Shown here one piece after another: positions 1 to 64,000 of a stretch of DNA of 64,000 nt. The notes beneath the pieces were generated by a model. The model searched no databases. It was not told the origin of the DNA and saw only the letters and a list, made by a program, of their open reading frames with translations. Source of the DNA: a virus (Duplodnaviria > Heunggongvirae > Uroviricota > Caudoviricetes); IMG/VR virus record IMGVR_UViG_3300031760_000008, positions 76,337-140,336 of that record, one strand, 5' to 3'. A program made the translations under genes and the position numbers. Within the stretch, counting starts at the first letter, position 1; each line of letters begins with the position of its first letter.

Positions 1-341
1 ATAGTATAATCTTTTATTAAAGAAGATACAGAACTATTTGTTTGAGTTATTTCAATATTATCAAAAGAAAAGGTAGTATCTATCTTAGGAATTCTACCTG
101 TTAATTTTCTATCATTTACATATGCTGTGTGAGGAGCAATAATATCATATTCAGTAGCATCAGCATCAGATGTATCAATACCTATTTGTAAATCATTAAT
201 TATCTGAGCATAAGCTCTAAAAGGAATATGAGCTGGTATATCTTGACCTTTTTCTCTTAAAGCAGTTCTTATTTGCTGTTTAGTATTATCAAGATAATCT
301 AATTTATTCATTATTGTAGAATTAGTATCATTTTCAGCCAT
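1..341 (-). CDS. Fibre-family protein, N-terminal part only (runs off window)
   Basis: Hand translation from ATG at 341 with GGAG RBS: MAENDTNSTIMNKLDYLDNTKQQIRTALREKGQD...GIDTSDADATEYDIIAPHTAYVNDRKLTG; clear paralog of the N-terminus of 5671..6453. Confidence 0.8.
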   Translation of the reverse strand, partial: MAENDTNSTIMNKLDYLDNTKQQIRTALREKGQDIPAHIPFRAYAQIINDLQIGIDTSDADATEYDIIAPHTAYVNDRKLTGRIPKIDTTFSFDNIEITQTNSSVSSLIKDYT

Positions 342-371
342 ATTATTTCATTCTCCTTTACATTATTTAAT

Positions 372-386
372 CTATTAATATTTTAC
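372..386 (-). promoter_or_regulatory. Putative late promoter motif GTAAAATATTAATAG
   Basis: Exact motif 31 bp upstream of ATG 341, directly after a terminator hairpin. Confidence 0.7.
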
Positions 387-390
387 GCAA

Positions 391-428
391 AAATAAAGAC
401 TTAGATATTATAAATTCTAAGTCTTTTA
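391..428 (-). terminator. Intrinsic terminator after 443..1924
   Basis: Inverted repeat aaagacttaga/tctaagtcttt with a minus-strand U-tract. Confidence 0.7.
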
Positions 429-442
429 TATTATATTTATAA

Positions 443-1924
443 TTATTTTATTTTTATCCAGTCTGTTCCATTACCATAATAGGTTTCTATATCTTTAATA
501 AGTTTATTTTGAGTAGCATCGTATAAGATTACATCATTAAATCTATTATAGATTACACCATTTAATACTTTTTCATCTCTATATATTTCTGTTTTATAGG
601 CTCCCTCAATTAAACCATCTCTTGTATTTATTATTAATGTATTTGTTTCAAAATCATATGATTTATCATTTAAAGTTAAAGCTGACATAGAACTTGCATC
701 TGTTCCATACATACTTAATAACATATCATAATTATCATTTCTTATATAAAGCAATGGATAAGCAGATCCAAAGCATCTTATAGTAGAAAATGGAGTACCT
801 GATGAAGATATAGTTCTTATAGTACTATCACCTATATTAGCTATGCATGAATTAATTGAATCTGCTGTATCATAATATAAAAATATTGATATATTTTTAA
901 AATATCTATTAGTTGTACTATATGAAGCATTTGCATTACCAAAAGACCAACCATATGAATTATTAATAATATCATAATAACCTTTACTCTTTAAGTAAGA
1001 ACCATTCGTAGTACTAAAATGAAGTTTATTACTATCATAATATAAACCAAATTTACGACCTATTTCAGTAAATCCTGAAAATGTTGATGTAGAAATATTC
1101 CAAACATTACTATTATTACAATATTTTGAAACACATAAATAAGTAACAGTACCATTTACAAAATCATATTTCCAACAACTTCTACATCTAGCAAAATATA
1201 TTACACCTCTATCATTATCATAACAAGCATCTATAAAAGCTCTAGCTGTACCATCATATCTATCTGTAGAATACCCTACTAAATCATCTAGTAACCCTGT
1301 AATTTGCTCCCATGTATCTGTAGATATAGTATATTTATATAAATAATTATCATATCCTGTATGAGCAGAACCTATTATATAAATAGTATCATCATCTACC
1401 CAAACACATCCACCTCCACCTTGTGGTGTAGGACAAGCAGATAACTGTGTCCAAGTATCTGTATCAAAATCATAAGTATAATGCTGATGTATTCTTGCAG
1501 TTGTATTGTCACTTTCTGTATAACTCCAGTAACCGAAAAAATGAGCAACATTTCCTCTTTGACAATAGTCACAATTTAATAAATCTACTGGTACAGTTCT
1601 TCCTAAAATAATATTACTTGTATCTCCAGGATCTAGTGTAGTATCATTTGAAAATAAAATTTTATAATCAGTATTATAATTATCATTTTCTAAATATATC
1701 TTATCCCAAGTTTTATCAGTTTTTAACCAAATACCTTGATTTGCTTCTGGTGTATTATCTTGTGCATATATAGCTAAACCTATATCTCCACCATCTATTT
1801 GTACTGGTCTTAATGTTCCTTGTACCCCTAATACTTTTTCACCATATCTTATGTTTTGGGGTTTTAATTTATTAGTTTTTTCATTTTGAATATCATTTAA
1901 AACTTTTGTTAAATTTACACTCAT
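443..1924 (-). CDS. Fibre/receptor-binding-like protein with kelch-type beta-propeller
   Basis: N-terminal EKTNKLKPQNIRYGEKVLGVQGT adaptor; kelch-like segments (YDFDTDTWTQLSACPTPQGGGG..IYIIG; YKYTISTDTWEQI). Confidence 0.6.
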   Translation of the reverse strand: MSVNLTKVLNDIQNEKTNKLKPQNIRYGEKVLGVQGTLRPVQIDGGDIGLAIYAQDNTPEANQGIWLKTDKTWDKIYLENDNYNTDYKILFSNDTTLDPGDTSNIILGRTVPVDLLNCDYCQRGNVAHFFGYWSYTESDNTTARIHQHYTYDFDTDTWTQLSACPTPQGGGGCVWVDDDTIYIIGSAHTGYDNYLYKYTISTDTWEQITGLLDDLVGYSTDRYDGTARAFIDACYDNDRGVIYFARCRSCWKYDFVNGTVTYLCVSKYCNNSNVWNISTSTFSGFTEIGRKFGLYYDSNKLHFSTTNGSYLKSKGYYDIINNSYGWSFGNANASYSTTNRYFKNISIFLYYDTADSINSCIANIGDSTIRTISSSGTPFSTIRCFGSAYPLLYIRNDNYDMLLSMYGTDASSMSALTLNDKSYDFETNTLIINTRDGLIEGAYKTEIYRDEKVLNGVIYNRFNDVILYDATQNKLIKDIETYYGNGTDWIKIK

Positions 1925-1928
1925 TATT

Positions 1929-2177
1929 TTATATACCTCCTCTATAAATATTTAAAGCTTTTTGTAGACATATTTCTTCATCATCTTTAGTAAATGTTGC
2001 TGTAGCACTATCATCTGGAATATTGTTAGGATTATATATATTATTAGCTATACTAAATAAATCACTGTAAGGAGCATCTGGAGTTCCTCCTGAAGGTAAG
2101 TTTTCTACTAAATCTATACAATTATTTATTTTTAAATTATTATCATCTAACCATTCTTTATAAGTATTATAACTCAT
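1929..2177 (-). CDS. Small hypothetical protein in the tail region
   Basis: 82-aa ORF with GGAG RBS directly behind a late-motif copy. Confidence 0.55.
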   Translation of the reverse strand: MSYNTYKEWLDDNNLKINNCIDLVENLPSGGTPDAPYSDLFSIANNIYNPNNIPDDSATATFTKDDEEICLQKALNIYRGGI

Positions 2178-2200
2178 ATGATTTTTCTCCTTTCATTAAT

Positions 2201-2215
2201 CTAATAATATTTTAC
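2201..2215 (-). promoter_or_regulatory. Putative late promoter motif GTAAAATATTATTAG
   Basis: Motif between terminator and RBS of 1929..2177. Confidence 0.7.
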
Positions 2216-2216
2216 A

Positions 2217-2255
2217 GAAATAAAGAGATCTAAATATAATTTTAGATCTCTTTTA
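2217..2255 (-). terminator. Intrinsic terminator after 2270..4210
   Basis: aaagagatctaaa/tttagatctcttt. Confidence 0.7.
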
Positions 2256-2269
2256 TATTTTTTATTCAT

Positions 2270-4210
2270 TTAATATTTCCAACCAGCAGCATCTAATTCA
2301 GCTAGTCTATTACTATAATAAGATGAATTGAATTTTGTAGCTACTAAAGGACTATTTGAGCTTGAATAATTATTGTTTAAAGTTCTTTGATTAGCTGGAA
2401 CATTAACAGCATTTAAACACATATTAACTATATTTTGTATTGATGCATTTGATAAATTATTACAACCTCTAAACATACTTGACATACAATAATTACCAGT
2501 AATATTTGATGAATCATATTGTGGAACATCTGATAATGATGTACATCCTTCAAACATTTTTCTAAATGATTTAGCATTAATAGTATTAAATCTTGGAGCA
2601 TTTACTAAAGATATACAATTATTAAAAGTCATGTAGAAAGATGTTACATTTGATGTATCAAAGTTTGGTACATTAATAAGGTTAACTTGATTCCAGAACA
2701 TATAAGACATATCAGTTACATTTATGGTATTAAAGTTTGGTATAGTAGTTAAAATTGGATTTGGAAGAATACAAGAGACCATACCATACATATTAGTAAC
2801 ATTTGATGTATCAAAATTTGGTATATTTGCTAAGTTAACACAGTTACTAAATAAATCCAGCATATTAGTAACATTACTTGTATTATAATTTGGAACATTT
2901 ATTAGATTACGACAATCGCTAAATAAACCCTGCATACTAGTTACATTTGATGTATCCCAATTTGGAGCATTTACTAAATTATAACAAGAATTAAATACAC
3001 TAAACATATTAGTAACATTATTTGTATCATAATTTGGAATATTTACTAAATTAGTACAACTCCTAAATACCTCAGCCATATTAGTAACATTATTTGTATT
3101 AAGTTCTGGAACATTTATTAAATTTTTACAACCCATAAACAGCCTACTTATATCAGTTATACTATTAGTATTAATATTTCTAATTTCTATTAAATTATTA
3201 CAATTAGCAAATAAGCCGGCAATAGTTTCAGCTTTTGGTAAATTAATACTTTCTATATTTGTTAAATTTGTACAACTATTAAACATATATTGTGCATTTA
3301 TTACATTTGAAAAATCATAGTTTGGTATATTTGATATACTAGATTTAGAAAACATATATTGTGTATTTATTACGTTTGTAGTATTTATATTTGGTAATAT
3401 TACCCTATTAAAATTTTCAAATAAAGAAGATAAATCATTTGTTAAAGGAGTTAAATTACTTATATTACTATATAAATTAACTCTATTTTTAAGTTCTACT
3501 ATATTAAGATTTGTTATTTTATTTAATGTTCCTCCTTGTTTTCCATTTTGTCCATAAAATATTGCACTATAAACTGATTCTGCATCTGCATTTAATTGAG
3601 TATTTGCTAATACAAAATTAGTACCATTAAATTGATATAAATTATTAAATGTAAGGTCACTTTTTTCAATAAAATAAAGAGCATTTGGATTTATATTAGC
3701 TGGAACTTGTTCCATTCTACCGAAGTCATATATATAAGGCATATCAGTATCTCTATGAAAATGCATATTATCTGCTGATATAAAATTAGCTACTATTAAA
3801 TTATTATTTCCTCTATCTATAAATCTTAAAAATTTATCTCCCCTATTATGTTTAATTGCTAAAAAAGGACTATCACTAGGAATTTGAGATGATACTTGTC
3901 CTAATTCTGTATCAAAAATAACCTCATCCCTAAAATATAATTCAGTTAAATAATCACCTGGATTTAAATTAACTAAACTAAAACTATATACAAGTCCAAA
4001 ATCTCCATTTACTCTATTTGGAATATCATTATACATATTTTCTAATGAACTATATCGATATACTCCACCAGATCCTCCAGAAACTATATTTGATATAGCA
4101 TTTGGATAACTTGCAAAGTTAGTTACATTTTGCCCTTTTGTTTCTATTGCAGATTTTATATCTGCTTTTATATTACTTATATTTGTTAATAAATTATTTA
4201 TTTCTGACAA
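2270..4210 (-). CDS. Fibre-family protein with BspA/DUF285-type leucine-rich repeats
   Basis: About 12-13 tandem ~24-aa repeats of type CxNLxNxPNxDTSNVTNMxxxF; N-terminal KxxIKxAIxxKGQxV adaptor; TTG start. Confidence 0.75.
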   Translation of the reverse strand: MSEINNLLTNISNIKADIKSAIETKGQNVTNFASYPNAISNIVSGGSGGVYRYSSLENMYNDIPNRVNGDFGLVYSFSLVNLNPGDYLTELYFRDEVIFDTELGQVSSQIPSDSPFLAIKHNRGDKFLRFIDRGNNNLIVANFISADNMHFHRDTDMPYIYDFGRMEQVPANINPNALYFIEKSDLTFNNLYQFNGTNFVLANTQLNADAESVYSAIFYGQNGKQGGTLNKITNLNIVELKNRVNLYSNISNLTPLTNDLSSLFENFNRVILPNINTTNVINTQYMFSKSSISNIPNYDFSNVINAQYMFNSCTNLTNIESINLPKAETIAGLFANCNNLIEIRNINTNSITDISRLFMGCKNLINVPELNTNNVTNMAEVFRSCTNLVNIPNYDTNNVTNMFSVFNSCYNLVNAPNWDTSNVTSMQGLFSDCRNLINVPNYNTSNVTNMLDLFSNCVNLANIPNFDTSNVTNMYGMVSCILPNPILTTIPNFNTINVTDMSYMFWNQVNLINVPNFDTSNVTSFYMTFNNCISLVNAPRFNTINAKSFRKMFEGCTSLSDVPQYDSSNITGNYCMSSMFRGCNNLSNASIQNIVNMCLNAVNVPANQRTLNNNYSSSNSPLVATKFNSSYYSNRLAELDAAGWKY

Positions 4211-4229
4211 TTTTTATTTCCTCCTTTCT

Positions 4230-5576
4230 TTATCCTAATTCAGTTTCATCAGGATCATCATTTGAAGGTATAGCATCTATATATCCTTTATTATTTAATA
4301 TTCTTAATTGATCATTTGTAAATTTATTGACATTTAAATTTGCATAAGATAAATACTTATTAGATAAATTAGTTGTATAAGGTAATGCATTTGCTATATT
4401 AGCATAACTTTCAGGACTTAAATTATTACAGTTGTAAAACATTTTATATATTGTTTTTGTTTTATTTGTAATAGTTAAATTATCTATAGTAGTTAGATTT
4501 ATACACCCTAGAAATAATGATGGAGTATTTGTACTATCAATATATAAATTATGTATTTCTCTAAGATTTGTACAAGATACGAATAGTTGCCATATATTAG
4601 GGATATTAGTAAAAGTACAATTAGAAACTATTGTAGGTCCTTCAAATCTATCTTGATAAGTATCACTTTTCCAAAAAACTTGCCTCATATCACTATTATC
4701 AACTTGAATATTATATATATTGGAAATATTAGTTTGTCTAGCAAATTGATATAATATTGAATTTGTAAATACACAATCATGTAATTCTCTTACATCTACA
4801 TTTATAAATGTTTTTTCTAAAGAAATGTTATTAAATGTCATATTTTCCATATTTATAGGAGGTAGATTAGTACATTCAGCATATAAATATCTGTAAATAA
4901 CATCATTTTTAAAAGTATCAGGTTTTATAGGATATGTTTTTAAATTATAACACCTTCCAAACATTTCTCTAAAATTGGTACAATTTGGAAAATTAATATC
5001 TCCTGCAAATTCTAAATTATAACAATTTGCAAAAGTACAAAAACATTCAGTAATATTATTACTGCTCATAGAAGGAATACTTACTAAATTAACATTATTT
5101 ATAAATTTATTATTCAAATTAGTTATACTATCATCTAAAGTCAATTCGCTTAAATCAGAATATACTTGAGCTTTTATTTTTATTTGATCTTTAGTTAAAT
5201 TATTATTTACTTGTAAAGTTCCTTGTTCTACCCCATTTGCTCCCCAAAATATAGCAGAATCTACATATTCTTTATTAGCTGTTAAGCCTGTAGGAGCAAG
5301 TTCCCAAGCACTATTAGTATATTGCCATAAAGCTTGTAAATTACTTGTATTTATATCATAAACTAAAGCTAAATCTCCTTCATTAGCTATATTAGATTGC
5401 ATTTCAGAAATATTAGAAAATAATAGTATATCTCCAGCACTTCCTGATTGTATATTTAAAATAGCATTAGAAAAAGAAGCAAAATTAGTTACATTTTGTC
5501 CTTTATTTATAATTGCTTGTTTCATATCATTTTTAATATTAGATATATTTGTCAATAAATCATTTAATTGAGCCAT
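4230..5576 (-). CDS. Fibre-family protein with degenerate BspA/DUF285-type LRRs
   Basis: N-terminus nearly identical to 2270..4210 (LLTNISNIK.D.K.AI..KGQNVTNFAS); FxxCxNL repeats. Confidence 0.7.
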   Translation of the reverse strand: MAQLNDLLTNISNIKNDMKQAIINKGQNVTNFASFSNAILNIQSGSAGDILLFSNISEMQSNIANEGDLALVYDINTSNLQALWQYTNSAWELAPTGLTANKEYVDSAIFWGANGVEQGTLQVNNNLTKDQIKIKAQVYSDLSELTLDDSITNLNNKFINNVNLVSIPSMSSNNITECFCTFANCYNLEFAGDINFPNCTNFREMFGRCYNLKTYPIKPDTFKNDVIYRYLYAECTNLPPINMENMTFNNISLEKTFINVDVRELHDCVFTNSILYQFARQTNISNIYNIQVDNSDMRQVFWKSDTYQDRFEGPTIVSNCTFTNIPNIWQLFVSCTNLREIHNLYIDSTNTPSLFLGCINLTTIDNLTITNKTKTIYKMFYNCNNLSPESYANIANALPYTTNLSNKYLSYANLNVNKFTNDQLRILNNKGYIDAIPSNDDPDETELG

Positions 5577-5607
5577 TAAAGTTTCTCTCCTTTCTTTGAT
5601 TTATATA

Positions 5608-5622
5608 CTATTAATATTTTAC
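5608..5622 (-). promoter_or_regulatory. Putative late promoter motif
   Basis: GTAAAATATTAATAG upstream of 4230..5576. Confidence 0.7.
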
Positions 5623-5623
5623 G

Positions 5624-5657
5624 AAAATAAAAGAGATCTAATTAATTAGATCTCTTA
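5624..5657 (-). terminator. Intrinsic terminator after 5671..6453
   Basis: aagagatctaat/attagatctctt. Confidence 0.7.
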
Positions 5658-5670
5658 ATATTATTTAATT

Positions 5671-6453
5671 TTAGTCTAATATTTCTTCTGCTTGATCTAA
5701 AGCATTATCATAATCATCTTGAGAAATATCAGCAGATAATTTAATCCAATCTGTTCCATTATATCTATAAAATCCTTCAAAATTATAAGTATTAGATGTT
5801 TCTGTATATACTACTGCTTTATCTCCTTCTTGAGCTTCAGCTTCTTCCATATGAGCTACTGTATCATATATTTTAAATTGAAAATCACATTTATTTTGTA
5901 ATAAAGCTTCTAATTCTTCTATTTTAGCTTGTTGGGCAGTTAATTCTTCTGTTAAATCTTCTCCACCTTCATGAGTACCTTCTATACCTAAAACAGTTGA
6001 TCCTTTTGCAATTTGACTTGCTTGTAATCCTATAGCATTAGCTATACCTGAATAACTTTGTATTATAGAGACCCAAATATTATTGTCCATGTCATCTCTT
6101 AATAATAAACCATTAGTATTTAAACCACATTTTACTCTTATTTTATTTGCTCCAGCTACTTTTTCTGCAGGATAACTAGCATCACCGAAATTATATTGTT
6201 GTAAAGGTTTTAAAGTACCTGTTATTTTTTCTCCATCTACATAAGCAGTATAACCTTCTTCAATTCTTTCTGCTGTAGCTGTTGCATCTGATGTGTCTGT
6301 TCCAGTTTCAATATTAGCTATTTTTTGAGCATAAGATCTAAAAGTATCATTATCATCAACTTCTTGTCCTTTAGATATAATAGCATTTTTAATACTTGTT
6401 TTAGTGCCTTCTAGATAGTCTAATTTTTCCATTATTGTTGATTCTTCATTCAT
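5671..6453 (-). CDS. Fibre-family adaptor protein
   Basis: KGQEV adaptor, DTSDATATA...TAYVDGEKITG and IAKGSTVLGIEGT motifs shared with the other paralogs. Confidence 0.65.
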   Translation of the reverse strand: MNEESTIMEKLDYLEGTKTSIKNAIISKGQEVDDNDTFRSYAQKIANIETGTDTSDATATAERIEEGYTAYVDGEKITGTLKPLQQYNFGDASYPAEKVAGANKIRVKCGLNTNGLLLRDDMDNNIWVSIIQSYSGIANAIGLQASQIAKGSTVLGIEGTHEGGEDLTEELTAQQAKIEELEALLQNKCDFQFKIYDTVAHMEEAEAQEGDKAVVYTETSNTYNFEGFYRYNGTDWIKLSADISQDDYDNALDQAEEILD

Positions 6454-6455
6454 AC

Positions 6456-6884
6456 TTAGATCACCTCCCCATTAAGAGTATCTAAAGCTGTACTTAATGT
6501 GCCTATTTTTTCATTTACTTCTTCTACTTTAGTATTTACTTCATCAATAGCTCCTTGAACAGTATCAGCTTCCATTCCTGATTCTGTATTATCATAAACA
6601 GTTTCTTCAGCCGTCATTTTGACTTCTTCTAGTTGTTGAGATGTTGTATTATAATGATATAGTCTATTTGTCTCATTAACATAATATAATTTATTTGTTA
6701 AATAATTTGATAATCCATTAGCTTCTGATAAAGTATTTATGAATATAATATCTGTAACTTTTGTTCTATTATTTCCAACGTCCATATATACTTCTTGAGT
6801 ATCTTTAACAAAAGTCATTTGACCATCAACTTGTGGTACATTTGTTAAACTATTTGAATTACATCTACTAAATTTAACTTTCAT
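6456..6884 (-). CDS. Small tail-associated protein
   Basis: GQMTFVKDTQEVYMD...NTLSE...LYYVNETNRLYHYN resembles the N-terminus of 38366..41320 (GNMYMCLDTQRLYYD...NTLND...TYYCWEDNSLWLWN). Confidence 0.5.
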   Translation of the reverse strand: MKVKFSRCNSNSLTNVPQVDGQMTFVKDTQEVYMDVGNNRTKVTDIIFINTLSEANGLSNYLTNKLYYVNETNRLYHYNTTSQQLEEVKMTAEETVYDNTESGMEADTVQGAIDEVNTKVEEVNEKIGTLSTALDTLNGEVI

Positions 6885-7542
6885 TTCTTTCTTTCTCCTC
6901 TCTTAAAATTACTGCTTCTTGATCCCATATTTCTCTATCTCTAGCTAAACAAGCAGTTAATTGTGTATAATATCTTTGACTAAATGCTTCTTCCATATTA
7001 GGACATCCTACTTCATCTAAATAATCTTTAAACCATAAAGTATTTCTTCTTAAATTAACTCCTCCTTGTAATATAGAAAAATTATCTTTATGTTGAACTA
7101 AACAAGGTCTATATATAACATGATTAATTCTTAAATTTTGTAAAATTCTATTAGTTAAAGCTGCCCAAGATCTATGAAGATCAGGTTTATACATTTTAGT
7201 CATTTCATCTGCTATAATCTTTGCCATTCCTTTTGGATAATATGTACATTGATTATAATCAAATCTATCTGTATAATGAGTGGTGAAATATAATTCAGGT
7301 TTTGTAAAGAAATTTATAATTTTATTTGGAAATTGAGAAATTACCTTCTCAATTTCCTCTTTAAAATTCTTACATAAAATTAAATCATCTTCTAGTAATA
7401 CTGAATCATAATCATTTATATAATATAAATCTTTTATAAAAGCTTTAACAGGTATATGTTCTGTATCTGTAAGTATTTCATAATCTATATCATAATTAAA
7501 TTTTCTTTCACCTGTAGTTCTGACAAAATATTTTATTTGCAT
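6874..7542 (-). CDS. Glycosyltransferase, GT-A fold, GT25-like (copy 1)
   Basis: LLEDDL DxD-type motif and PCLVQH motif; paralog of 8853..9509 and 12179..12823. Confidence 0.65.
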   Translation of the reverse strand: MQIKYFVRTTGERKFNYDIDYEILTDTEHIPVKAFIKDLYYINDYDSVLLEDDLILCKNFKEEIEKVISQFPNKIINFFTKPELYFTTHYTDRFDYNQCTYYPKGMAKIIADEMTKMYKPDLHRSWAALTNRILQNLRINHVIYRPCLVQHKDNFSILQGGVNLRRNTLWFKDYLDEVGCPNMEEAFSQRYYTQLTACLARDREIWDQEAVILREEKERNES

Positions 7543-7559
7543 AAATTTTCTACCTCTTT
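7511..7559. repeat. 49-bp exact direct repeat, copy 1 (copy 2 at 9478..9526)
   Basis: cctgtagttctgacaaaatattttatttgcataaattttctacctcttt spans the RBS and first codons of GT copies 1 and 2. Confidence 0.9.
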
Positions 7560-7566
7560 CTTATTT

Positions 7567-8853
7567 TTAAGGATTAGCAGGAGTTACAGTTATAGCAGGA
7601 TGATTTAAGATATCAAATGTAAAAGGTTCATATCTATCACTAGCTACCTCTAATGATAATTGAATTTTATTATTTTTAAAAATAACCATTCTAGGACAAT
7701 CTGATGGATATGTAATTTGTACCTTTCCTGATTGTCCTGTATTATTCATAACTCGTAATAATCCAATTAAATCTCTAACATATATGGCAGAAGGAGGAAG
7801 TGTTCTACTATTTAAGCTCAAAGGAACATTAAAACAGTTAATTATGGCTCCAGTGCCATTATTCCACATAGAACCTCTCATATATACAATACCTTCACCC
7901 GCATCTATAACTAGTCCTATTCCTCTTCCATTATAATAATCATCAGGATCAACAGTAGTAGCAAGTTTAAGACCATAGTTAAATGAACTACCTCCTCCAT
8001 ATTGAACTAAATCCATCATATATTCATCAGGAATACCATCTTCCATAGCATCAGCTATTTCAGCTAAATCTATAGTTATTATATCTCCAGGCTTGATAAA
8101 TGTAATACTAGAATTAGATGCTTCTCCAGTAAATTCACCTTCTACATCAAATAAAGTATAACCTTGTCTTAAATTATCAGGAGTTATATTAAATTTATTT
8201 ATTATATCTGGAAATTCTATATTAACTTGTATATCAGTATCTTTACTTATAAGTATAGTTTTATCACTGAAATAATCAGCATTAGGATGACTTTCTACTC
8301 TTAATACAGTTCCACTAAAATCTTCTATATTATCTATTATTAACTCATCTAAAGTACCTTCTCTATAATCTTCTCCAGAAATATCTGCTGTTCCTGTAAC
8401 ACCTAATTTAGTCACACCTTGCTTTAAATCACCTGGAGTTAAATTTATAGCTTGAGTTATTTTTGAATAAGGAACATCTGCAATCATTTTAGTATTAGTA
8501 TTAATAGCCACATTATCAGGACCACTTCCTGCTGTAGATAATTGAGAGATAGCACTTATTTTTCCATGCGAAGTATCATCTGTTACAGTCATTAGATTTT
8601 CATTTAACCTTACAGAGCTACTATGATTTCTAAAATCAGATAAACTTCCCCTTACCTTTACTCCTTTAACATAAGCTGAGGTATTCACAACAATATCTGA
8701 GGCAGTAGCATTTGCATCTGAGGTATCAATTCCTTCATAGGAACCTGTAACATCAAATATTGTTACATCTTTTTTAATATTTGAAGCTACTATTTTATTT
8801 GTTTTTTCAGACAGTATAGCTTCTGCTTTATTTTTAATTGTTTGTTTAGACAT
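7567..8853 (-). CDS. Fibre-family protein (MSKQTIK adaptor) with variable C-terminus
   Basis: [46 protein letters not shown] adaptor shared with 9541, 11174, 26161 and 31545 ORFs. Confidence 0.65.
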   Translation of the reverse strand: MSKQTIKNKAEAILSEKTNKIVASNIKKDVTIFDVTGSYEGIDTSDANATASDIVVNTSAYVKGVKVRGSLSDFRNHSSSVRLNENLMTVTDDTSHGKISAISQLSTAGSGPDNVAINTNTKMIADVPYSKITQAINLTPGDLKQGVTKLGVTGTADISGEDYREGTLDELIIDNIEDFSGTVLRVESHPNADYFSDKTILISKDTDIQVNIEFPDIINKFNITPDNLRQGYTLFDVEGEFTGEASNSSITFIKPGDIITIDLAEIADAMEDGIPDEYMMDLVQYGGGSSFNYGLKLATTVDPDDYYNGRGIGLVIDAGEGIVYMRGSMWNNGTGAIINCFNVPLSLNSRTLPPSAIYVRDLIGLLRVMNNTGQSGKVQITYPSDCPRMVIFKNNKIQLSLEVASDRYEPFTFDILNHPAITVTPANP

Positions 8854-9509
8854 TACAAATTATCTCCTTTCTTATTTTTATATTTTTCATACCAAGTATT
8901 TCTATCTTTTTGTAATAATTCTTTTAATTTTAATCTATTTTCACGTTTAAAAGCTTGTATCATATCAATTCCCAATTCATCTAAATAATCTTTAAAATAG
9001 AGTGTATTTCTTTCATATATAAAACTTGTTTTTTGAAAAATAGATTTTCCATCAATATGTTGTACTAAACTAGGTCTATATATTAAATGAGGAATACCTA
9101 ATCTATTTAAAGATATACTTAATAAATTACCATATGATTGTTTGATACCTTGTTTATACATAGGTAACATTTGTTCTGCTAATAATTTTCCTAATCCTTT
9201 AGGAAAATATGTACACTGATTATATGAAAAGCTTTCACTATAATGGGTTGTATAGTAAAACTCAGGTACTGTAAAAAAATTTATAATTGTGTTAGGATAT
9301 TCAGAAATAACTTTTTCAATTTCTTCTTTAAAATTTTTGCATAATACTAAATCATCTTCAAGTAATACTGCATCATATTCACTTATAATATTTAAAGCAT
9401 TAATAAAACTTTTTACTCCATCATATTCTTTATCAATAAGTGCTTTATAATCTATATCATAATTAAAATCTCTATCTCCTGTAGTTCTGACAAAATATTT
9501 TATTTGCAT
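8853..9509 (-). CDS. Glycosyltransferase, GT-A fold, GT25-like (copy 2)
   Basis: LLEDDL and PSLVQH motifs; stop overlaps the start of 7567..8853. Confidence 0.65.
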   Translation of the reverse strand: MQIKYFVRTTGDRDFNYDIDYKALIDKEYDGVKSFINALNIISEYDAVLLEDDLVLCKNFKEEIEKVISEYPNTIINFFTVPEFYYTTHYSESFSYNQCTYFPKGLGKLLAEQMLPMYKQGIKQSYGNLLSISLNRLGIPHLIYRPSLVQHIDGKSIFQKTSFIYERNTLYFKDYLDELGIDMIQAFKRENRLKLKELLQKDRNTWYEKYKNKKGDNL

Positions 9510-9540
9510 AAATTTTCTACCTCTTTATCTTTTCATATAT

Positions 9541-11151
9541 CTAAATCTCTTCGATTGTTATAAATTCTGATTGAATTCTTGCATATTTATCTACAACAAA
9601 ATCAGGTGAGCCATCTCCTATATATAGATATCTGTCATTGAAACTACCACTACACTCAGCATACCATGGTATATCTTCAAATGATGCATCATCTATTGCT
9701 TCTAAATATTCAATAAATCTTGAAAGTTTCATAACACGAGATTCTTCAGGATCCCACTTCCATTCGCTTGTAGGTACAATAGTTTGTAATTCATGGTAGC
9801 TACCATGAACATCGAGAAAAGATAGAATAGATCCTGTTGTAGATACTTCAAGAGCTAACCATGCACCTCTATCTTCAGGATAATAGCCACTAAAAAATGA
9901 AGCTAATATAATAGTAGGGGCGCCAGAGCTATTATTTATAAACACCTTTTTATCTCCATTATATCGTAAATAATCATTTAAAGCATTAATAATAACTTGT
10001 TTATTTATAGTTATCAATGATCCAGCTCTAATATAAAGATGAGGAATTATATGATCATTAAATCTAATATATTGTAATGGAGTAATAATGTATTTATAAG
10101 TTTGATCAGAAAATATTATTTTTAAATTTTGATTATCAGGATTAATTGTGAATGTAGTATATTGATCATATAATAAATCACTTAATGGAATATCTATTAC
10201 TCCATATCCTCTAAATATTTGTACTAATTGATCTACTGTTATATTAGAACCAGGACAAGACATATCTTGAATTACATAACTTCCGATTATTGTTAAATCA
10301 TCATAAGACTCAGCTAAAGTTGCTATAGTTACTCTAAATTGATCTGTATTATATTCAAAATAAACCGTAGTATTATTTCCTTGAGCTAATATTATAGTTG
10401 GAGAATTTGCACTTTGTATATGATGAATATATTTATTTGAAAAAGAAGCATAATTATGTGATTCATAAAAAACATTACCTAGAGCAGTAAAGTCAATTTC
10501 AAGATACATATTACTATATATGTCTTGATGATATCCATCATAATCAACAAATCTCCAACCAGCATCACTTACATATTCTAAATATTTTAGGTTTCTTTGA
10601 TCATTCAATTTATTAAGTACGTATATATCACCATCTGAAGCAGTATTAGGTAATTCTGTTATATCATATATAATGTTAAGATTACCATTACCTTTAAATG
10701 TTCCTGTTACTCCTAAAACTTTAGCATCTTTCTTTATATTTTCAGGTTGTAAATGTATAGCTTCAGCTATCATATCTTGTGGAATATTAGTATACATGTG
10801 AGTATTATCATCTATAACCACACTTTCATTACTACCTTCTCCTGATCTTGAATCTACTTTTATATAATCAATTGATTTTTCAGAAGTCGTCTCACATGAT
10901 ACAAGCTCTAAATTTATATCTTGACCTCTACCTTCATTAATTCGTCCAGTTACTTTAATTCCATTAACATATGCCGTAGTATTTTTTACTAAATCAGTTT
11001 CAGTAGCTGTTGCATCTGATGTATCTATCCCTTCATATGTTCCTGTAACATCAAATATAGTAGTATTTTTCTTTATATTTTCAGGAATGATTTTAGAAGT
11101 TTTTTCAGCTAATATAGAATCAGCTTTTTGTTTTATTGTTTGTTTAGACAT
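9541..11151 (-). CDS. Fibre-family protein (MSKQTIK adaptor) with variable C-terminus
   Basis: Shared adaptor [35 protein letters not shown]; second PENIKKDAKVLGVTGT repeat. Confidence 0.65.
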   Translation of the reverse strand: MSKQTIKQKADSILAEKTSKIIPENIKKNTTIFDVTGTYEGIDTSDATATETDLVKNTTAYVNGIKVTGRINEGRGQDINLELVSCETTSEKSIDYIKVDSRSGEGSNESVVIDDNTHMYTNIPQDMIAEAIHLQPENIKKDAKVLGVTGTFKGNGNLNIIYDITELPNTASDGDIYVLNKLNDQRNLKYLEYVSDAGWRFVDYDGYHQDIYSNMYLEIDFTALGNVFYESHNYASFSNKYIHHIQSANSPTIILAQGNNTTVYFEYNTDQFRVTIATLAESYDDLTIIGSYVIQDMSCPGSNITVDQLVQIFRGYGVIDIPLSDLLYDQYTTFTINPDNQNLKIIFSDQTYKYIITPLQYIRFNDHIIPHLYIRAGSLITINKQVIINALNDYLRYNGDKKVFINNSSGAPTIILASFFSGYYPEDRGAWLALEVSTTGSILSFLDVHGSYHELQTIVPTSEWKWDPEESRVMKLSRFIEYLEAIDDASFEDIPWYAECSGSFNDRYLYIGDGSPDFVVDKYARIQSEFITIEEI

Positions 11152-11168
11152 ATTTAAAACTCCTTTCT
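11144..11168. repeat. 25-bp exact direct repeat, copy 1 (copy 2 at 12156..12180)
   Basis: ttagacatatttaaaactcctttct spans the RBS and start of two fibre paralogs. Confidence 0.85.
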
Positions 11169-11173
11169 TAAAA

Positions 11174-12163
11174 TTATAATACAGTAAATATATTATAATT
11201 TAGTGTATTAATTGTAGCTGATAAATTAGTTCCTTTAATATCCATTGTACTTAAAGGAGATTGGAATTCAAAAGATACTCCTCCTTGTCCTAATGTTACC
11301 GAATATACCTTATAATAATTATTAAAACTAGTTATAAAATCAGCTACCTTCATTGGATATGGATAATCAAAACAGCTATCAGCTTGAACTATATCGCACA
11401 TTTTATACATAATGTTTCCATCAGGAGTACAAACTTGAGCACTTATAATAGTATTATTTATTGAAATTATTATCTGAGCATTATCATAAACGTTAACTTG
11501 ACTACCATTTCTATGTGTATAGGTTCCTTTTGCTACAACTACTGCAGGAACATATCCAGACCCTTCTTCAGTATTTAAATATTTTTGTTTATCAGTAGAT
11601 GAAAGTTGAGCATCCATAGCAGCAGCTAGTTGTCGTAAACTTATAGCAACTCCATCATCTGGATATAATGTTATAGAATGTTGACCTTCTCCTTCATAAG
11701 TTCCAGTTACACCTAAAATCTTTGTGTTCTTCTTAATAAGTCCTGGTTGTAAATTAATTGCAGATGTAATTTTACTATAAGGAAGCTCTCCACGCATTCT
11801 TGTAGAATTATCTATAACTATATTTTCAGGATCACTACCATTATCTTCTTTTTTAGATTCATATCTAAGCATATTTAAATAAGATTCATCTGTTATAGTT
11901 AATTGATCTTTATCAGTTTGTATTACTTTGGAAGCTCCTCTAAAATCAGCTAAATCTCCTGTTATTTTAACTCCATTAACATATGCTGTAGCAGGTTTTA
12001 TTATATCAGCAGCTACTGCTGTAGCATCAGAAGTGTCTATTCCTTCATAAGAACCTGTAACATCGAATATAGTCACATTTTTCTTAATATTAGGAGCTAT
12101 TATTTTACTTGTTTTTTCTGATAATATAGCTTCTGCTTTTTGTTTTATTGTTGTCTTAGACAT
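11174..12163 (-). CDS. Fibre-family protein (MSKTTIK adaptor) with variable C-terminus
   Basis: Shared adaptor [34 protein letters not shown]. Confidence 0.65.
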
Positions 12164-12178
12164 ATTTAAAACTCCTTT

Positions 12179-12823
12179 CTATTCAATATCTTTATACCAA
12201 ATTAATCTATCGCGATCTAATAATTTTTGTAATTTTGCTTGATTTTCTTTAGTATATGCTTGTATCATATCAATACCTAACTCATCTAGATAATCTTTAA
12301 AATAAATTGTATTTCTACCTAATTTTTTAGCGTCTCTAGTTGATATAGCATCAATATGTTGTACTAATGTAGGTCTATATATTAAATGAGGAATACCATT
12401 TTCAACCAATACAATATTTAGTAATGAACCATATCTTTGCTCTCTTGGATATTTTATTTCATCTTCATACATCTCCATCATTTTATCAGCTAAAAACTTA
12501 GTTAACCCTCTAGGAAAATATGTACACTGATTATATATAAATATATCAGAAAAATGAGTGGTATAATATCTTGAAGGAGAACTAAAAAAGTTAATTATAT
12601 TATTTGGATATTGTTTAATAACTTTTTCAATTTCTTCCTTAAAATTCTTACATAATACTATATCATCTTCCATTAAAACTGCATTATAATCATTTATATA
12701 GTATAAAGCATCAATATAAGATTTAACATAAAGATGCTTATAATCTATTATTTTTTCATGTTCTATCGGAAGATCATAAGGTCTTCCTTCCATGGTTCTT
12801 ACAAAATATTTTATTTTATCCAT
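12179..12823 (-). CDS. Glycosyltransferase, GT-A fold, GT25-like (copy 3)
   Basis: LMEDDI and PTLVQH motifs; IKYFVRT N-terminus as in the other two copies. Confidence 0.65.
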   Translation of the reverse strand: MDKIKYFVRTMEGRPYDLPIEHEKIIDYKHLYVKSYIDALYYINDYNAVLMEDDIVLCKNFKEEIEKVIKQYPNNIINFFSSPSRYYTTHFSDIFIYNQCTYFPRGLTKFLADKMMEMYEDEIKYPREQRYGSLLNIVLVENGIPHLIYRPTLVQHIDAISTRDAKKLGRNTIYFKDYLDELGIDMIQAYTKENQAKLQKLLDRDRLIWYKDIE

Positions 12824-12880
12824 AAATATTCCTTTATATAATTTTAGATAAGGCTCTATATTTCAAGAGCCTCATATCAT

Positions 12881-15800
12881 TTAGTTTCCTAATATATCAT
12901 CTAATATATCTTCTACTTCCTCTTCAGTTCCACCTAATCCATTATATTCATCATCAGTTCCCATTACTTGATTTAAATCATTAAAAGTATCTATATATTC
13001 TTGAGGATCTGGTGTAGTTCCTCCTTCAGTTTGTTCAGGAATTCCGATTAATTTTAGATTTTCTAATTCTACATCTTTCATGAATGACTCATATAAGGTT
13101 GATTGTGTAGTATCTGAAGTAAAGTTCTTCAATATTTTAGCCATTATTATAACATTCTGATCATTTTCAACTGTTACATATTTTTGTAATGTATATGTTC
13201 CAGTAGGTACATATAAAGTATTTTGAGCATATGTACTTATTTGTGTTTGAAGATCTGCTATTAAATTATTGATAATAGATTGTAATGTTTCAGTTGCTTG
13301 AGCAGTATCATCTAAATTAATTTTTGAAGCATCTAATTGTACATTTTTATTAGCATCTGCTTGAGTATTATTGACTGTATCAACCTTACCAAAACTATTT
13401 TTATCATATACAACTTGATCACCATTAGCATCTGTACCATATACTTTATTTATTTCATCTGTCAAAGTAACTTTTGTATCTACAATTTCTTTAACTTCTC
13501 TTATTGCTGGAGATAATTTTGTACTTGTTAATCCTGAAGTACTTGGATCAAATATTACATTTTCAGGTTGAACTCTAAATTTAATTTTATTATTCCAATC
13601 CTGATCATTTTCCCAAATTGTATCTCCATAATCAGCATTACCAAAAGCTATTTGAATATCTCTATTTTCAAAAGCTAGTTCTAAATCTTTAGTTCCTCCG
13701 CCGCTTTCAGTTCTATAATAATTAACTAATTCAATTGAATTAAAATCAACATAAGTGCTTTTTTGAGAGTGAATTTCTATTCCACTTTGATATATATTTT
13801 TATAATCTGTTGAAGTCGCATCAGTAGCAGCAAACATATGAGCAGCTTTTGATTTATCAAATTTAATACTATTTAAATTATTATCAGCAGCAATTCTAGC
13901 AGTTTCTTCAGCATCTATATTATCTTGTAATGCATCATCAGCTGCAATTCTAGCATTTTCTTCAGCAGTTATATCTGCTGTTATTGAGGTTTCTAAATCA
14001 CTAAATTGTTCTTGAAGATCTTGTTGATCAGTAATATCTCCTTTAATTGTTCCCCATACAGCTTGAGCATGTTTCTTAAATGTCACTGCAACACATGTTT
14101 GTAATGTATCGTTTATAGATTCTACTCTTGCCCATGTTCCTTCTGGATCTGATATAATATCATGAACTTCTACATTCACTTTATCAGTAGGAGTTAATGT
14201 ATTAAGAGGAATTATATTTTCACTTGGTATAGTTGTATTTAATGTTTCAGTTGTTACAAAGTAATTTACATCAGTATCTAGATTTGCTTTTAAATCTATT
14301 ACTCCAGTATCTCGATCTCTAGTTGCAACAATTGTATTATCACTAGAAATTACTTTTAATATTCCATTAGAAGTAGTTTCTGTTGAAGGATCTACACTTG
14401 TAACTCCTAATTTAATAATTTCATTATTTTGTAAAGCTTCTGTTGCAATAGTTCCTACAACTTTATTATTAGTTAAATTCGCAAATGTTTTATTAGCTTT
14501 ATTAGCTTGTAAATCTGTTATAGATTGTAAGTTTCTTGATATATTTTGATTTGCTGTTGTTATATCATCTGCATTTGCTTGCACAAGTTCATCTAAGTTT
14601 GTTAAATGAGTTTCTTGTGTAGCATTTTGAGTTTGTAATCTTCCTATATCATAATTTGCATCTGTCATATCAGCTTGCAAATCTTGAATATCATGTGTAT
14701 TATCAGCTATTTGTTGAGCATGCAATGCAAGTGTAGTATCATGAGATGCATCATGAGTTTGAAGAGTTGTTATATTATCCTCATTTGCTGATATTCTAGT
14801 TTCAGCATTTGTTAATCTTGTATCTTGTTGAGCATTTTTATCATCTATTGTAGTTGAATCAATTACTATATGATCTGCATCTTGAAATCTTGTTTGAATT
14901 TGTCCTTGAGCTTTGAAATGTAAGTGTGATATAGTAGGTGTTTCTGTTGTAGTATTTTTAGTAGTTATTTTTAAAGTAGGTTCATTAGATTCTGTAGCAG
15001 CTACTATTTCTGAAACAAGTCCTGGAGCTATACTCTTATTAATTTTCTTATTATCCATAGCTGTTTCTTTTGTATTTATAGTGTTATTAAGAGTTGCCAC
15101 TTCTTGATCTATTCTTTGATTTGTTACAGATTCTTCTCCATCTATTTTATCATTTAGTGTTTGAATTTCTTGATCTATTCTAGTGTTTATTTCAGATTCT
15201 TTAGTTGTAATAGTTGTATTTAGAGTTTCAACTTCATCATCAATTCTATCATTTATAGTATCTACATGTCTTAACATTGTATTATTTAAAGTATTAACAG
15301 CATTATTTATTTTTGTATTATAATCTATAATAGAATTATCAATTCTTGTTCCTAACGCTGTATCTCTAGTTTTAGATTCTGCTTCAACTCTTTCTACTTC
15401 AGTATTAGTATTTGCAATTTGTTGATTAATTTCTGCTTCTTTAGTATTGATTGTATTATAAATTTCAGATTCTTTAGTATTTATAACTCCATAAATTTCA
15501 GACTCTTTAGTGTTGATCGTATTATTAATTGTAGCTTCTTTTTCATTTATAGTATTATAAATCTCTGATTCTTTAGTATTGATTGTATCTGTAAGATCTT
15601 GTACTTCTTGATCAATTCTAGAATTAATAGTATCTACATTATTTTGTAATTCTTGTTCAGATACAACATCTATTTCTCTTCTTTCTTCAGCAGATGTACC
15701 ATCTTCAAGTGAAAATTTATCTTCAATCATTGTTATATGACCAGTTGTTTCATTATATTCGAATTGAACATCTCTAACTATTCTAGCTCCTTGTCCAGCT

Positions 15801-16750
15801 ACAACTTTATCAACTTTTGCATCTAAAGTTTGTCTTACTGTTCCTTTTGAAGGATCTGAATCTGTATAATTAATATCTGATGCATCTATTTGAACATTTT
15901 TATTAAGATCAGCTTGTTTATGATTTACAGTATCAAGCTTTCTTAAATCATCTTTATTATAAAGATATTGCTCACCATATTCATTAGTTCCATAAACTTT
16001 ATTTTCTCTGGAAGTTTTCTTTACTTTTTCACTATCAAGATCAGCAAGTTCATCAATAGCTGCTTTAACATTATCAGATTCTAATCCTGATGTTAAGTGA
16101 TTATATTTAATATCATTTGCATGTAATGATGCAAGTAATACCCAATGAGCTTTAGTAAATGAACCTTCTGCTACAAATTCTTCTTCTAAGCATCTATATA
16201 ATTTATTATCATAATAGCATATTTCATTAATGTAATATGTTTTACCAGCTTGATAATCATATATATGAGAATAAGATTGAAGATTTAAAGTTCTTATTCC
16301 TTCTTCATCTATTGTATAAACTCCCTGTAAAGAGTTGTCATTAGATTTAATTCTTAAATAAGCTTGTCTTGCTCCTCCAGTTGTTACATCTTTAGTAACA
16401 CGATTAATTAATGCTAAAGATCCAGATTCATCTGTTATAGTAATATTTTCAATTAAACCATTAGCATTTTCAGTGAATATGCTCTTATCTACTTTTTCAT
16501 TAAGAGCATCTTTTAATACTTTACTATCTGATACTTCACCAATTAAATTTTCATAAGTAACTAGATACTCTAATCCAAAATGTTCGTATGGTAAATCAGC
16601 CCAATTAGATTGACCATCTCCACGTTTAACACGATGTGTATCATCTTCAACACCGTATTCACTTAGAGCAAGTATTGGATTATTCATCATCCAGTTTGTA
16701 CTAGTATCATGTCTTAAAATGATAGTGTAATATACTTTTTCTTCGTCCAC
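12881..16750 (-). CDS. Long tail fibre with Mtd_N-like N-terminus and extended coiled coil
   Basis: IILRHDTSTNWMMNNPILALSEYGVEDDTHRVKRGDGQSNWADLPY matches the major-tropism-determinant N-terminal motif; CBM5/12-like YQAGKTYYINEICYYDNKLYRC; 11-aa coiled-coil repeats. Confidence 0.7.
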   Translation of the reverse strand: MDEEKVYYTIILRHDTSTNWMMNNPILALSEYGVEDDTHRVKRGDGQSNWADLPYEHFGLEYLVTYENLIGEVSDSKVLKDALNEKVDKSIFTENANGLIENITITDESGSLALINRVTKDVTTGGARQAYLRIKSNDNSLQGVYTIDEEGIRTLNLQSYSHIYDYQAGKTYYINEICYYDNKLYRCLEEEFVAEGSFTKAHWVLLASLHANDIKYNHLTSGLESDNVKAAIDELADLDSEKVKKTSRENKVYGTNEYGEQYLYNKDDLRKLDTVNHKQADLNKNVQIDASDINYTDSDPSKGTVRQTLDAKVDKVVAGQGARIVRDVQFEYNETTGHITMIEDKFSLEDGTSAEERREIDVVSEQELQNNVDTINSRIDQEVQDLTDTINTKESEIYNTINEKEATINNTINTKESEIYGVINTKESEIYNTINTKEAEINQQIANTNTEVERVEAESKTRDTALGTRIDNSIIDYNTKINNAVNTLNNTMLRHVDTINDRIDDEVETLNTTITTKESEINTRIDQEIQTLNDKIDGEESVTNQRIDQEVATLNNTINTKETAMDNKKINKSIAPGLVSEIVAATESNEPTLKITTKNTTTETPTISHLHFKAQGQIQTRFQDADHIVIDSTTIDDKNAQQDTRLTNAETRISANEDNITTLQTHDASHDTTLALHAQQIADNTHDIQDLQADMTDANYDIGRLQTQNATQETHLTNLDELVQANADDITTANQNISRNLQSITDLQANKANKTFANLTNNKVVGTIATEALQNNEIIKLGVTSVDPSTETTSNGILKVISSDNTIVATRDRDTGVIDLKANLDTDVNYFVTTETLNTTIPSENIIPLNTLTPTDKVNVEVHDIISDPEGTWARVESINDTLQTCVAVTFKKHAQAVWGTIKGDITDQQDLQEQFSDLETSITADITAEENARIAADDALQDNIDAEETARIAADNNLNSIKFDKSKAAHMFAATDATSTDYKNIYQSGIEIHSQKSTYVDFNSIELVNYYRTESGGGTKDLELAFENRDIQIAFGNADYGDTIWENDQDWNNKIKFRVQPENVIFDPSTSGLTSTKLSPAIREVKEIVDTKVTLTDEINKVYGTDANGDQVVYDKNSFGKVDTVNNTQADANKNVQLDASKINLDDTAQATETLQSIINNLIADLQTQISTYAQNTLYVPTGTYTLQKYVTVENDQNVIIMAKILKNFTSDTTQSTLYESFMKDVELENLKLIGIPEQTEGGTTPDPQEYIDTFNDLNQVMGTDDEYNGLGGTEEEVEDILDDILGN
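15428..15586 (-). repeat. Imperfect 33-bp (11-aa TINTKESEIYN) tandem repeat inside the fibre gene
   Basis: TINTKESEIYN/TINEKEATINN/TINTKESEIYG/VINTKESEIYN/TINTKEAEIN in the translation. Confidence 0.8.
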
Positions 16751-16764
16751 TTTCTTATACCTCC

Positions 16765-17307
16765 TTATTCAATATCTAACAAGACTTTTACTTGTTTTGG
16801 ATTATTTGTAAATTTAATAACTTTACCTATTGATCTTGCCATATAAAATTCTTCATCTAGAAAATCTTTTGATTTAGCTTTTCCAGGATGATCACTTAAA
16901 GTTAATTTATCACCTAGATCTACATAACCACAAATATTTACCATTTGTTCTCCCATATAAGCAATTTGTATAATTTCTCTTTTATTAATATCAGAATCTC
17001 CACCTATTATCATTATTGTTTGAGGTTTATCAGAAGTACCAGAATCAATCTCTTCTCTTTTAGAATCTTCATCATAAGCATGACCTCCATCTAAAAATAA
17101 TGGTACTGGATCTGTATTATTAGAATTTACACAAACTCCTATAATTAATCTAGAATTTGCCATTAGTTCATCACAATCATTAGCCTCAGCTCTTTTAACA
17201 TATGAAGTTTCAGGATCTAACATTATGATATCACCAATTTCTATTATTTCAGAAGGAATAGATTTTCTATATGTCATTATATGATTGCATGTACAAGAAT
17301 TTAACAT
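16765..17307 (-). CDS. Tail-fibre-associated protein resembling a Peptidase_G2/IMC-type C-terminal domain
   Basis: IEIGDIIML..IIGVC..IAYMGEQMV..GDKL resembles the C-terminus of 33494..35908 (IEPGDIVCI..IVGIC..VGMVGKIWV..GQIV). Confidence 0.4.
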   Translation of the reverse strand: MLNSCTCNHIMTYRKSIPSEIIEIGDIIMLDPETSYVKRAEANDCDELMANSRLIIGVCVNSNNTDPVPLFLDGGHAYDEDSKREEIDSGTSDKPQTIMIIGGDSDINKREIIQIAYMGEQMVNICGYVDLGDKLTLSDHPGKAKSKDFLDEEFYMARSIGKVIKFTNNPKQVKVLLDIE

Positions 17308-17325
17308 ATTATCTTACCTCCTTTA

Positions 17326-17790
17326 TTAATATTCATTCCATTCTAGTATGTTATTAACTGTATTTATTTGATTTTGAAGACCGGTCTCCATATCATCAAT
17401 ATCCTCTTTAGAATATGAATAATCTTTTTGAACACCTAGCATTTCCCATTTACCTTCACCAGTATCTGGATCTTCTATATATCTCCATTCCTGATAACCA
17501 TCTTCAGGATCATCTGATACCTTAATCAAATAAGATCTTCTAGTACTAATATTTTCAGTAGGTAATTCTTCTACAATTAATGGTTTATTATCACCTACTC
17601 CAGCTTCATCCATTGAATTATGGACTTCTTCAACACGATTCTGCGCTTCTTGCTCTGTATCATATTCTTCTATTACTTTAGAGCCATTTACCATATAAAA
17701 AATGACTATGTTTTTATCATGTTTTCCTACAAAACAATCTTGTAACCAAAACAAATTCAACATAGCCCCATTCTTTAAAAGTATAAACAT
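17326..17790 (-). CDS. Hypothetical protein, paralog of 17879..18067 at its N-terminus
   Basis: FILLKNG...EEYDTEQEAQNRVEEV versus FVELNDG...EHFDTEEDAQARFEDL. Confidence 0.6.
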   Translation of the reverse strand: MFILLKNGAMLNLFWLQDCFVGKHDKNIVIFYMVNGSKVIEEYDTEQEAQNRVEEVHNSMDEAGVGDNKPLIVEELPTENISTRRSYLIKVSDDPEDGYQEWRYIEDPDTGEGKWEMLGVQKDYSYSKEDIDDMETGLQNQINTVNNILEWNEY

Positions 17791-17878
17791 ACTGATCTCT
17801 CACCTCCATCTAACATCTCTGTATCCCAGAGCCCTTGAATTAGATTTTGTTTCCGCTTCTACTAACTCTATTTAATTT

Positions 17879-18067
17879 TTAATCGATTAACTCTTTTTGT
17901 AGATCCTCGAATCTTGCTTGAGCATCTTCTTCTGTATCAAAATGCTCTCTGTATCCATCTAAAGATCCTTTAACTCCATAATAGACTACATCAGATCCAT
18001 CTACTTTAATTTCACTTATATGTCCTAAATTTTGTTTAGTTCCATCATTTAATTCTACGAATAACAT
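17879..18067 (-). CDS. Small hypothetical late protein
   Basis: GGAG RBS and late motif directly upstream. Confidence 0.6.
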   Translation of the reverse strand: MLFVELNDGTKQNLGHISEIKVDGSDVVYYGVKGSLDGYREHFDTEEDAQARFEDLQKELID

Positions 18068-18091
18068 AAATAGATTTCTCCTTTCATTAAT

Positions 18092-18106
18092 CTATTAATA
18101 TTTTAC
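18092..18106 (-). promoter_or_regulatory. Putative late promoter motif
   Basis: GTAAAATATTAATAG upstream of 17879..18067 and the fibre operon. Confidence 0.7.
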
Positions 18107-18117
18107 AGAAACAGAGC

Positions 18118-18156
18118 AATAAAAAAGAACTAGTATATTTCAACTAGTTCTTTTTA
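18118..18156 (-). terminator. Intrinsic terminator after 18169..19014
   Basis: aaaaagaactag/ctagttcttttt. Confidence 0.75.
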
Positions 18157-18168
18157 ATAATTTTTATT

Positions 18169-19014
18169 TTATTTATTTTTAAATCTTGTATGTAATACAT
18201 CTCTAACTCTTTTAACCATTTCTTCATTAGATGCTCCCATATCGTCTAATCCAACTAATGAATCAGCTACATCATAAGCACTATCATCTGTAAATATTCC
18301 ACTTGAATTATCTAAATATCCTTTAATAGCTAATTCAATTATATCATCAGTTACTTCTCCGTTATTTTCTTTGATAGCTTGTTTTAAGAATTTAGGATTT
18401 GTAGGACCATTTACCCATAATTGATAGAAATATTCATAATCTTTTCCAGTAGCTTCAGATAGACCGTTAAATATATATTCTCTATCTGTGCTATCACTAA
18501 TGTTTGCTATTTCATAAATTTCTTCACCTTTTAACATTCTATCATAAATATCTTTAAATGTTAAAGTATCATCCATATCTACTAAGAAATCTTCTTCTTC
18601 TGGATATTCTTGTAATAACCATTCTTTAACATTTTGATCTAATTTAGCTTCTTTTTCTTGTAATTTTTCTACACCTTCTGTTAAATCAGTTCTCATAACT
18701 TCATCTAAATATACTCGCATATCTCCTACCATGAAAAATGGTCTAGCTTCCTCTAAAGGTCCTTCATCATCTTCATAGGCATATTCTATAGTTGATGTTT
18801 GTATATTATCTTTATCATTTGATAAAGCCCATTCTACTTCATCATCAATACCATAGTTAATATCATAAACAAGTACCGAATGAGAATTATCTACTGTATA
18901 TACACCTTTAACTTGTTTTTCTTCTTTAGATTCTTCAATAACTTCATTTTCTGATTCTATGATTTTATTGATTAAAGATTCTTCTAATTTCATTTTTTTA
19001 TACCTCCTATCCAT
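18169..19014 (-). CDS. Acidic multi-domain protein with LxE linkers (putative internal head protein)
   Basis: KLEES, IIESE, VIEES, LTEG and LQEK motifs flanking discrete domains. Confidence 0.5.
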   Translation of the reverse strand: MDRRYKKMKLEESLINKIIESENEVIEESKEEKQVKGVYTVDNSHSVLVYDINYGIDDEVEWALSNDKDNIQTSTIEYAYEDDEGPLEEARPFFMVGDMRVYLDEVMRTDLTEGVEKLQEKEAKLDQNVKEWLLQEYPEEEDFLVDMDDTLTFKDIYDRMLKGEEIYEIANISDSTDREYIFNGLSEATGKDYEYFYQLWVNGPTNPKFLKQAIKENNGEVTDDIIELAIKGYLDNSSGIFTDDSAYDVADSLVGLDDMGASNEEMVKRVRDVLHTRFKNK

Positions 19015-20794
19015 TAACTCTTAAATTATCTATTTTAGTAGGATTTCCTGATTGATCTCCCAACAAAGTTACTTTTATATTAGGTACTTGACCTTCTACT
19101 ATAAATAAATTAGCAGGATGTTCTTCTAAATATTTTTTAATATTCTCATCTACAGTTACTCCTGATTGATCTTCTGCATCTTTTATATTTTCTAGTTGAG
19201 ATAATCCAATGCCTATAGCAAGATCTCCAATTCTTTGATCCCATATTAAATTATCATTTAGAAAATAATTATCATTAACTTTAAATTTAACATCTTCTTC
19301 TATTTTATTAACAGGCTCGTTGTCATTTAATTTTTTATCTATAACTCCTTTAGCAAATTTTAAGAAATTATAAAATTCATCTAATCCCATTTCATATTGA
19401 GCTCTTTCAACTAGTTCTTTTAATTGTGTACTATAATTAATTTGACCTTCTTCTACTTTTTTAGATTCATCTAATTCTACTCCATATTTTTCCATTTCTT
19501 CATCTGTCATCTCTAAATCATTCTTTAATACTCTTTTATAATCTTCTGGTTGTAAATGATCAAATAACCATTGTAATCCTATTTCTACTATATCTTGAAT
19601 TTTACCATCTGGAATATCTTGATCACCTTCATAAATACTTTGATCTATATCCATCTCTTTAAATAAATTTTCTAAATCGCTTGTATGAATATATCTATCT
19701 ATTATAGCTAATATTTCACCAGCCATAAATTTTTTACTATCTTCAAATGATTCTTCTTTTTTATCATATTTTAAAGCTTTCTTTAAAGGTAATACTGATA
19801 CTTCATTAGCATTAAATTCAATCTCTATCCTCTCAGCTGCTTCTCTAGCTTCTTCTTCAGAATCGAATTTTTTACCATCATTAGCACTTTTATATAAATT
19901 ATCTTCACCTTTTTCAATATTATTACCTATATAACCTTGAGATCCTCCTATAGAACCATAAACTACATATTCTTTATGAAATAGTCCTTCATCTTTCTTT
20001 TGAACTCCTTCTAAAGCTGAATTTAAAGTATTATATACTGTATCATTTGTATACCCTGAAAATAATCCTTCTAAATTATTTTCAACTACATCAGCAGCTT
20101 TATCATCTTCTGTTTCACCTTCAATATTTAATACTATGTTAAAAGCATCTAAATGATCTTTAACATAACTAAATAAATCTACTACAGCATAATCTTCATC
20201 AGCTCTTATAATTTTTGTACCTTTAGCTATAGTAGCTAAACATTTATCAAATGAATCATTACTATTTTCATCATAATCAAAATAAACTATCATATCAATA
20301 GTATTATCTCCGATATCTAATCCATCTAATCCTTTTTGATGTCTATCTAAAATTAAATCTGCTAAAGTTTTTATTTCTTTATTTTCTTCCATTTTATGAA
20401 CTCCTTCCTCCAATTTTTTAATTTCTTTTAATTTAATAAAATTTTTATTAGCCTCTTTACATTTCATTATCATTTCAGGTTTACTCATATCTTCTTTTGG
20501 AGTAAACTCAAACTCATTATCTTTACCATCTTGGTCTGAATATATAATATTATATTTTTGATCTTTTTTATATATATCAAAATTCTCATCTAAGTCTTTT
20601 ATTACTTCATAATCAGAATATATAGAAGCTCTTGTTTTAGGAGGGGTATGTTTTGCTTTTTCTTTTTCCATAAATTCTTGAGCTTCTTTTTCTGTTTCAA
20701 ATTTATTATTATATATAAATTCTTTAGGCTTTCTATAATATCCTCTATCATTGCCTTCACACCAATCAGCTACTTTACATTTAACTATGAACAT
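19007..20794 (-). CDS. Acidic multi-domain protein with LxE linkers (putative internal head polyprotein)
   Basis: LDEN, KLEEG, KDEG, KEES, LDESKKVEEG and KIEED linkers. Confidence 0.5.
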   Translation of the reverse strand: MFIVKCKVADWCEGNDRGYYRKPKEFIYNNKFETEKEAQEFMEKEKAKHTPPKTRASIYSDYEVIKDLDENFDIYKKDQKYNIIYSDQDGKDNEFEFTPKEDMSKPEMIMKCKEANKNFIKLKEIKKLEEGVHKMEENKEIKTLADLILDRHQKGLDGLDIGDNTIDMIVYFDYDENSNDSFDKCLATIAKGTKIIRADEDYAVVDLFSYVKDHLDAFNIVLNIEGETEDDKAADVVENNLEGLFSGYTNDTVYNTLNSALEGVQKKDEGLFHKEYVVYGSIGGSQGYIGNNIEKGEDNLYKSANDGKKFDSEEEAREAAERIEIEFNANEVSVLPLKKALKYDKKEESFEDSKKFMAGEILAIIDRYIHTSDLENLFKEMDIDQSIYEGDQDIPDGKIQDIVEIGLQWLFDHLQPEDYKRVLKNDLEMTDEEMEKYGVELDESKKVEEGQINYSTQLKELVERAQYEMGLDEFYNFLKFAKGVIDKKLNDNEPVNKIEEDVKFKVNDNYFLNDNLIWDQRIGDLAIGIGLSQLENIKDAEDQSGVTVDENIKKYLEEHPANLFIVEGQVPNIKVTLLGDQSGNPTKIDNLRVNG

Positions 20795-20797
20795 TGA

Positions 20798-21199
20798 TTA
20801 TTCCTCCTTATTTATATAAGATTCAAACATTTCAGTGTCATCTAAATCAATATATAAGTCTGAATCAGGAGCATATTTAAGATATTCCATATATTCAAAA
20901 GCTTTTTTAACTGAAAAACTTTCATCTTTTTCTAAATAATTTTCTAAGATATTAACATAAGAATCTTGATCAAAATATCCTTGTTCTTCTAATTCTTTAG
21001 CGTCTTCTAATATATTATTTTGTTGATCTTCAGTTAATTCTGTATTATCTTCTTTAAAAATAGATTGAATTAATTTTACATTATCTACAGTTGAACCTAT
21101 ATCATCTAGAATATATTTCATTATATGATTTTTATCATCTATACCTTCTTTTAGATAATACATATATAAATATCTAATTCTTTTTTCTATATCTGACAT
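20798..21199 (-). CDS. Acidic hypothetical protein
   Basis: ORF-track 20798..21271; more likely start is ATG at 21199 (MSDIEKR) with GAGGTG RBS; contains LTED. Confidence 0.5.
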   Translation of the reverse strand: MSDIEKRIRYLYMYYLKEGIDDKNHIMKYILDDIGSTVDNVKLIQSIFKEDNTELTEDQQNNILEDAKELEEQGYFDQDSYVNILENYLEKDESFSVKKAFEYMEYLKYAPDSDLYIDLDDTEMFESYINKEE

Positions 21200-21209
21200 A
21201 ATATCACCT

Positions 21210-21806
21210 CTAATCCCACCAAGCTCTAGTATAACCGCTATATTCACCATATTCATCAGGTTGATTATCAATACCTAATGAATTAATAAAATCATAAAGA
21301 ATCACTTTATTTTCTTTATTAGATTCTGCTTTAACTCCTACTATTTCTAATCTATAATCAGATCTATCAGGTCCTGCTATTCCTATTTCAGCTACAAATT
21401 GAGGATTTTCTTCCATAAATTTTAATAAGACACCATTTCCAGGACAATCATTATGAGCCATTTCTGAATCCCAAAAATCAGGCATAGCTTCTATTAAAGC
21501 ATGTAATTGCTCAATAGTAGTATGATCATAATAAATATAATCACCTACTATATCATCATTTTCTAAATTTAATATCTTTAAAGCTACATCCCATTGAGTT
21601 TGTAAATTATTATCTACTTCATTTTCTTCTTGAGTTGGATGAAACTCTATATCTTCAGTTTTATTAGATTTTTCTAATTCATTTAACTCGTCCATAATTT
21701 TATCCCTTTCTATTTCTAATCTACTTGTATCATAATGTAAAGGAGCTGTTGATAATTTATACTGAACATTATCTAATCTTCTCTTTAATAAATCAATTCT
21801 ATCCAT
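21210..21806 (-). CDS. Acidic hypothetical protein
   Basis: 198-aa ORF with GGAGG RBS; KTED linker separates two segments. Confidence 0.55.
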   Translation of the reverse strand: MDRIDLLKRRLDNVQYKLSTAPLHYDTSRLEIERDKIMDELNELEKSNKTEDIEFHPTQEENEVDNNLQTQWDVALKILNLENDDIVGDYIYYDHTTIEQLHALIEAMPDFWDSEMAHNDCPGNGVLLKFMEENPQFVAEIGIAGPDRSDYRLEIVGVKAESNKENKVILYDFINSLGIDNQPDEYGEYSGYTRAWWD

Positions 21807-21811
21807 TTTTA

Positions 21812-22102
21812 TTATGCCTCCTCTTTTAAATTTTCTATAAAATCATATAATTCTGCTTCAGCTTCTTGATATTTTTCATAATCCAATTGATCTGTTAAGT
21901 ATTCAACTTCATCTAAAGAATCAACTTCTTCTATAATAGCATCATAATAATCTTCATGTTCTGGTACCCATTCTTCAATATAAGAATCTAAATTAGATTT
22001 ATAATCTTCATCTTCTTCTATATTATTTCTATCTTTGTAATCTTTCCAATCCTGAAGAAACTCTTCTTTTATTATTTTAGCTAAATTATTCGTTATCTTC
22101 AT
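21812..22102 (-). CDS. Small acidic hypothetical protein
   Basis: Likely start MKITNN at 22102 behind a GGAGG RBS. Confidence 0.5.
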   Translation of the reverse strand: MKITNNLAKIIKEEFLQDWKDYKDRNNIEEDEDYKSNLDSYIEEWVPEHEDYYDAIIEEVDSLDEVEYLTDQLDYEKYQEAEAELYDFIENLKEEA

Positions 22103-23192
22103 TTTCTTCCTCCTCATTATTTTCTATATTCTCATCAGGCTCTTGTGTTGAATTTTTATTATCCTCTTTATATTTTTCTATCCATCTAGTCATAATATTA
22201 ATTTCGTTAGGCTGTAATTTTGCTCCTGCAAAATTATCTTGAACATATTTCATTAAACTATCTTTAATATGGAAAGTATCAGCGTTCATAATATAATCTT
22301 TATTATCTTCAATATAATCGTTTGCAATTTCTTCAATTTGCTCTTGACGATTAGCAAATTTAGACCAAAATCCTTTCTTAGCATTTTGTCTTGCAAGTTC
22401 ATCTGGTAATGTTAATTCTTGACCTTCTTTAGGTCTTAAATATTCATTTACTTTATCTATATTTTTCTCTATAAAATCCATTATAGTTCCAGTTACTTGT
22501 TGTAACCATTTTTTATTAGATAACATAGCAATAAGATGTTTACACATAGAACCATAGTTATGAGGATTAGTAATATTAGCAGGTCGGTTTTCAGGTTTAC
22601 CATATTTATAATCAAGCTGTGTAGCTTGATATGCAAATCTATATCCAAAATCTGGACAAGTACAATTTATTTTAATTTCCAAAGCATCTATTGATTCCAT
22701 TATAGCTTGAGTTATAGCTTTAGTATTTACTTGATTATTAGGATTTCTTTCAGCCTCCATTTGAATCCAAATTAAAATATCATTCATTTCTACAGTATCA
22801 TAATAATCTCCAACTTTACAAGTTACTGTTATTGTATCAGTTCTAAAAATAGAAGTTGTATCTATATCTACAATACTAAATCCTTTATATTGAGCTGATT
22901 TTCTATATCTAGTAATTGTATCAGACTTTGCTAAAGCTAATAATTCATTTCTTGAAGCTTCTGTTAAAGAATATAATTTAGATTCTGTTAAATGCTTAAT
23001 TGCATCATATCTAGTAGCTAAAACTGTTAATAAATCTTTTTTAGTTTTTTCCCATATGTAATTATTTCCACAACCATCATCATAACCATCTTCAAATTCT
23101 ATAACCCAATATCCATCTCCACCTTTGTAGAAATCTTTGATCATAAAATCATATTTAGATGGTATTCCTTGAAATTTACTTTCTAAGAGCAT
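22086..23192 (-). CDS. SWIM zinc-finger protein with N-terminal LxE motifs
   Basis: CTCPDF...CKHL SWIM signature at about 22530-22670; LLESK, LTESK and LTEAS near the N-terminus. Confidence 0.7.
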   Translation of the reverse strand: MLLESKFQGIPSKYDFMIKDFYKGGDGYWVIEFEDGYDDGCGNNYIWEKTKKDLLTVLATRYDAIKHLTESKLYSLTEASRNELLALAKSDTITRYRKSAQYKGFSIVDIDTTSIFRTDTITVTCKVGDYYDTVEMNDILIWIQMEAERNPNNQVNTKAITQAIMESIDALEIKINCTCPDFGYRFAYQATQLDYKYGKPENRPANITNPHNYGSMCKHLIAMLSNKKWLQQVTGTIMDFIEKNIDKVNEYLRPKEGQELTLPDELARQNAKKGFWSKFANRQEQIEEIANDYIEDNKDYIMNADTFHIKDSLMKYVQDNFAGAKLQPNEINIMTRWIEKYKEDNKNSTQEPDENIENNEEEENEDNE

Positions 23193-23216
23193 CTAACATA
23201 TCTTCCTTTCGTTCAT

Positions 23217-23248
23217 ATTATATAACATTTTTAAATAAAAATAACGGG
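23217..23248 (-). promoter_or_regulatory. Early/middle promoter variant CCCGTTATT-N17-TATAAT
   Basis: Same 17-bp spacing as the four CGTTCCA copies. Confidence 0.5.
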
Positions 23249-23269
23249 ATTTATAAACATTATTTCAAT

Positions 23270-23284
23270 CTAATAATATTTTAC
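23270..23284 (-). promoter_or_regulatory. Putative late promoter motif
   Basis: GTAAAATATTATTAG upstream of the SWIM/acidic operon. Confidence 0.7.
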
Positions 23285-23287
23285 ATA

Positions 23288-23321
23288 AAAATAAAGAGTA
23301 GAACTTAATCTACTCTTTTTT
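23288..23321 (-). terminator. Intrinsic terminator after the endolysin
   Basis: aaagagtaga/tctactcttt. Confidence 0.7.
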
Positions 23322-23336
23322 GGAAAGGAATTTTTA

Positions 23337-24578
23337 TTAATATTTTAATTTTTGTCCTGGATATATTGTATATGGAGATCTGATACCATTTTTATCTGCT
23401 ATTGATTTCCAATTAACTCCAAGTTTTGCACCTATTCCAGATAATGTATCTCCTGATTTAACTGTATATGTTCTAGATGAAGAGCTTCCTCCTCCTAATT
23501 TCTTATTTACAATATCTTGTATAACACTGAAATTATATCCAGCTTCTTCTAATTTTCTTCTTCTATCGTCTCCATTACTCCATTTACCAGCTATAACTTC
23601 ATCAGCTATTGTTTCATTTGATTTCTTTGGAGTAGATCCTCCTACTAATTCATTTACTTTATTCTGAACAGCATTATAATCATATCCAGCCTGAGTTAAT
23701 CTATTTTTACGATCATCACCATTTCCCCATTGTCCTGCAATTACTTCTCTAGCGATTTCATCAATAGACTTTTTAGCTGGTTGAGATCCGCCTTTTAATA
23801 TTTCATTTACTCTAGCTTGCACTGCATTATAATCATATCCTGCATTTATTAATCTATTCTTTCTATCATCACCATTTCCCCAAGCTCCATTTATAACTTC
23901 TCTTGCTACTTCATCTATTGATTTAGTTGGAGCAGGTCTTGGATTAGTTCCGCCCTTAACTATAAAATCTTTATAGCCATAATTCATATCTAATCTTCCT
24001 GAATATCCATTTAAATATCCATCAGATGTAAATTGCCATATACCACAACGAGAAGCATTTTCACCTTCAGAAGAAGTATTCATTCCTGTTTGTTTTCCTC
24101 CTCTTGTTGGCCAGTGAGCTACCCATTTATCAAAAGCTGTTAATCCTGCAAGTTGATTATTAAACCAAGATGAACTAGCATATACCATTGCATAGTATCC
24201 TGCATTCTCGAAAGCTCTACATTCAATTGTACATATATCTCTTAATGTTTGATTTGAAGGCATTCCATTTCTTTTCTTATAGCCATCTGCATCTTCCATA
24301 TCAATTACTAAGAAGTTAGGTTTAACTGCATATGAATTAGCTAAATTAATAACATTTTGAGCTTCTTGAGCAGCTCTATCAGTATTTAAAGCATACGAAT
24401 AAATATATAAACCATATGGTTTTCCGTTCTGTATTGCTAAATTAACATTTCTATCAACTTTACTATCTTTACTAATACCTGCATGAGATCTAAATATGAA
24501 AAAATCTACTTGATTTGCCAAAGCTCCTATATTAATATCTCCCTGCCAAGCACTAATATCTGGTCCAATATATGCCAT
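23337..24578 (-). CDS. Endolysin: GH25 muramidase, 3 Cpl-7 (CW_7) repeats, LysM
   Basis: PDISAWQG, IDMED and WQFTSDG GH25 motifs; three KSIDEVAREVIxGxWGNGDDRKNRL repeats; YTVKSGDTLSGIG..IYPGQKL LysM. Confidence 0.9.
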   Translation of the reverse strand: MAYIGPDISAWQGDINIGALANQVDFFIFRSHAGISKDSKVDRNVNLAIQNGKPYGLYIYSYALNTDRAAQEAQNVINLANSYAVKPNFLVIDMEDADGYKKRNGMPSNQTLRDICTIECRAFENAGYYAMVYASSSWFNNQLAGLTAFDKWVAHWPTRGGKQTGMNTSSEGENASRCGIWQFTSDGYLNGYSGRLDMNYGYKDFIVKGGTNPRPAPTKSIDEVAREVINGAWGNGDDRKNRLINAGYDYNAVQARVNEILKGGSQPAKKSIDEIAREVIAGQWGNGDDRKNRLTQAGYDYNAVQNKVNELVGGSTPKKSNETIADEVIAGKWSNGDDRRRKLEEAGYNFSVIQDIVNKKLGGGSSSSRTYTVKSGDTLSGIGAKLGVNWKSIADKNGIRSPYTIYPGQKLKY

Positions 24579-24658
24579 TATTCTTTTACCTCCTCTTCTT
24601 CTTCATAATTTCTTAATTCTTCGATGTTAACATCTTCGATAACTTCATTTTCATCCAT
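24578..24658 (-). CDS. 26-aa acidic micro-ORF coupled to the endolysin
   Basis: MDENEVIEDVNIEELRNYEEEEVKE; GGAGG RBS; TAATG stop/start overlap with the endolysin. Confidence 0.65.
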   Translation of the reverse strand: MDENEVIEDVNIEELRNYEEEEEVKE

Positions 24659-24684
24659 TTATAAGTTACCTCCTCTCTTTTCAT

Positions 24685-24699
24685 CTATTAATATTTTAC
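24685..24699 (-). promoter_or_regulatory. Putative late promoter motif
   Basis: GTAAAATATTAATAG upstream of the micro-ORF and endolysin. Confidence 0.7.
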
Positions 24700-24702
24700 T
24701 TA

Positions 24703-24737
24703 AAAATGAAAAAGAGACTATTTTTCAATAGTCTCCT
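24703..24737 (-). terminator. Intrinsic terminator after the C39 peptidase
   Basis: gagactatt/aatagtctc. Confidence 0.65.
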
Positions 24738-24752
24738 TATATTATTTATGAT

Positions 24753-25913
24753 TTATTTATAGGCATTTATATTAACATATGCTACTCTTCCAGTTGCAAC
24801 AGCTATAACTTTATCTACGTTACTTGAAGTATTTTCTAATATCTTAACAGTTGTATTTGCTTTATATGTATATACAGTACCTGTTAAATCTGGTTTTGAA
24901 TACATATAAGTTGTAGATTTAAATTTTCTAGTTTCACCTACAGTGTTTCTTCCTGATGGTTTTGAATCAGCTAAATATTGTGTTGATACCCAACCACTAA
25001 CAGGACTTTCTATACTGCTCCAATCTCCTGATTGACCTGTTACAATTACTTGAGTACCTTTTTGTAAGCTACCTATTACATTTCCTCCAGGATTATCTCT
25101 AACATTTAAAGGTAATGAATTTGTATTTACATACATTGTTCTTTTTGTTACAGGTTCTGAATAAGTTAAATAATAATTTGCTACCCATTTATCTGATCCT
25201 ATTCTAGCCCAATCACCTTGTACTTCATATACTAATACTTGAGTTCCTTTTGGTAATGATCCTATTACATCTCCATTAGGAGCATTTCTTACATTTAAAT
25301 TTAAAGATTGTGTATTAACCCAAGCTACTTTTGGATCTGGTTGAGGTCCAGGAGCAGGTGGTTCTATACCTCCAATATTAAATGCAAAGAATCTTTGAGC
25401 ATTTGAATTAGCTTTAAATTGATCTATTTGTACATATGCACTTGTTCCTTCTAAATCTACTAATCCTTGTCTTCCAGGTCTATCAAATTTTCCTGCATAT
25501 AAATAAGGATCATATATACAAATTTCATCCCCTCTATATCCTATAGCAAGTATAAAATGTCCATCAGTAGTCCATAAACCAGGTCCACAGCAAATTACAA
25601 CTGCCCAACCTTTTTTAACATAATCAAATGTTTCATATGAACTAGATAATCTTTTATATTCTAATCCCCATCTTTCTGCTACATAGGGATATAAATCATC
25701 GCTTGTTCCTCCAGGTACTCTAAATCCTTCATTAATACAAATATCTCCCATTTGATCAGGATATATGATTTCTTTAGAACTAGATACTACCATAGCAGCA
25801 CATGTAGGACCACATCCACTTGTTCCTATTGTTTTATTTTCATAACCAGGATAAGCAGGATATGGGTGGTTTTTCCATCTTGAATCTGTTTGATTGTAAT
25901 AAACCTTACTCAT
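24753..25913 (-). CDS. C39-like cysteine peptidase with SH3b domains (second cell-wall hydrolase)
   Basis: YYNQTDSRW..SGCGPTCAAMVVS..GHFIL catalytic motifs; LNVRxxPxGxVIGSLxKGTQV SH3 repeats. Confidence 0.8.
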   Translation of the reverse strand: MSKVYYNQTDSRWKNHPYPAYPGYENKTIGTSGCGPTCAAMVVSSSKEIIYPDQMGDICINEGFRVPGGTSDDLYPYVAERWGLEYKRLSSSYETFDYVKKGWAVVICCGPGLWTTDGHFILAIGYRGDEICIYDPYLYAGKFDRPGRQGLVDLEGTSAYVQIDQFKANSNAQRFFAFNIGGIEPPAPGPQPDPKVAWVNTQSLNLNVRNAPNGDVIGSLPKGTQVLVYEVQGDWARIGSDKWVANYYLTYSEPVTKRTMYVNTNSLPLNVRDNPGGNVIGSLQKGTQVIVTGQSGDWSSIESPVSGWVSTQYLADSKPSGRNTVGETRKFKSTTYMYSKPDLTGTVYTYKANTTVKILENTSSNVDKVIAVATGRVAYVNINAYK

Positions 25914-26074
25914 TATTTACCACCTTCCTCTTCAATTTCTACTTTTTCAGCTTCTTTATAAGAATCGGCTTCTTCAAATGTCATTTTTGGAACTTCTAAA
26001 GTGTCTAATATATTATCAACAAAAACTCCATTAACTGTTTCTAGAACATTATCTGTATTGTTTGTTTCTTCCAT
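25913..26074 (-). CDS. 53-aa acidic micro-ORF coupled to the C39 peptidase
   Basis: MEETNNTDNVLETVNG...EIEEEGGK; GGAGG RBS; TAATG overlap with the peptidase start. Confidence 0.65.
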   Translation of the reverse strand: MEETNNTDNVLETVNGVFVDNILDTLEVPKMTFEEADSYKEAEKVEIEEEGGK

Positions 26075-26100
26075 AATAAGTTACCTCCTTCTTATTATTA

Positions 26101-26115
26101 TCATTAATATTTTAC
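26101..26115 (-). promoter_or_regulatory. Putative late promoter motif
   Basis: GTAAAATATTAATGA upstream of the micro-ORF and C39 peptidase. Confidence 0.65.
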
Positions 26116-26160
26116 CTTTAAATATAAAAAGAAAAAGAATAGATATTTCTATCTACTCTT

Positions 26161-28644
26161 TTATGAATTTTCAAAATAATAATAACATCCAACTAACCCT
26201 TTATTCATTCCCATAGCTATAGGTACTACAAAATATTCCCAGTCATCAGTATTTATTGTATAATTTCTCAAAACACTAATATACGTATAATTATTTCCTG
26301 ATATTATATAATGATACTCATTATTTTCATTATTATAATTTATAGGATGAATAGCAAGACTAAAACTATATAAATTTTTTGATTTATTTGTACTTATCAT
26401 ATTATAAGGAACATTAAGATCATATTTAAAGGTCATATCTTCATTTAAAACTCCTCTATGATAAGGAGCTTCGAAATCAGGTTCTATTAATCCATTAGTA
26501 TATATAAAAGTTCCATCTAGTGATATTTCTCCTATATAATGCAAGTTTTGAATAATAGATTCTCTTGAAAAATTAGATTTATAAATTTTTATTCCATCAA
26601 TAGTAAAATAACTAGATCCATTATAGCAATAATGATTTGTATAAGTTAGAGAACAAGGAGATAAAGTTTCTCCCCAATAAAACTTATCACCAGTAGTCGA
26701 ATAAGTATTTGTAATAGTATTAGTGTCAATATTATAAATTCTTAATTTATATGTATCAGAATTACCATAATAAGGAGATCTTTCTCTATTACGTGTAAAC
26801 CAAACTAGATTTCTTTCATTATCTTTCATTAATTGTCCTTCACTGACAAAAAAACTATCAGGTTCACTTTTATTTGTCCATGTTTCTTTTGAAACTACCT
26901 CTACAGAATTAAAAGTAGATAATTTAATTCTTAGTAAAGTAGAATATCCTGTATAAGAACTAGAACTATAAGCTTTATAAGGACATAAAGCTACAAATAA
27001 ATAATCAGATTGACTATCATATATAACACCTTGAAATCCTGAGGTTTGACCTGCATTAAAAGTATATTCCAATTCTTTTGAATCTTCATTTGTCATACTA
27101 TGTCTAGTTATTTTTAGACTACCATTGGATCCACTAGTAATATAAAAATTTAAATAATATTCTCCAATAATCTTACATAAATTACTATAACTTCTAGAAA
27201 CAGTATAATCAATTGAGGTATCAGATAAAGTGTCTATAATTGAAAAAGAATAATTATTAGAGCTAACATACTTAGGATTGGTTATACCATACCTTTTATC
27301 TAAACTCATATAAGGATATCCATTTTTCTCACTACTATCTAATATAATGGCAATATTATCATTATTAGAAATATTAGTAGATGTTGATATTGTTTTTATT
27401 CTTCCAGTATCTTCTATATTATTAATAGAAGATCCTAAAGCTAATTGATGCTTATAATTATTAATACCTAAATAATTATAAGTATCACTACCAATTGAAC
27501 CTGTACTACTTTTTCTTGATATTGATTCATCATATATCTTTTTAAATATTTTAGATTTATCTAAATGATCCCATATAGAACCATCGCCATATAAAACTTC
27601 TTGAGCTCCCAAAGCAGTTATTCCATCATATAGTTCATAATTTGCTGTAGCAGTAAGCTGTGTAGGAGCTACTTCATACTCACTTTTTTCTATATTATAT
27701 TTAAAAAGTCCAGAGAATACAGGAGAATCAGTTTGTAAAAAATTATTAATAAATTCTATATTTTCCGAATAATTTATTTTAAAAGAAGTAGGTATTTTTA
27801 TAGGTTGTGCTTGTGTTTCAGATATTTCCCATGTAAGTCCATCAGAAGAAATATAATTTAGATTAATATCAAAATATTCTGTCTCCCCTGTAATAGGGTC
27901 TTGATAATTTAATGAGCATTGAAGAGAAGCATCATAATATTCATATTCAGAATCTATATTTATAGAAAAATCTAAACCACCTTGCCAAGCTTCATTAACA
28001 GGTGAGCATGAAATATATGCATAGCTAGGTTCCAAAACAGGTACAGAAGAAAATGTTACAGTATCCTTACAATATAAACTTTGAAAAACAGAAGTTTCGT
28101 ATATATCAGATTTATCATTACTATAAACTACAGCTAATCCATTTTCTTTAGGAGATGAATCCGCCTGCATTTCCTCAATACTACTAAACATCTTTATATC
28201 ACTAGCTTCTCCTGATCCTTCATGAGTTCCAACTATACCTAGTACTGTTTCACCTTTAGCAATTTTTTCAGGTGATAAATTTATAGCTTGTGTTATAGCA
28301 GAATATGTTGCAGATGTTTTTACATCTTTTCTTAATATAACAGGCATATAATTTATATAATATAATTTTTGTTGATTATCATCTGCTTGAACGTTGACAT
28401 GAGGATTATCCACCCCAGAATCATAACTAGATACATTACCTGTGATTTTTTCACCATTGATGTAAGCTGTTCGATTTATTCTAATATCAGATGCTGTTGC
28501 TGTAGCATCTGAAGTGTCAATACCTTCTTCTAAGGTTCCTATGACATCAAATATTTTTACATCTTTTTTAATGTTTTCAGGAATGATTTTAGAAGTTTTT
28601 TCAGCTAAAATATCTTCTGATAATTCTAATGTTTTACTTGACAT
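26161..28644 (-). CDS. Large fibre-family protein with C-terminal beta-rich, possibly propeller, receptor-binding region
   Basis: Shared adaptor [40 protein letters not shown]; S/T/Y/N-rich C-terminus. Confidence 0.6.
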   Translation of the reverse strand: MSSKTLELSEDILAEKTSKIIPENIKKDVKIFDVIGTLEEGIDTSDATATASDIRINRTAYINGEKITGNVSSYDSGVDNPHVNVQADDNQQKLYYINYMPVILRKDVKTSATYSAITQAINLSPEKIAKGETVLGIVGTHEGSGEASDIKMFSSIEEMQADSSPKENGLAVVYSNDKSDIYETSVFQSLYCKDTVTFSSVPVLEPSYAYISCSPVNEAWQGGLDFSINIDSEYEYYDASLQCSLNYQDPITGETEYFDINLNYISSDGLTWEISETQAQPIKIPTSFKINYSENIEFINNFLQTDSPVFSGLFKYNIEKSEYEVAPTQLTATANYELYDGITALGAQEVLYGDGSIWDHLDKSKIFKKIYDESISRKSSTGSIGSDTYNYLGINNYKHQLALGSSINNIEDTGRIKTISTSTNISNNDNIAIILDSSEKNGYPYMSLDKRYGITNPKYVSSNNYSFSIIDTLSDTSIDYTVSRSYSNLCKIIGEYYLNFYITSGSNGSLKITRHSMTNEDSKELEYTFNAGQTSGFQGVIYDSQSDYLFVALCPYKAYSSSSYTGYSTLLRIKLSTFNSVEVVSKETWTNKSEPDSFFVSEGQLMKDNERNLVWFTRNRERSPYYGNSDTYKLRIYNIDTNTITNTYSTTGDKFYWGETLSPCSLTYTNHYCYNGSSYFTIDGIKIYKSNFSRESIIQNLHYIGEISLDGTFIYTNGLIEPDFEAPYHRGVLNEDMTFKYDLNVPYNMISTNKSKNLYSFSLAIHPINYNNENNEYHYIISGNNYTYISVLRNYTINTDDWEYFVVPIAMGMNKGLVGCYYYFENS

Positions 28645-28657
28645 TATAATCTCCTCT

Positions 28658-30982
28658 CTAATTACTTAATTTATTCATACATTCTATACAAATATTCATA
28701 TAGTTTCTTCCTATAGGATTATTTGATATTTTATCTTGTGTTATTATTTCTCCTCTTGTAGGTTTATTATTTCCAGCAAAATTATCTATATCTTTGTTAA
28801 ATTTAACATTGTTTCTATCACTATCAAATACAGCATAATTATTAACTTTGTTTTGAATTTGTAATATAGAATCATATATACCTTGATAGTTTTCAGCTTT
28901 AATAATAGATTCTGCAGGTAATTCTTTATTAGTGCTTGGTAAAGCACTTCTACTAGCAAAATATACGTCATATAATCTAACACTATAATTTCTAACAGTA
29001 GTATAATGTCTTAATAGTACTAATTCATTTTTCTTAATTCCTTCTGCTTGTGTTATTTCATTTATAGCGGAATTATTTACAGTAGAAGTATCTGACCATT
29101 CACTCCAAATATTCGAATAATAATTCTTTTGGAATCTTATTTTAATTTTAAAAGAAGATGTATTTGGAAATGATGCTATTAATGATGGATTAATAACTAA
29201 AGGTTTCATATAAGTAACTGTATTTGTACTAAATATTGTAGGATATAAATCAAAAGTATAAGTTACATCATTTATATTTAACTCTATGGCTTTATATCTA
29301 TAATTAGCAGCTGTAACATTTAATACATCAAAATCATCATCAGCAGGGGCTGTAACAAGTATTCTAAATTGATTATTATGCCAAGAAGTTCCATTTATAG
29401 GACCATCAATTACTGGTTTTTTTAATTTACCAATTGGTTTTATAAATTGCTTTTTATTTTCAGTACCATATAATTTTCCTGTGCCATCAGCTTTATTATA
29501 GAAAGGTTGAATACCTATCCAGTTAATAGTACCTCTATTTAACTCTGTTCTAATATTCAAAGCTTGACCGGTAGTTAAGTCAGTTGTATTTAGAGTTTTA
29601 GTAGTTTTTACAGTACTACAAGTACTATCTGTATATACTTTGAATATATATCCATCGATGACTCCTCCATCTATATCAGAAGGATAAGTCCATTGCACAT
29701 ATACATAAGGATGTTCATCTATAAAATACTCTCTTCCTGCAAATAATTGTTTACTTGTATCAGGAGTCTTATTATCAGAATTACAATCATAATATAAAAT
29801 ATTATTTTCTCCAATAGTTTTTGTAGGTTTATAATTAACTTTTACAGCAATATTTGAAGTATCTTTAGTTTTTCCACTAGATTCATTTTTTCTTCTTAAT
29901 TTAAGATTAAATGTAGCACTATCAGTACTTCTTTGAGCAACGCTTAATATACCATTTAAAAAAGACTTTGTTATAGTTAACGTTTGGGCTGTATTACCAG
30001 CATCATTATTAGTAGGATCATGTTTACCTAAGTCTTTCCAAGAAGAGCCATTATTTACACTATAATAAGTTTTAAATTGATTTTCTAATGATGACCATTT
30101 TCTATTATTTGTAGACCACTTAATTTGTGGATTATTTTTAGCATCACCTGAAATTGTAGATGGATCTACTGAAAAAGAAGTTATATCAGGTAATTTATAT
30201 GTATATAAAGTTAATTCATTAGAATCAGCATATAAAGAGCTATCATAATCATGAGTTCTTCTAGCTTTTACTCTATATGAACTAGCATGAGCTACACCAC
30301 TATCAGAAGGTTTAAATATATAATCTCCTCCATTATTACCAATAGAAGTAGTATGTTCATGATTATTAATGGTAACTTTTACAGTTGTAGGATTAGCATC
30401 TCCAGAAGTATTAGCTGCTACTGTTATAGATCTATTACTATCATAATTTGATATACTAGTATTAGAGCTTATAGATATTGTAGGTTTTTGATATAAAGAA
30501 CTTAAAGATAAAGATCCAATTACTTCTCTACTATGTCCTTGATCACATTCTCCATTTGTTTTCCATACACAATAACAATATACTACTAAATCACCACTAG
30601 TCCAATTCAATTCTTGATTATAAGAAATACTAAAAGAACCTCCAGTAGGATTACCACTTTTTGTTTGAGGATTAAACCATCCTTTACCTGATCTTGTTAC
30701 CCATCCAGGAATAGAAGGATCCCAAGTAGTCATATTTTGAAAAGGTAATCTAGCAGTTGAATCTTGAGGGGTGACTATTTGTACAGATAAACCAGCATAA
30801 TTTTGGCTTTGAGATGCAAAAGCAGGAGGAGTATTATAATGCCAACCTGAACGTATAGCTATTGTTACTGTACCATTTACTCTAACTTTACCTGATCCTG
30901 ATTTTGAAACTTCAAAACTACCTGAAGAATCTATTAAGGGACCTGTATGAAAAGCTTCTTTATAACAATTTAAAGTAGCCAT
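28658..30982 (-). CDS. Minor tail/baseplate-associated beta-sandwich protein
   Basis: FN3-like segments (VQWTYPSD..GYIF; WSEWSD); full-length paralog of the split gene 36009..38349. Confidence 0.55.
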   Translation of the reverse strand: MATLNCYKEAFHTGPLIDSSGSFEVSKSGSGKVRVNGTVTIAIRSGWHYNTPPAFASQSQNYAGLSVQIVTPQDSTARLPFQNMTTWDPSIPGWVTRSGKGWFNPQTKSGNPTGGSFSISYNQELNWTSGDLVVYCYCVWKTNGECDQGHSREVIGSLSLSSLYQKPTISISSNTSISNYDSNRSITVAANTSGDANPTTVKVTINNHEHTTSIGNNGGDYIFKPSDSGVAHASSYRVKARRTHDYDSSLYADSNELTLYTYKLPDITSFSVDPSTISGDAKNNPQIKWSTNNRKWSSLENQFKTYYSVNNGSSWKDLGKHDPTNNDAGNTAQTLTITKSFLNGILSVAQRSTDSATFNLKLRRKNESSGKTKDTSNIAVKVNYKPTKTIGENNILYYDCNSDNKTPDTSKQLFAGREYFIDEHPYVYVQWTYPSDIDGGVIDGYIFKVYTDSTCSTVKTTKTLNTTDLTTGQALNIRTELNRGTINWIGIQPFYNKADGTGKLYGTENKKQFIKPIGKLKKPVIDGPINGTSWHNNQFRILVTAPADDDFDVLNVTAANYRYKAIELNINDVTYTFDLYPTIFSTNTVTYMKPLVINPSLIASFPNTSSFKIKIRFQKNYYSNIWSEWSDTSTVNNSAINEITQAEGIKKNELVLLRHYTTVRNYSVRLYDVYFASRSALPSTNKELPAESIIKAENYQGIYDSILQIQNKVNNYAVFDSDRNNVKFNKDIDNFAGNNKPTRGEIITQDKISNNPIGRNYMNICIECMNKLSN

Positions 30983-31010
30983 TAAGTTGCTCCTTTCAAA
31001 ATCAATATTT

Positions 31011-31025
31011 CTATTAATATTTTAC
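31011..31025 (-). promoter_or_regulatory. Putative late promoter motif
   Basis: GTAAAATATTAATAG upstream of 28658..30982. Confidence 0.7.
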
Positions 31026-31027
31026 CT

Positions 31028-31061
31028 AAAAATAAAGAGTAGATATTTTCATCTACTCTTT
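31028..31061 (-). terminator. Intrinsic terminator after the holin
   Basis: aaagagtagat/atctactcttt. Confidence 0.7.
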
Positions 31062-31077
31062 AAATATTGTAAAATTA

Positions 31078-31518
31078 TTATTCTTCAACTTTAACTTCTT
31101 CAACAACTTCAGGTGCAGGTATTGATTCTTGTTTTACATTTTGGGCTAATAATTTAAGATCTTTTAATAATTCTTGATTTTCTTTCTTATCAAACCATCC
31201 TTCATTTAATCCATATACTGCACTTTCTATTAACATATTTATTTCTGCAGGTGTTATTTTAATTCCTTTACTTTGTAATATTTCTGATACTTGAACTGTA
31301 GCTTTTTCTAATTTTTCTTTTCCACTTAAATCGGTATATACTTGTTCAACAAATTTAACGGCATCTGTAACAACTGCTTTAGCTGTTTCATTATTCACTT
31401 TTTCTTCATATACTTTTTTAAGTCTATTTCCTATATATGTAAATAATCCTGTTATAAATGTTGCAAGTACTGGTAATAATATTTGTATAAATTGATTTAA
31501 TATTTCATTTTGTTCCAT
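31078..31518 (-). CDS. Holin, LL-H family
   Basis: One N-terminal TM helix, then AVKFVEQVY..GKEKLEKA..ITPAEINMLIESAV. Confidence 0.8.
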   Translation of the reverse strand: MEQNEILNQFIQILLPVLATFITGLFTYIGNRLKKVYEEKVNNETAKAVVTDAVKFVEQVYTDLSGKEKLEKATVQVSEILQSKGIKITPAEINMLIESAVYGLNEGWFDKKENQELLKDLKLLAQNVKQESIPAPEVVEEVKVEE

Positions 31519-31544
31519 TGATTTTTACCTCCTTTCTTATAAAT

Positions 31545-32108
31545 TTATGGGTTATATTTATTTTGAACGAACAATGTAACATATGGAAAATAAACTATAT
31601 TTCCAGTCGATATTTCCTCTAAATAAACATTATCATTGAATGATGTTTGCTCATTTTTAGTTGATGTAAGTTGATAAGCATTGGCATATGTTGCTGTTGG
31701 AATTGTATTTGTGGTTATCTTTACACTTACTAATTTATCATAATAATCTAGTTGTTCTTTTATTGGCAGAGTGATATTACCCCCAGCATATTTACTGCTA
31801 TCTTCTACTATTGCTTTTAAATATTCATTATGTCCAGTATCACCTATTATAGGACAATTATATATTGATGAATTAAACGCTGCCACAAACATATAATAGT
31901 CATTATTTAAAACTAGACCATCTGTATCTATACAAATAATTGGAACACTCCTCAAAATATAATATGGAGGTAATGTAGTTTGACTACTAGAACCTTCATA
32001 TGTTCCAGTTACATTAAATATAGAAATATCTTTTTTAATATTTTCAGGTATTATTTTTTCTTCTTTTTCAGTTAAAATACTTTGAGCTTTTTCTTTTAAA
32101 GTTGACAT
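31545..32108 (-). CDS. Short fibre-family protein
   Basis: MSTLKEKAQSILTEKEEKIIPENIKKDISIFNVTGTYEG adaptor; start reassigned to ATG 32108. Confidence 0.6.
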   Translation of the reverse strand: MSTLKEKAQSILTEKEEKIIPENIKKDISIFNVTGTYEGSSSQTTLPPYYILRSVPIICIDTDGLVLNNDYYMFVAAFNSSIYNCPIIGDTGHNEYLKAIVEDSSKYAGGNITLPIKEQLDYYDKLVSVKITTNTIPTATYANAYQLTSTKNEQTSFNDNVYLEEISTGNIVYFPYVTLFVQNKYNP

Positions 32109-32122
32109 TTTCTTTCTCCTTT

Positions 32123-32632
32123 CTATATAAATATCATACAAGGTACACCTGTAAGACCTGCTTTATATGCTGCAAGTACTCTATGTCTTCCATCAAATAT
32201 CTTTTCTACAAAATCTATATAAGGAAGATTTTGCTTATCATCATTTTCTATTTTAGTAGCATAATCATCAACTACTTCATTAACAATATCAGGTCTATTT
32301 AATATATCTTGTATATTTGTATATTCTCTATCTTCTATAATATATGTATATTGTAAATATTGTTCAGGAGTTAATTCTACTATTCTAGGCTCTAGAAAAT
32401 AATAATCATTCCAGTAATAAGATGTAAATTGATGATGTTCAACATACAATACATATTCTTTTATATTTAAAAATAAAGTATCTAAAGAAAATCCTTGATA
32501 ATTTTTCTTTTTTGTAGCTTTAGGAATATTATATTTCTCTACATATATTTTTTCATTTTCCATTCTATTAAAATATTGATCAATTATTTTCTTATAATTT
32601 TCTACTATATATCTTGTATTTTCCCAACTCAT
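32123..32632 (-). CDS. ParB/Srx-like domain protein
   Basis: C-terminal DGRHRVLAAYKAGLTGVPC motif. Confidence 0.6.
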   Translation of the reverse strand: MSWENTRYIVENYKKIIDQYFNRMENEKIYVEKYNIPKATKKKNYQGFSLDTLFLNIKEYVLYVEHHQFTSYYWNDYYFLEPRIVELTPEQYLQYTYIIEDREYTNIQDILNRPDIVNEVVDDYATKIENDDKQNLPYIDFVEKIFDGRHRVLAAYKAGLTGVPCMIFI

Positions 32633-32723
32633 TATTTTAACTCCTTTTATATTTAGATATATAAAGTATCAATTTTATTATAAAAATTGAAATTTACTAT
32701 GTTTATGTCTCAAATAACTATGA

Positions 32724-33005
32724 TTATTCAGCTATTCCTTTACCTTGCATTAATCTTTTTCTTTTTTGTTTTTTAAGTCTATAAGCTTCTAAAACTTGCA
32801 TATTTTCTGAATAATGTTCTAATACTTTTATTAAATTCCAAATAACATCCATTTGAGTTAATTGAGCTGTAACAGGTAAATCTGGATTTTCATGAATCTG
32901 TACAGCTCTTTTTTGTAAGTCTGAAACAACACTGTCTATTATTTCTTTTTTATAATCTCTATCATTATCTTTCTTCATCTTCCCATTCTCCATATAAAGC
33001 ATCAT
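32724..33005 (-). CDS. Hypothetical protein
   Basis: 93-aa ORF overlapping the end of the HNH gene. Confidence 0.5.
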   Translation of the reverse strand: MMLYMENGKMKKDNDRDYKKEIIDSVVSDLQKRAVQIHENPDLPVTAQLTQMDVIWNLIKVLEHYSENMQVLEAYRLKKQKRKRLMQGKGIAE

Positions 33006-33471
33006 CTATTAACTGTTGTGTTTCTCTCTTTTGTTTTGCTCTATTAAATTTTTCTTTTCTTTTTTCAGTATCTAAATCTAAAGGAGATAAAGCAGTCATT
33101 GCAAGAATTTCTTGTATATCTTCAGGAGATAATATATCTTCAGGTCTAATATCTATTCCATTTTGTCTAGCTCTTAAAACAGATGCTTTATAATTTTGCA
33201 TTGCTTGATTCACTAGTTGTTTTTCTCGTTCCGGTAAAGAATGAAGCCATTTATGATTATATCCTCTAACAATAGCTCCATTCTCAACAGTAGCTTTTCC
33301 TCCTAGATGTTTTTCATGAATATGGTGATAAGTTAACATATCATCATATTTAGAATATCCTTTTATTTTCTTTCGTTTACTAGGAGGAATATATCTTAAA
33401 CCTAACTTCTCTATAAAACAGATTTTACCAAAGAGTTTTTCTAATTCACGTCTAGCTTCATTATTGTTCAT
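32965..33471 (-). CDS. HNH endonuclease-like protein
   Basis: LTYHHIHEKHLGGKATVENGAIVRGYNHKWLH. Confidence 0.7.
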   Translation of the reverse strand: MNNNEARRELEKLFGKICFIEKLGLRYIPPSKRKKIKGYSKYDDMLTYHHIHEKHLGGKATVENGAIVRGYNHKWLHSLPEREKQLVNQAMQNYKASVLRARQNGIDIRPEDILSPEDIQEILAMTALSPLDLDTEKRKEKFNRAKQKRETQQLIDDALYGEWEDEER

Positions 33472-33493
33472 GACTTATATTCCCCTTTCCGAT

Positions 33494-35908
33494 TTAACCG
33501 TTATATACTATTCTAACCTTTCCTTGATCATTCACAGTAGACATTACTACTCCAAATTTTTCAATTCTATTATTAGTATAATCAACAGTTCCATCAGGAA
33601 GTGCTTTAACTATTTGACCAGGAGTTAAATAAGGATTATTTGTTTTAACCCAAATTTTACCTACCATACCTACAATACATTTTTGATCTTCTTCTAAATC
33701 TTTTCCTCCAAGTAATACACCTTCTGTATTTGAACATATACCTACTATAGCATCAAGATCTGACATCATTTCTACTTTATGAACTAATCCATCTTCTCTT
33801 ATACATACTATATCTCCTGGCTCTATTATTTCTTCTGGTAATTTTTCAAATACTTCAGCATAGTCATTATATACAGCATTATAAACTTTAGATCCTGTAA
33901 TTGTTCCTGTTGTAGTCCAATTTCCAGTACCTGTTAATGTTCCATTAACTGTTGTATTCCCTAAAGATGTTGTTCCTGCATATAAATTCTTTTCACCTGA
34001 ACTTCCTACATAGAAGTTACAGTTTGTTCTTAAATTTGTAGCGTTATTATCTTTAGTTATTGTTACATCTCCACCAGTTCCTCTAGAAAATGTTACAACA
34101 CCATTTGAAGTTTTTAATCCATTACCTGTTATTAATCCAGTTGCTGTTATAGTACTATTAGTTGCTAAAGCTCCATCTAAATTTAATATTTTTTGATTAT
34201 CAGTTTTGTATAAACTAACATCCATAGCACTATTATCATCTTTCCAATAAATAATTGGATTAACAGATGTGCTTGCGTTATATAATTCTAATTTACCACT
34301 ATTATATAATTTAGAATATGATGTATTAGCAGTATTTCTTGTTAGATAATATCCAGCATCAGCTGTATTATTTATTTCATTAATAGCTCCAGGTGTAAAT
34401 ATTGTTTTTATAGATGCATCAGCATTTGCTATTTGCCATTCACTATTTTTTAACCAAGTTTTCTCTTGTCCAAATGTTGTTGTAGATCCTAAATATAATG
34501 TAGTTGTAGCTCTAACATCATTTAAGAAATCTGATTTAGGACTTATTTTCATAAAGCTTACATTATCTTGTAATAATGATACTACTTGATTAGAATTATT
34601 ATATTGCCATATAGCCTTTCCTACAGTGAATTTAGCTGTATTAGCATCTGTGAATGTAAAATTAAATGCTAAATTAGGAGCATTTGGATCTGTTATTTTA
34701 ACATTATTATTATCTAAAGTTAATTTAGGTGAATTTGTATTTTCAGTAGATAATGATATTTCATTATCTCCTTCTATTGTAACTGGTCCTTCTGCATCAA
34801 TACATATTCCACCATTATTGTGAATATGTAATTTATTATCAGTTTCTGATTCGTAAATTTCTCCTTTTCCTATACTCCATTTATAAGTATTACCTTCAAC
34901 ATCAATATTTATATCTCTATCAGAATTATCAATATAATAAATATTGCCAGTATCACCCCAGTTAGTTTTAGGATCTTGATTTATAAAATTAGTAATATAT
35001 TCTATATCTTTATCATCTATAACACCATCATGATTTACATCAGATAATATTTTTTCTAAGTCTGTAGGAGTAGCAGTACCATCAACAAAAGTTTGGATTA
35101 TTCTTAAATCTTCAGCATCAATAACTCCATCTCTATTAACATCTCCATAAAATTGTAATAGATTATTATTTACTGTAGGATCTTTAATAGTTATATGAGA
35201 ACCATTTTCATCCACATTCATAATAATTCCAGGATTACTATTTTCTCTATTATCAGCTATTGTAATAGGTCCATATACAATATCTCCTTCTTTAGAAAAA
35301 TACCAATCAGGAATTTTATAAATATATTCTTGAAGATTTAATCTTCTTATATCTGGATGTTTTGGATCTAAAAATTTACATAGAATATCTTCTGCCCATA
35401 TTCTTCCATATTTATCTTCGTCTTCTTCTAAATTAGAAAAATTAGTTCCATCCCATTCTACTGAACCTAAATATAATATATCTGGATCTGTTACAGGATC
35501 TGGTTTCTCATCAAAATATGTTAGATATACTCCTTTAAAAGTTCTTAAAGAACCATATACTAAATCACCTAAAACATTTCTAGAGCTATCTCTAGCTAGT
35601 TTGAATGCTAAATACCATTTTCCTATTCCATCTGGAGCTCCTATTGTAATAGAATTCTCCATAATAAGATCCATACCATTAATTGAACATTGACCTTTTA
35701 ATACTCTTATCAAAGGTTCTCCTGTAGATATATCACTTATTAAACTCAATTCAAAAGAAGGTTTAACTATACAGAAGTTCTTACTTGATACTCTAGTTAC
35801 AAATCTAGCCATATTAAATTCAAGATTCAATTTACCGTCATCTTGTTGGTTTGAACCAGGATAACATGTAATATCTTCTCCATTGTAATTTACTATTGGA
35901 TGAGCCAT
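33494..35908 (-). CDS. Tail/baseplate protein with an internal dockerin and a C-terminal Peptidase_G2/IMC-like domain
   Basis: GDVNRDGVIDAED...SDVNHDGVIDDKD duplicated Ca-binding loops; C-terminal NDYAEVFE..IEPGDIV..VGMVGKIWV; behind a late motif. Confidence 0.7.
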   Translation of the reverse strand: MAHPIVNYNGEDITCYPGSNQQDDGKLNLEFNMARFVTRVSSKNFCIVKPSFELSLISDISTGEPLIRVLKGQCSINGMDLIMENSITIGAPDGIGKWYLAFKLARDSSRNVLGDLVYGSLRTFKGVYLTYFDEKPDPVTDPDILYLGSVEWDGTNFSNLEEDEDKYGRIWAEDILCKFLDPKHPDIRRLNLQEYIYKIPDWYFSKEGDIVYGPITIADNRENSNPGIIMNVDENGSHITIKDPTVNNNLLQFYGDVNRDGVIDAEDLRIIQTFVDGTATPTDLEKILSDVNHDGVIDDKDIEYITNFINQDPKTNWGDTGNIYYIDNSDRDINIDVEGNTYKWSIGKGEIYESETDNKLHIHNNGGICIDAEGPVTIEGDNEISLSTENTNSPKLTLDNNNVKITDPNAPNLAFNFTFTDANTAKFTVGKAIWQYNNSNQVVSLLQDNVSFMKISPKSDFLNDVRATTTLYLGSTTTFGQEKTWLKNSEWQIANADASIKTIFTPGAINEINNTADAGYYLTRNTANTSYSKLYNSGKLELYNASTSVNPIIYWKDDNSAMDVSLYKTDNQKILNLDGALATNSTITATGLITGNGLKTSNGVVTFSRGTGGDVTITKDNNATNLRTNCNFYVGSSGEKNLYAGTTSLGNTTVNGTLTGTGNWTTTGTITGSKVYNAVYNDYAEVFEKLPEEIIEPGDIVCIREDGLVHKVEMMSDLDAIVGICSNTEGVLLGGKDLEEDQKCIVGMVGKIWVKTNNPYLTPGQIVKALPDGTVDYTNNRIEKFGVVMSTVNDQGKVRIVYNG

Positions 35909-35936
35909 TTATTTTGCCTCCTTATCTTTTATTCAT

Positions 35937-35951
35937 CTATTAATATTTTAC
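35937..35951 (-). promoter_or_regulatory. Putative late promoter motif
   Basis: GTAAAATATTAATAG upstream of the dockerin tail gene. Confidence 0.7.
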
Positions 35952-35954
35952 ACA

Positions 35955-35988
35955 AAAATAAAAGAGATTATTTTCATATAATCTCTTT
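35955..35988 (-). terminator. Intrinsic terminator after 36009
   Basis: aaagagattat/ataatctcttt. Confidence 0.7.
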
Positions 35989-36008
35989 ATATATCTATAA
36001 ATTATATT

Positions 36009-38349
36009 CTATTTTAATAATATTACATTATCATATAAATATTTCATATAATTTCTGCCACCAGTTCCATCTTTAGCAGCTGTAACATATTCATCAGTTG
36101 TTGTAAATGATGTTATAATCTGATTTTGATAATCAAATTTAACTTTTACTAAATCATTATGAACAGGAGCATAATTATTAACTTGATTTTTAGTTTCTAC
36201 AATTCTTTTAAAAATATTATCATAAGTATATTGAGATTGTAGAATAATAGTAGTTTTAGCTATAGCTTTATCAGGTACACCACCTGTTACTGCATAAGTA
36301 TTTTTTGCATTATTAACAGCATCTCTTACAGTATTATAATGAGCTGCCATTATAAAATCTCCTTGTGATACTGAATAACTAGGTACTACTTTTATTATAG
36401 TTACTTTATCTGACCATTCACTCCATCCATATTCTGTATCGGCTGTAGCATTATAAGGCTTTTTAACTCTTACTCTCATTATATAAGTAGATGTTTTGGT
36501 TATATTATTAGCATTTGGCCATATTATAATTTTCTTTTGATATGTTAAATCATTTACTAAAGATGAAAATGTATAATTTTGACTTATCAATGTAGCTCCC
36601 GAACTTGTACCATCTGTATTTGCAAATTTATAAACTTTTCCATTTATATCAAATTCTATATTATCATATTTATAAGTTCCTGTTACAGAATCTTTATCAG
36701 GATCAGTAGGAAGTTGAAAACAAATTCTAAAATCATCATTTATCCAATTGCTATTATTGATAGGATATGTTATAACAGGTTTATTTAATCTATTCATAAC
36801 AATAATAAAAGGTATTTTTTCTATTGTACCATTATAATACCAGAAATTAGCTTGAGTTTCTGTATCATTTTTAAAATATGGTGTAATATCTATATAAGTT
36901 AATAAACCATTTGCAGGTATATCATTCTTTGGAATAACATAATTCTTATTTGATGTGTAATATGTTTTAACCACAGTTCCTGCATTGTTATATAATCTTA
37001 TTCTATATCCCTGAGTATATCCAGCTTGAGCTTGTGTAGTATCATAAGACCATGAAACTGTAACATCAGTTAGTTTTGATTTAGCTATTACTTTAGATTT
37101 GGGTATATTATTTCCTGAACTGTCCTTATATGAAACGTTATTATTAACTATACCAATTCTAGGTCTATAATAAACAGTAAATGTAATAGTAGGTTTATTT
37201 GTAGATTCATAAATGGTTGTACTTGTATTAAGTTTTGTACTCCATCTTTCCATTTGTAAAATTATACTCTGACCATCATTAGCTTTTGGAACTAAAGATC
37301 GCATTTCTGCAGCAGTTCTTGACCAAGAAGTTATATTTCCTAATGATGTCCAGCCAGTATAATCTGCAGAACCTCTTTTTATTCTATATCTTGTTACAAA
37401 ATCATTTTCATAAGCTGACCATGCTCTATTATTAGTACCAGATATTGTAAATTTATTATCTTGATTAGCATTTTGTGAAGTTCTTGTAGCTGTAATAGAA
37501 TTATTTAAAGTTGGAATTCTATAGGTATAAATAACTAATCCTTGTCTAGGATCCCAATTATTAGGAGATAGAGCTTCTCCGACCCTTAGATACTAAAGTG
37601 ATTCTATATCTTTGACCATCAGAAAAACCTTTATCTGTTCCTAAATCATAATAATCCCAAACTCCTGATGAAGATCCTGTAACTCTTCTTAATACAGGTT
37701 CCCATCTAACTCCCCATTGTGTAGCATTATAATCATGAATAGCTAATGTTATAGGACAATTTGAATTTGAACCCGAATTATAACTATAATGCACTCCCCA
37801 TTGTTTTCCAGATCCAGTTGTAGAAGTAGATTGTACTTTTGCTATTCTTGTATAATCATCAGGATTTAACCATATAGAAGAAGGAGTATATGGATTATAT
37901 GCAGGATAATATACTGTATCTGACCAAGTTCCATGATATGGACAACTAGTTCTACCACCAATATCAGTAGCTCTAGAACCGGATCCAGCTGTACAATTAT
38001 TAGACTCACCTGTAGGATTTGCATATGTTCCTTGATGACACCATATATCTATAGTAACACCACTAGCTCCTGAAGAATTATCGTTATATCTATCAAATTC
38101 AATTGATCCACTAGTATCACTATAGTTACCACCAACAAGGTAACCGATAGTTGAAGCATTATCTACTGTTACTTTAATACCTAAAGCATTAGAAGAACCA
38201 TAATAAGCTCCTGAACCCAGACTATTATAAAAATCAAATTTATAATGCACATAAGGAGTTTTATCACTAGCTCTAGTAGCAGAATAACTACATGTTAGAT
38301 ACATAGTAGGGCGCCAGTGCCATGATTTGTTAGAAAATAGATCAGCCAT
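36009..38349 (-). pseudogene. Minor tail protein split by a one-base frameshift (ORFs 37561..38349 and 36009..37304 plus the open frame between)
   Basis: The frame of 36009..37304 stays open up to 37592 and reads EALSPNNWDPRQGLVIYTYRIPTL..GTNNRAWSAYENDFVTRY, which aligns with LTLYTYKLPDI..STNNRKWSSLENQFKTYY of paralog 28658..30982; removing one base gives 779 aa versus 774 aa. Confidence 0.8.
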
Positions 38350-38365
38350 TTTTTCTCCTCTCTAT

Positions 38366-41320
38366 TTATATTTTTAGTATGAATACTTGTAAATCATTAA
38401 TATCATAAACAACCGATGTATTAACTCTAATAGTATTATTATCAATAATACTATTATCTATATATAATTGTTCTCCAGTAGTAGAATTTCTAAACTGAAC
38501 TATTATATTAGAAGAATTTAAATTATGAGTTACAGTAAATGTAGTACTTATATTATCTCCTAAAGTAGTAGTGTATGATGATATAGCTCTATCATCTACA
38601 TATTTTTTAGTAGCTGGATGATAATCTTGAGTTGGATTATATGAACCAGTTGTATATGAATCTGCTTTCAAGAAAGATCCTTCAGATGATGTTGAGTAAC
38701 TACTTGATACATTATCTACAACAAAGGTACTACCCTCACTTCTAAATGTAATAGAAAAGTAATATTTAATCATATTAAGTGTACTTGCAGGTTGGTTTTG
38801 ATTAATTACATTCCAATGTTCATGTAATCCTAAAACTCGCCATGTTAAACTTTGAGCAGTAGGATTAGGTAAAGTTGAGTTTATACAGAATATATTAAAT
38901 TTATTATCTGTATTATTTTCTGCAAATATATAAATTGGTTTAGTATTTCTATTAGGTATAAATGAATTTAATAAATTAATAAAATCAGTTAATTCATCAG
39001 AACTCATATTATTACTATATCTTAAAACTTCATATGGTAAATTTGTATTAGCTGTTATTCTTATTCTATCATTTGTATTAGTAACAGTTATACCTTCACC
39101 GAAATCTAATATATGTCTATATGGAACTAAAGATCCAAATGCATAAACATCATGGCCTATATTGTTAAATATATTATCATAACCAGTTTGAGTTATTCCT
39201 AATTTTAATCCAAAATTTGAAGAACCATCTGATGATACAGCTGAACTTGTTCCTAATATCTCAACATCTCCACCATTATCAGAATTAATAGAGAAAGCAG
39301 ATGTTAGATTAGATACTGAAGCTCCTTCTATTATACCATTTCCAGATGTAACAACTATCTTATTTTGAGGTATTGTATTACCTATTGTATAATTAATATA
39401 ATTTGTATCTAAAGCACCTACATCAGAAGCTTGTAATGTTACAGCTCCTGTATTTCCATTAACACTTAATACATTATCATTAGTATCAATTTTATTCCAA
39501 GTACCATCATAATATAAACACCAATCTCCTACTTGGAACAATTTATTATTAAATGTAGCTTCTGTATCAGCTATCCAGAACTGACCTTCCATAGGATTGT
39601 TACTTGGAGCTCCTGTTTGAGGATTCCAATTACCTTTAGGTACTAATCCTGTTTGAGAAGCAGGTAATTGAGAAGGTGTTAATTTACCATCTTGACCTAA
39701 AGTAGCTACGGTTACACCTAAATCAGAACTTTGAACAATATTACTTCCAGGATCTAATGTTAAATTAATACTTGCTTGAGTTGCAGAAGTATCTATATCT
39801 ACAATACCACTAGCTTCTCCTGTTACTATTAATCTTATAGGATGATCTAAAGCTGAAGATGTTTGAGCGTTACCTGGTAAATCACCATTTGCATTAACAG
39901 CTAAAGCTTTTCCTTCAGTAGGTATTTGACTTAATATATTATTTGCAGAAGTATTTATAGAAACATTTCCACTTAAATCTGTACTAACTGATCCTGTTAT
40001 ATCTCCAGTTAAACTAATACTAATTGCATTTGCTAAAGCATTTGTAGAAGCTGATGTTCCTGGTAATATTAGATCATTATTTACTTTTAAAGGTTTTCCT
40101 GCTGTAGGAATATCAGTAGATGCTACAGAAGCTATTTTATTATCTACCTGATTTTTATTATAATAATTTTCAGGATCTACAGTTGAAATAGCATCTATTT
40201 GATCTTGTAAATCAACCATAGTAGCTTCATAATCTGTATGATGATGTTTTGAACCATCTATTTCTAAATTAACTGTAGTATCAGTTAATTTATTAACAAG
40301 AGCACTTCCTGAAGCCCCTCCAGCAAAAGTTAATGTAAATGGATTTGCAGTCATTCTAAATGATCTAGATTGAGAATTATAATTTACAGTTATACCTTCA
40401 GCTGTCATTCTTGAGAATACATCATTTACTTGAACCAATGCTTGATCTCTAGCAGCTGAGTTAAAATCTATAATATCATTAGCCACATGACTATGACCTA
40501 CAAGAGATATATCATCTAATGTCATACCATTAATTCTTTTAACATTAATATCTAAAGGACTTGGTAATGATGGATCTTGTAATTTAGAATATATATCCTG
40601 TGGAGTTATAACTTTTATAGCAGATACATCTAAGTTTCCTTCATGAAATACTTCATATATATGATCATCTTTAGGATACTCAGAAGGATCTTCCTCTGGT
40701 ATTTCGGAATAATCGACAAACATTTGATTATTTTTATTATGAAATTCTGATCTTAAATATGATTTACCATTATCACCTAATAATAATTCATCATTAGAAC
40801 TCATTTTACCATTTGGTAATAATCTAATACCTCCTCCTAAAAAAGAAGATATTATCATATTATCATTAGATTCTTCTATATAAATCTTACCTTTGATAAT
40901 ACGATTTTTATCACGAATAACAACAGATCCATCTTTTAATAAACCATTATTATCTAAAACAGTATATGGTTGATTTCCATTATATACATCAGTTATATTT
41001 CTATTGTCATCATATACATATGCACTTGGATAACTCGTATCTGTATATAAAGAAACCCATTTATTATTCCATAGCCATAATGAGTTATCTTCCCAGCAAT
41101 AATAAGTTGTTCCATAAGCAGGTGTCATATAATAGAATAAATCATTTAAAGTATTAACTCCGGTATAACTATAAGTTACTCTTCTACTATTTGATTCATC
41201 ATAATATAATCTTTGTGTATCTAAGCACATATACATATTGCCTTGTTTTTTATTGGTAGTTAATAAATCAAATTCGTTCATTCTATATATTCTATTTATT
41301 TGTGGAGTTATCACTGCCAT
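38366..41320 (-). CDS. Large tail/baseplate structural protein
   Basis: PKGNWNP..GQFWIA..GDWCLY..WNKID..VLSVNGNTGAVTL tail-type motif; repeated ISLTGDITGS; C-terminal HNLNS; late motif upstream. Confidence 0.6.
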   Translation of the reverse strand: MAVITPQINRIYRMNEFDLLTTNKKQGNMYMCLDTQRLYYDESNSRRVTYSYTGVNTLNDLFYYMTPAYGTTYYCWEDNSLWLWNNKWVSLYTDTSYPSAYVYDDNRNITDVYNGNQPYTVLDNNGLLKDGSVVIRDKNRIIKGKIYIEESNDNMIISSFLGGGIRLLPNGKMSSNDELLLGDNGKSYLRSEFHNKNNQMFVDYSEIPEEDPSEYPKDDHIYEVFHEGNLDVSAIKVITPQDIYSKLQDPSLPSPLDINVKRINGMTLDDISLVGHSHVANDIIDFNSAARDQALVQVNDVFSRMTAEGITVNYNSQSRSFRMTANPFTLTFAGGASGSALVNKLTDTTVNLEIDGSKHHHTDYEATMVDLQDQIDAISTVDPENYYNKNQVDNKIASVASTDIPTAGKPLKVNNDLILPGTSASTNALANAISISLTGDITGSVSTDLSGNVSINTSANNILSQIPTEGKALAVNANGDLPGNAQTSSALDHPIRLIVTGEASGIVDIDTSATQASINLTLDPGSNIVQSSDLGVTVATLGQDGKLTPSQLPASQTGLVPKGNWNPQTGAPSNNPMEGQFWIADTEATFNNKLFQVGDWCLYYDGTWNKIDTNDNVLSVNGNTGAVTLQASDVGALDTNYINYTIGNTIPQNKIVVTSGNGIIEGASVSNLTSAFSINSDNGGDVEILGTSSAVSSDGSSNFGLKLGITQTGYDNIFNNIGHDVYAFGSLVPYRHILDFGEGITVTNTNDRIRITANTNLPYEVLRYSNNMSSDELTDFINLLNSFIPNRNTKPIYIFAENNTDNKFNIFCINSTLPNPTAQSLTWRVLGLHEHWNVINQNQPASTLNMIKYYFSITFRSEGSTFVVDNVSSSYSTSSEGSFLKADSYTTGSYNPTQDYHPATKKYVDDRAISSYTTTLGDNISTTFTVTHNLNSSNIIVQFRNSTTGEQLYIDNSIIDNNTIRVNTSVVYDINDLQVFILKI

Positions 41321-41367
41321 ATTTTTCTCTCCTTATAAAATAAAAAATTAGTAGGATATCACTTATC

Positions 41368-41382
41368 CTACTAATATTTTAC
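41368..41382 (-). promoter_or_regulatory. Putative late promoter motif
   Basis: GTAAAATATTAGTAG upstream of 38366..41320; overlaps a hairpin. Confidence 0.65.
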
Positions 41383-41415
41383 TTATTTTAAATATCGCAA
41401 TTTTTATAAATTTTA

Positions 41416-43848
41416 TTAATTATTATCGTCTTTAAGCTTCTTTGAATTTCTATAGTCGAAATATTCACTACCTTCTTTATCTATTGTATCAATAGTATAT
41501 TGTTTACCTCTAAACCATCTCAATTCAGAAGAAGGATTCATAATATCATCATATTGAACATAATATACATCATTTGGATTTTCTATAGAAGCTTGTTTTG
41601 CTTTTTCTTCAGCTTCTTCATTAGACATTTCATACCAAGCATGTAATACATGACCATTATCAAACTCATTATAATGAGATATTCTTTTTTGTTTTGTTCC
41701 TTCTGTTTTTATCTCTTTTGATTCTAATAACTCATTATATATAAATTCTCTTAATTCTTGATATTCTCCATTTTCATCTCCAAATTGACCTTCTAATTCA
41801 TCTAAAGCTGATAGAGCATCATCTGGATCTTTTTCATCTAATTCTAGGTTTCTACAAAATGTTTTATATTGTTTATCCATTCTTTTTAAATATGCATCAT
41901 GATCTTTATCTAAATCATTAGATTCATTTAAATCAAATTTTCCTATATTAGCTACATACCATAAAATTCCTTCATCTACATCATATTGTTTTGCTAAAGC
42001 TTTTACTTTTTCTGATGATAAGAATGCATGATTAACTGGAATCAATTCTTTATATTTATTTTGTTCTTCTTTTGATAAAGCATCAAATTCATCTTTGAAA
42101 TTTCTTCCTTCTATTTCATCTATTTTAGCTTCTTCATCTGATCCAGGTTCAGTACCTAAATCTGTTTTTATATCATCAGATTCTTCTATTATTTCATATT
42201 TTTCTATATCAGGAACTAAAACTTCACTTCCTGCTTCATTTATATATGTAGGTATAAATGAATTCTCATAAGTTCCATCATCTACTTTAGTTAATATATA
42301 TCCATCAGAAGTTTTTATTCTATTTGGATATTTTTTACCTTCAGTTGCTAATTTTTTTACTTCTTCATCTTGTGCATTTACTTTAGCTATTTCAGCATTT
42401 ATAAATTGAGCTATTTCATCTACAGTATCTACAAAAGTTCTAGCTCCAGCTGCTCCTACAGTAACAGAAAATTTTCCTTGATCATTATCAAAATATATAA
42501 ATATTGATCTTTTATTATTATCTTTATCATTTAATTGTATATCATTAAAGAATTCATAAAGATCCTCATTAAATACTGTATATTGATTTAATACATAATC
42601 TTCTAACTTATTTAATAATTCCTCTTTATCTAATTTCTTTGTTTCTACTTCTTTAGCTTCTTCTTTCTTATTAGGATCAGGAATATAATCTTTTCTTCCT
42701 AATAATTTATCATATACTCTATAAGCATCTTGAACAGTTACACTACCATGCATATAAGATACTCTTTCAGTATTATCTCTTTTCCAGTCTAAACCTTCTT
42801 CTTTTACTATTTGTTTAACTTTATTAGCTAACCATTTTTTAATTTGTAATTCATCTTTGCCTCTAAATCCTGAAGAATAATCACTAGTATCAAACTTAGC
42901 AACAACTTCACTACCTTCATAATCTACAGACATATGTTGCCAAAATCTATCCATTCCAGGACTATTTTCCCATATACCATCAGATAACTGACCTTCAACT
43001 GAACTTAGTACATCATAAGCATTTCTATCAGTTAATCCTGTTCTTATAGTAAGATTATTTACACCTTCATTTAATTTTTTAGATTCATCTAAATCTTCTT
43101 CCTCATCCTCATCAAAATTGTCATCTTCATTATAATAATCATCTTCGTCTTCATCATCCCAATGTTCATTAAATTCGAAAGGACCTTCACAATCATATAT
43201 ACTACCTTGTTTTGATTTTTCTAAAGAATCTAATAAATTTTCATTTAAACAATAATCAGCTAATTCTCTTAATAATACTTCATAGTCATCTTCTTCTGTT
43301 ATATCATATATACGTTTTAATATTTGAGGAACATCTCCTGGTGCATATTTATATAACCAATTAGCATAAGATGATAAATCATTAGCCCATCCATTTAATC
43401 CTGAATTAACATTATCAAATACATCTCCATCATTATACCACTTATAAATTAATTTATTTACAGCAGTAACTATTTGAGATGCAAATGTTTCTCCTTCTCC
43501 TTGATCTGGCATATATTTATTTACTAAGTCTTCAAATTTATCATAATAGCTCCAATCAACTCCTTCTGTTAAAGGTTTTGTTAAAGCTTCATTTTCAGGA
43601 TCTTCAAGTAATGCTTTTGCTGTAGCTTCTTCTAATCCTTCTTTTTTTATAGAAGACATATAATCTTCCATAGCTTCTTTTACACCACAATCAGGACATA
43701 TATATGTTTCGTTATCTCTTCTAGATAAAGCAGGATAACCTAAAAACCAATTACCACATTTAGGACATTTCTTAGGAGTTTCATTATCATATGGCATTGG
43801 TTCTTTTTCTAACTCTTCTTTACTCTTCATAATATATTTCTCCTTCAT
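41416..43848 (-). CDS. Acidic polyprotein with N-terminal Zn finger and LxE linkers (putative internal head protein)
   Basis: CPKCG..YPALSRRDNETYICPDCG; LEEA, LTEG, LDESKKLNEG, IEES, LNES and LLESKEIKTEG linkers. Confidence 0.55.
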   Translation of the reverse strand: MKEKYIMKSKEELEKEPMPYDNETPKKCPKCGNWFLGYPALSRRDNETYICPDCGVKEAMEDYMSSIKKEGLEEATAKALLEDPENEALTKPLTEGVDWSYYDKFEDLVNKYMPDQGEGETFASQIVTAVNKLIYKWYNDGDVFDNVNSGLNGWANDLSSYANWLYKYAPGDVPQILKRIYDITEEDDYEVLLRELADYCLNENLLDSLEKSKQGSIYDCEGPFEFNEHWDDEDEDDYYNEDDNFDEDEEEDLDESKKLNEGVNNLTIRTGLTDRNAYDVLSSVEGQLSDGIWENSPGMDRFWQHMSVDYEGSEVVAKFDTSDYSSGFRGKDELQIKKWLANKVKQIVKEEGLDWKRDNTERVSYMHGSVTVQDAYRVYDKLLGRKDYIPDPNKKEEAKEVETKKLDKEELLNKLEDYVLNQYTVFNEDLYEFFNDIQLNDKDNNKRSIFIYFDNDQGKFSVTVGAAGARTFVDTVDEIAQFINAEIAKVNAQDEEVKKLATEGKKYPNRIKTSDGYILTKVDDGTYENSFIPTYINEAGSEVLVPDIEKYEIIEESDDIKTDLGTEPGSDEEAKIDEIEGRNFKDEFDALSKEEQNKYKELIPVNHAFLSSEKVKALAKQYDVDEGILWYVANIGKFDLNESNDLDKDHDAYLKRMDKQYKTFCRNLELDEKDPDDALSALDELEGQFGDENGEYQELREFIYNELLESKEIKTEGTKQKRISHYNEFDNGHVLHAWYEMSNEEAEEKAKQASIENPNDVYYVQYDDIMNPSSELRWFRGKQYTIDTIDKEGSEYFDYRNSKKLKDDNN

Positions 43849-43871
43849 TTATTAGATTTTATTTTTCTATT

Positions 43872-43886
43872 CTATTATTATTTTAC
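43872..43886 (-). promoter_or_regulatory. Putative late promoter motif (variant)
   Basis: GTAAAATAATAATAG upstream of 41416..43848. Confidence 0.6.
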
Positions 43887-43898
43887 CTATTTCATATA

Positions 43899-44477
43899 TT
43901 ATTCCATTAATTTCTTTTGATCAGCAAGTTGTTTTGCTCTTTCTTTTTGTATTCTTCTAAAATGGTTGTGTGTTAGTTGTTTTATATTATGAGATGGGCA
44001 GAGTTTTTGATATCTATCTAATACTTGATTAAATTGGTATCTTGATATATTTTCTTGTTCACAAAATTCTCCAAGTGTCATTATAGAGTTCATATAACTA
44101 GTAATTATTCTAATTATTTGCTCATCATTGTAGTTATTAACACTTGTACCAGCTTTATCTATTCTATCTCTAACATCAAATCTTGATTCTTCAGCAATGA
44201 TCAAATTATTAGGATCTTTTTTACACTCATCACAAATAAATGTAATATAATATGGATCTTTTCTATTATGTAATGTTTTACCTTCTTTACCACATATACA
44301 ACATATCTTTTGAATTTCAGGTTTTCTAGCTATCATATTGATTATTTTAACTCTTGTTCTTTGCCAGTTTTGAGCTTCTATTTTCTCAGCTGGTGTTAGT
44401 CTTTTCTTTCCTCTATCCCATGTCTTTTTCATTTTTCTCACTTCCTCTCCTATAATATTTTTATAGGTCTTAATCAC
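43899..44477 (-). CDS. Zn-finger plus HTH-like putative DNA-binding protein
   Basis: CCICG..CDEC; C-terminal TLGEFCEQENISRYQFNQVL. Confidence 0.45.
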   Translation of the reverse strand: MIKTYKNIIGEEVRKMKKTWDRGKKRLTPAEKIEAQNWQRTRVKIINMIARKPEIQKICCICGKEGKTLHNRKDPYYITFICDECKKDPNNLIIAEESRFDVRDRIDKAGTSVNNYNDEQIIRIITSYMNSIMTLGEFCEQENISRYQFNQVLDRYQKLCPSHNIKQLTHNHFRRIQKERAKQLADQKKLME

Positions 44478-44658
44478 AATTACTTACTTCTTTTAATATC
44501 ATAATTATTACTATGATTGATAAAGGTATCATTAACCAAAAATGATTTTCTATAAATTGTTCTATTATCCCTAATATATAGAAAAATCCTAATATTAGTA
44601 ATGTTCCTATTATACCTCCTATTAAATTTTTCATTAGTTCCTTAACGATTTTTTCCAT
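44470..44658 (-). CDS. Small two-TM membrane protein
   Basis: Two hydrophobic stretches; first gene after the promoter at 44696-44728. Confidence 0.6.
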   Translation of the reverse strand: MEKIVKELMKNLIGGIIGTLLILGFFYILGIIEQFIENHFWLMIPLSIIVIIMILKEVSNCD

Positions 44659-44695
44659 AGTATTTTTCTTCCTTTCTACATACTTTCTTAAATAT

Positions 44696-44728
44696 ATTAT
44701 ACTATATATTTTAAAAGATGGAACGGGG
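44696..44728 (-). promoter_or_regulatory. Early/middle promoter CCCCGTTCCA-N17-TATAAT
   Basis: Counted spacer 17 nt; upstream of 44470..44658. Confidence 0.7.
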
Positions 44729-44729
44729 T

Positions 44730-45185
44730 TTATAAAATATTTTTTAAATCTTTCAACTCCTTGAAAACAAAGTCTTTACAAGTGATTTCATCTAATTTTT
44801 TATTTAAATGAGCAGTAAATTTAGCCATACATTCATTACATAAATCTTTACCTAATTCAAATTCATTTTGAACATACCAATCAGAATCAGGTCTACCTGC
44901 TCCGAATTCCCCTTCATAATAATAAATATATTGATTCCAGTCTCTATTATCATATTCTTTTCCACATATATCACATTTGCATACTATAAAAGTTTTCTCT
45001 TCTTCTATTTCATGCATACCTCTTTTATCATCTGATAATAAATCATTAAAAGCAGGATGTTTTATATTATGAGATCCACATTTATTACATACAAGTCTTA
45101 TATTCTCAGATCCACAGTCATTACAAAATTGAACTAATCTATATTGACCAGTTTTAACTTTCCTCGTTTCCTTCCTCAAAAACAT
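44730..45185 (-). CDS. Zn-ribbon protein
   Basis: CNDCGS..CNKCGS; CDICGK..CNEC. Confidence 0.55.
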   Translation of the reverse strand: MFLRKETRKVKTGQYRLVQFCNDCGSENIRLVCNKCGSHNIKHPAFNDLLSDDKRGMHEIEEEKTFIVCKCDICGKEYDNRDWNQYIYYYEGEFGAGRPDSDWYVQNEFELGKDLCNECMAKFTAHLNKKLDEITCKDFVFKELKDLKNIL

Positions 45186-45579
45186 TTTCTTCAGACTCCT
45201 TTTTTATAATATCTTCTAAAGTTTCATCAGGATATTTACTAAGTTCTTTATCAACATCATAATTAGTTAAATCTTTTTCTCTATAATCTTTAACTAATTT
45301 TCCAGTATCTATCAGTTTATTATCCTTTATTTTTAATACAGTTCTTTTTAAAGCATCTTTCATATGTTTCATAGTAACTTTAATATCATCATAATCTTGA
45401 AATCTCATATCTACAGGTTCTGAAGTCCATGCAACAGGATTATCCATTTCATCATAATGCACTTCATGTAAAGCAAAATGTTTAACAAAATATTCTTCAT
45501 AATCTTTCTTTGAATACCAAGTTTCTTTATATTCAATAAATCTAGTATTCCAATATTTTCCTGTCCATTCTTTATTCAT
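45154..45579 (-). CDS. Hypothetical protein
   Basis: 141-aa ORF (WNTR..FALHEVHYDEMDNPVAWT). Confidence 0.5.
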   Translation of the reverse strand: MNKEWTGKYWNTRFIEYKETWYSKKDYEEYFVKHFALHEVHYDEMDNPVAWTSEPVDMRFQDYDDIKVTMKHMKDALKRTVLKIKDNKLIDTGKLVKDYREKDLTNYDVDKELSKYPDETLEDIIKKESEENVFEEGNEES

Positions 45580-45772
45580 AATCTTCTTCCTTTACTTTTC
45601 TTTTTTCATATTTATCATTATATATTCCAGAATCTCCATAATATTTTCTTCTTTTGTGTTGATAACAATCTGGACATAATGCTTCTCCATCAAGCCAAAT
45701 TCTATCTCCTTCTCTTACATCATTTTTACACCAAGGACATTTTACTATTTCATTTAACCAACTATCACTCAT
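45572..45772 (-). CDS. Small Zn-finger protein
   Basis: CPWCK..CPDC. Confidence 0.5.
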   Translation of the reverse strand: MSDSWLNEIVKCPWCKNDVREGDRIWLDGEALCPDCYQHKRRKYYGDSGIYNDKYEKRKVKEEDYE

Positions 45773-46020
45773 TTTCTACCTCCCAACCATAGATCTTCTG
45801 AATACAATTCATTATTATCTACTAACTTGTTTAAATTTGGATTTTCTTTTTTAGCTATTATTAATGCTTCTTCTCTATCAACAAATCTTAAATCATCTGT
45901 TATAAATCCTTGTTCAGCATGTTTAAAATCATTTGGATATAATATTATTAATTCGCTATGAGAATTTCTACTAGCATATACTTTACCTTCTTTAGTTCTT
46001 ATTGCAGGAGCTATTATCAT
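45769..46020 (-). CDS. Small phage hypothetical protein
   Basis: QGFITDDLRFVDREEALIIA..LYSEDLW motif recalled from other phage hypotheticals. Confidence 0.55.
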   Translation of the reverse strand: MIIAPAIRTKEGKVYASRNSHSELIILYPNDFKHAEQGFITDDLRFVDREEALIIAKKENPNLNKLVDNNELYSEDLWLGGRK

Positions 46021-46022
46021 TT

Positions 46023-46352
46023 TTATTCATCCTCCAAATTACATATATAATATTGTATAGATTCATTATAACTTATTGTATGAGGATATCTTTTAACAAT
46101 ATAATCTAAAAAATCATCAGTACCTGTATAATTAAATAAACCAAAATCATCATTATACTTTTCACAATATAATTTATTATGATCTTTGCGAATTCTATCC
46201 ATACAGTCCCAAACATTTGCATTATTTTTTAAATACTTTTTAACATCAATAGAATCTAAATATTCATATTCATCATGTTCTTTCTTCTGCCATAATTCTT
46301 TTTCTTCTCTAGTCATATTTATTTCTCCTTTATATAATGACCACATCTCCAA
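46023..46352 (-). CDS. Hypothetical protein
   Basis: ORF in a tightly packed early/middle run. Confidence 0.45.
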   Translation of the reverse strand: MEMWSLYKGEINMTREEKELWQKKEHDEYEYLDSIDVKKYLKNNANVWDCMDRIRKDHNKLYCEKYNDDFGLFNYTGTDDFLDYIVKRYPHTISYNESIQYYICNLEDE

Positions 46353-46675
46353 TCATCCCAACTATATTTATCAGGATATCCTTGTTTCTTTTCCTTTGCA
46401 GTTCTAAAATTATCTTCTTTCCACTCTTCTAATTCTTTAGGTATATATTCCCAAACTTTAGTTATAATATTCCCATTAGAAGATTTATAATCAAATTTTT
46501 CTATACCATGAGTATATAAAAATTCTTCTAATCTCCATTTAGATGCAAATTTAAAATACATTACATCTTTTGGAATATCATTAAAATAAGCTAAATATGA
46601 TTTTCCATCATGTTCACCATATGCCTTTAATTTAGTATTATCATTAATAATTAAACAATCATTAAACCAAGCCAT
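46319..46675 (-). CDS. Hypothetical protein
   Basis: ORF in a tightly packed early/middle run. Confidence 0.5.
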   Translation of the reverse strand: MAWFNDCLIINDNTKLKAYGEHDGKSYLAYFNDIPKDVMYFKFASKWRLEEFLYTHGIEKFDYKSSNGNIITKVWEYIPKELEEWKEDNFRTAKEKKQGYPDKYSWDDWRCGHYIKEK

Positions 46676-47225
46676 ATCTATTCTCCTTTATTTCTTCATA
46701 TCCAAATCTATCTATCATTTCTTTTAAAGTTATAGGATACCAATCCCATAAATCACATCCACAATTATATCTATTAGGTTGATCTATTTTATTAGGATTA
46801 TTATGTAAGTGACCATGAATATGTATAGATCCATAATGTTGTCTATCCCAATTTTCGATAGGATAATGAGATAAAATAACACATTTACCTTGATCTTCAA
46901 TTCTTTTATAATAAGTTATTTCTTCCCATAATCTTTCCTTTAAATCAATACTATTTATCCATCCTTCATCATGATTTCCAATTATTAAATGTTTTTTACC
47001 ATTCAAAGATTTAACAATATCATTTATATTATCTATAGAAGCTTTACTACCTTTCCAAGCAAAATCTCCTAAAATATAAACAGTATCATTAATTCCTATT
47101 CTTTCATTCCATCGATCTATTAAGCCTTGTGTCATTTCTTCAATAGTTTTCCAAGGTCTATTTTCATATTTTATAATATTACTATGTCCAAAGTGTAAAT
47201 CAGATGTGTAAAATATCTTACTCAT
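46662..47225 (-). CDS. Calcineurin-like metallophosphoesterase
   Basis: SDLHFGH, LGDF, GNHD, HYP and HGHLH motifs. Confidence 0.9.
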   Translation of the reverse strand: MSKIFYTSDLHFGHSNIIKYENRPWKTIEEMTQGLIDRWNERIGINDTVYILGDFAWKGSKASIDNINDIVKSLNGKKHLIIGNHDEGWINSIDLKERLWEEITYYKRIEDQGKCVILSHYPIENWDRQHYGSIHIHGHLHNNPNKIDQPNRYNCGCDLWDWYPITLKEMIDRFGYEEIKENRYGLV

Positions 47226-47532
47226 CTAAATTTACCTCCTCATTATTTATATATAACTTTCCACTATAATAATGAATACTGCTATTTTTTATAATATCTT
47301 TACAGTTCTGTATTATAGCTTCTTTTATCTCTTGTTCGTTAGATGTATTTGCAAGTATTGTCATTAACTTTCCTTCTGATAATAAACTACCATTAACACC
47401 TTCTATTCTAAAATTTATTTCATGTTCATCTTCATATACTATTGTAAAATCAGATAAATAAGTACTACCATAATCACAAGTAGGACACCCTTGTATATAA
47501 TGAGAATCATATAATACATCTATTATTTTCAT
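47218..47532 (-). CDS. Hypothetical protein
   Basis: 104-aa ORF with GCPTCDYGS. Confidence 0.5.
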   Translation of the reverse strand: MKIIDVLYDSHYIQGCPTCDYGSTYLSDFTIVYEDEHEINFRIEGVNGSLLSEGKLMTILANTSNEQEIKEAIIQNCKDIIKNSSIHYYSGKLYINNEEVNLDE

Positions 47533-48116
47533 TATCTTTTACTCCTTTTATTATTCCATATAAATCCAAAATCAGTTCTTTTAATTTTACACATATCACC
47601 ATTTTCTCTATGAAACACAATACCTTCTATATAATGAGTATTTAAATAATCTTTTATTCCCTCAAAAGTTCTAGGAACATTATCTAATATCTTATTACCA
47701 TGTTTAAAGAAAGTATCAGTTTCTAAATTATAAGGATTTGTTTGAAAATGAGGTCCACATAATTCATATGTTCCATCTTCTAAATGTTCTTTATCTAATC
47801 TATTCCAAGCTTCTATAAACCATTTATCGTCGGGTTTATCTTCTTTAACTTCTACCCAATGAGGCCAATGAGTTGTCACAGGATCAGGTTCAGGTTGACA
47901 AGGTATAGCTCCTTCAGGAGGTTGTTTACCTTGTTTTGCATCATATCTTTTATATAATTTGTTATTTTGAATCAAACAACAAGTACCATCATATTTTTCT
48001 GTAGCTAAACCTTCTCCATTTATTACCCATTCGCAACCAGGAGTTATTTGAGATGTTATAGATTTGACATTATGATTTTCAAACTCCCTTATAAACAAAC
48101 TAGGTATCTTTTTCAT
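47532..48116 (-). CDS. RNA ligase-like nucleotidyltransferase (DUF5565/RLIG1-like)
   Basis: KKIPSLF, ATEKYDGTCC (motif I KxDG), YELCGP, IEGIVFH and KIKR motifs. Confidence 0.7.
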   Translation of the reverse strand: MKKIPSLFIREFENHNVKSITSQITPGCEWVINGEGLATEKYDGTCCLIQNNKLYKRYDAKQGKQPPEGAIPCQPEPDPVTTHWPHWVEVKEDKPDDKWFIEAWNRLDKEHLEDGTYELCGPHFQTNPYNLETDTFFKHGNKILDNVPRTFEGIKDYLNTHYIEGIVFHRENGDMCKIKRTDFGFIWNNKRSKR

Positions 48117-48118
48117 TG

Positions 48119-48448
48119 TTATTCCTTCCTAGGATCCTGAACTACCTTTAGACCAATGCCTCTACTATATTTATATAACATAAATAAAAATAAAGATTTA
48201 AACAATTCAAAATCTATATTATTTCTTTTACAATATCTTTCTACATTTTCATATGTAGGACATTCTATAAATACATTAGCTTGCAAATTTTCTAAATATA
48301 CTATATCAATAGATAATTCTTCTCCGTTTAATGTAAAATAAACTTTATTACTTCCTCTATCAGTTCTATTACCAGGTCTTTCTTTTCCTATAATTTTAAT
48401 ATCTAAATTTAGATTCATTTTTAATCTCCTTTTCTCAAGAAGATACAT
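48119..48448 (-). CDS. Hypothetical protein
   Basis: ORF; probable start at internal MNLNLD behind a GGAG RBS. Confidence 0.45.
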   Translation of the reverse strand: MYLLEKRRLKMNLNLDIKIIGKERPGNRTDRGSNKVYFTLNGEELSIDIVYLENLQANVFIECPTYENVERYCKRNNIDFELFKSLFLFMLYKYSRGIGLKVVQDPRKE

Positions 48449-48502
48449 AATTATTCAGTTTTTACCTAAAACTCTGTTAAAACTTAAATATGCGCGAAAT
48501 AA

Positions 48503-49222
48503 CTATATATTTTCCAGATATTCTATCTCTTTATCATGCTTTTTAGCATAATCTATGTATAATTGAGTAGTTTTTCCAATGTATTTGTCTTTATTATAAA
48601 CGAATAAGATATCAGAAATTAGTATTTCGTCTTCTATTAACTGATTTAATAATACTTGTTCTTCTTCAAATAATTCAGGATTCTTTAATGATGAAGAAAA
48701 AACCATATTTCCTTGTAAACATAAATCTGTGTATTTCTGGTTTATATCATCATTAAATTTTTTAGCTCCAACAAGTGTTATTATTTTTCTAGGTTTGTGT
48801 TTCAAATAGTTTACCAAATCAGTATCAAAAATGTTTAAGTATTTTTTATAAATCATATCACTATCATATTCATCAATATGTACACGTTCTTCTTCAAGTT
48901 GATCTATATAATCTTTAGGAGTATATTCACCTGTTCTAAACATATCTAAAGAAACAAATAAATCAGCCATAAAGTCAGCTATATTTTCTTTATCTATAAA
49001 ATTTTCTTCACTAAAATATAAAGCATATACTACTGCTGTTAAAATATTTTGTAAACTATGATTAAGTTCTTCTTCAAAAGCTATGGCATAGTCTCTTCTA
49101 AAATTTGTGTCAATTTGATTTTCAAAAGATCTAATCCAATCTACTAATTTTGATTTATCTTTATCTCTAGCTGCTTTTTCTAATCTTCTTAATTCATTTC
49201 TATTAATCAAACTTCCCATCAT
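48503..49222 (-). CDS. Two-domain protein with a degenerate DUF4406/nucleoside-deoxyribosyltransferase-like C-terminus
   Basis: ITLVGAKKF..QGNMVFS..SDILFVYNKDKYIGKTTQLYIDYAKKHDKEIEYLE. Confidence 0.45.
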   Translation of the reverse strand: MMGSLINRNELRRLEKAARDKDKSKLVDWIRSFENQIDTNFRRDYAIAFEEELNHSLQNILTAVVYALYFSEENFIDKENIADFMADLFVSLDMFRTGEYTPKDYIDQLEEERVHIDEYDSDMIYKKYLNIFDTDLVNYLKHKPRKIITLVGAKKFNDDINQKYTDLCLQGNMVFSSSLKNPELFEEEQVLLNQLIEDEILISDILFVYNKDKYIGKTTQLYIDYAKKHDKEIEYLENI

Positions 49223-49240
49223 ATACTCCTATTCTTGTTA

Positions 49241-49912
49241 TCAATCTTCCATTATAGTTAATTCAGCAAAATCTTCAGGATCCATTTCTGTATTATATTC
49301 TATATTTCCAAATATCTCTGGCATATCTTCTTTAAACTTTAAAAGTAGTGGTATTAATAATTGATTTATTGCAGGATGAGCATGTTTTGTACATCTTAAA
49401 CTTAATACATGTTTCCATTCTCTTATATTACAAGTCATATTCACCTCTGCTGCTGTACTATGAGGTAATAACATTCTTAATTGATCTGGAGTACAACCAA
49501 TCTTACTCATCTCTAAATAAGATTCTTCAATATCCTCCATACAATTTTTCCAAAATTCATATTCAGCTGTATCTTCTTTAATATTTACTGGTTTAATAAA
49601 TTTAATTTGATTATCAAATTTATCTCTACCATAATTACAATATCTTGTACTCTCAATAGAGAAAGAAGCTATTCTATGTCTTGTTAAGTCTTTATATACT
49701 CCTATATCACAAAGCATTCTTACAGATATTTTTTCATGTTCTAAAATACTTTCATGTCCTCTATTAATACAATTTTTTAAAAGATTACTATAACTTGTAT
49801 CTGTTATAGTATTCTCTGATCTATAACAAGTTCTGCAAGCTCTTTCTAATCTTTTCATAATCTTTTTTCCATCATAGTTTTCAACTTCTATTTTAGGATT
49901 AACTACAATCAT
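49241..49912 (-). CDS. thyX: Flavin-dependent thymidylate synthase
   Basis: GHESILEH and RHRIASFSIESTRY ThyX signature; start reassigned to MIVVNPK at 49912 because the ORF-track start 49948 lies inside the promoter. Confidence 0.93.
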   Translation of the reverse strand: MIVVNPKIEVENYDGKKIMKRLERACRTCYRSENTITDTSYSNLLKNCINRGHESILEHEKISVRMLCDIGVYKDLTRHRIASFSIESTRYCNYGRDKFDNQIKFIKPVNIKEDTAEYEFWKNCMEDIEESYLEMSKIGCTPDQLRMLLPHSTAAEVNMTCNIREWKHVLSLRCTKHAHPAINQLLIPLLLKFKEDMPEIFGNIEYNTEMDPEDFAELTIMED

Positions 49913-49936
49913 TTCTGATTCTCCTTTACATTCAAT

Positions 49937-49968
49937 ATTATAACACATATTTTAAAAACTGGAACGAG
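49937..49968 (-). promoter_or_regulatory. Early/middle promoter CTCGTTCCA-N17-TATAAT
   Basis: Counted spacer 17 nt; upstream of thyX. Confidence 0.7.
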
Positions 49969-49977
49969 ATTTACCAA

Positions 49978-50013
49978 TAAAAAATAGATGTTATATATAA
50001 TATAACATCTATT
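49978..50013 (-). terminator. Intrinsic terminator after 50053..52053
   Basis: aatagatgttata/tataacatctatt. Confidence 0.7.
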
Positions 50014-50052
50014 TCTTGTATATTTATTTAATATTTTTTGGAGACACTTAAA

Positions 50053-52053
50053 TTAATCTAAAGGACCATAGCTGTTTATCATATCAGCTGATCTTTTTAA
50101 TATAGCTTTTGCCAAATCTCTATTTTTATCTATTAATTCAAATTGTTCTTGAGTTATATCCCCTCTATCTCTCCAATAGTTTGTGCTATCCCATTTAGGA
50201 AGTATTTCATAATACTCATCTGCTTCTTCAACGGTATGGCAACTTTCAGGAGTTCCTGTTACAAAATATAATTTATTTGTAGTAGTTATTCCTACTTTTT
50301 CAAGTTCATCTTCAAATGCTTTTATTTTATCATCTTCTGATTCCTCTAATTTTGATTCTTCTTTATTAGATGACTCAGCAGCTTTTAATATATTATCTAT
50401 TGTATCTGATGCAGTTGCTATATCACTTTTATAAGTTCCTAAAAATTCTGATTCTCCACCTTCTATAGTATCCCATAAATCTTGTAAAGCTTCTGATGCT
50501 GTTCTTAAAGCTTTTAAATCATTATAATCTGCTTTCATTTCTGCTTCATTTAATTTAGTCTCTATCATTCTTGTTTGTTGAGCTCTTTTTTGTAGAGCTA
50601 AGAATTCATTATTAGTTATTTCTTCATTAAAAGATGCCTCATTTAGAAAATCATCAAATTCTTTATCTGTAGCATCCATTGCTATTAGTTCATTTAATTG
50701 TTCTAATAAATCTAAATAACTTTGAGTATGTTCTTCTTTATCTTCATTTATTATTTCTAATATATCTTTAATATCCTGTTCTTTATTTTCTTCTAATGAC
50801 TCTGTTCTTTTTGAAGTTATCTTTTTAACTATTTCTTTAATTTGTTGAAGATACCAGCTTACTCTTTCATATTGTTCTTTAGAATCATTATCTAAATTAT
50901 ATCTTCTAGTTATTTGAGAATCTTTAGATTTTTTATCCCAATTTTTATATTCAACTTCATCTTTAACTCTTTGTAAATATGATTTTAAATCTTTTAAATC
51001 CCATTCAGAAGCATTTAATAAATCTTCAGGTCCTAAAACTTTAAGTTCATTTTTAGCTTCTTCAAATTCTCTTTTAGCTTTTTCATAATACTTATCTACA
51101 TATGCTTTATAATCATCATCAGATACTTCTTTAACATCCTTTAAAGCTTCTTCATATTCAGCTTTAATTCTTTTACAAATTTCAGCTACATCAGCTAAAT
51201 CTACTTGGCTTTCACTAATTCCATTATATTTATCACAATCTTTATATGAAGGCAATTTACTGTATTCATTATAAGTTAATCCTTCTAAATAATCAACTCT
51301 TATAGATAAATAAACCCTACCATCATCTTTTAAATATGAAATAGGAACCCCATTACATATATAACCTCTAAAATGATTTCCATCATCTGAAAAATCTTCT
51401 TCAGGAAATCTTTCTATACCATATTTTTTAAAATTTAATTTATCTTCTTCTAATATATCTACATCTTCATTTAATGCTTTTGTTTCTTCTAATTTATTAT
51501 CAGCTGATTTAACTTCCTCAGATGCTTCTACTTTTTCTTCTTCATCTTCTTCATCTTCTTTCTCTTCTTTTGCATCTTCAAAAGTTTCAGGAGCAAATTC
51601 TGTTCCTTCTTCCTCTTCTTCTGTTTCTTGATTTATTCCATTTTCTTCAGCTACAGTTTCATCAGTTTCTACTCTACCTACCATTACAAAAGCTTCCGGT
51701 ACTTGAGTACAAACAGGACATATAGCTCCTGGTTCTAATATTTCATCTGTAACAAAAGTAGCTCCACAAATAGGACATGTTTGAAGATATTGACCTTCCC
51801 ATTCTTCATCGAAAGGAATTTCACCTTCTGGAGTATCTTCAACAATTTCTTGAGCTCTTTCAATAACTTCTTCATATTCTTCACTATTTACTTTAGGATC
51901 TGTAACTACTAATATGTTATCTACTATCCCTTCTACATCATTTACATCTTTACTATCATCTAGTTCATCGTAAAGAGCTTTTAATGTAGCTTCTTGTAAA
52001 TTCATTTTTTCTTTTTCCATTTTAAAACTCCTTTCTAAATTATATTCCAGCAA
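50053..52053 (-). CDS. Acidic polyprotein with Zn ribbon and LxE linkers (putative internal head protein)
   Basis: CPICG..CPVC; LEETKALNEDVDILEED, RTESLEEN, LNEA and KEESKLEES linkers. Confidence 0.55.
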   Translation of the reverse strand: MLEYNLERSFKMEKEKMNLQEATLKALYDELDDSKDVNDVEGIVDNILVVTDPKVNSEEYEEVIERAQEIVEDTPEGEIPFDEEWEGQYLQTCPICGATFVTDEILEPGAICPVCTQVPEAFVMVGRVETDETVAEENGINQETEEEEEGTEFAPETFEDAKEEKEDEEDEEEKVEASEEVKSADNKLEETKALNEDVDILEEDKLNFKKYGIERFPEEDFSDDGNHFRGYICNGVPISYLKDDGRVYLSIRVDYLEGLTYNEYSKLPSYKDCDKYNGISESQVDLADVAEICKRIKAEYEEALKDVKEVSDDDYKAYVDKYYEKAKREFEEAKNELKVLGPEDLLNASEWDLKDLKSYLQRVKDEVEYKNWDKKSKDSQITRRYNLDNDSKEQYERVSWYLQQIKEIVKKITSKRTESLEENKEQDIKDILEIINEDKEEHTQSYLDLLEQLNELIAMDATDKEFDDFLNEASFNEEITNNEFLALQKRAQQTRMIETKLNEAEMKADYNDLKALRTASEALQDLWDTIEGGESEFLGTYKSDIATASDTIDNILKAAESSNKEESKLEESEDDKIKAFEDELEKVGITTTNKLYFVTGTPESCHTVEEADEYYEILPKWDSTNYWRDRGDITQEQFELIDKNRDLAKAILKRSADMINSYGPLD

Positions 52054-53029
52054 TTATATCATTAATAGATGTTATTGTTTTAACTAAGTCTCCATCTATT
52101 TGAACTTGACCTGATATAAAAGCTTTTAGAGGTTCTGATGAACTTCTTATAGTTATATTAATTTGACCTCCTTGAGGTACTGCTATAGTTGATTGACTTT
52201 CTCCATTATCAAATGATACTTGTACTTCCATACCTTCATCAGATAATTCATTAAATAATTGAGATGTTCTTAAAGTTATTTGTCCATCTTCTGAATCTGC
52301 ATCAAAATCTGGAGAACTTAATTTATCACCAATAATATTTAAACTTTTTGTATTTTCTTCTTTTAATCTATTTTTAATAATTAAAGATTCAGTTAAGTTA
52401 TTAACTTCTTTATATCTTCTTTCTTTTTCATCAGCATATGCAGTAGCTATTTTATCAGCTATATCTTTTAAATTTTTCTTATTTAAATCTATTTCAATAC
52501 CAAATCTTTTAGCCTGATTCTTAATATAATCACTATCATCACCATCTACTTTGTAAACATCTCTAACAGTTTTATTCATTCTATAATAGAATTCTTGCCA
52601 ATCTTCTTCAGTCCATGGTTTAACTTCTGATGGTTTTAATAACTCATCAGGAATATCTGTTAACATACCTGGTATTTTTGCTTCTGTTAAAGGCATTTCA
52701 GCTGGCTCATCATAAGCTTCTATTTGATCTATAACAGGTTTTGGTTCAAATTCAGTTACAAGATTATCAACATATGCTATTTTATAATTAGCTTGTTGTT
52801 CTCCCATCCAAATTTCAATAGCATCATCTAACTCTATTGCTCCATCTCCTATTTTATCTTCTACTTCTTTAGCTATCTTAGATATTGTTTTTTCAGTTGG
52901 ATCTCCAAATTCATCTAATTCATAATAACTTGGAGCTTCTGCGAATGTTGGATCATTTTTTGTTGTAAACCACATACCTTCTTCTGTCATACGACTTATA
53001 ACTAAATTTAAAATTTCATTTTCTTCCAT
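52040..53029 (-). CDS. Acidic multi-domain protein with LxE linkers
   Basis: PLTEAK and NLTESL..RLKEEN; first gene after the late motif at 53058. Confidence 0.5.
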   Translation of the reverse strand: MEENEILNLVISRMTEEGMWFTTKNDPTFAEAPSYYELDEFGDPTEKTISKIAKEVEDKIGDGAIELDDAIEIWMGEQQANYKIAYVDNLVTEFEPKPVIDQIEAYDEPAEMPLTEAKIPGMLTDIPDELLKPSEVKPWTEEDWQEFYYRMNKTVRDVYKVDGDDSDYIKNQAKRFGIEIDLNKKNLKDIADKIATAYADEKERRYKEVNNLTESLIIKNRLKEENTKSLNIIGDKLSSPDFDADSEDGQITLRTSQLFNELSDEGMEVQVSFDNGESQSTIAVPQGGQINITIRSSSEPLKAFISGQVQIDGDLVKTITSINDIIAGI

Positions 53030-53057
53030 AGTTATTTCACCTTTCTTATTTGTATTA

Positions 53058-53072
53058 CTATTAATATTTTAC
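53058..53072 (-). promoter_or_regulatory. Putative late promoter motif
   Basis: GTAAAATATTAATAG upstream of 52040..53029. Confidence 0.7.
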
Positions 53073-53075
53073 GAT

Positions 53076-53111
53076 AAAAATAGAAGTAGTTATGTTTATA
53101 ATAACTACTTC
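53076..53111 (-). terminator. Intrinsic terminator after 53128..53418
   Basis: gaagtagttat/ataactacttc. Confidence 0.7.
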
Positions 53112-53127
53112 CCTTTTAATTTATATA

Positions 53128-53418
53128 TTAACGATTTAATCTGTTTACCCAATCAAATAGATATAAAGCTAATTTTTGGTTTACTACTTTAGGATACATT
53201 TTTAACATAACATTTGTTTTAACCATAAATTCAACATTTATAAAATTATAACCAATACAATAAGTTTGATCTTTACAAAAAGCTATTTTAATAAATTCAC
53301 CTTTTCTTCCAAAATTAATTAATATATAATCACTACTATTTCTAGCTTGTTTAATTTTAGTCTCTATATCATTTAATAATAATCTTTCTTTAGGTTTAGC
53401 ATTAATAACTTGTCTCAT
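53128..53418 (-). CDS. Hypothetical basic protein
   Basis: 96-aa ORF with GGAGG RBS. Confidence 0.5.
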   Translation of the reverse strand: MRQVINAKPKERLLLNDIETKIKQARNSSDYILINFGRKGEFIKIAFCKDQTYCIGYNFINVEFMVKTNVMLKMYPKVVNQKLALYLFDWVNRLNR

Positions 53419-53432
53419 TAATTAAACCTCCT

Positions 53433-54302
53433 TTATTCGATATTTACATCTGTTATAGCGATCATAGGTTCTAAAACATCTTTTATTTCATAATTTATAG
53501 TATACATATCATCATCGTCCCATACAACCAATTCTTGTAATTCGTCTGGATCTTGATTATAAAATTCATCATAAGTTAAAAATACTGTATTGAATTTTCC
53601 AAATAATGATTGAAGAATTGTATTTAATTCTCCTACTGACATTGTTTGATCTATTCTATCTTGTAAATAATCTACAATAGTTTTTTCAGATCCATCTTCA
53701 TTTGTAAAGATATGATCTGGATCAGAATTATCTCCTAAATCTTCTTCAGCATCTTCTCTTAAAGGTTCTGAATTATCTTGAGCTTGCTCTTGCTCATGAG
53801 CTTCTGGATTATTCTTTTCAAAATCAGGATCTATTTTTCTCATTATATCATCAAAATATTGATCAGCTGTATCTTTCTTTCCATCCCAACCATTTTGTCT
53901 CATTTGATTAAATATTTTTGCCATATATGAAACAGATAATTTATCCATATAATTTTCAACTGATTCTTCTTCTTTAACTTTTATTCTATCTGATACATCC
54001 TTGAATCCAAATGTATCACAATAATAATATTTTCCATCTATTTCTATTATATCAGAAACAGATATTGATCTTGCTTTAGGATTCTTTTGTCTAAATCCTT
54101 TATTAGTATTTCCATATGAAAATATAGATTCTAACATTCCATCTATATCATTTTTAAATACTTTTTTGAATTCTGATAAACCTATTTCTGCTACTTTCTC
54201 GTAATCATTTAGATCTATTTCAAGGTCATCTTTCAGACCTTGAAATATTTTTCCATGATTTTCATCTATAGCTTTCATTTGATATAATATAGCATTTGAC
54301 AT
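53433..54302 (-). CDS. YodL-like domain protein with LxE linkers
   Basis: LESIFSYGN..RSISVSDIIEIDGKYYYCDTFGF YodL-type motif; then KEEES and LRED linkers. Confidence 0.65.
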   Translation of the reverse strand: MSNAILYQMKAIDENHGKIFQGLKDDLEIDLNDYEKVAEIGLSEFKKVFKNDIDGMLESIFSYGNTNKGFRQKNPKARSISVSDIIEIDGKYYYCDTFGFKDVSDRIKVKEEESVENYMDKLSVSYMAKIFNQMRQNGWDGKKDTADQYFDDIMRKIDPDFEKNNPEAHEQEQAQDNSEPLREDAEEDLGDNSDPDHIFTNEDGSEKTIVDYLQDRIDQTMSVGELNTILQSLFGKFNTVFLTYDEFYNQDPDELQELVVWDDDDMYTINYEIKDVLEPMIAITDVNIE

Positions 54303-57253
54303 TATACATTACCTCCTTTATATACTACAGGGGTTAATTTATCTACATGTTTTGCAAGTTCAGCCATATCAACATAATCTTGACGAATATCTGTATCTAA
54401 TTCATCAGGATCATCATATCCCATAGCTTTTGCAAGTTCTGTTAAATCTTCTGGTATTGTATATAAATACATTGTATCTGTTCCATCGTGATGAATATAA
54501 TTTATTGAGATTTGATTATTATCATCAGCTTCTACTCTTATCTCATCATAATCAGCCATTGTGTCTCTTAAATTCTTCTCATCTGCATATATTATTTTTC
54601 CTCCACCTGAAGTGCCATCCCATCTACCTACAGATCCTAATAAAATTAATATATCTTCTTTACATTGACTTTCTATCATAGGCCAAACACTATTTGAGAA
54701 GTCTTCATCTTTTACTTCCCATTGAGCTTGAGCGTCTTGTTCATACCAACCTGTTAACCATCTTTCTTTATCTAAAGGTGATGTCATTTCTTTTTGAATT
54801 TCTTCACAATACTCTTCATATTGTTCCTTTAAATCATCCATATTAGCTTCTATTTCTTTTTCTACTCTATCATATAATTCTGCATTTATTTCATCTAGTT
54901 CGAAATCAGTTAACTTATCTGGATCTTTATCAGGATTTTCTTCTTTATATCTTTCAGCCTCTGCTTCAAACCAAACTTCTTTAGTATCTTCTAACCACAT
55001 TTCAAATGATTTAGGAGTTTTTGCTGAAGGCTCAAATTCATCTAAATATTCTTGATATGCTTCTTCAGCTGTTTCTTCATCTCCTTCATATTCAGATGTC
55101 CATACAACTGTATTTTCAGTTAACTTTTTGTCACTATCTTTCTTTTCTTCTGATGCTACTAAACCAGCAAGTGCTCCTAATCCTCCTAAATCTAAATTAG
55201 GACTTATATCTCCAGTATCTACATTAATATTAGCATCTAGAAATTCTTCCTTTTTAGAATATAAATCATCATCATAGTTACCTTCTTCACAAGCTGCTAT
55301 ATAACCAGACATATCATAAGTTCCATCTTTATTTATTACTACAAAAACATTTTCTTTAGAATCTGCTTCAAAACTATAAGTACTTAAATCTCTAACTGTT
55401 ACAAATGCTTTTTCAAAATTAGTATTTTTAAAAGCTTCTGCAAAGTTTTTAACATCATCTTCATTGAAAAATTGTTGTGTTACCCAAAATAAATCATTAT
55501 CATTAACTCTATTATATTCTTTAAATCTCATTACATGAGGTATATTTTTCTCAAATTCTACTCCACTAAATTTTTCTTCATCTTCAGTAAGTTCTTTATT
55601 TTCTCTTTCTATTCTTTTAACATCTTTTACATCAACATTTAAGTCTCTAACATTAGAACTTTTAGCTACATCTCCTAATAATTCTTTTGCTCTTTTTTCA
55701 GCTCCTTCTTCATTAGTATATCCCATATCAATTGTCATATCTCCTTCAAAATCTACTTTAAAATCAGGAGCAATACCATTTGCCTCATTTTTCACTTCTT
55801 TAGATTCAAATACTCTATTTAAATAACTTCCTAAAGATTGACTGACATTTCTTAAATCATTAACCAATACTTTATCTTCCATTGCACCAGTTGTTCCATT
55901 AGATAATATTTGTAAATCATCTAAAGCAGTATCTATACTGTTTTTAACAGCTACTAATTCTTCTCTATTGAAATGATCTCTGCTTTCATCTAAATTTTCT
56001 TTAGATCTTTTTTCAGCTCTATCTATCATATCTTGAATTTCTTTTTCAGCAACGCCATCCATTGTTGATGGTAAATCTACAACACCCATTTCTTTTGCAT
56101 AATTATTTATATCTTCTTCTGATAACCATTCAGGTTTTTCTTTTAATTTATTATAGATTTCTCTCATTTTAGCTATTTGTCCTTGTTCATTTTTAGCCCA
56201 AAGACAATGTTCAGCATTTCTATTTCCATTTCCTAAATAATAATCACAATCAGATTTTAATCTTGAAAGTAGTCTATAATCAAATTCTTGAGGATTTTCT
56301 TCTGATTCTACTTTTTTGGATTCATCAAGATCTTCATCATTTTCTATAAAAAATTTATCCATAAACCAATCAATTGAATCTTCAAAAGCATCTTTACAAG
56401 TATCCATATCCCAATTCATTTCTTTAAATAAAGGATCATACTTAAAAGCTACATCTCCTAAAGCATTATAGACATCATTTTTCATATCTGATAAATCTAA
56501 AGAAGATTCAGTAATCTTTTTAGATTCTTCTAATAAATCATCCCAACCTCTATTTTTTAATTCAATAATTAGTTCATCATAAGTTAATCCATTTAAATAA
56601 TCTTCATCTTCCTCGCTTATATCTGGATAGTGAGCAAATACTCTAGATAAAATAGAATGTGTATCTTGTCCTTCTACCTTTACCTCTTTACTTTCATCTA
56701 AAAATTCTTCATTTTTATCGTTTATATGCATATCTAATAAATCAGATGTTACTATAGAATAAGCTTCTTCAACATCATCCCCATCATCCTCGCATTGTTG
56801 AATTGCTTCTGTAACCATATTTTGTAATTTAGGATCTACAATTAACATAGCTGCATTATAAAGATCTTCATATATTTCAGCACATTCCATTCTATATATA
56901 ATTTCTTCAAATGTAGCATTTTCATCTAAATATTCATCTTCTTCTAATACTTCATATGACTCTTCTATGTCTTCATCATCCAAATCGTACTCATGATCAT
57001 AATAAGGTTCTAAAGCATTTTTTAATAAATCATATTGATAATCTGTTTCATGAGATTCTATAAAATCTCTTATATATAGCTGAACGCCAGCGTTAGCTAA
57101 ATCAACGTAACCTTCATCATCCATTTCTAACTTTAGACCTTTATAAAAATTATCAGCTATAGCAGAGTCACAATCTTCATATATATCGTCAAAAATAGCT
57201 TGTAATTTGACTTTACCTGTCTTACCTTCATTTAAAAAGTCCATTTTAAACAT
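54302..57253 (-). CDS. Large acidic polyvalent-type protein with an LPD11-like domain and many LxE linkers
   Basis: YRLLSRLKSDCDYYLGNGNRNAEHCLWA..QIAKMREIYNKLKEKPEWLSEEDI (LPD11-like, about 56085-56290); LNEG, LDESK twice, LEESKKITES, LDESR, LTED and LTEN linkers. Confidence 0.65.
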   Translation of the reverse strand: MFKMDFLNEGKTGKVKLQAIFDDIYEDCDSAIADNFYKGLKLEMDDEGYVDLANAGVQLYIRDFIESHETDYQYDLLKNALEPYYDHEYDLDDEDIEESYEVLEEDEYLDENATFEEIIYRMECAEIYEDLYNAAMLIVDPKLQNMVTEAIQQCEDDGDDVEEAYSIVTSDLLDMHINDKNEEFLDESKEVKVEGQDTHSILSRVFAHYPDISEEDEDYLNGLTYDELIIELKNRGWDDLLEESKKITESSLDLSDMKNDVYNALGDVAFKYDPLFKEMNWDMDTCKDAFEDSIDWFMDKFFIENDEDLDESKKVESEENPQEFDYRLLSRLKSDCDYYLGNGNRNAEHCLWAKNEQGQIAKMREIYNKLKEKPEWLSEEDINNYAKEMGVVDLPSTMDGVAEKEIQDMIDRAEKRSKENLDESRDHFNREELVAVKNSIDTALDDLQILSNGTTGAMEDKVLVNDLRNVSQSLGSYLNRVFESKEVKNEANGIAPDFKVDFEGDMTIDMGYTNEEGAEKRAKELLGDVAKSSNVRDLNVDVKDVKRIERENKELTEDEEKFSGVEFEKNIPHVMRFKEYNRVNDNDLFWVTQQFFNEDDVKNFAEAFKNTNFEKAFVTVRDLSTYSFEADSKENVFVVINKDGTYDMSGYIAACEEGNYDDDLYSKKEEFLDANINVDTGDISPNLDLGGLGALAGLVASEEKKDSDKKLTENTVVWTSEYEGDEETAEEAYQEYLDEFEPSAKTPKSFEMWLEDTKEVWFEAEAERYKEENPDKDPDKLTDFELDEINAELYDRVEKEIEANMDDLKEQYEEYCEEIQKEMTSPLDKERWLTGWYEQDAQAQWEVKDEDFSNSVWPMIESQCKEDILILLGSVGRWDGTSGGGKIIYADEKNLRDTMADYDEIRVEADDNNQISINYIHHDGTDTMYLYTIPEDLTELAKAMGYDDPDELDTDIRQDYVDMAELAKHVDKLTPVVYKGGNV

Positions 57254-57269
57254 ACCTCCTACTAAATTT

Positions 57270-57284
57270 CTAATAATATTTTAC
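57270..57284 (-). promoter_or_regulatory. Putative late promoter motif
   Basis: GTAAAATATTATTAG in the 32-bp gap between the SNF2 stop and 54302..57253. Confidence 0.7.
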
Positions 57285-57285
57285 T

Positions 57286-64000: not shown

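Follow-up and report, generated by a model that had tools for sequence, protein, structure and literature searches.

What are glycosyltransferase (GT) genes doing among the tail-fibre genes of a phage, and which molecules would their products modify? The question is raised by an array in the genome of a large uncultured phage from the cattle rumen, which we analysed within a window of 64,000 nucleotides. All array genes lie on the minus strand and are transcribed from right to left. In that direction, the array and its borders read as follows:

12881..16750, minus strand: long tail-fibre-like protein (1289 aa) containing coiled-coil repeats; GT3 is its downstream partner
12851..12872, no strand assigned: G+C-rich hairpin, within the 57 nt that separate the long fibre gene from GT3
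12179..12823, minus strand: GT3, 214 aa, predicted soluble GT-A enzyme, GT25-like
11174..12163, minus strand: fibre 329, common N module and unique C-terminal part, with no GT after it
9541..11151, minus strand: fibre 536, common N module and unique 400-aa C-terminal part, the upstream partner of GT2
8853..9509, minus strand: GT2, 218-aa paralogue whose stop overlaps the fibre-428 start
7567..8853, minus strand: fibre 428, common N module and C-terminal head of ~180 aa, the upstream partner of GT1
6874..7542, minus strand: GT1, 222-aa paralogue with an 11-nt overlap with the next gene
6456..6884, minus strand: fibre-like or virion protein of 142 aa with a coiled-coil C-terminus, belonging to the run
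5671..6453, minus strand: fibre 260, 260 aa, a more distant copy of the common N module
5631..5656, minus strand: terminator-like hairpin (11-bp stem and T-rich tail) that closes the run

These coordinates bear out the order GT3, fibre, fibre, GT2, fibre, GT1 after the long fibre, which an earlier note on this DNA had described, with every gene on the minus strand. The overlap it reported between the GT2 stop and the next fibre start is a single base (TAATG). The motifs it listed also hold, IKYFVRT, VL(L/M)EDD and RPxLVQH being invariant among GT1–GT3, and its estimate of about 150 common N-terminal fibre residues, divergent afterwards, was close: residues 1 to ~160 are common at 40–55% identity and BLAST found no fibre similarity past that point, nor any C-terminal domain common to the three fibres that precede a GT.

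As a unit, a fibre gene belongs with the GT gene that comes after it, rather than a GT gene with the fibre after it. Each such cassette consists of two genes, the GT gene being second, coupled or nearly so in translation; the gaps, all between genes of one strand, range from −1 to +57 nt. The hairpin at 12851..12872, judged from its sequence, may be an attenuator or an RNA end. The long fibre, whose gene contains 33-nt tandem repeats, matches tail-fibre PHROGs 31660, 23595 and 21562 at its N-terminus, and a GT3 orthologue also follows the long fibre gene in three relatives (L004, L006 and L049). The 142-aa protein matches PHROGs 2137 (tail fiber) and 25416 (virion structural protein) and resembles part of the long fibre at 30% identity. 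Taken globally, the array is the start of a fibre block of ~27 kb in which 13 ORFs carry the common N module; no GT accompanies fibre 329, fibre 260 or roughly ten other fibres in it. Five independent ENA assemblies contain the same six-gene array, and its DNA occurs in sequencing runs from 12 studies of bovine gut or rumen apart from the probable source, so it is not an assembly artefact. In the literature, we found no paper describing such an interleaved arrangement of fibre and GT genes.

The three GTs are 51–61% identical to one another, with pairwise E-values from 1e-66 to 1e-87. The AlphaFold model of GT3 (pLDDT 95) adopts a GT-A fold with the acidic DxD-type motif (E52-D53-D54) after strand 4. 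This answers the check proposed earlier, whether the ORFs adopt that fold, and the nearest structures are GT25 and GT13 enzymes. VIA-align Z values for this model were 12.7 for mimivirus R655, 12.6 for GnT-I and POMGNT1 and 12.1 for COLGALT1, with the GT25 structures 9evj and 9crz at 12.1–12.7. Among viral structures, actinophage GTs match best (TM 0.59–0.78), with a GT of Microbacterium phage Hendrix first (TM 0.70/0.78) and Mycobacterium phage Ardmore gp87 also among them, and a bacterial cluster that is 100% PF01755 matches at TM 0.68. Residues R9, D27, E52-D53-D54 and H156 (GT3 numbering) are invariant in 82 homologues, down to 39% identity, and the model places them at the ends of strands 1, 2 and 4 and within a late strand. 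In GT-A folds, such positions hold the usual nucleotide- and metal-binding residues.

At the level of sequence profiles the likeness is fainter. Against Pfam PF01755, GT3 scored 19 bits and GT1 14 bits, under the gathering score of 24 bits, and GT2 gave no match; 21 of the 82 homologues matched at E 0.01 or better (best 1e-4), and these weak matches centre on the EDD region. Since the GTs stay under the Pfam GT25 threshold, we call the family GT25-like. The GT profile had no sequence-level match among solved structures, NCBIfam gave no matches for GTs or fibres, and 50,697 GenBank phage records returned neither a blastn match with the DNA of the region nor a tblastn match with GT3 or the fibre N module. 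The family is compact, almost purely viral and almost entirely metagenomic (615 cluster representatives among 1.84 billion), and a cluster look-up returned no named NCBI members. Judging from the modelled fold, GT1–GT3 are predicted to be soluble, cytoplasmic, metal-dependent GT-A glycosyltransferases.

None of the three has a transmembrane segment, and a maximal 19-residue hydropathy of ≤1.0 sets all of them apart from the membrane-embedded GtrA, GtrB or Gtr(type) proteins.

The fibres themselves are less informative. The model of fibre 428 has a pLDDT of 48, only its C-terminal 180 residues being moderately confident, and the lectin/LamG-like fold matches of that domain (Z ≤3.7) are too weak to use. 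An Atlas search with the same domain yielded leads only, and the profile of the N module gave nothing useful against solved structures. The fibres contain no Ser/Thr-rich tracts and no collagen repeats as obvious acceptor sites.

Comparison with relatives shows how closely the GTs are tied to particular fibres. In L006, the C-terminal part of fibre 536 is 86% identical and is followed by a 97%-identical orthologue of GT2, and that of fibre 329 is 78% identical. The same genome is 93–99% identical on both flanks and lacks exactly fibre 428 and GT1, the joint lying at the 3' end of GT2. L012–L014 carry a GT1-type GT (72%) after a full-length fibre-428 homologue (31.6%) at a different position of the block; this fibre/GT pair recurs in distant phages. 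Among GT pairs of ≥90% identity, 49 of 53 had homologous upstream fibres; at 65–90% this fell to 18 of 46 and at <65% to 3 of 949, counts that are inflated by shared synteny among related phages. GT family members at 38–45% identity also lie after small modular fibre-like genes, in one locus collagen-like tail fibres. The PHROG annotation of GT neighbours in distant loci is mostly empty.

The association has clear limits. Only 5 of 78 IMG/VR loci with the common fibre N module have a GT of this family within 10 kb, and all five come from contigs already known; the N module therefore does not need this GT. GT1 is 99% identical where the fibre tip is 66%, another pair shows 94% against 41%, and a GT3-type clade (66–70% identity) follows unrelated fibres, which makes recognition of the variable tip unlikely. 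Members at 23–33% identity adjoin, or are fused to, ParB-like or DNA methyltransferase genes, one member precedes a prohead protease, and one at 46% identity lies within an integrase/Rep element of a 422-kb contig. The co-occurrence of GTs and fibres that the earlier note proposed to test is supported as far as the two are gained and lost together, and weakened in that most N-module loci have no such GT nearby. Its suggestion that each GT serves a cognate fibre keeps the support of the GT-A fold and of the fibre-linked gain and loss; against it, divergence of the tips is not tracked by the GTs, and some neighbours of distant family members are not fibres.

A possible sugar supply is found in the same genome, in the form of a 247-aa truncated nucleotide-sugar dehydrogenase-like gene whose product has no nucleotide-sugar-binding domain of its own. 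It shares 53% identity with the gene that immediately follows a GT in L021, and 52% with the C-terminal half of a GT fusion protein (P0152). Of the records that bear a GT, 7 of 11 contain it, as against 0 of 5 without a GT. This dehydrogenase may work together with the GTs. The opposite end of this fibre block holds a gene for a DUF285 protein with a GT2-family gene after it.

With respect to timing, the T4-type late promoter motif TATAAATA is not enriched (42 matches, 37 expected), so late expression is read from the gene neighbourhood only; a sigma-70-like scan found fewer sites than in shuffles. The GT genes stand inside a one-strand run of structural and fibre genes, with no integrase or attachment module among their neighbours, and the cassettes belong to a structural, presumably late, gene block.

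Because each GT directly follows one fibre gene, the reading we favour is that the phage sugar-coats some of its own fibres, a tentative answer to which we give somewhat less than an even chance. Mechanistically, the GTs would move a sugar from a nucleotide sugar onto phage fibre proteins during particle assembly, before or while the fibres trimerise, and part of the fibre set would thereby carry a glycan. A uronic-acid-type sugar may serve as donor, produced with the help of the phage's truncated nucleotide-sugar dehydrogenase. The activity of the GTs, their donor, the fibre as acceptor and any benefit are what we infer from these genes; a glycan might make the fibres more stable among the abundant proteases of the rumen, change what they bind or mask them. 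Immune shielding and receptor mimicry, which the earlier note suggested, would be guesses. A further-reaching version, in which the cassettes are mobile two-gene units and each receptor-binding fibre brings its own glycosylating enzyme, served by a phage-made and possibly uronic-acid-type donor, seems to us rather doubtful.

The GTs might instead modify an envelope glycopolymer of the host (wall teichoic or teichuronic acid, capsule or S-layer glycan) from the cytoplasmic face, which we consider unlikely. The modified polymer could be the receptor bound by the neighbouring fibre, in line with the alternative raised in the earlier note. The purpose, likewise unlikely in our estimate, would be to stop progeny from sticking to debris or to exclude superinfecting phages. 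The conservation of the GTs while the tips diverge fits a conserved non-phage acceptor, and a cassette moving as a unit fits this explanation as well as it fits fibre glycosylation. The dehydrogenase-like and GT2-family genes have weak, far sub-threshold NCBIfam matches to the teichuronic-acid enzymes TuaD and TuaG, which also point this way. There are precedents: the gtrABC seroconversion GT genes adjoin tailspike genes in P22-like phages, and TarP, encoded by a prophage, is a soluble GT-A enzyme that modifies wall teichoic acid. In the literature, phage GT25 and other GTs have mostly been interpreted as modifying the host surface or DNA (PMC12801897). However, the genes are embedded in, and coupled with, the structural genes of a T4-like phage of ~200 kb, and not placed in a lysogeny or early module; Gtr-type membrane segments are absent, and three fibre-tied paralogues would be an odd layout for host conversion near lysis.

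An acceptor on the phage side other than the fibres, either virion proteins (capsid, tail or packaged cargo polyproteins) or DNA bases, with the fibre position being historical, is improbable. It would account for the family members outside fibre clusters (those by ParB or methyltransferase genes, the ParB-like fusion, the prohead protease neighbour and the integrated element), and the targets of mycobacteriophage GTs are not fibres but capsid and tail tube (PMC12363180). Against DNA bases, no thymidylate-synthase/hydroxymethylase-family gene was found in 140 kb of this genome; the same holds for 4 of 5 near-complete relatives with a GT, one of them a complete genome of 208.7 kb. DNA modification enzymes would be expected early, not in a fibre block. 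Moreover, the fibre and GT unit is kept at 72%/32% identity and lost as a unit, which argues for a fibre-linked role in this clade.

Finally, directly downstream of the fibre gene is the classic place of tail-fibre assembly genes, the fold matches include vaccinia H3, which has a GT-A fold but is a structural protein, and the GT and N-module paralogues share 70–80% DNA identity over 200–900 nt, with relatives differing by deletions that end in these repeats. Even so, that the GT-fold proteins are mainly non-enzymatic, as fibre assembly chaperones or adaptors or as homology blocks for cassette recombination, is very improbable, given the EDD, His, Arg and Asp residues invariant across the 82 sequences and a dehydrogenase link, by fusion and adjacency, that points to sugar-nucleotide chemistry. 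Searches of PHROGs and Pfam returned no chaperone family, and the strong fold matches are all to GT-A enzymes.

If dedicated enzymes glycosylate phage fibres, a determinant is missed when receptor binding and host range are predicted from fibre sequence only, and engineered fibres might need their partner enzyme. Fibre glycosylation would bring host-recognition organelles, and phages of gut and rumen, into the reach of virion glycosylation, which so far is proven for capsid and tail tube in mycobacteriophages. Were the mobile-cassette version true, phages of rumen bacteria would have yielded their first tail-fibre glycosylation system, and host range or stability would be under a further level of control. 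Should the host envelope be the target, the cassettes would couple a receptor-binding protein with an enzyme editing its own receptor. In any event, the GT family offers a simple test system of one fibre and one enzyme.

Among known systems, the enzymes of GT25/PF01755 (bacterial LOS galactosyl- and glucosyltransferases such as Lic2A and LgtB, human COLGALT1 and mimivirus R655), which move Gal or Glc from a UDP-sugar to LOS or hydroxylysine, share the GT-A fold with an (L)EDD motif, whereas the rumen-phage GTs are shorter (~215 aa) and under the gathering score. T4 gp38/gp57A and the Tfa proteins of lambda and Mu resemble them in position only, as small genes that immediately follow a fibre gene and move with it; their fold appears unrelated, and the rumen-phage GTs keep the residues of nucleotide-sugar enzymes. 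GtrABC and TarP share the adjacency of a GT gene to a receptor-binding protein gene, and TarP is also a soluble GT-A enzyme, but these systems are lysogeny-linked and act on host glycans, with Gtr membrane-bound, while the present GTs are soluble, lie inside a structural block and form three paralogues. Mimivirus decorates its own surface fibres with the collagen- and fibril-modifying enzymes L230, R699 and R655 (PMC9546862). These include virus-encoded GT25-like or LH3-like GTs, R655 being the top structural match here; the three rumen-phage fibres, however, have neither collagen repeats nor a lysyl hydroxylase partner, and the host is bacterial. In mycobacteriophages, GTs of the phage itself glycosylate capsid and tail-tube proteins, and Che8 gp110, Corndog gp38 and those of Myrna are, like ours, phage GT-A enzymes near structural genes (PMC12363180). 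The tblastn search of GenBank phage records brought up no sequence-level similarity to the rumen-phage GTs; in mycobacteriophages, glycosylation is proven and directed at capsid and tail tube, whereas in the rumen phage it is read from genes, which form repeated cassettes interleaved with the fibres.

The source record is 140.8 kb long (G+C ~27%, CheckV completeness 69%), with the window as its bases 76337-140336, and 97 of its 98 ORFs of at least 150 amino acids lie on one strand. Besides its probable source, 12 studies of bovine gut or rumen have sequencing runs that contain DNA of this stretch. The arrangement of fibre and small glycosyltransferase (GT) genes is real and well defined: the gene order claimed in the earlier note was borne out, all genes being on the minus strand, and an identical arrangement is present in five independent ENA assemblies. 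Fibres are named below by their length in amino acids.

Fibre and glycosyltransferase genes of the window, in transcription order
12881-16750, minus, long fibre (1289 aa)
12179-12823, minus, GT3
11174-12163, minus, fibre 329
9541-11151, minus, fibre 536
8853-9509, minus, GT2
7567-8853, minus, fibre 428
6874-7542, minus, GT1
6456-6884, minus, fibre-like gene (142 aa)
5671-6453, minus, fibre 260

The overlap reported between the GT2 stop and the fibre 428 start is indeed there (TAATG), while the remaining intergenic gaps of the array measure 15-57 nt; two hairpins (12851-12872 and 5631-5656) flank the gene run. All three GTs carry the motifs described as common to them, at a pairwise identity of 51-61%, and the common fibre N-terminus extends over ~160 residues at 40-55% identity, with no detectable similarity beyond it. 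Within the long fibre gene, 33-nt tandem repeats (15425-15616) encode NTINTKESEIY, the heptad-like repeated unit of its coiled-coil shaft. An endolysin of the amidase type with cell-wall-binding repeats (23337-24578) and a second amidase-related gene (24753-25913) precede the fibre block by a few kb on the same strand.

Pfam returned GT25 matches for the GTs, all sub-threshold, and PHROGs a weak glucosyltransferase match. The GT-A fold expected by the earlier note is nevertheless what an AlphaFold model built with an alignment of 82 homologues predicts with confidence (pLDDT 95). Foldseek and VIA-align placed this model among GT-A enzymes, including mimivirus R655 (Z 12.7), GnT-I and POMGNT1 (Z 12.6), COLGALT1 (Z 12.1), and vaccinia H3 and STIV A197 (Z 10.7-10.8). 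The best match among predicted viral structures was the glycosyltransferase of Microbacterium phage Hendrix (TM 0.70/0.78), followed by Mycobacterium phage Ardmore gp87 and many giant-virus GT25 proteins, and an ESM Atlas bacterial cluster that is 100% PF01755 aligned at TM 0.68. Residues R9, D27, E52-D53-D54 and H156 are invariant in the 82-homologue alignment and sit in the model at the strand ends that bind nucleotide and metal in GT-A enzymes. The fold matches, the invariant residues and the absence of any hydrophobic segment in the GT proteins together argue that GT1-GT3 are soluble and probably active glycosyltransferases, and the enzyme assignment is sound. At E 0.001 or better, the family accounts for 615 of 1.84 billion cluster representatives; tblastn against 50,697 GenBank phage records gave no family match.

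The link of the GTs to fibres is supported by a set of 44 IMG/VR loci that contain a family member: in nearly all of them the GT is tightly coupled to the upstream gene. Down to ~50% identity, this gene is the long fibre or a carrier of the common N-terminal part (N module); members at 38-45% identity have other small modular fibre-like genes as neighbours or, at one locus, collagen-like tail fibres. Three comparisons are informative. In the near-identical relative L006, a 97% identical orthologue of GT2 is preceded by the same fibre C-terminus as GT2 itself (86% identical). In distant phages L012-L014, a GT with 72% identity to GT1 comes after a full-length homologue of fibre 428 (31.6% identical), although the pair is located elsewhere in the block in those phages. 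Finally, L006 matches the window at 93-99% identity on either side but is missing exactly fibre 428 and GT1, with the junction at the 3' end of GT2. The unit is therefore a fibre followed by a GT, and GT copy number, which had been expected to vary with that of the fibres, shifts by whole fibre-GT cassettes. Across all locus pairs, homologous fibres precede the two GTs in 49 of 53 cases when the GTs are ≥90% identical, in 18 of 46 at 65-90%, and in 3 of 949 below 65%, counts that are inflated by common descent.

Outside the window, at the far end of the ~27-kb fibre block, a GT2-family glycosyltransferase (348 aa; 64905-65951) follows a DUF285 protein (241 aa) after a gap of 29 nt, the two spanning G000:C1:64905-66706 of the window's own record (L048:919-2720, minus). 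This is a fourth pair of an adhesin-like protein and a downstream GT gene.

The N module is made of two repeat units. L006 has fibres without one of them, with ~110-118 residues between the units missing (window 11030-12180 versus L006:10644-11441), as if recombination between repeats had deleted them. The module is very common, with at least 477 stretches in IMG/VR. A GT of the family lies within 10 kb in only 5 of the 78 best loci, all five on already-known contigs, and close to only 3 of the 13 N-module ORFs in the window's own genome; the family is absent from five large phage records that carry the module, of which three are complete. Moreover, GT1 is 99% identical where the fibre tip is only 66%, L007 and L008 share a GT at 94% against a tip at 41%, and the fibres that precede GT3-type enzymes of 66-70% identity are unrelated. 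The proposal of one GT per cognate fibre is supported by cassette linkage and loss as a pair, and weakened by the N module, mostly found without a GT, and by the tips, far less conserved than the GTs. If a fibre is the acceptor, these comparisons make the variable tip an unlikely recognised element.

A link to sugar supply also emerged. In P0152, a representative of the family, the GT is fused to two domains of a UDP-glucose/GDP-mannose dehydrogenase, the NAD-binding and the central one, and at locus L021 the same kind of gene lies directly 3' of the GT. The window's own genome encodes, outside the window, a 247-aa homologue (G000:C1:40219-40962; L055:1150-1893, minus), 52-53% identical to both. 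It has the same two domains and, close to its end, a C-x-x-K-D motif, but not the usual C-terminal (nucleotide-sugar-binding) domain. Among other GT-bearing records, 6 of 10 have such a homologue, versus 0 of 5 GT-free ones (7 of 11 versus 0 of 5 including the own genome; Fisher p = 0.034, relatedness not controlled).

As to the acceptor, the GTs may glycosylate the phage's own fibres, the reading that we tentatively favour. Modification of the host cell-wall glycan, which publications on phage GTs usually propose (PMC12801897), would account for a conserved GT next to fast-changing tips, but is a poor fit with soluble enzymes translationally coupled within a structural block, and we consider it less likely. 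Glycosylation of DNA via hydroxymethyl bases is unlikely: the 140.8-kb record has no thymidylate-synthase-family gene, and neither do 4 of the 5 near-complete relatives that carry a GT, among them a complete genome of 208.7 kb. The link to a dehydrogenase and the invariance of the catalytic-type residues make a purely non-enzymatic role unlikely.

Other family members occupy different settings. Those at 23-33% identity adjoin ParB-like and DNA methyltransferase genes, and fusions to ParB-like domains occur, which may point to another role, perhaps a DNA-linked one, in this distant clade (P0171, P0182, P0200; L016, L038-L041, L045-L047). A member at 46% identity (L134:7001-7615, on a 421,770-base ENA contig) has small unknown genes around it, with a tyrosine integrase gene on one side of the group and a Rep_trans gene on the other; this is probably an integrated element of a bacterial genome and might lead to hosts. 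Tandem fusions of two or three GTs occur as well: P0121, P0253 and L021:2689-3780 combine two or three different GT-A domains, one from this family, in a single polypeptide, which suggests stepwise oligosaccharide building in some phages. Given these settings, acceptors may differ from clade to clade. In-frame TGA codons were seen in GT homologues and in one dehydrogenase homologue (L020:10001-10640, L022:8734-10060, L026:6068-6700, L036:9998-10640, and also G003:C1:109514-110167); one aligns to a Trp of relatives (FEWNQC), and these phages probably decode TGA as an amino acid.

In our literature search, no paper dealt with repeated cassettes that pair a GT gene with a tail-fibre gene. It is established that phage GTs glycosylate virion proteins of mycobacteriophages, in the capsid and the tail tube (PMC12363180). 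The enzymes described here resemble GT25, yet score below Pfam membership; in mimivirus, GT25-like and related enzymes are encoded for its collagen-like proteins (PMC9546862).

Follow-up and report, generated by a model that had tools for sequence, protein, structure and literature searches.

A dockerin module inserted in a tail fibre or appendage protein of ~200-kb ruminant-gut phages and its possible role in adhesion to bacterial cohesins

Here we describe a type I dockerin module that lies inside a tail fibre or appendage protein of a ~200-kb phage, inserted between an N-terminal anchor and a variable shaft. The window we analysed is the whole stretch of 64,000 nucleotides taken from the IMG/VR record IMGVR_UViG_3300031760_000008 (positions 76,337 to 140,336). 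The gene is located on its minus strand at 33494..35908, stop codon included, and encodes a protein of 804 aa (P0001). Dockerins are the plugs by which cellulosomes, and a few further complexes on bacterial surfaces, are put together. To our knowledge Ca-dependent cohesin binding is their sole documented function and we know of none that binds anything else; non-cellulosomal dockerins of unknown function are common. There is close to an even chance that the dockerins of these phages act as accessory Ca-dependent adhesion modules binding cohesins on the bacterial surface. A bolder and more doubtful proposal, which we put forward tentatively, is that a clade of ~200-kb phages from the ruminant gut recruited the cohesin-dockerin system of its host for adsorption, with cohesin sockets acting as a proteinaceous phage receptor.

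The module comprises residues 254-310 and is encoded on the minus strand at 34979..35149, where the original prediction had placed a dockerin at 34981-35150. Pfam Dockerin_1 (PF00404) matches these residues over model positions 1-57 of 57 with no net indel (E 6.6e-9; 36.3 bits, curated cut-off (GA) 22.9), and a six-frame search of the record gave 40.8 bits for the dockerin. Two 12-residue loops begin at D256 and D290 with a spacing of 34 residues, as expected from the two Ca-binding loop-helix repeats with dockerin-like spacing that had been noted in the DNA. Both loop 1 (residues 256-267, D-V-N-R-D-G-V-I-D-A-E-D; 35108..35143) and loop 2 (residues 290-301, D-V-N-H-D-G-V-I-D-D-K-D; 35006..35041), coordinates confirmed by translation, carry D/N at positions 1, 3, 5 and 9 and Asp at position 12. 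Modelling of residues 249-329 with AF2 (pLDDT 94.3, pTM 0.83) gave three helices, predicted at 265-276, 283-289 and 299-310. They are flanked by an N-terminal strand (251-253) and a C-terminal strand (323-326), which probably pair. When the model was compared to the PDB with Foldseek the top 38 matches were dockerins without exception (38/38), with 30 dockerins at prob 1.0; 1OHZ_B gave a TM of 0.92 and an rmsd of 0.9 A over 55 residues. By sequence and predicted fold, residues 254-310 are a genuine dockerin. Its context is unusual, as it is an internal insert in a virion protein without signal peptide and does not take the typical terminal position of a secreted enzyme or scaffoldin. Such context is not a defining trait of the dockerin fold family.

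The protein itself is a tail fibre or appendage, in agreement with the earlier reading of a late tail protein. PF11962 (Peptidase_G2/IMC) matches residues 657-735 with 35.9 bits (cut-off 25), Foldseek relates the C-terminal domain to 3GQH_A and 3SUC (prob 1.00; TM(target) 0.53 for 3GQH_A), and matches in BFVD are fibre/appendage proteins ('Preneck appendage protein', 'Peptidase G2 IMC'). This C-terminal intramolecular chaperone or autoproteolytic domain of the phi29 gp12 type spans residues 657-804 (33497..33940). The N-D-Y-A-E motif of a putative autocleavage site begins at residue 681; E685 is invariant among orthologues, and some of them, e.g. P0019, have Gly in place of the Asp. A holin gene lies 2 kb downstream of the fibre gene, and its bearing on 'late' expression is positional only. 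We found 163 homologues of the protein, on contigs of 196-242 kb. Their N-terminal domain (residues 1-245; 35174..35908) is a conserved anchor, presumably for baseplate attachment, with a mean pairwise identity of 0.64, and is ~60% identical even in homologues of 650-735 aa that differ elsewhere; it gave no Pfam, PHROG or PDB match. The inserted cassette follows (residues 249-335; 34904..35164) and consists of the dockerin, a conserved clasp and a linker (G-D-T-G-N-I-Y-Y-I). Next comes a beta-rich shaft (residues 336-655; 33944..34903), modelled by AF2 mainly as short strands with a pLDDT of 80-93. The shaft has the lowest mean pairwise identity of all parts (0.40), is partly deleted in the ~650-aa homologues and is the likely carrier of receptor specificity. 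Foldseek with the whole model returned matches for the C-terminal domain only, leaving anchor and shaft without structural relatives. PHROGs contained no family for the 804-aa protein, and tblastn of its whole length against 50,697 GenBank phage records gave no match. In gut metagenomes of cattle and sheep the gene occurs in at least 17 runs, which belong to more than 13 studies. Three metatranscriptome libraries include short contigs that match parts of it without mismatch, but RNA libraries may contain DNA, so these matches do not establish transcription.

The cassette represents a clean indel. Orthologues of ~730 aa lack it and are collinear on either side, so that the insertion between anchor and shaft is documented with both insert-bearing and insert-free proteins. 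Because orthologous fibres exist without it, the insert seems to be dispensable for assembly; it is an add-on to the fibre. On a tree of 117 N-terminal domains its presence changes 3 times, compared with 37.7 times when labels are shuffled, and a single clade for insert presence was not rejected (AU p 0.38). Its distribution is clade-like. Mean pairwise identity amounts to 0.58 for the dockerin and 0.46 for the chaperone, and the best conserved parts are segment 2 and the clasp (0.64 and 0.69, versus 0.40 for the shaft). Among 32 orthologues, positions 1 and 12 of loop 1 are invariantly D, positions 3 and 9 hold D, N or T throughout, and D occupies position 5 in 29/32. The ligand positions of loop 2 are at least 90% conserved. 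In segment 2 conservation includes E-K at positions 10-11 (27-30 of the 32 orthologues), Y15 and N18, and the contact positions of segment 1 are variable. The dockerin is under purifying selection and its Ca ligands are kept. One sublineage (P0086, P0088, P0090) retains the module with a degenerate second loop.

Dockerins are not restricted to the fibre gene. The same record encodes a 638-aa protein with four Dockerin_1 matches (90.5 bits) and a 728-aa protein with a weak one, neither of which has a PHROGs family, and each of five related IMG/VR records contains 5-8 dockerin matches in 2-4 proteins. The original prediction had recognised no cohesin in the window, and this holds for the whole 140.8-kb record and the five related records as well, where Pfam cohesin PF00963 gave 0 matches at E <=0.1. 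A profile made from cohesins of the candidate host introduced below likewise detected none, its best six-frame match being at E 0.14. Of the six genomes, three are complete with terminal repeats. The absence is one at the level of these two profile searches. Since no phage cohesin was found in the six clade genomes, a dockerin partner outside the phage is plausible.

Which bacterium could provide such a partner? For the link to Ruminococcus or Clostridium cellulosomes that had been suggested we found no evidence. The phage has a GC content of 27%, and its 38,742 codons include 2 in-frame CGG, each at a frame break. In the Ruminococcus loci that we examined, GC is 42-47% and CGG occurs 2-4 times per 1000 codons; GC content and CGG avoidance argue against a Ruminococcus host. 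A related 220-kb phage contig with a full-length orthologue (39% identity) was binned in a 2.4-Mb low-GC 'Bacilli' MAG, and the N-terminal anchor is present in 1/401 genomes of the order by such co-binning. The candidate-host chromosome, with 25-30% GC, contains 2 in-frame CGG among 74,826 codons, versus 294 off-frame. The composition of the phage would fit this small-genome low-GC 'Bacilli' genus, which we regard as a host candidate only. In the genus, 26/27 genomes encode a protein with a signal peptide, a cohesin, a cadherin-like domain, a TM helix and a charged tail; the membrane-anchored cohesin protein adjoins an SH3 protein with a C-terminal dockerin, and cohesins or dockerins also occur in ORFs of 2455-4720 aa.

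Other comparisons told us less about the host. Six genomes of the candidate genus yielded 137 CRISPR spacers adjacent to Cas1, none of which matched the record or 16 family loci convincingly; the best one covered 26 of 30 nt with 3 mismatches. At the DNA level, 20 kb of the window matched the 27 genomes only in short AT-rich runs and a holin-like stretch; the holin likeness is only 32-45% identical at the protein level and uninformative on the host. With a profile of the phage dockerins, scores reached 35-46 bits for the candidate genus and 54-63 bits for dockerins of Ruminococcus bromii, R. albus and Ruminococcaceae (62.7 bits on R. bromii, 46 bits on the candidate genus), but as the Ruminococcus genomes were preselected as best matches this ranking is biased and does not discriminate the origin of the dockerin. 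In tblastn, the nearest matches of cellular origin were mostly Ruminococcus or Oscillospiraceae. Dockerins of the candidate genus have K-I-N, T-A or S-A as contact residues; in the phage dockerin, segment 2 has E-K and the contacts of segment 1 vary.

How might cohesin-mediated adhesion work? Fibres of this type are probably trimers whose C-terminal domain is cleaved after folding, and the fibre in the virion would then display three dockerins at a baseplate-proximal shoulder. Together with the dockerins of other tail-associated proteins they might plug, in a Ca-dependent manner, into cohesins on the cell surface. In a low-GC host, targets could be the wall-spanning, membrane-anchored cohesin proteins or the giant surface proteins that bear cohesins. 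Such docking would keep the baseplate at the cell surface or orient it there, with primary specificity provided by the variable shaft or the tip. Since the module adjoins the baseplate-proximal anchor and not the distal tip, a role as primary receptor-binding site is less likely than one as accessory site. The proposal of the original prediction that the dockerin serves adsorption or host recognition keeps its main supports, namely a real dockerin, a tail fibre, insert-free homologues and no phage cohesin, and loses its Ruminococcus/Clostridium link. We count against adhesion that the dockerin contacts of the candidate host differ, that the phage-dockerin profile scores higher on R. bromii than on the candidate genus, that the host link comes from one binned contig with no convincing spacer match and a low holin similarity beside it, that the module is placed near the anchor and that loop 2 is degenerate in one sublineage. 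A complex prediction of a candidate-host cohesin (residues 24-132) with the phage dockerin and 2 Ca gave no verdict (score 0.00, without controls) and counts neither way.

Some of the same observations could be read differently. The dockerin might have an intra-virion role as a Ca-stabilised structural or assembly module that touches a non-cohesin phage protein or the body of the fibre itself, possibly by stiffening the joint of anchor and shaft, by stowing the fibres or by tying baseplate components together. Its place beside the baseplate-proximal anchor and the occurrence of dockerins within other tail-associated proteins of the clade would agree with this, and a conserved internal partner would fit because conservation is highest in segment 2 and the clasp among phages with diverged shafts; the lineage that keeps the module despite its degenerate loop 2 points in the same direction. 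However, orthologous fibres function without the insert, the six clade genomes have no cohesin-like sequence, no dockerin is known with a non-cohesin partner and the contact positions of segment 1 vary freely, as would be the case for an exposed surface. We consider such an internal role unlikely, if still worth serious attention. Less probable again, in our opinion, is that the phages hitch-hike by binding free scaffoldin cohesins (cellulosome or amylosome) on bacteria attached to plant fibre, whether or not these are the host; this would retain virions in plant-fibre biofilms with dense hosts. Ig-like capsid domains have been proposed to hold phages on mucus. The wide occurrence of the gene in ruminant guts, the best profile scores and nearest cellular matches in Ruminococcus and its relatives, and a multivalency over several proteins that suits low-specificity sticking all speak for this idea. 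Yet cohesins and dockerins usually pair in a species- and type-specific way, the profile ranking suffers from the preselected genomes, and a tail module that sticks to non-hosts could reduce infectivity.

We also asked whether the module could be an EF-hand-type Ca sensor instead of a dockerin, acting as a Ca-triggered conformational switch of the fibre that needs no protein partner. Single-sequence phmmer against the PDB did place troponin C EF-hand pairs slightly above dockerins (E 3e-6 vs 5e-5), and there is a weak Pfam EF-hand_7 match of 20.9 bits (GA 30), with lower scores for the other EF-hand models. But all EF-hand Pfam models (PF13499 and relatives) stay below their cut-offs whereas Dockerin_1 exceeds its threshold by 13 bits, both loops have at position 12 the Asp of dockerins and not the Glu of EF-hands, and the 34-residue spacing fits the dockerin model gap-free while the troponin C alignment needs inserts. 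In Foldseek, EF-hand proteins reach only a TM <=0.27 and a prob <=0.06, in contrast to the 30 dockerins at prob 1.0. Hence we regard this explanation as highly improbable and return to adhesion through cohesins.

If dockerins on the virion bind cohesins, phages would exploit a surface-assembly system of their host as receptor or holdfast. A cohesin receptor would then belong to a receptor class that we did not find described in the literature searched. Cohesin pull-downs would offer a simple, testable protein-protein handle for tracing which hosts are infected by the uncultured jumbo phages abundant in the rumen. The protein would also be a natural example of how a fibre gains an adhesion domain as a module, and orthologues with and without the insert can be compared. 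A small Ca-switchable module that is tolerated within a fibre might be of interest to phage engineers. If the module were purely structural it would be a modest curiosity of domain shuffling. In a full-text literature search we found no account of a phage fibre with a dockerin; coliphage HSE2 is mentioned in passing for a structure-based 'dockerin CBM' likeness (PMC5967307), and a putative ANME virus contig for its dockerin domains (PMC13452462).

With cellulosomal type I dockerins the phage module shares two 22-residue loop-helix segments at 34-residue spacing, Ca ligands at 1, 3, 5, 9 and 12 with Asp at 12, and the three-helix fold. Structures of the comparison are 1OHZ/2CCL with the C. thermocellum Xyn10B dockerin, 5LXV with a R. 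flavefaciens dockerin, and 8X39, a double dockerin. Cellulosomal dockerins are terminal in their secreted enzyme or scaffoldin, whereas the phage dockerin is internal and has no signal peptide. Its segments are asymmetric, with conserved contacts (E-K, N) in segment 2 and variable ones in segment 1, and because of this asymmetry a dual binding mode is unlikely. The second relative is gp12, the pre-neck appendage (tailspike) of Bacillus phage phi29 with its C-terminal autochaperone (MEROPS/Pfam Peptidase_G2; PDB 3GQH, 3SUC). The C-terminal ~150 residues match by HMM and fold, which implies a shared logic where this domain assists trimer folding and is then cleaved off. However, the beta-helix body of gp12 is unmatched in the phage fibre, the N-terminal anchor is unrelated and gp12 has no dockerin. 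Among phage proteins, the dockerin alone matches one hypothetical protein of a Ruminococcus phage, NatCom_28274 (PV036439.1; unannotated CDS 538-1626), which likewise has a Dockerin_1 module. In our own record, the 638-aa protein carries four dockerin matches while the fibre has a single module between anchor and shaft. Finally, 2OZN, the non-cellulosomal cohesin-dockerin pair NagH-NagJ of C. perfringens, provides a case of docking outside cellulose degradation on a Gram-positive surface, and 2OZN_B is among our structural matches, weakly so (prob 0.57). NagH-NagJ is a bacterial toxin/enzyme complex, whereas the dockerin described here is a component of the virion.

In this study we found that the peptide flagged in the original prediction as a dockerin lies on the minus strand, at residues 254-310 of an 804-aa ORF (33494-35908). 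In the suggested check against the Dockerin_1 profile, these residues matched model positions 1 to 57 with no net indel (36.3 bits, E 6.6e-9; Pfam cut-off 22.9). The calcium loops start at D256 and D290, 34 residues apart, and both carry D or N at positions 1, 3, 5 and 9 and Asp at position 12. Modelled alone with 32 orthologues, the module folds into three helices (pLDDT 94.3, pTM 0.83), and the best 38 Foldseek matches of this model in the PDB are all dockerins (1OHZ_B: TM 0.92, rmsd 0.9 A). Because a single-sequence phmmer search against the PDB placed troponin C EF-hand pairs marginally ahead of dockerins, we examined directly whether the module might instead be an EF-hand-like calcium switch. 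However, every EF-hand Pfam model stayed under its cut-off on this protein and EF-hand proteins reached a TM of 0.27 at most, compared with 0.92 for the dockerin 1OHZ_B, which leaves such a switch very improbable. By sequence and predicted fold, the module is a dockerin.

The predicted tail origin of the ORF was borne out as well. Its C-terminal part matches Peptidase_G2/IMC (35.9 bits, Pfam cut-off 25) and the phi29 gp12 autochaperone, and in BFVD it matches fibre, appendage and IMC proteins of phages; the AF2 model of the full-length protein has a pLDDT of 79. The whole protein found no relatives among 50,697 GenBank phage records. In fibres, a conserved domain for attachment to the baseplate is usually followed by a variable part that binds the receptor. 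Over the N-terminal 245 residues, homologues with a differing or shorter remainder are ~60% identical, which fits this usual pattern. Averaged over pairs of the 32 dockerin-bearing orthologues, identity is 0.64 for the N-terminal anchor, 0.58 for the dockerin, 0.69 for the strand after it, 0.40 for the beta-rich shaft (the least conserved part) and 0.46 for the C-terminal chaperone.

Homologous tail proteins lacking the insert do exist: orthologues of ~730 aa are collinear on either side and lack residues 249-335, a clean indel in alignments of 17 and 40 homologues. These residues comprise the dockerin and a conserved G-D-T-G-N-I-Y-Y-I strand. In the module model the helices are flanked by a short strand on either side; these strands might pair as a clasp joining both module ends, as a module plugged into a loop would be expected to have. 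Mapped onto a maximum-likelihood tree of 117 N-terminal domains, presence of the dockerin takes 3 changes, against 37.7 for shuffled labels, and the AU test does not reject one single clade of dockerin-bearing fibres (p 0.38); the insert has therefore rarely been gained or lost. Sequence comparison indicates that, once present, it is retained through divergence to ~40% fibre identity. The calcium ligands are at least 90% conserved in the 32 orthologues. The segments are asymmetric: segment 2 conserves positions 10-11 (E-K), 15 (Y) and 18 (N), and the equivalent contact positions of segment 1 vary freely. Three ~850-aa orthologues of one sublineage (P0086, P0088 and P0090) keep the insert with a degenerate second loop, in which the first Asp is replaced and two residues are added; their linker after the module is longer.

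The fibre gene is part of a late, fibre-rich block, with a PHROG 'tail protein' match at 38366-41320 and, downstream, the holin of the lysis block at 31078-31518. A small HNH-like endonuclease gene (32965-33471, minus strand; weak Pfam and PHROG matches) separates the fibre gene from the lysis block and may be a mobile element at a module boundary. Immediately upstream of the fibre gene, two ORFs (262 aa and 431 aa; 36009-38349, minus strand) fuse to an uninterrupted 779-aa protein if one CGG-A at residue 257 is a four-base glycine step; the only two in-frame CGG in the long ORFs of the record stand 4-6 codons before the ORF end. The 140.8-kb IMG/VR record is estimated to be 69% complete, and orthologues of the fibre occur on contigs of 196-242 kb. 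One, P0019, sits on a 418,344-bp contig. Genomes of this phage family usually reach about half that length, and the contig may have arisen by assembling two copies head to tail or by fusion with other DNA. Bovine and sheep gut metagenomes contain the gene in at least 17 runs, drawn from more than 13 studies.

Outside the window, both on the minus strand, the phage record (G000:C1) encodes a 638-aa protein in which Dockerin_1 matches four times (90.5 bits; ~22.9-24.8 kb, L004:124-2040) and a 728-aa protein with a weak, degenerate dockerin (16.5 bits; ~15.4-17.6 kb, L006:655-2841), whose orthologues in related phages score 43-53 bits. Neither belongs to a PHROG family. From a baseplate-J-like N-terminal motif we infer that the 728-aa protein might be a baseplate protein; it has no baseplate match in Pfam or PHROGs. 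Each of the five related IMG/VR records has 5-8 dockerin matches spread over 2-4 proteins, and they include phages whose fibre is without the insert. Among GenBank phage records the only dockerin-like match is in Ruminococcus phage NatCom_28274 (PV036439.1, 538-1626, L117; human faeces, Ca. Heliusvirales), at the C-terminal end of a 362-aa hypothetical protein that lacks annotation. The absence of a cohesin from the window, already remarked on, extends to all six genomes searched with Pfam, the window's own record included, three of them complete with terminal repeats. A candidate-host cohesin profile likewise found nothing in the six-frame translation of the record or in the ~14-kb fibre loci of seven relatives. 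With both searches empty, a phage-encoded cohesin partner appears unlikely.

When GTDB species genomes were searched with the dockerin alignment, most matches were dockerins of Ruminococcus and Oscillospiraceae (35-45% identity), together with a 220-kb contig from an 'uncultured Bacilli bacterium' MAG bearing a full-length fibre orthologue (39% identity). This contig is a relative of our phage binned with a bacterium. The contig, CASPWD010000003.1 (220,052 bp; L021, G006:C3), is a whole phage genome of this family in a GTDB species-representative MAG, and also encodes dockerin proteins of 726 aa and 893 aa; it could point to the host or be a contaminant of the binning. The phage has a GC content of 27%, and its 38,742 codons include 2 in-frame CGG, each at a frame break. 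The MAG chromosome has 25-30% GC and 2 in 74,826 codons (294 off-frame), and loci from other genomes of the candidate genus have ~28% GC where measured and 0 in ~29,800 codons (128 off-frame). Ruminococcus loci have 42-47% GC and 2-4 in-frame CGG per 1000 codons. This composition thus speaks against Ruminococcus and would be in keeping with the candidate genus, a small-genome, low-GC 'Bacilli' lineage. The co-binning is a single case in 401 genomes of the order, and 137 CRISPR spacers gave no convincing match. A holin likeness was rejected as host evidence, being generic. We regard the lead as weak and the chance of a host in this or a similar low-GC lineage as roughly even.

In 26 of 27 genomes of the candidate genus we found a ~530-640-aa protein with a signal peptide, an N-terminal cohesin, a cadherin-like domain, one TM helix and a charged cytoplasmic tail, in that order. 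Its gene lies directly downstream of one for an SH3-domain protein ending in a dockerin, and this conserved pair (L106, G006:C7:4000-11000; L101; L087-L093) is within a cell-envelope locus (LytR-CpsA-Psr, glycosyltransferase). Further cohesins or dockerins occur in ORFs of 2455-4720 aa. Together, these proteins suggest that the bacteria dock surface proteins by cohesin-dockerin pairing, in what looks like a non-cellulosomal system. Such host cohesins would offer the phage dockerin a socket. Against simple mimicry, the genus' own dockerins differ from the phage dockerin in contact residues, and with the phage-dockerin profile the genus scores no higher than Ruminococcus.

What has to be explained is a dockerin with conserved calcium ligands next to a tail-fibre anchor, in phages with several dockerin proteins and no cohesin found. 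We propose that the fibre would be a trimer exposing the module, which would bind a cohesin on the bacterial surface. Placed near the baseplate, it would serve as an accessory holdfast rather than set the primary specificity. This accessory adhesion we hold to be possible, at a little under an even chance. A structural or docking role inside the virion would suit the proximal position of the module and its conserved segment 2, but the insert is dispensable in orthologues, and we think this role rather unlikely. Less likely still, and in our view improbable, is hitch-hiking on fibre degraders that are not hosts, by way of their cellulosome or amylosome scaffoldins. The adhesion hypothesis is directly testable with one small recombinant domain.

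In full-text searches of the literature no paper described a phage fibre carrying a dockerin; there were two passing mentions, of a 'dockerin CBM' likeness in coliphage HSE2 (PMC5967307) and of dockerin domains on a putative ANME virus contig (PMC13452462). Its profile match, loop anatomy and predicted fold place the module in the type I dockerin family; cohesin binding, the defining dockerin activity, is here a prediction. Compared with typical type I dockerins its context is atypical: it is internal, in a virion protein, and without a signal peptide. The protein as a whole, by sequence and model, belongs with fibres bearing a phi29-gp12-type C-terminal chaperone; the C-terminal part of its model matches the autochaperone that ends the phi29 gp12 appendage (3GQH, 3SUC; prob 1.0).
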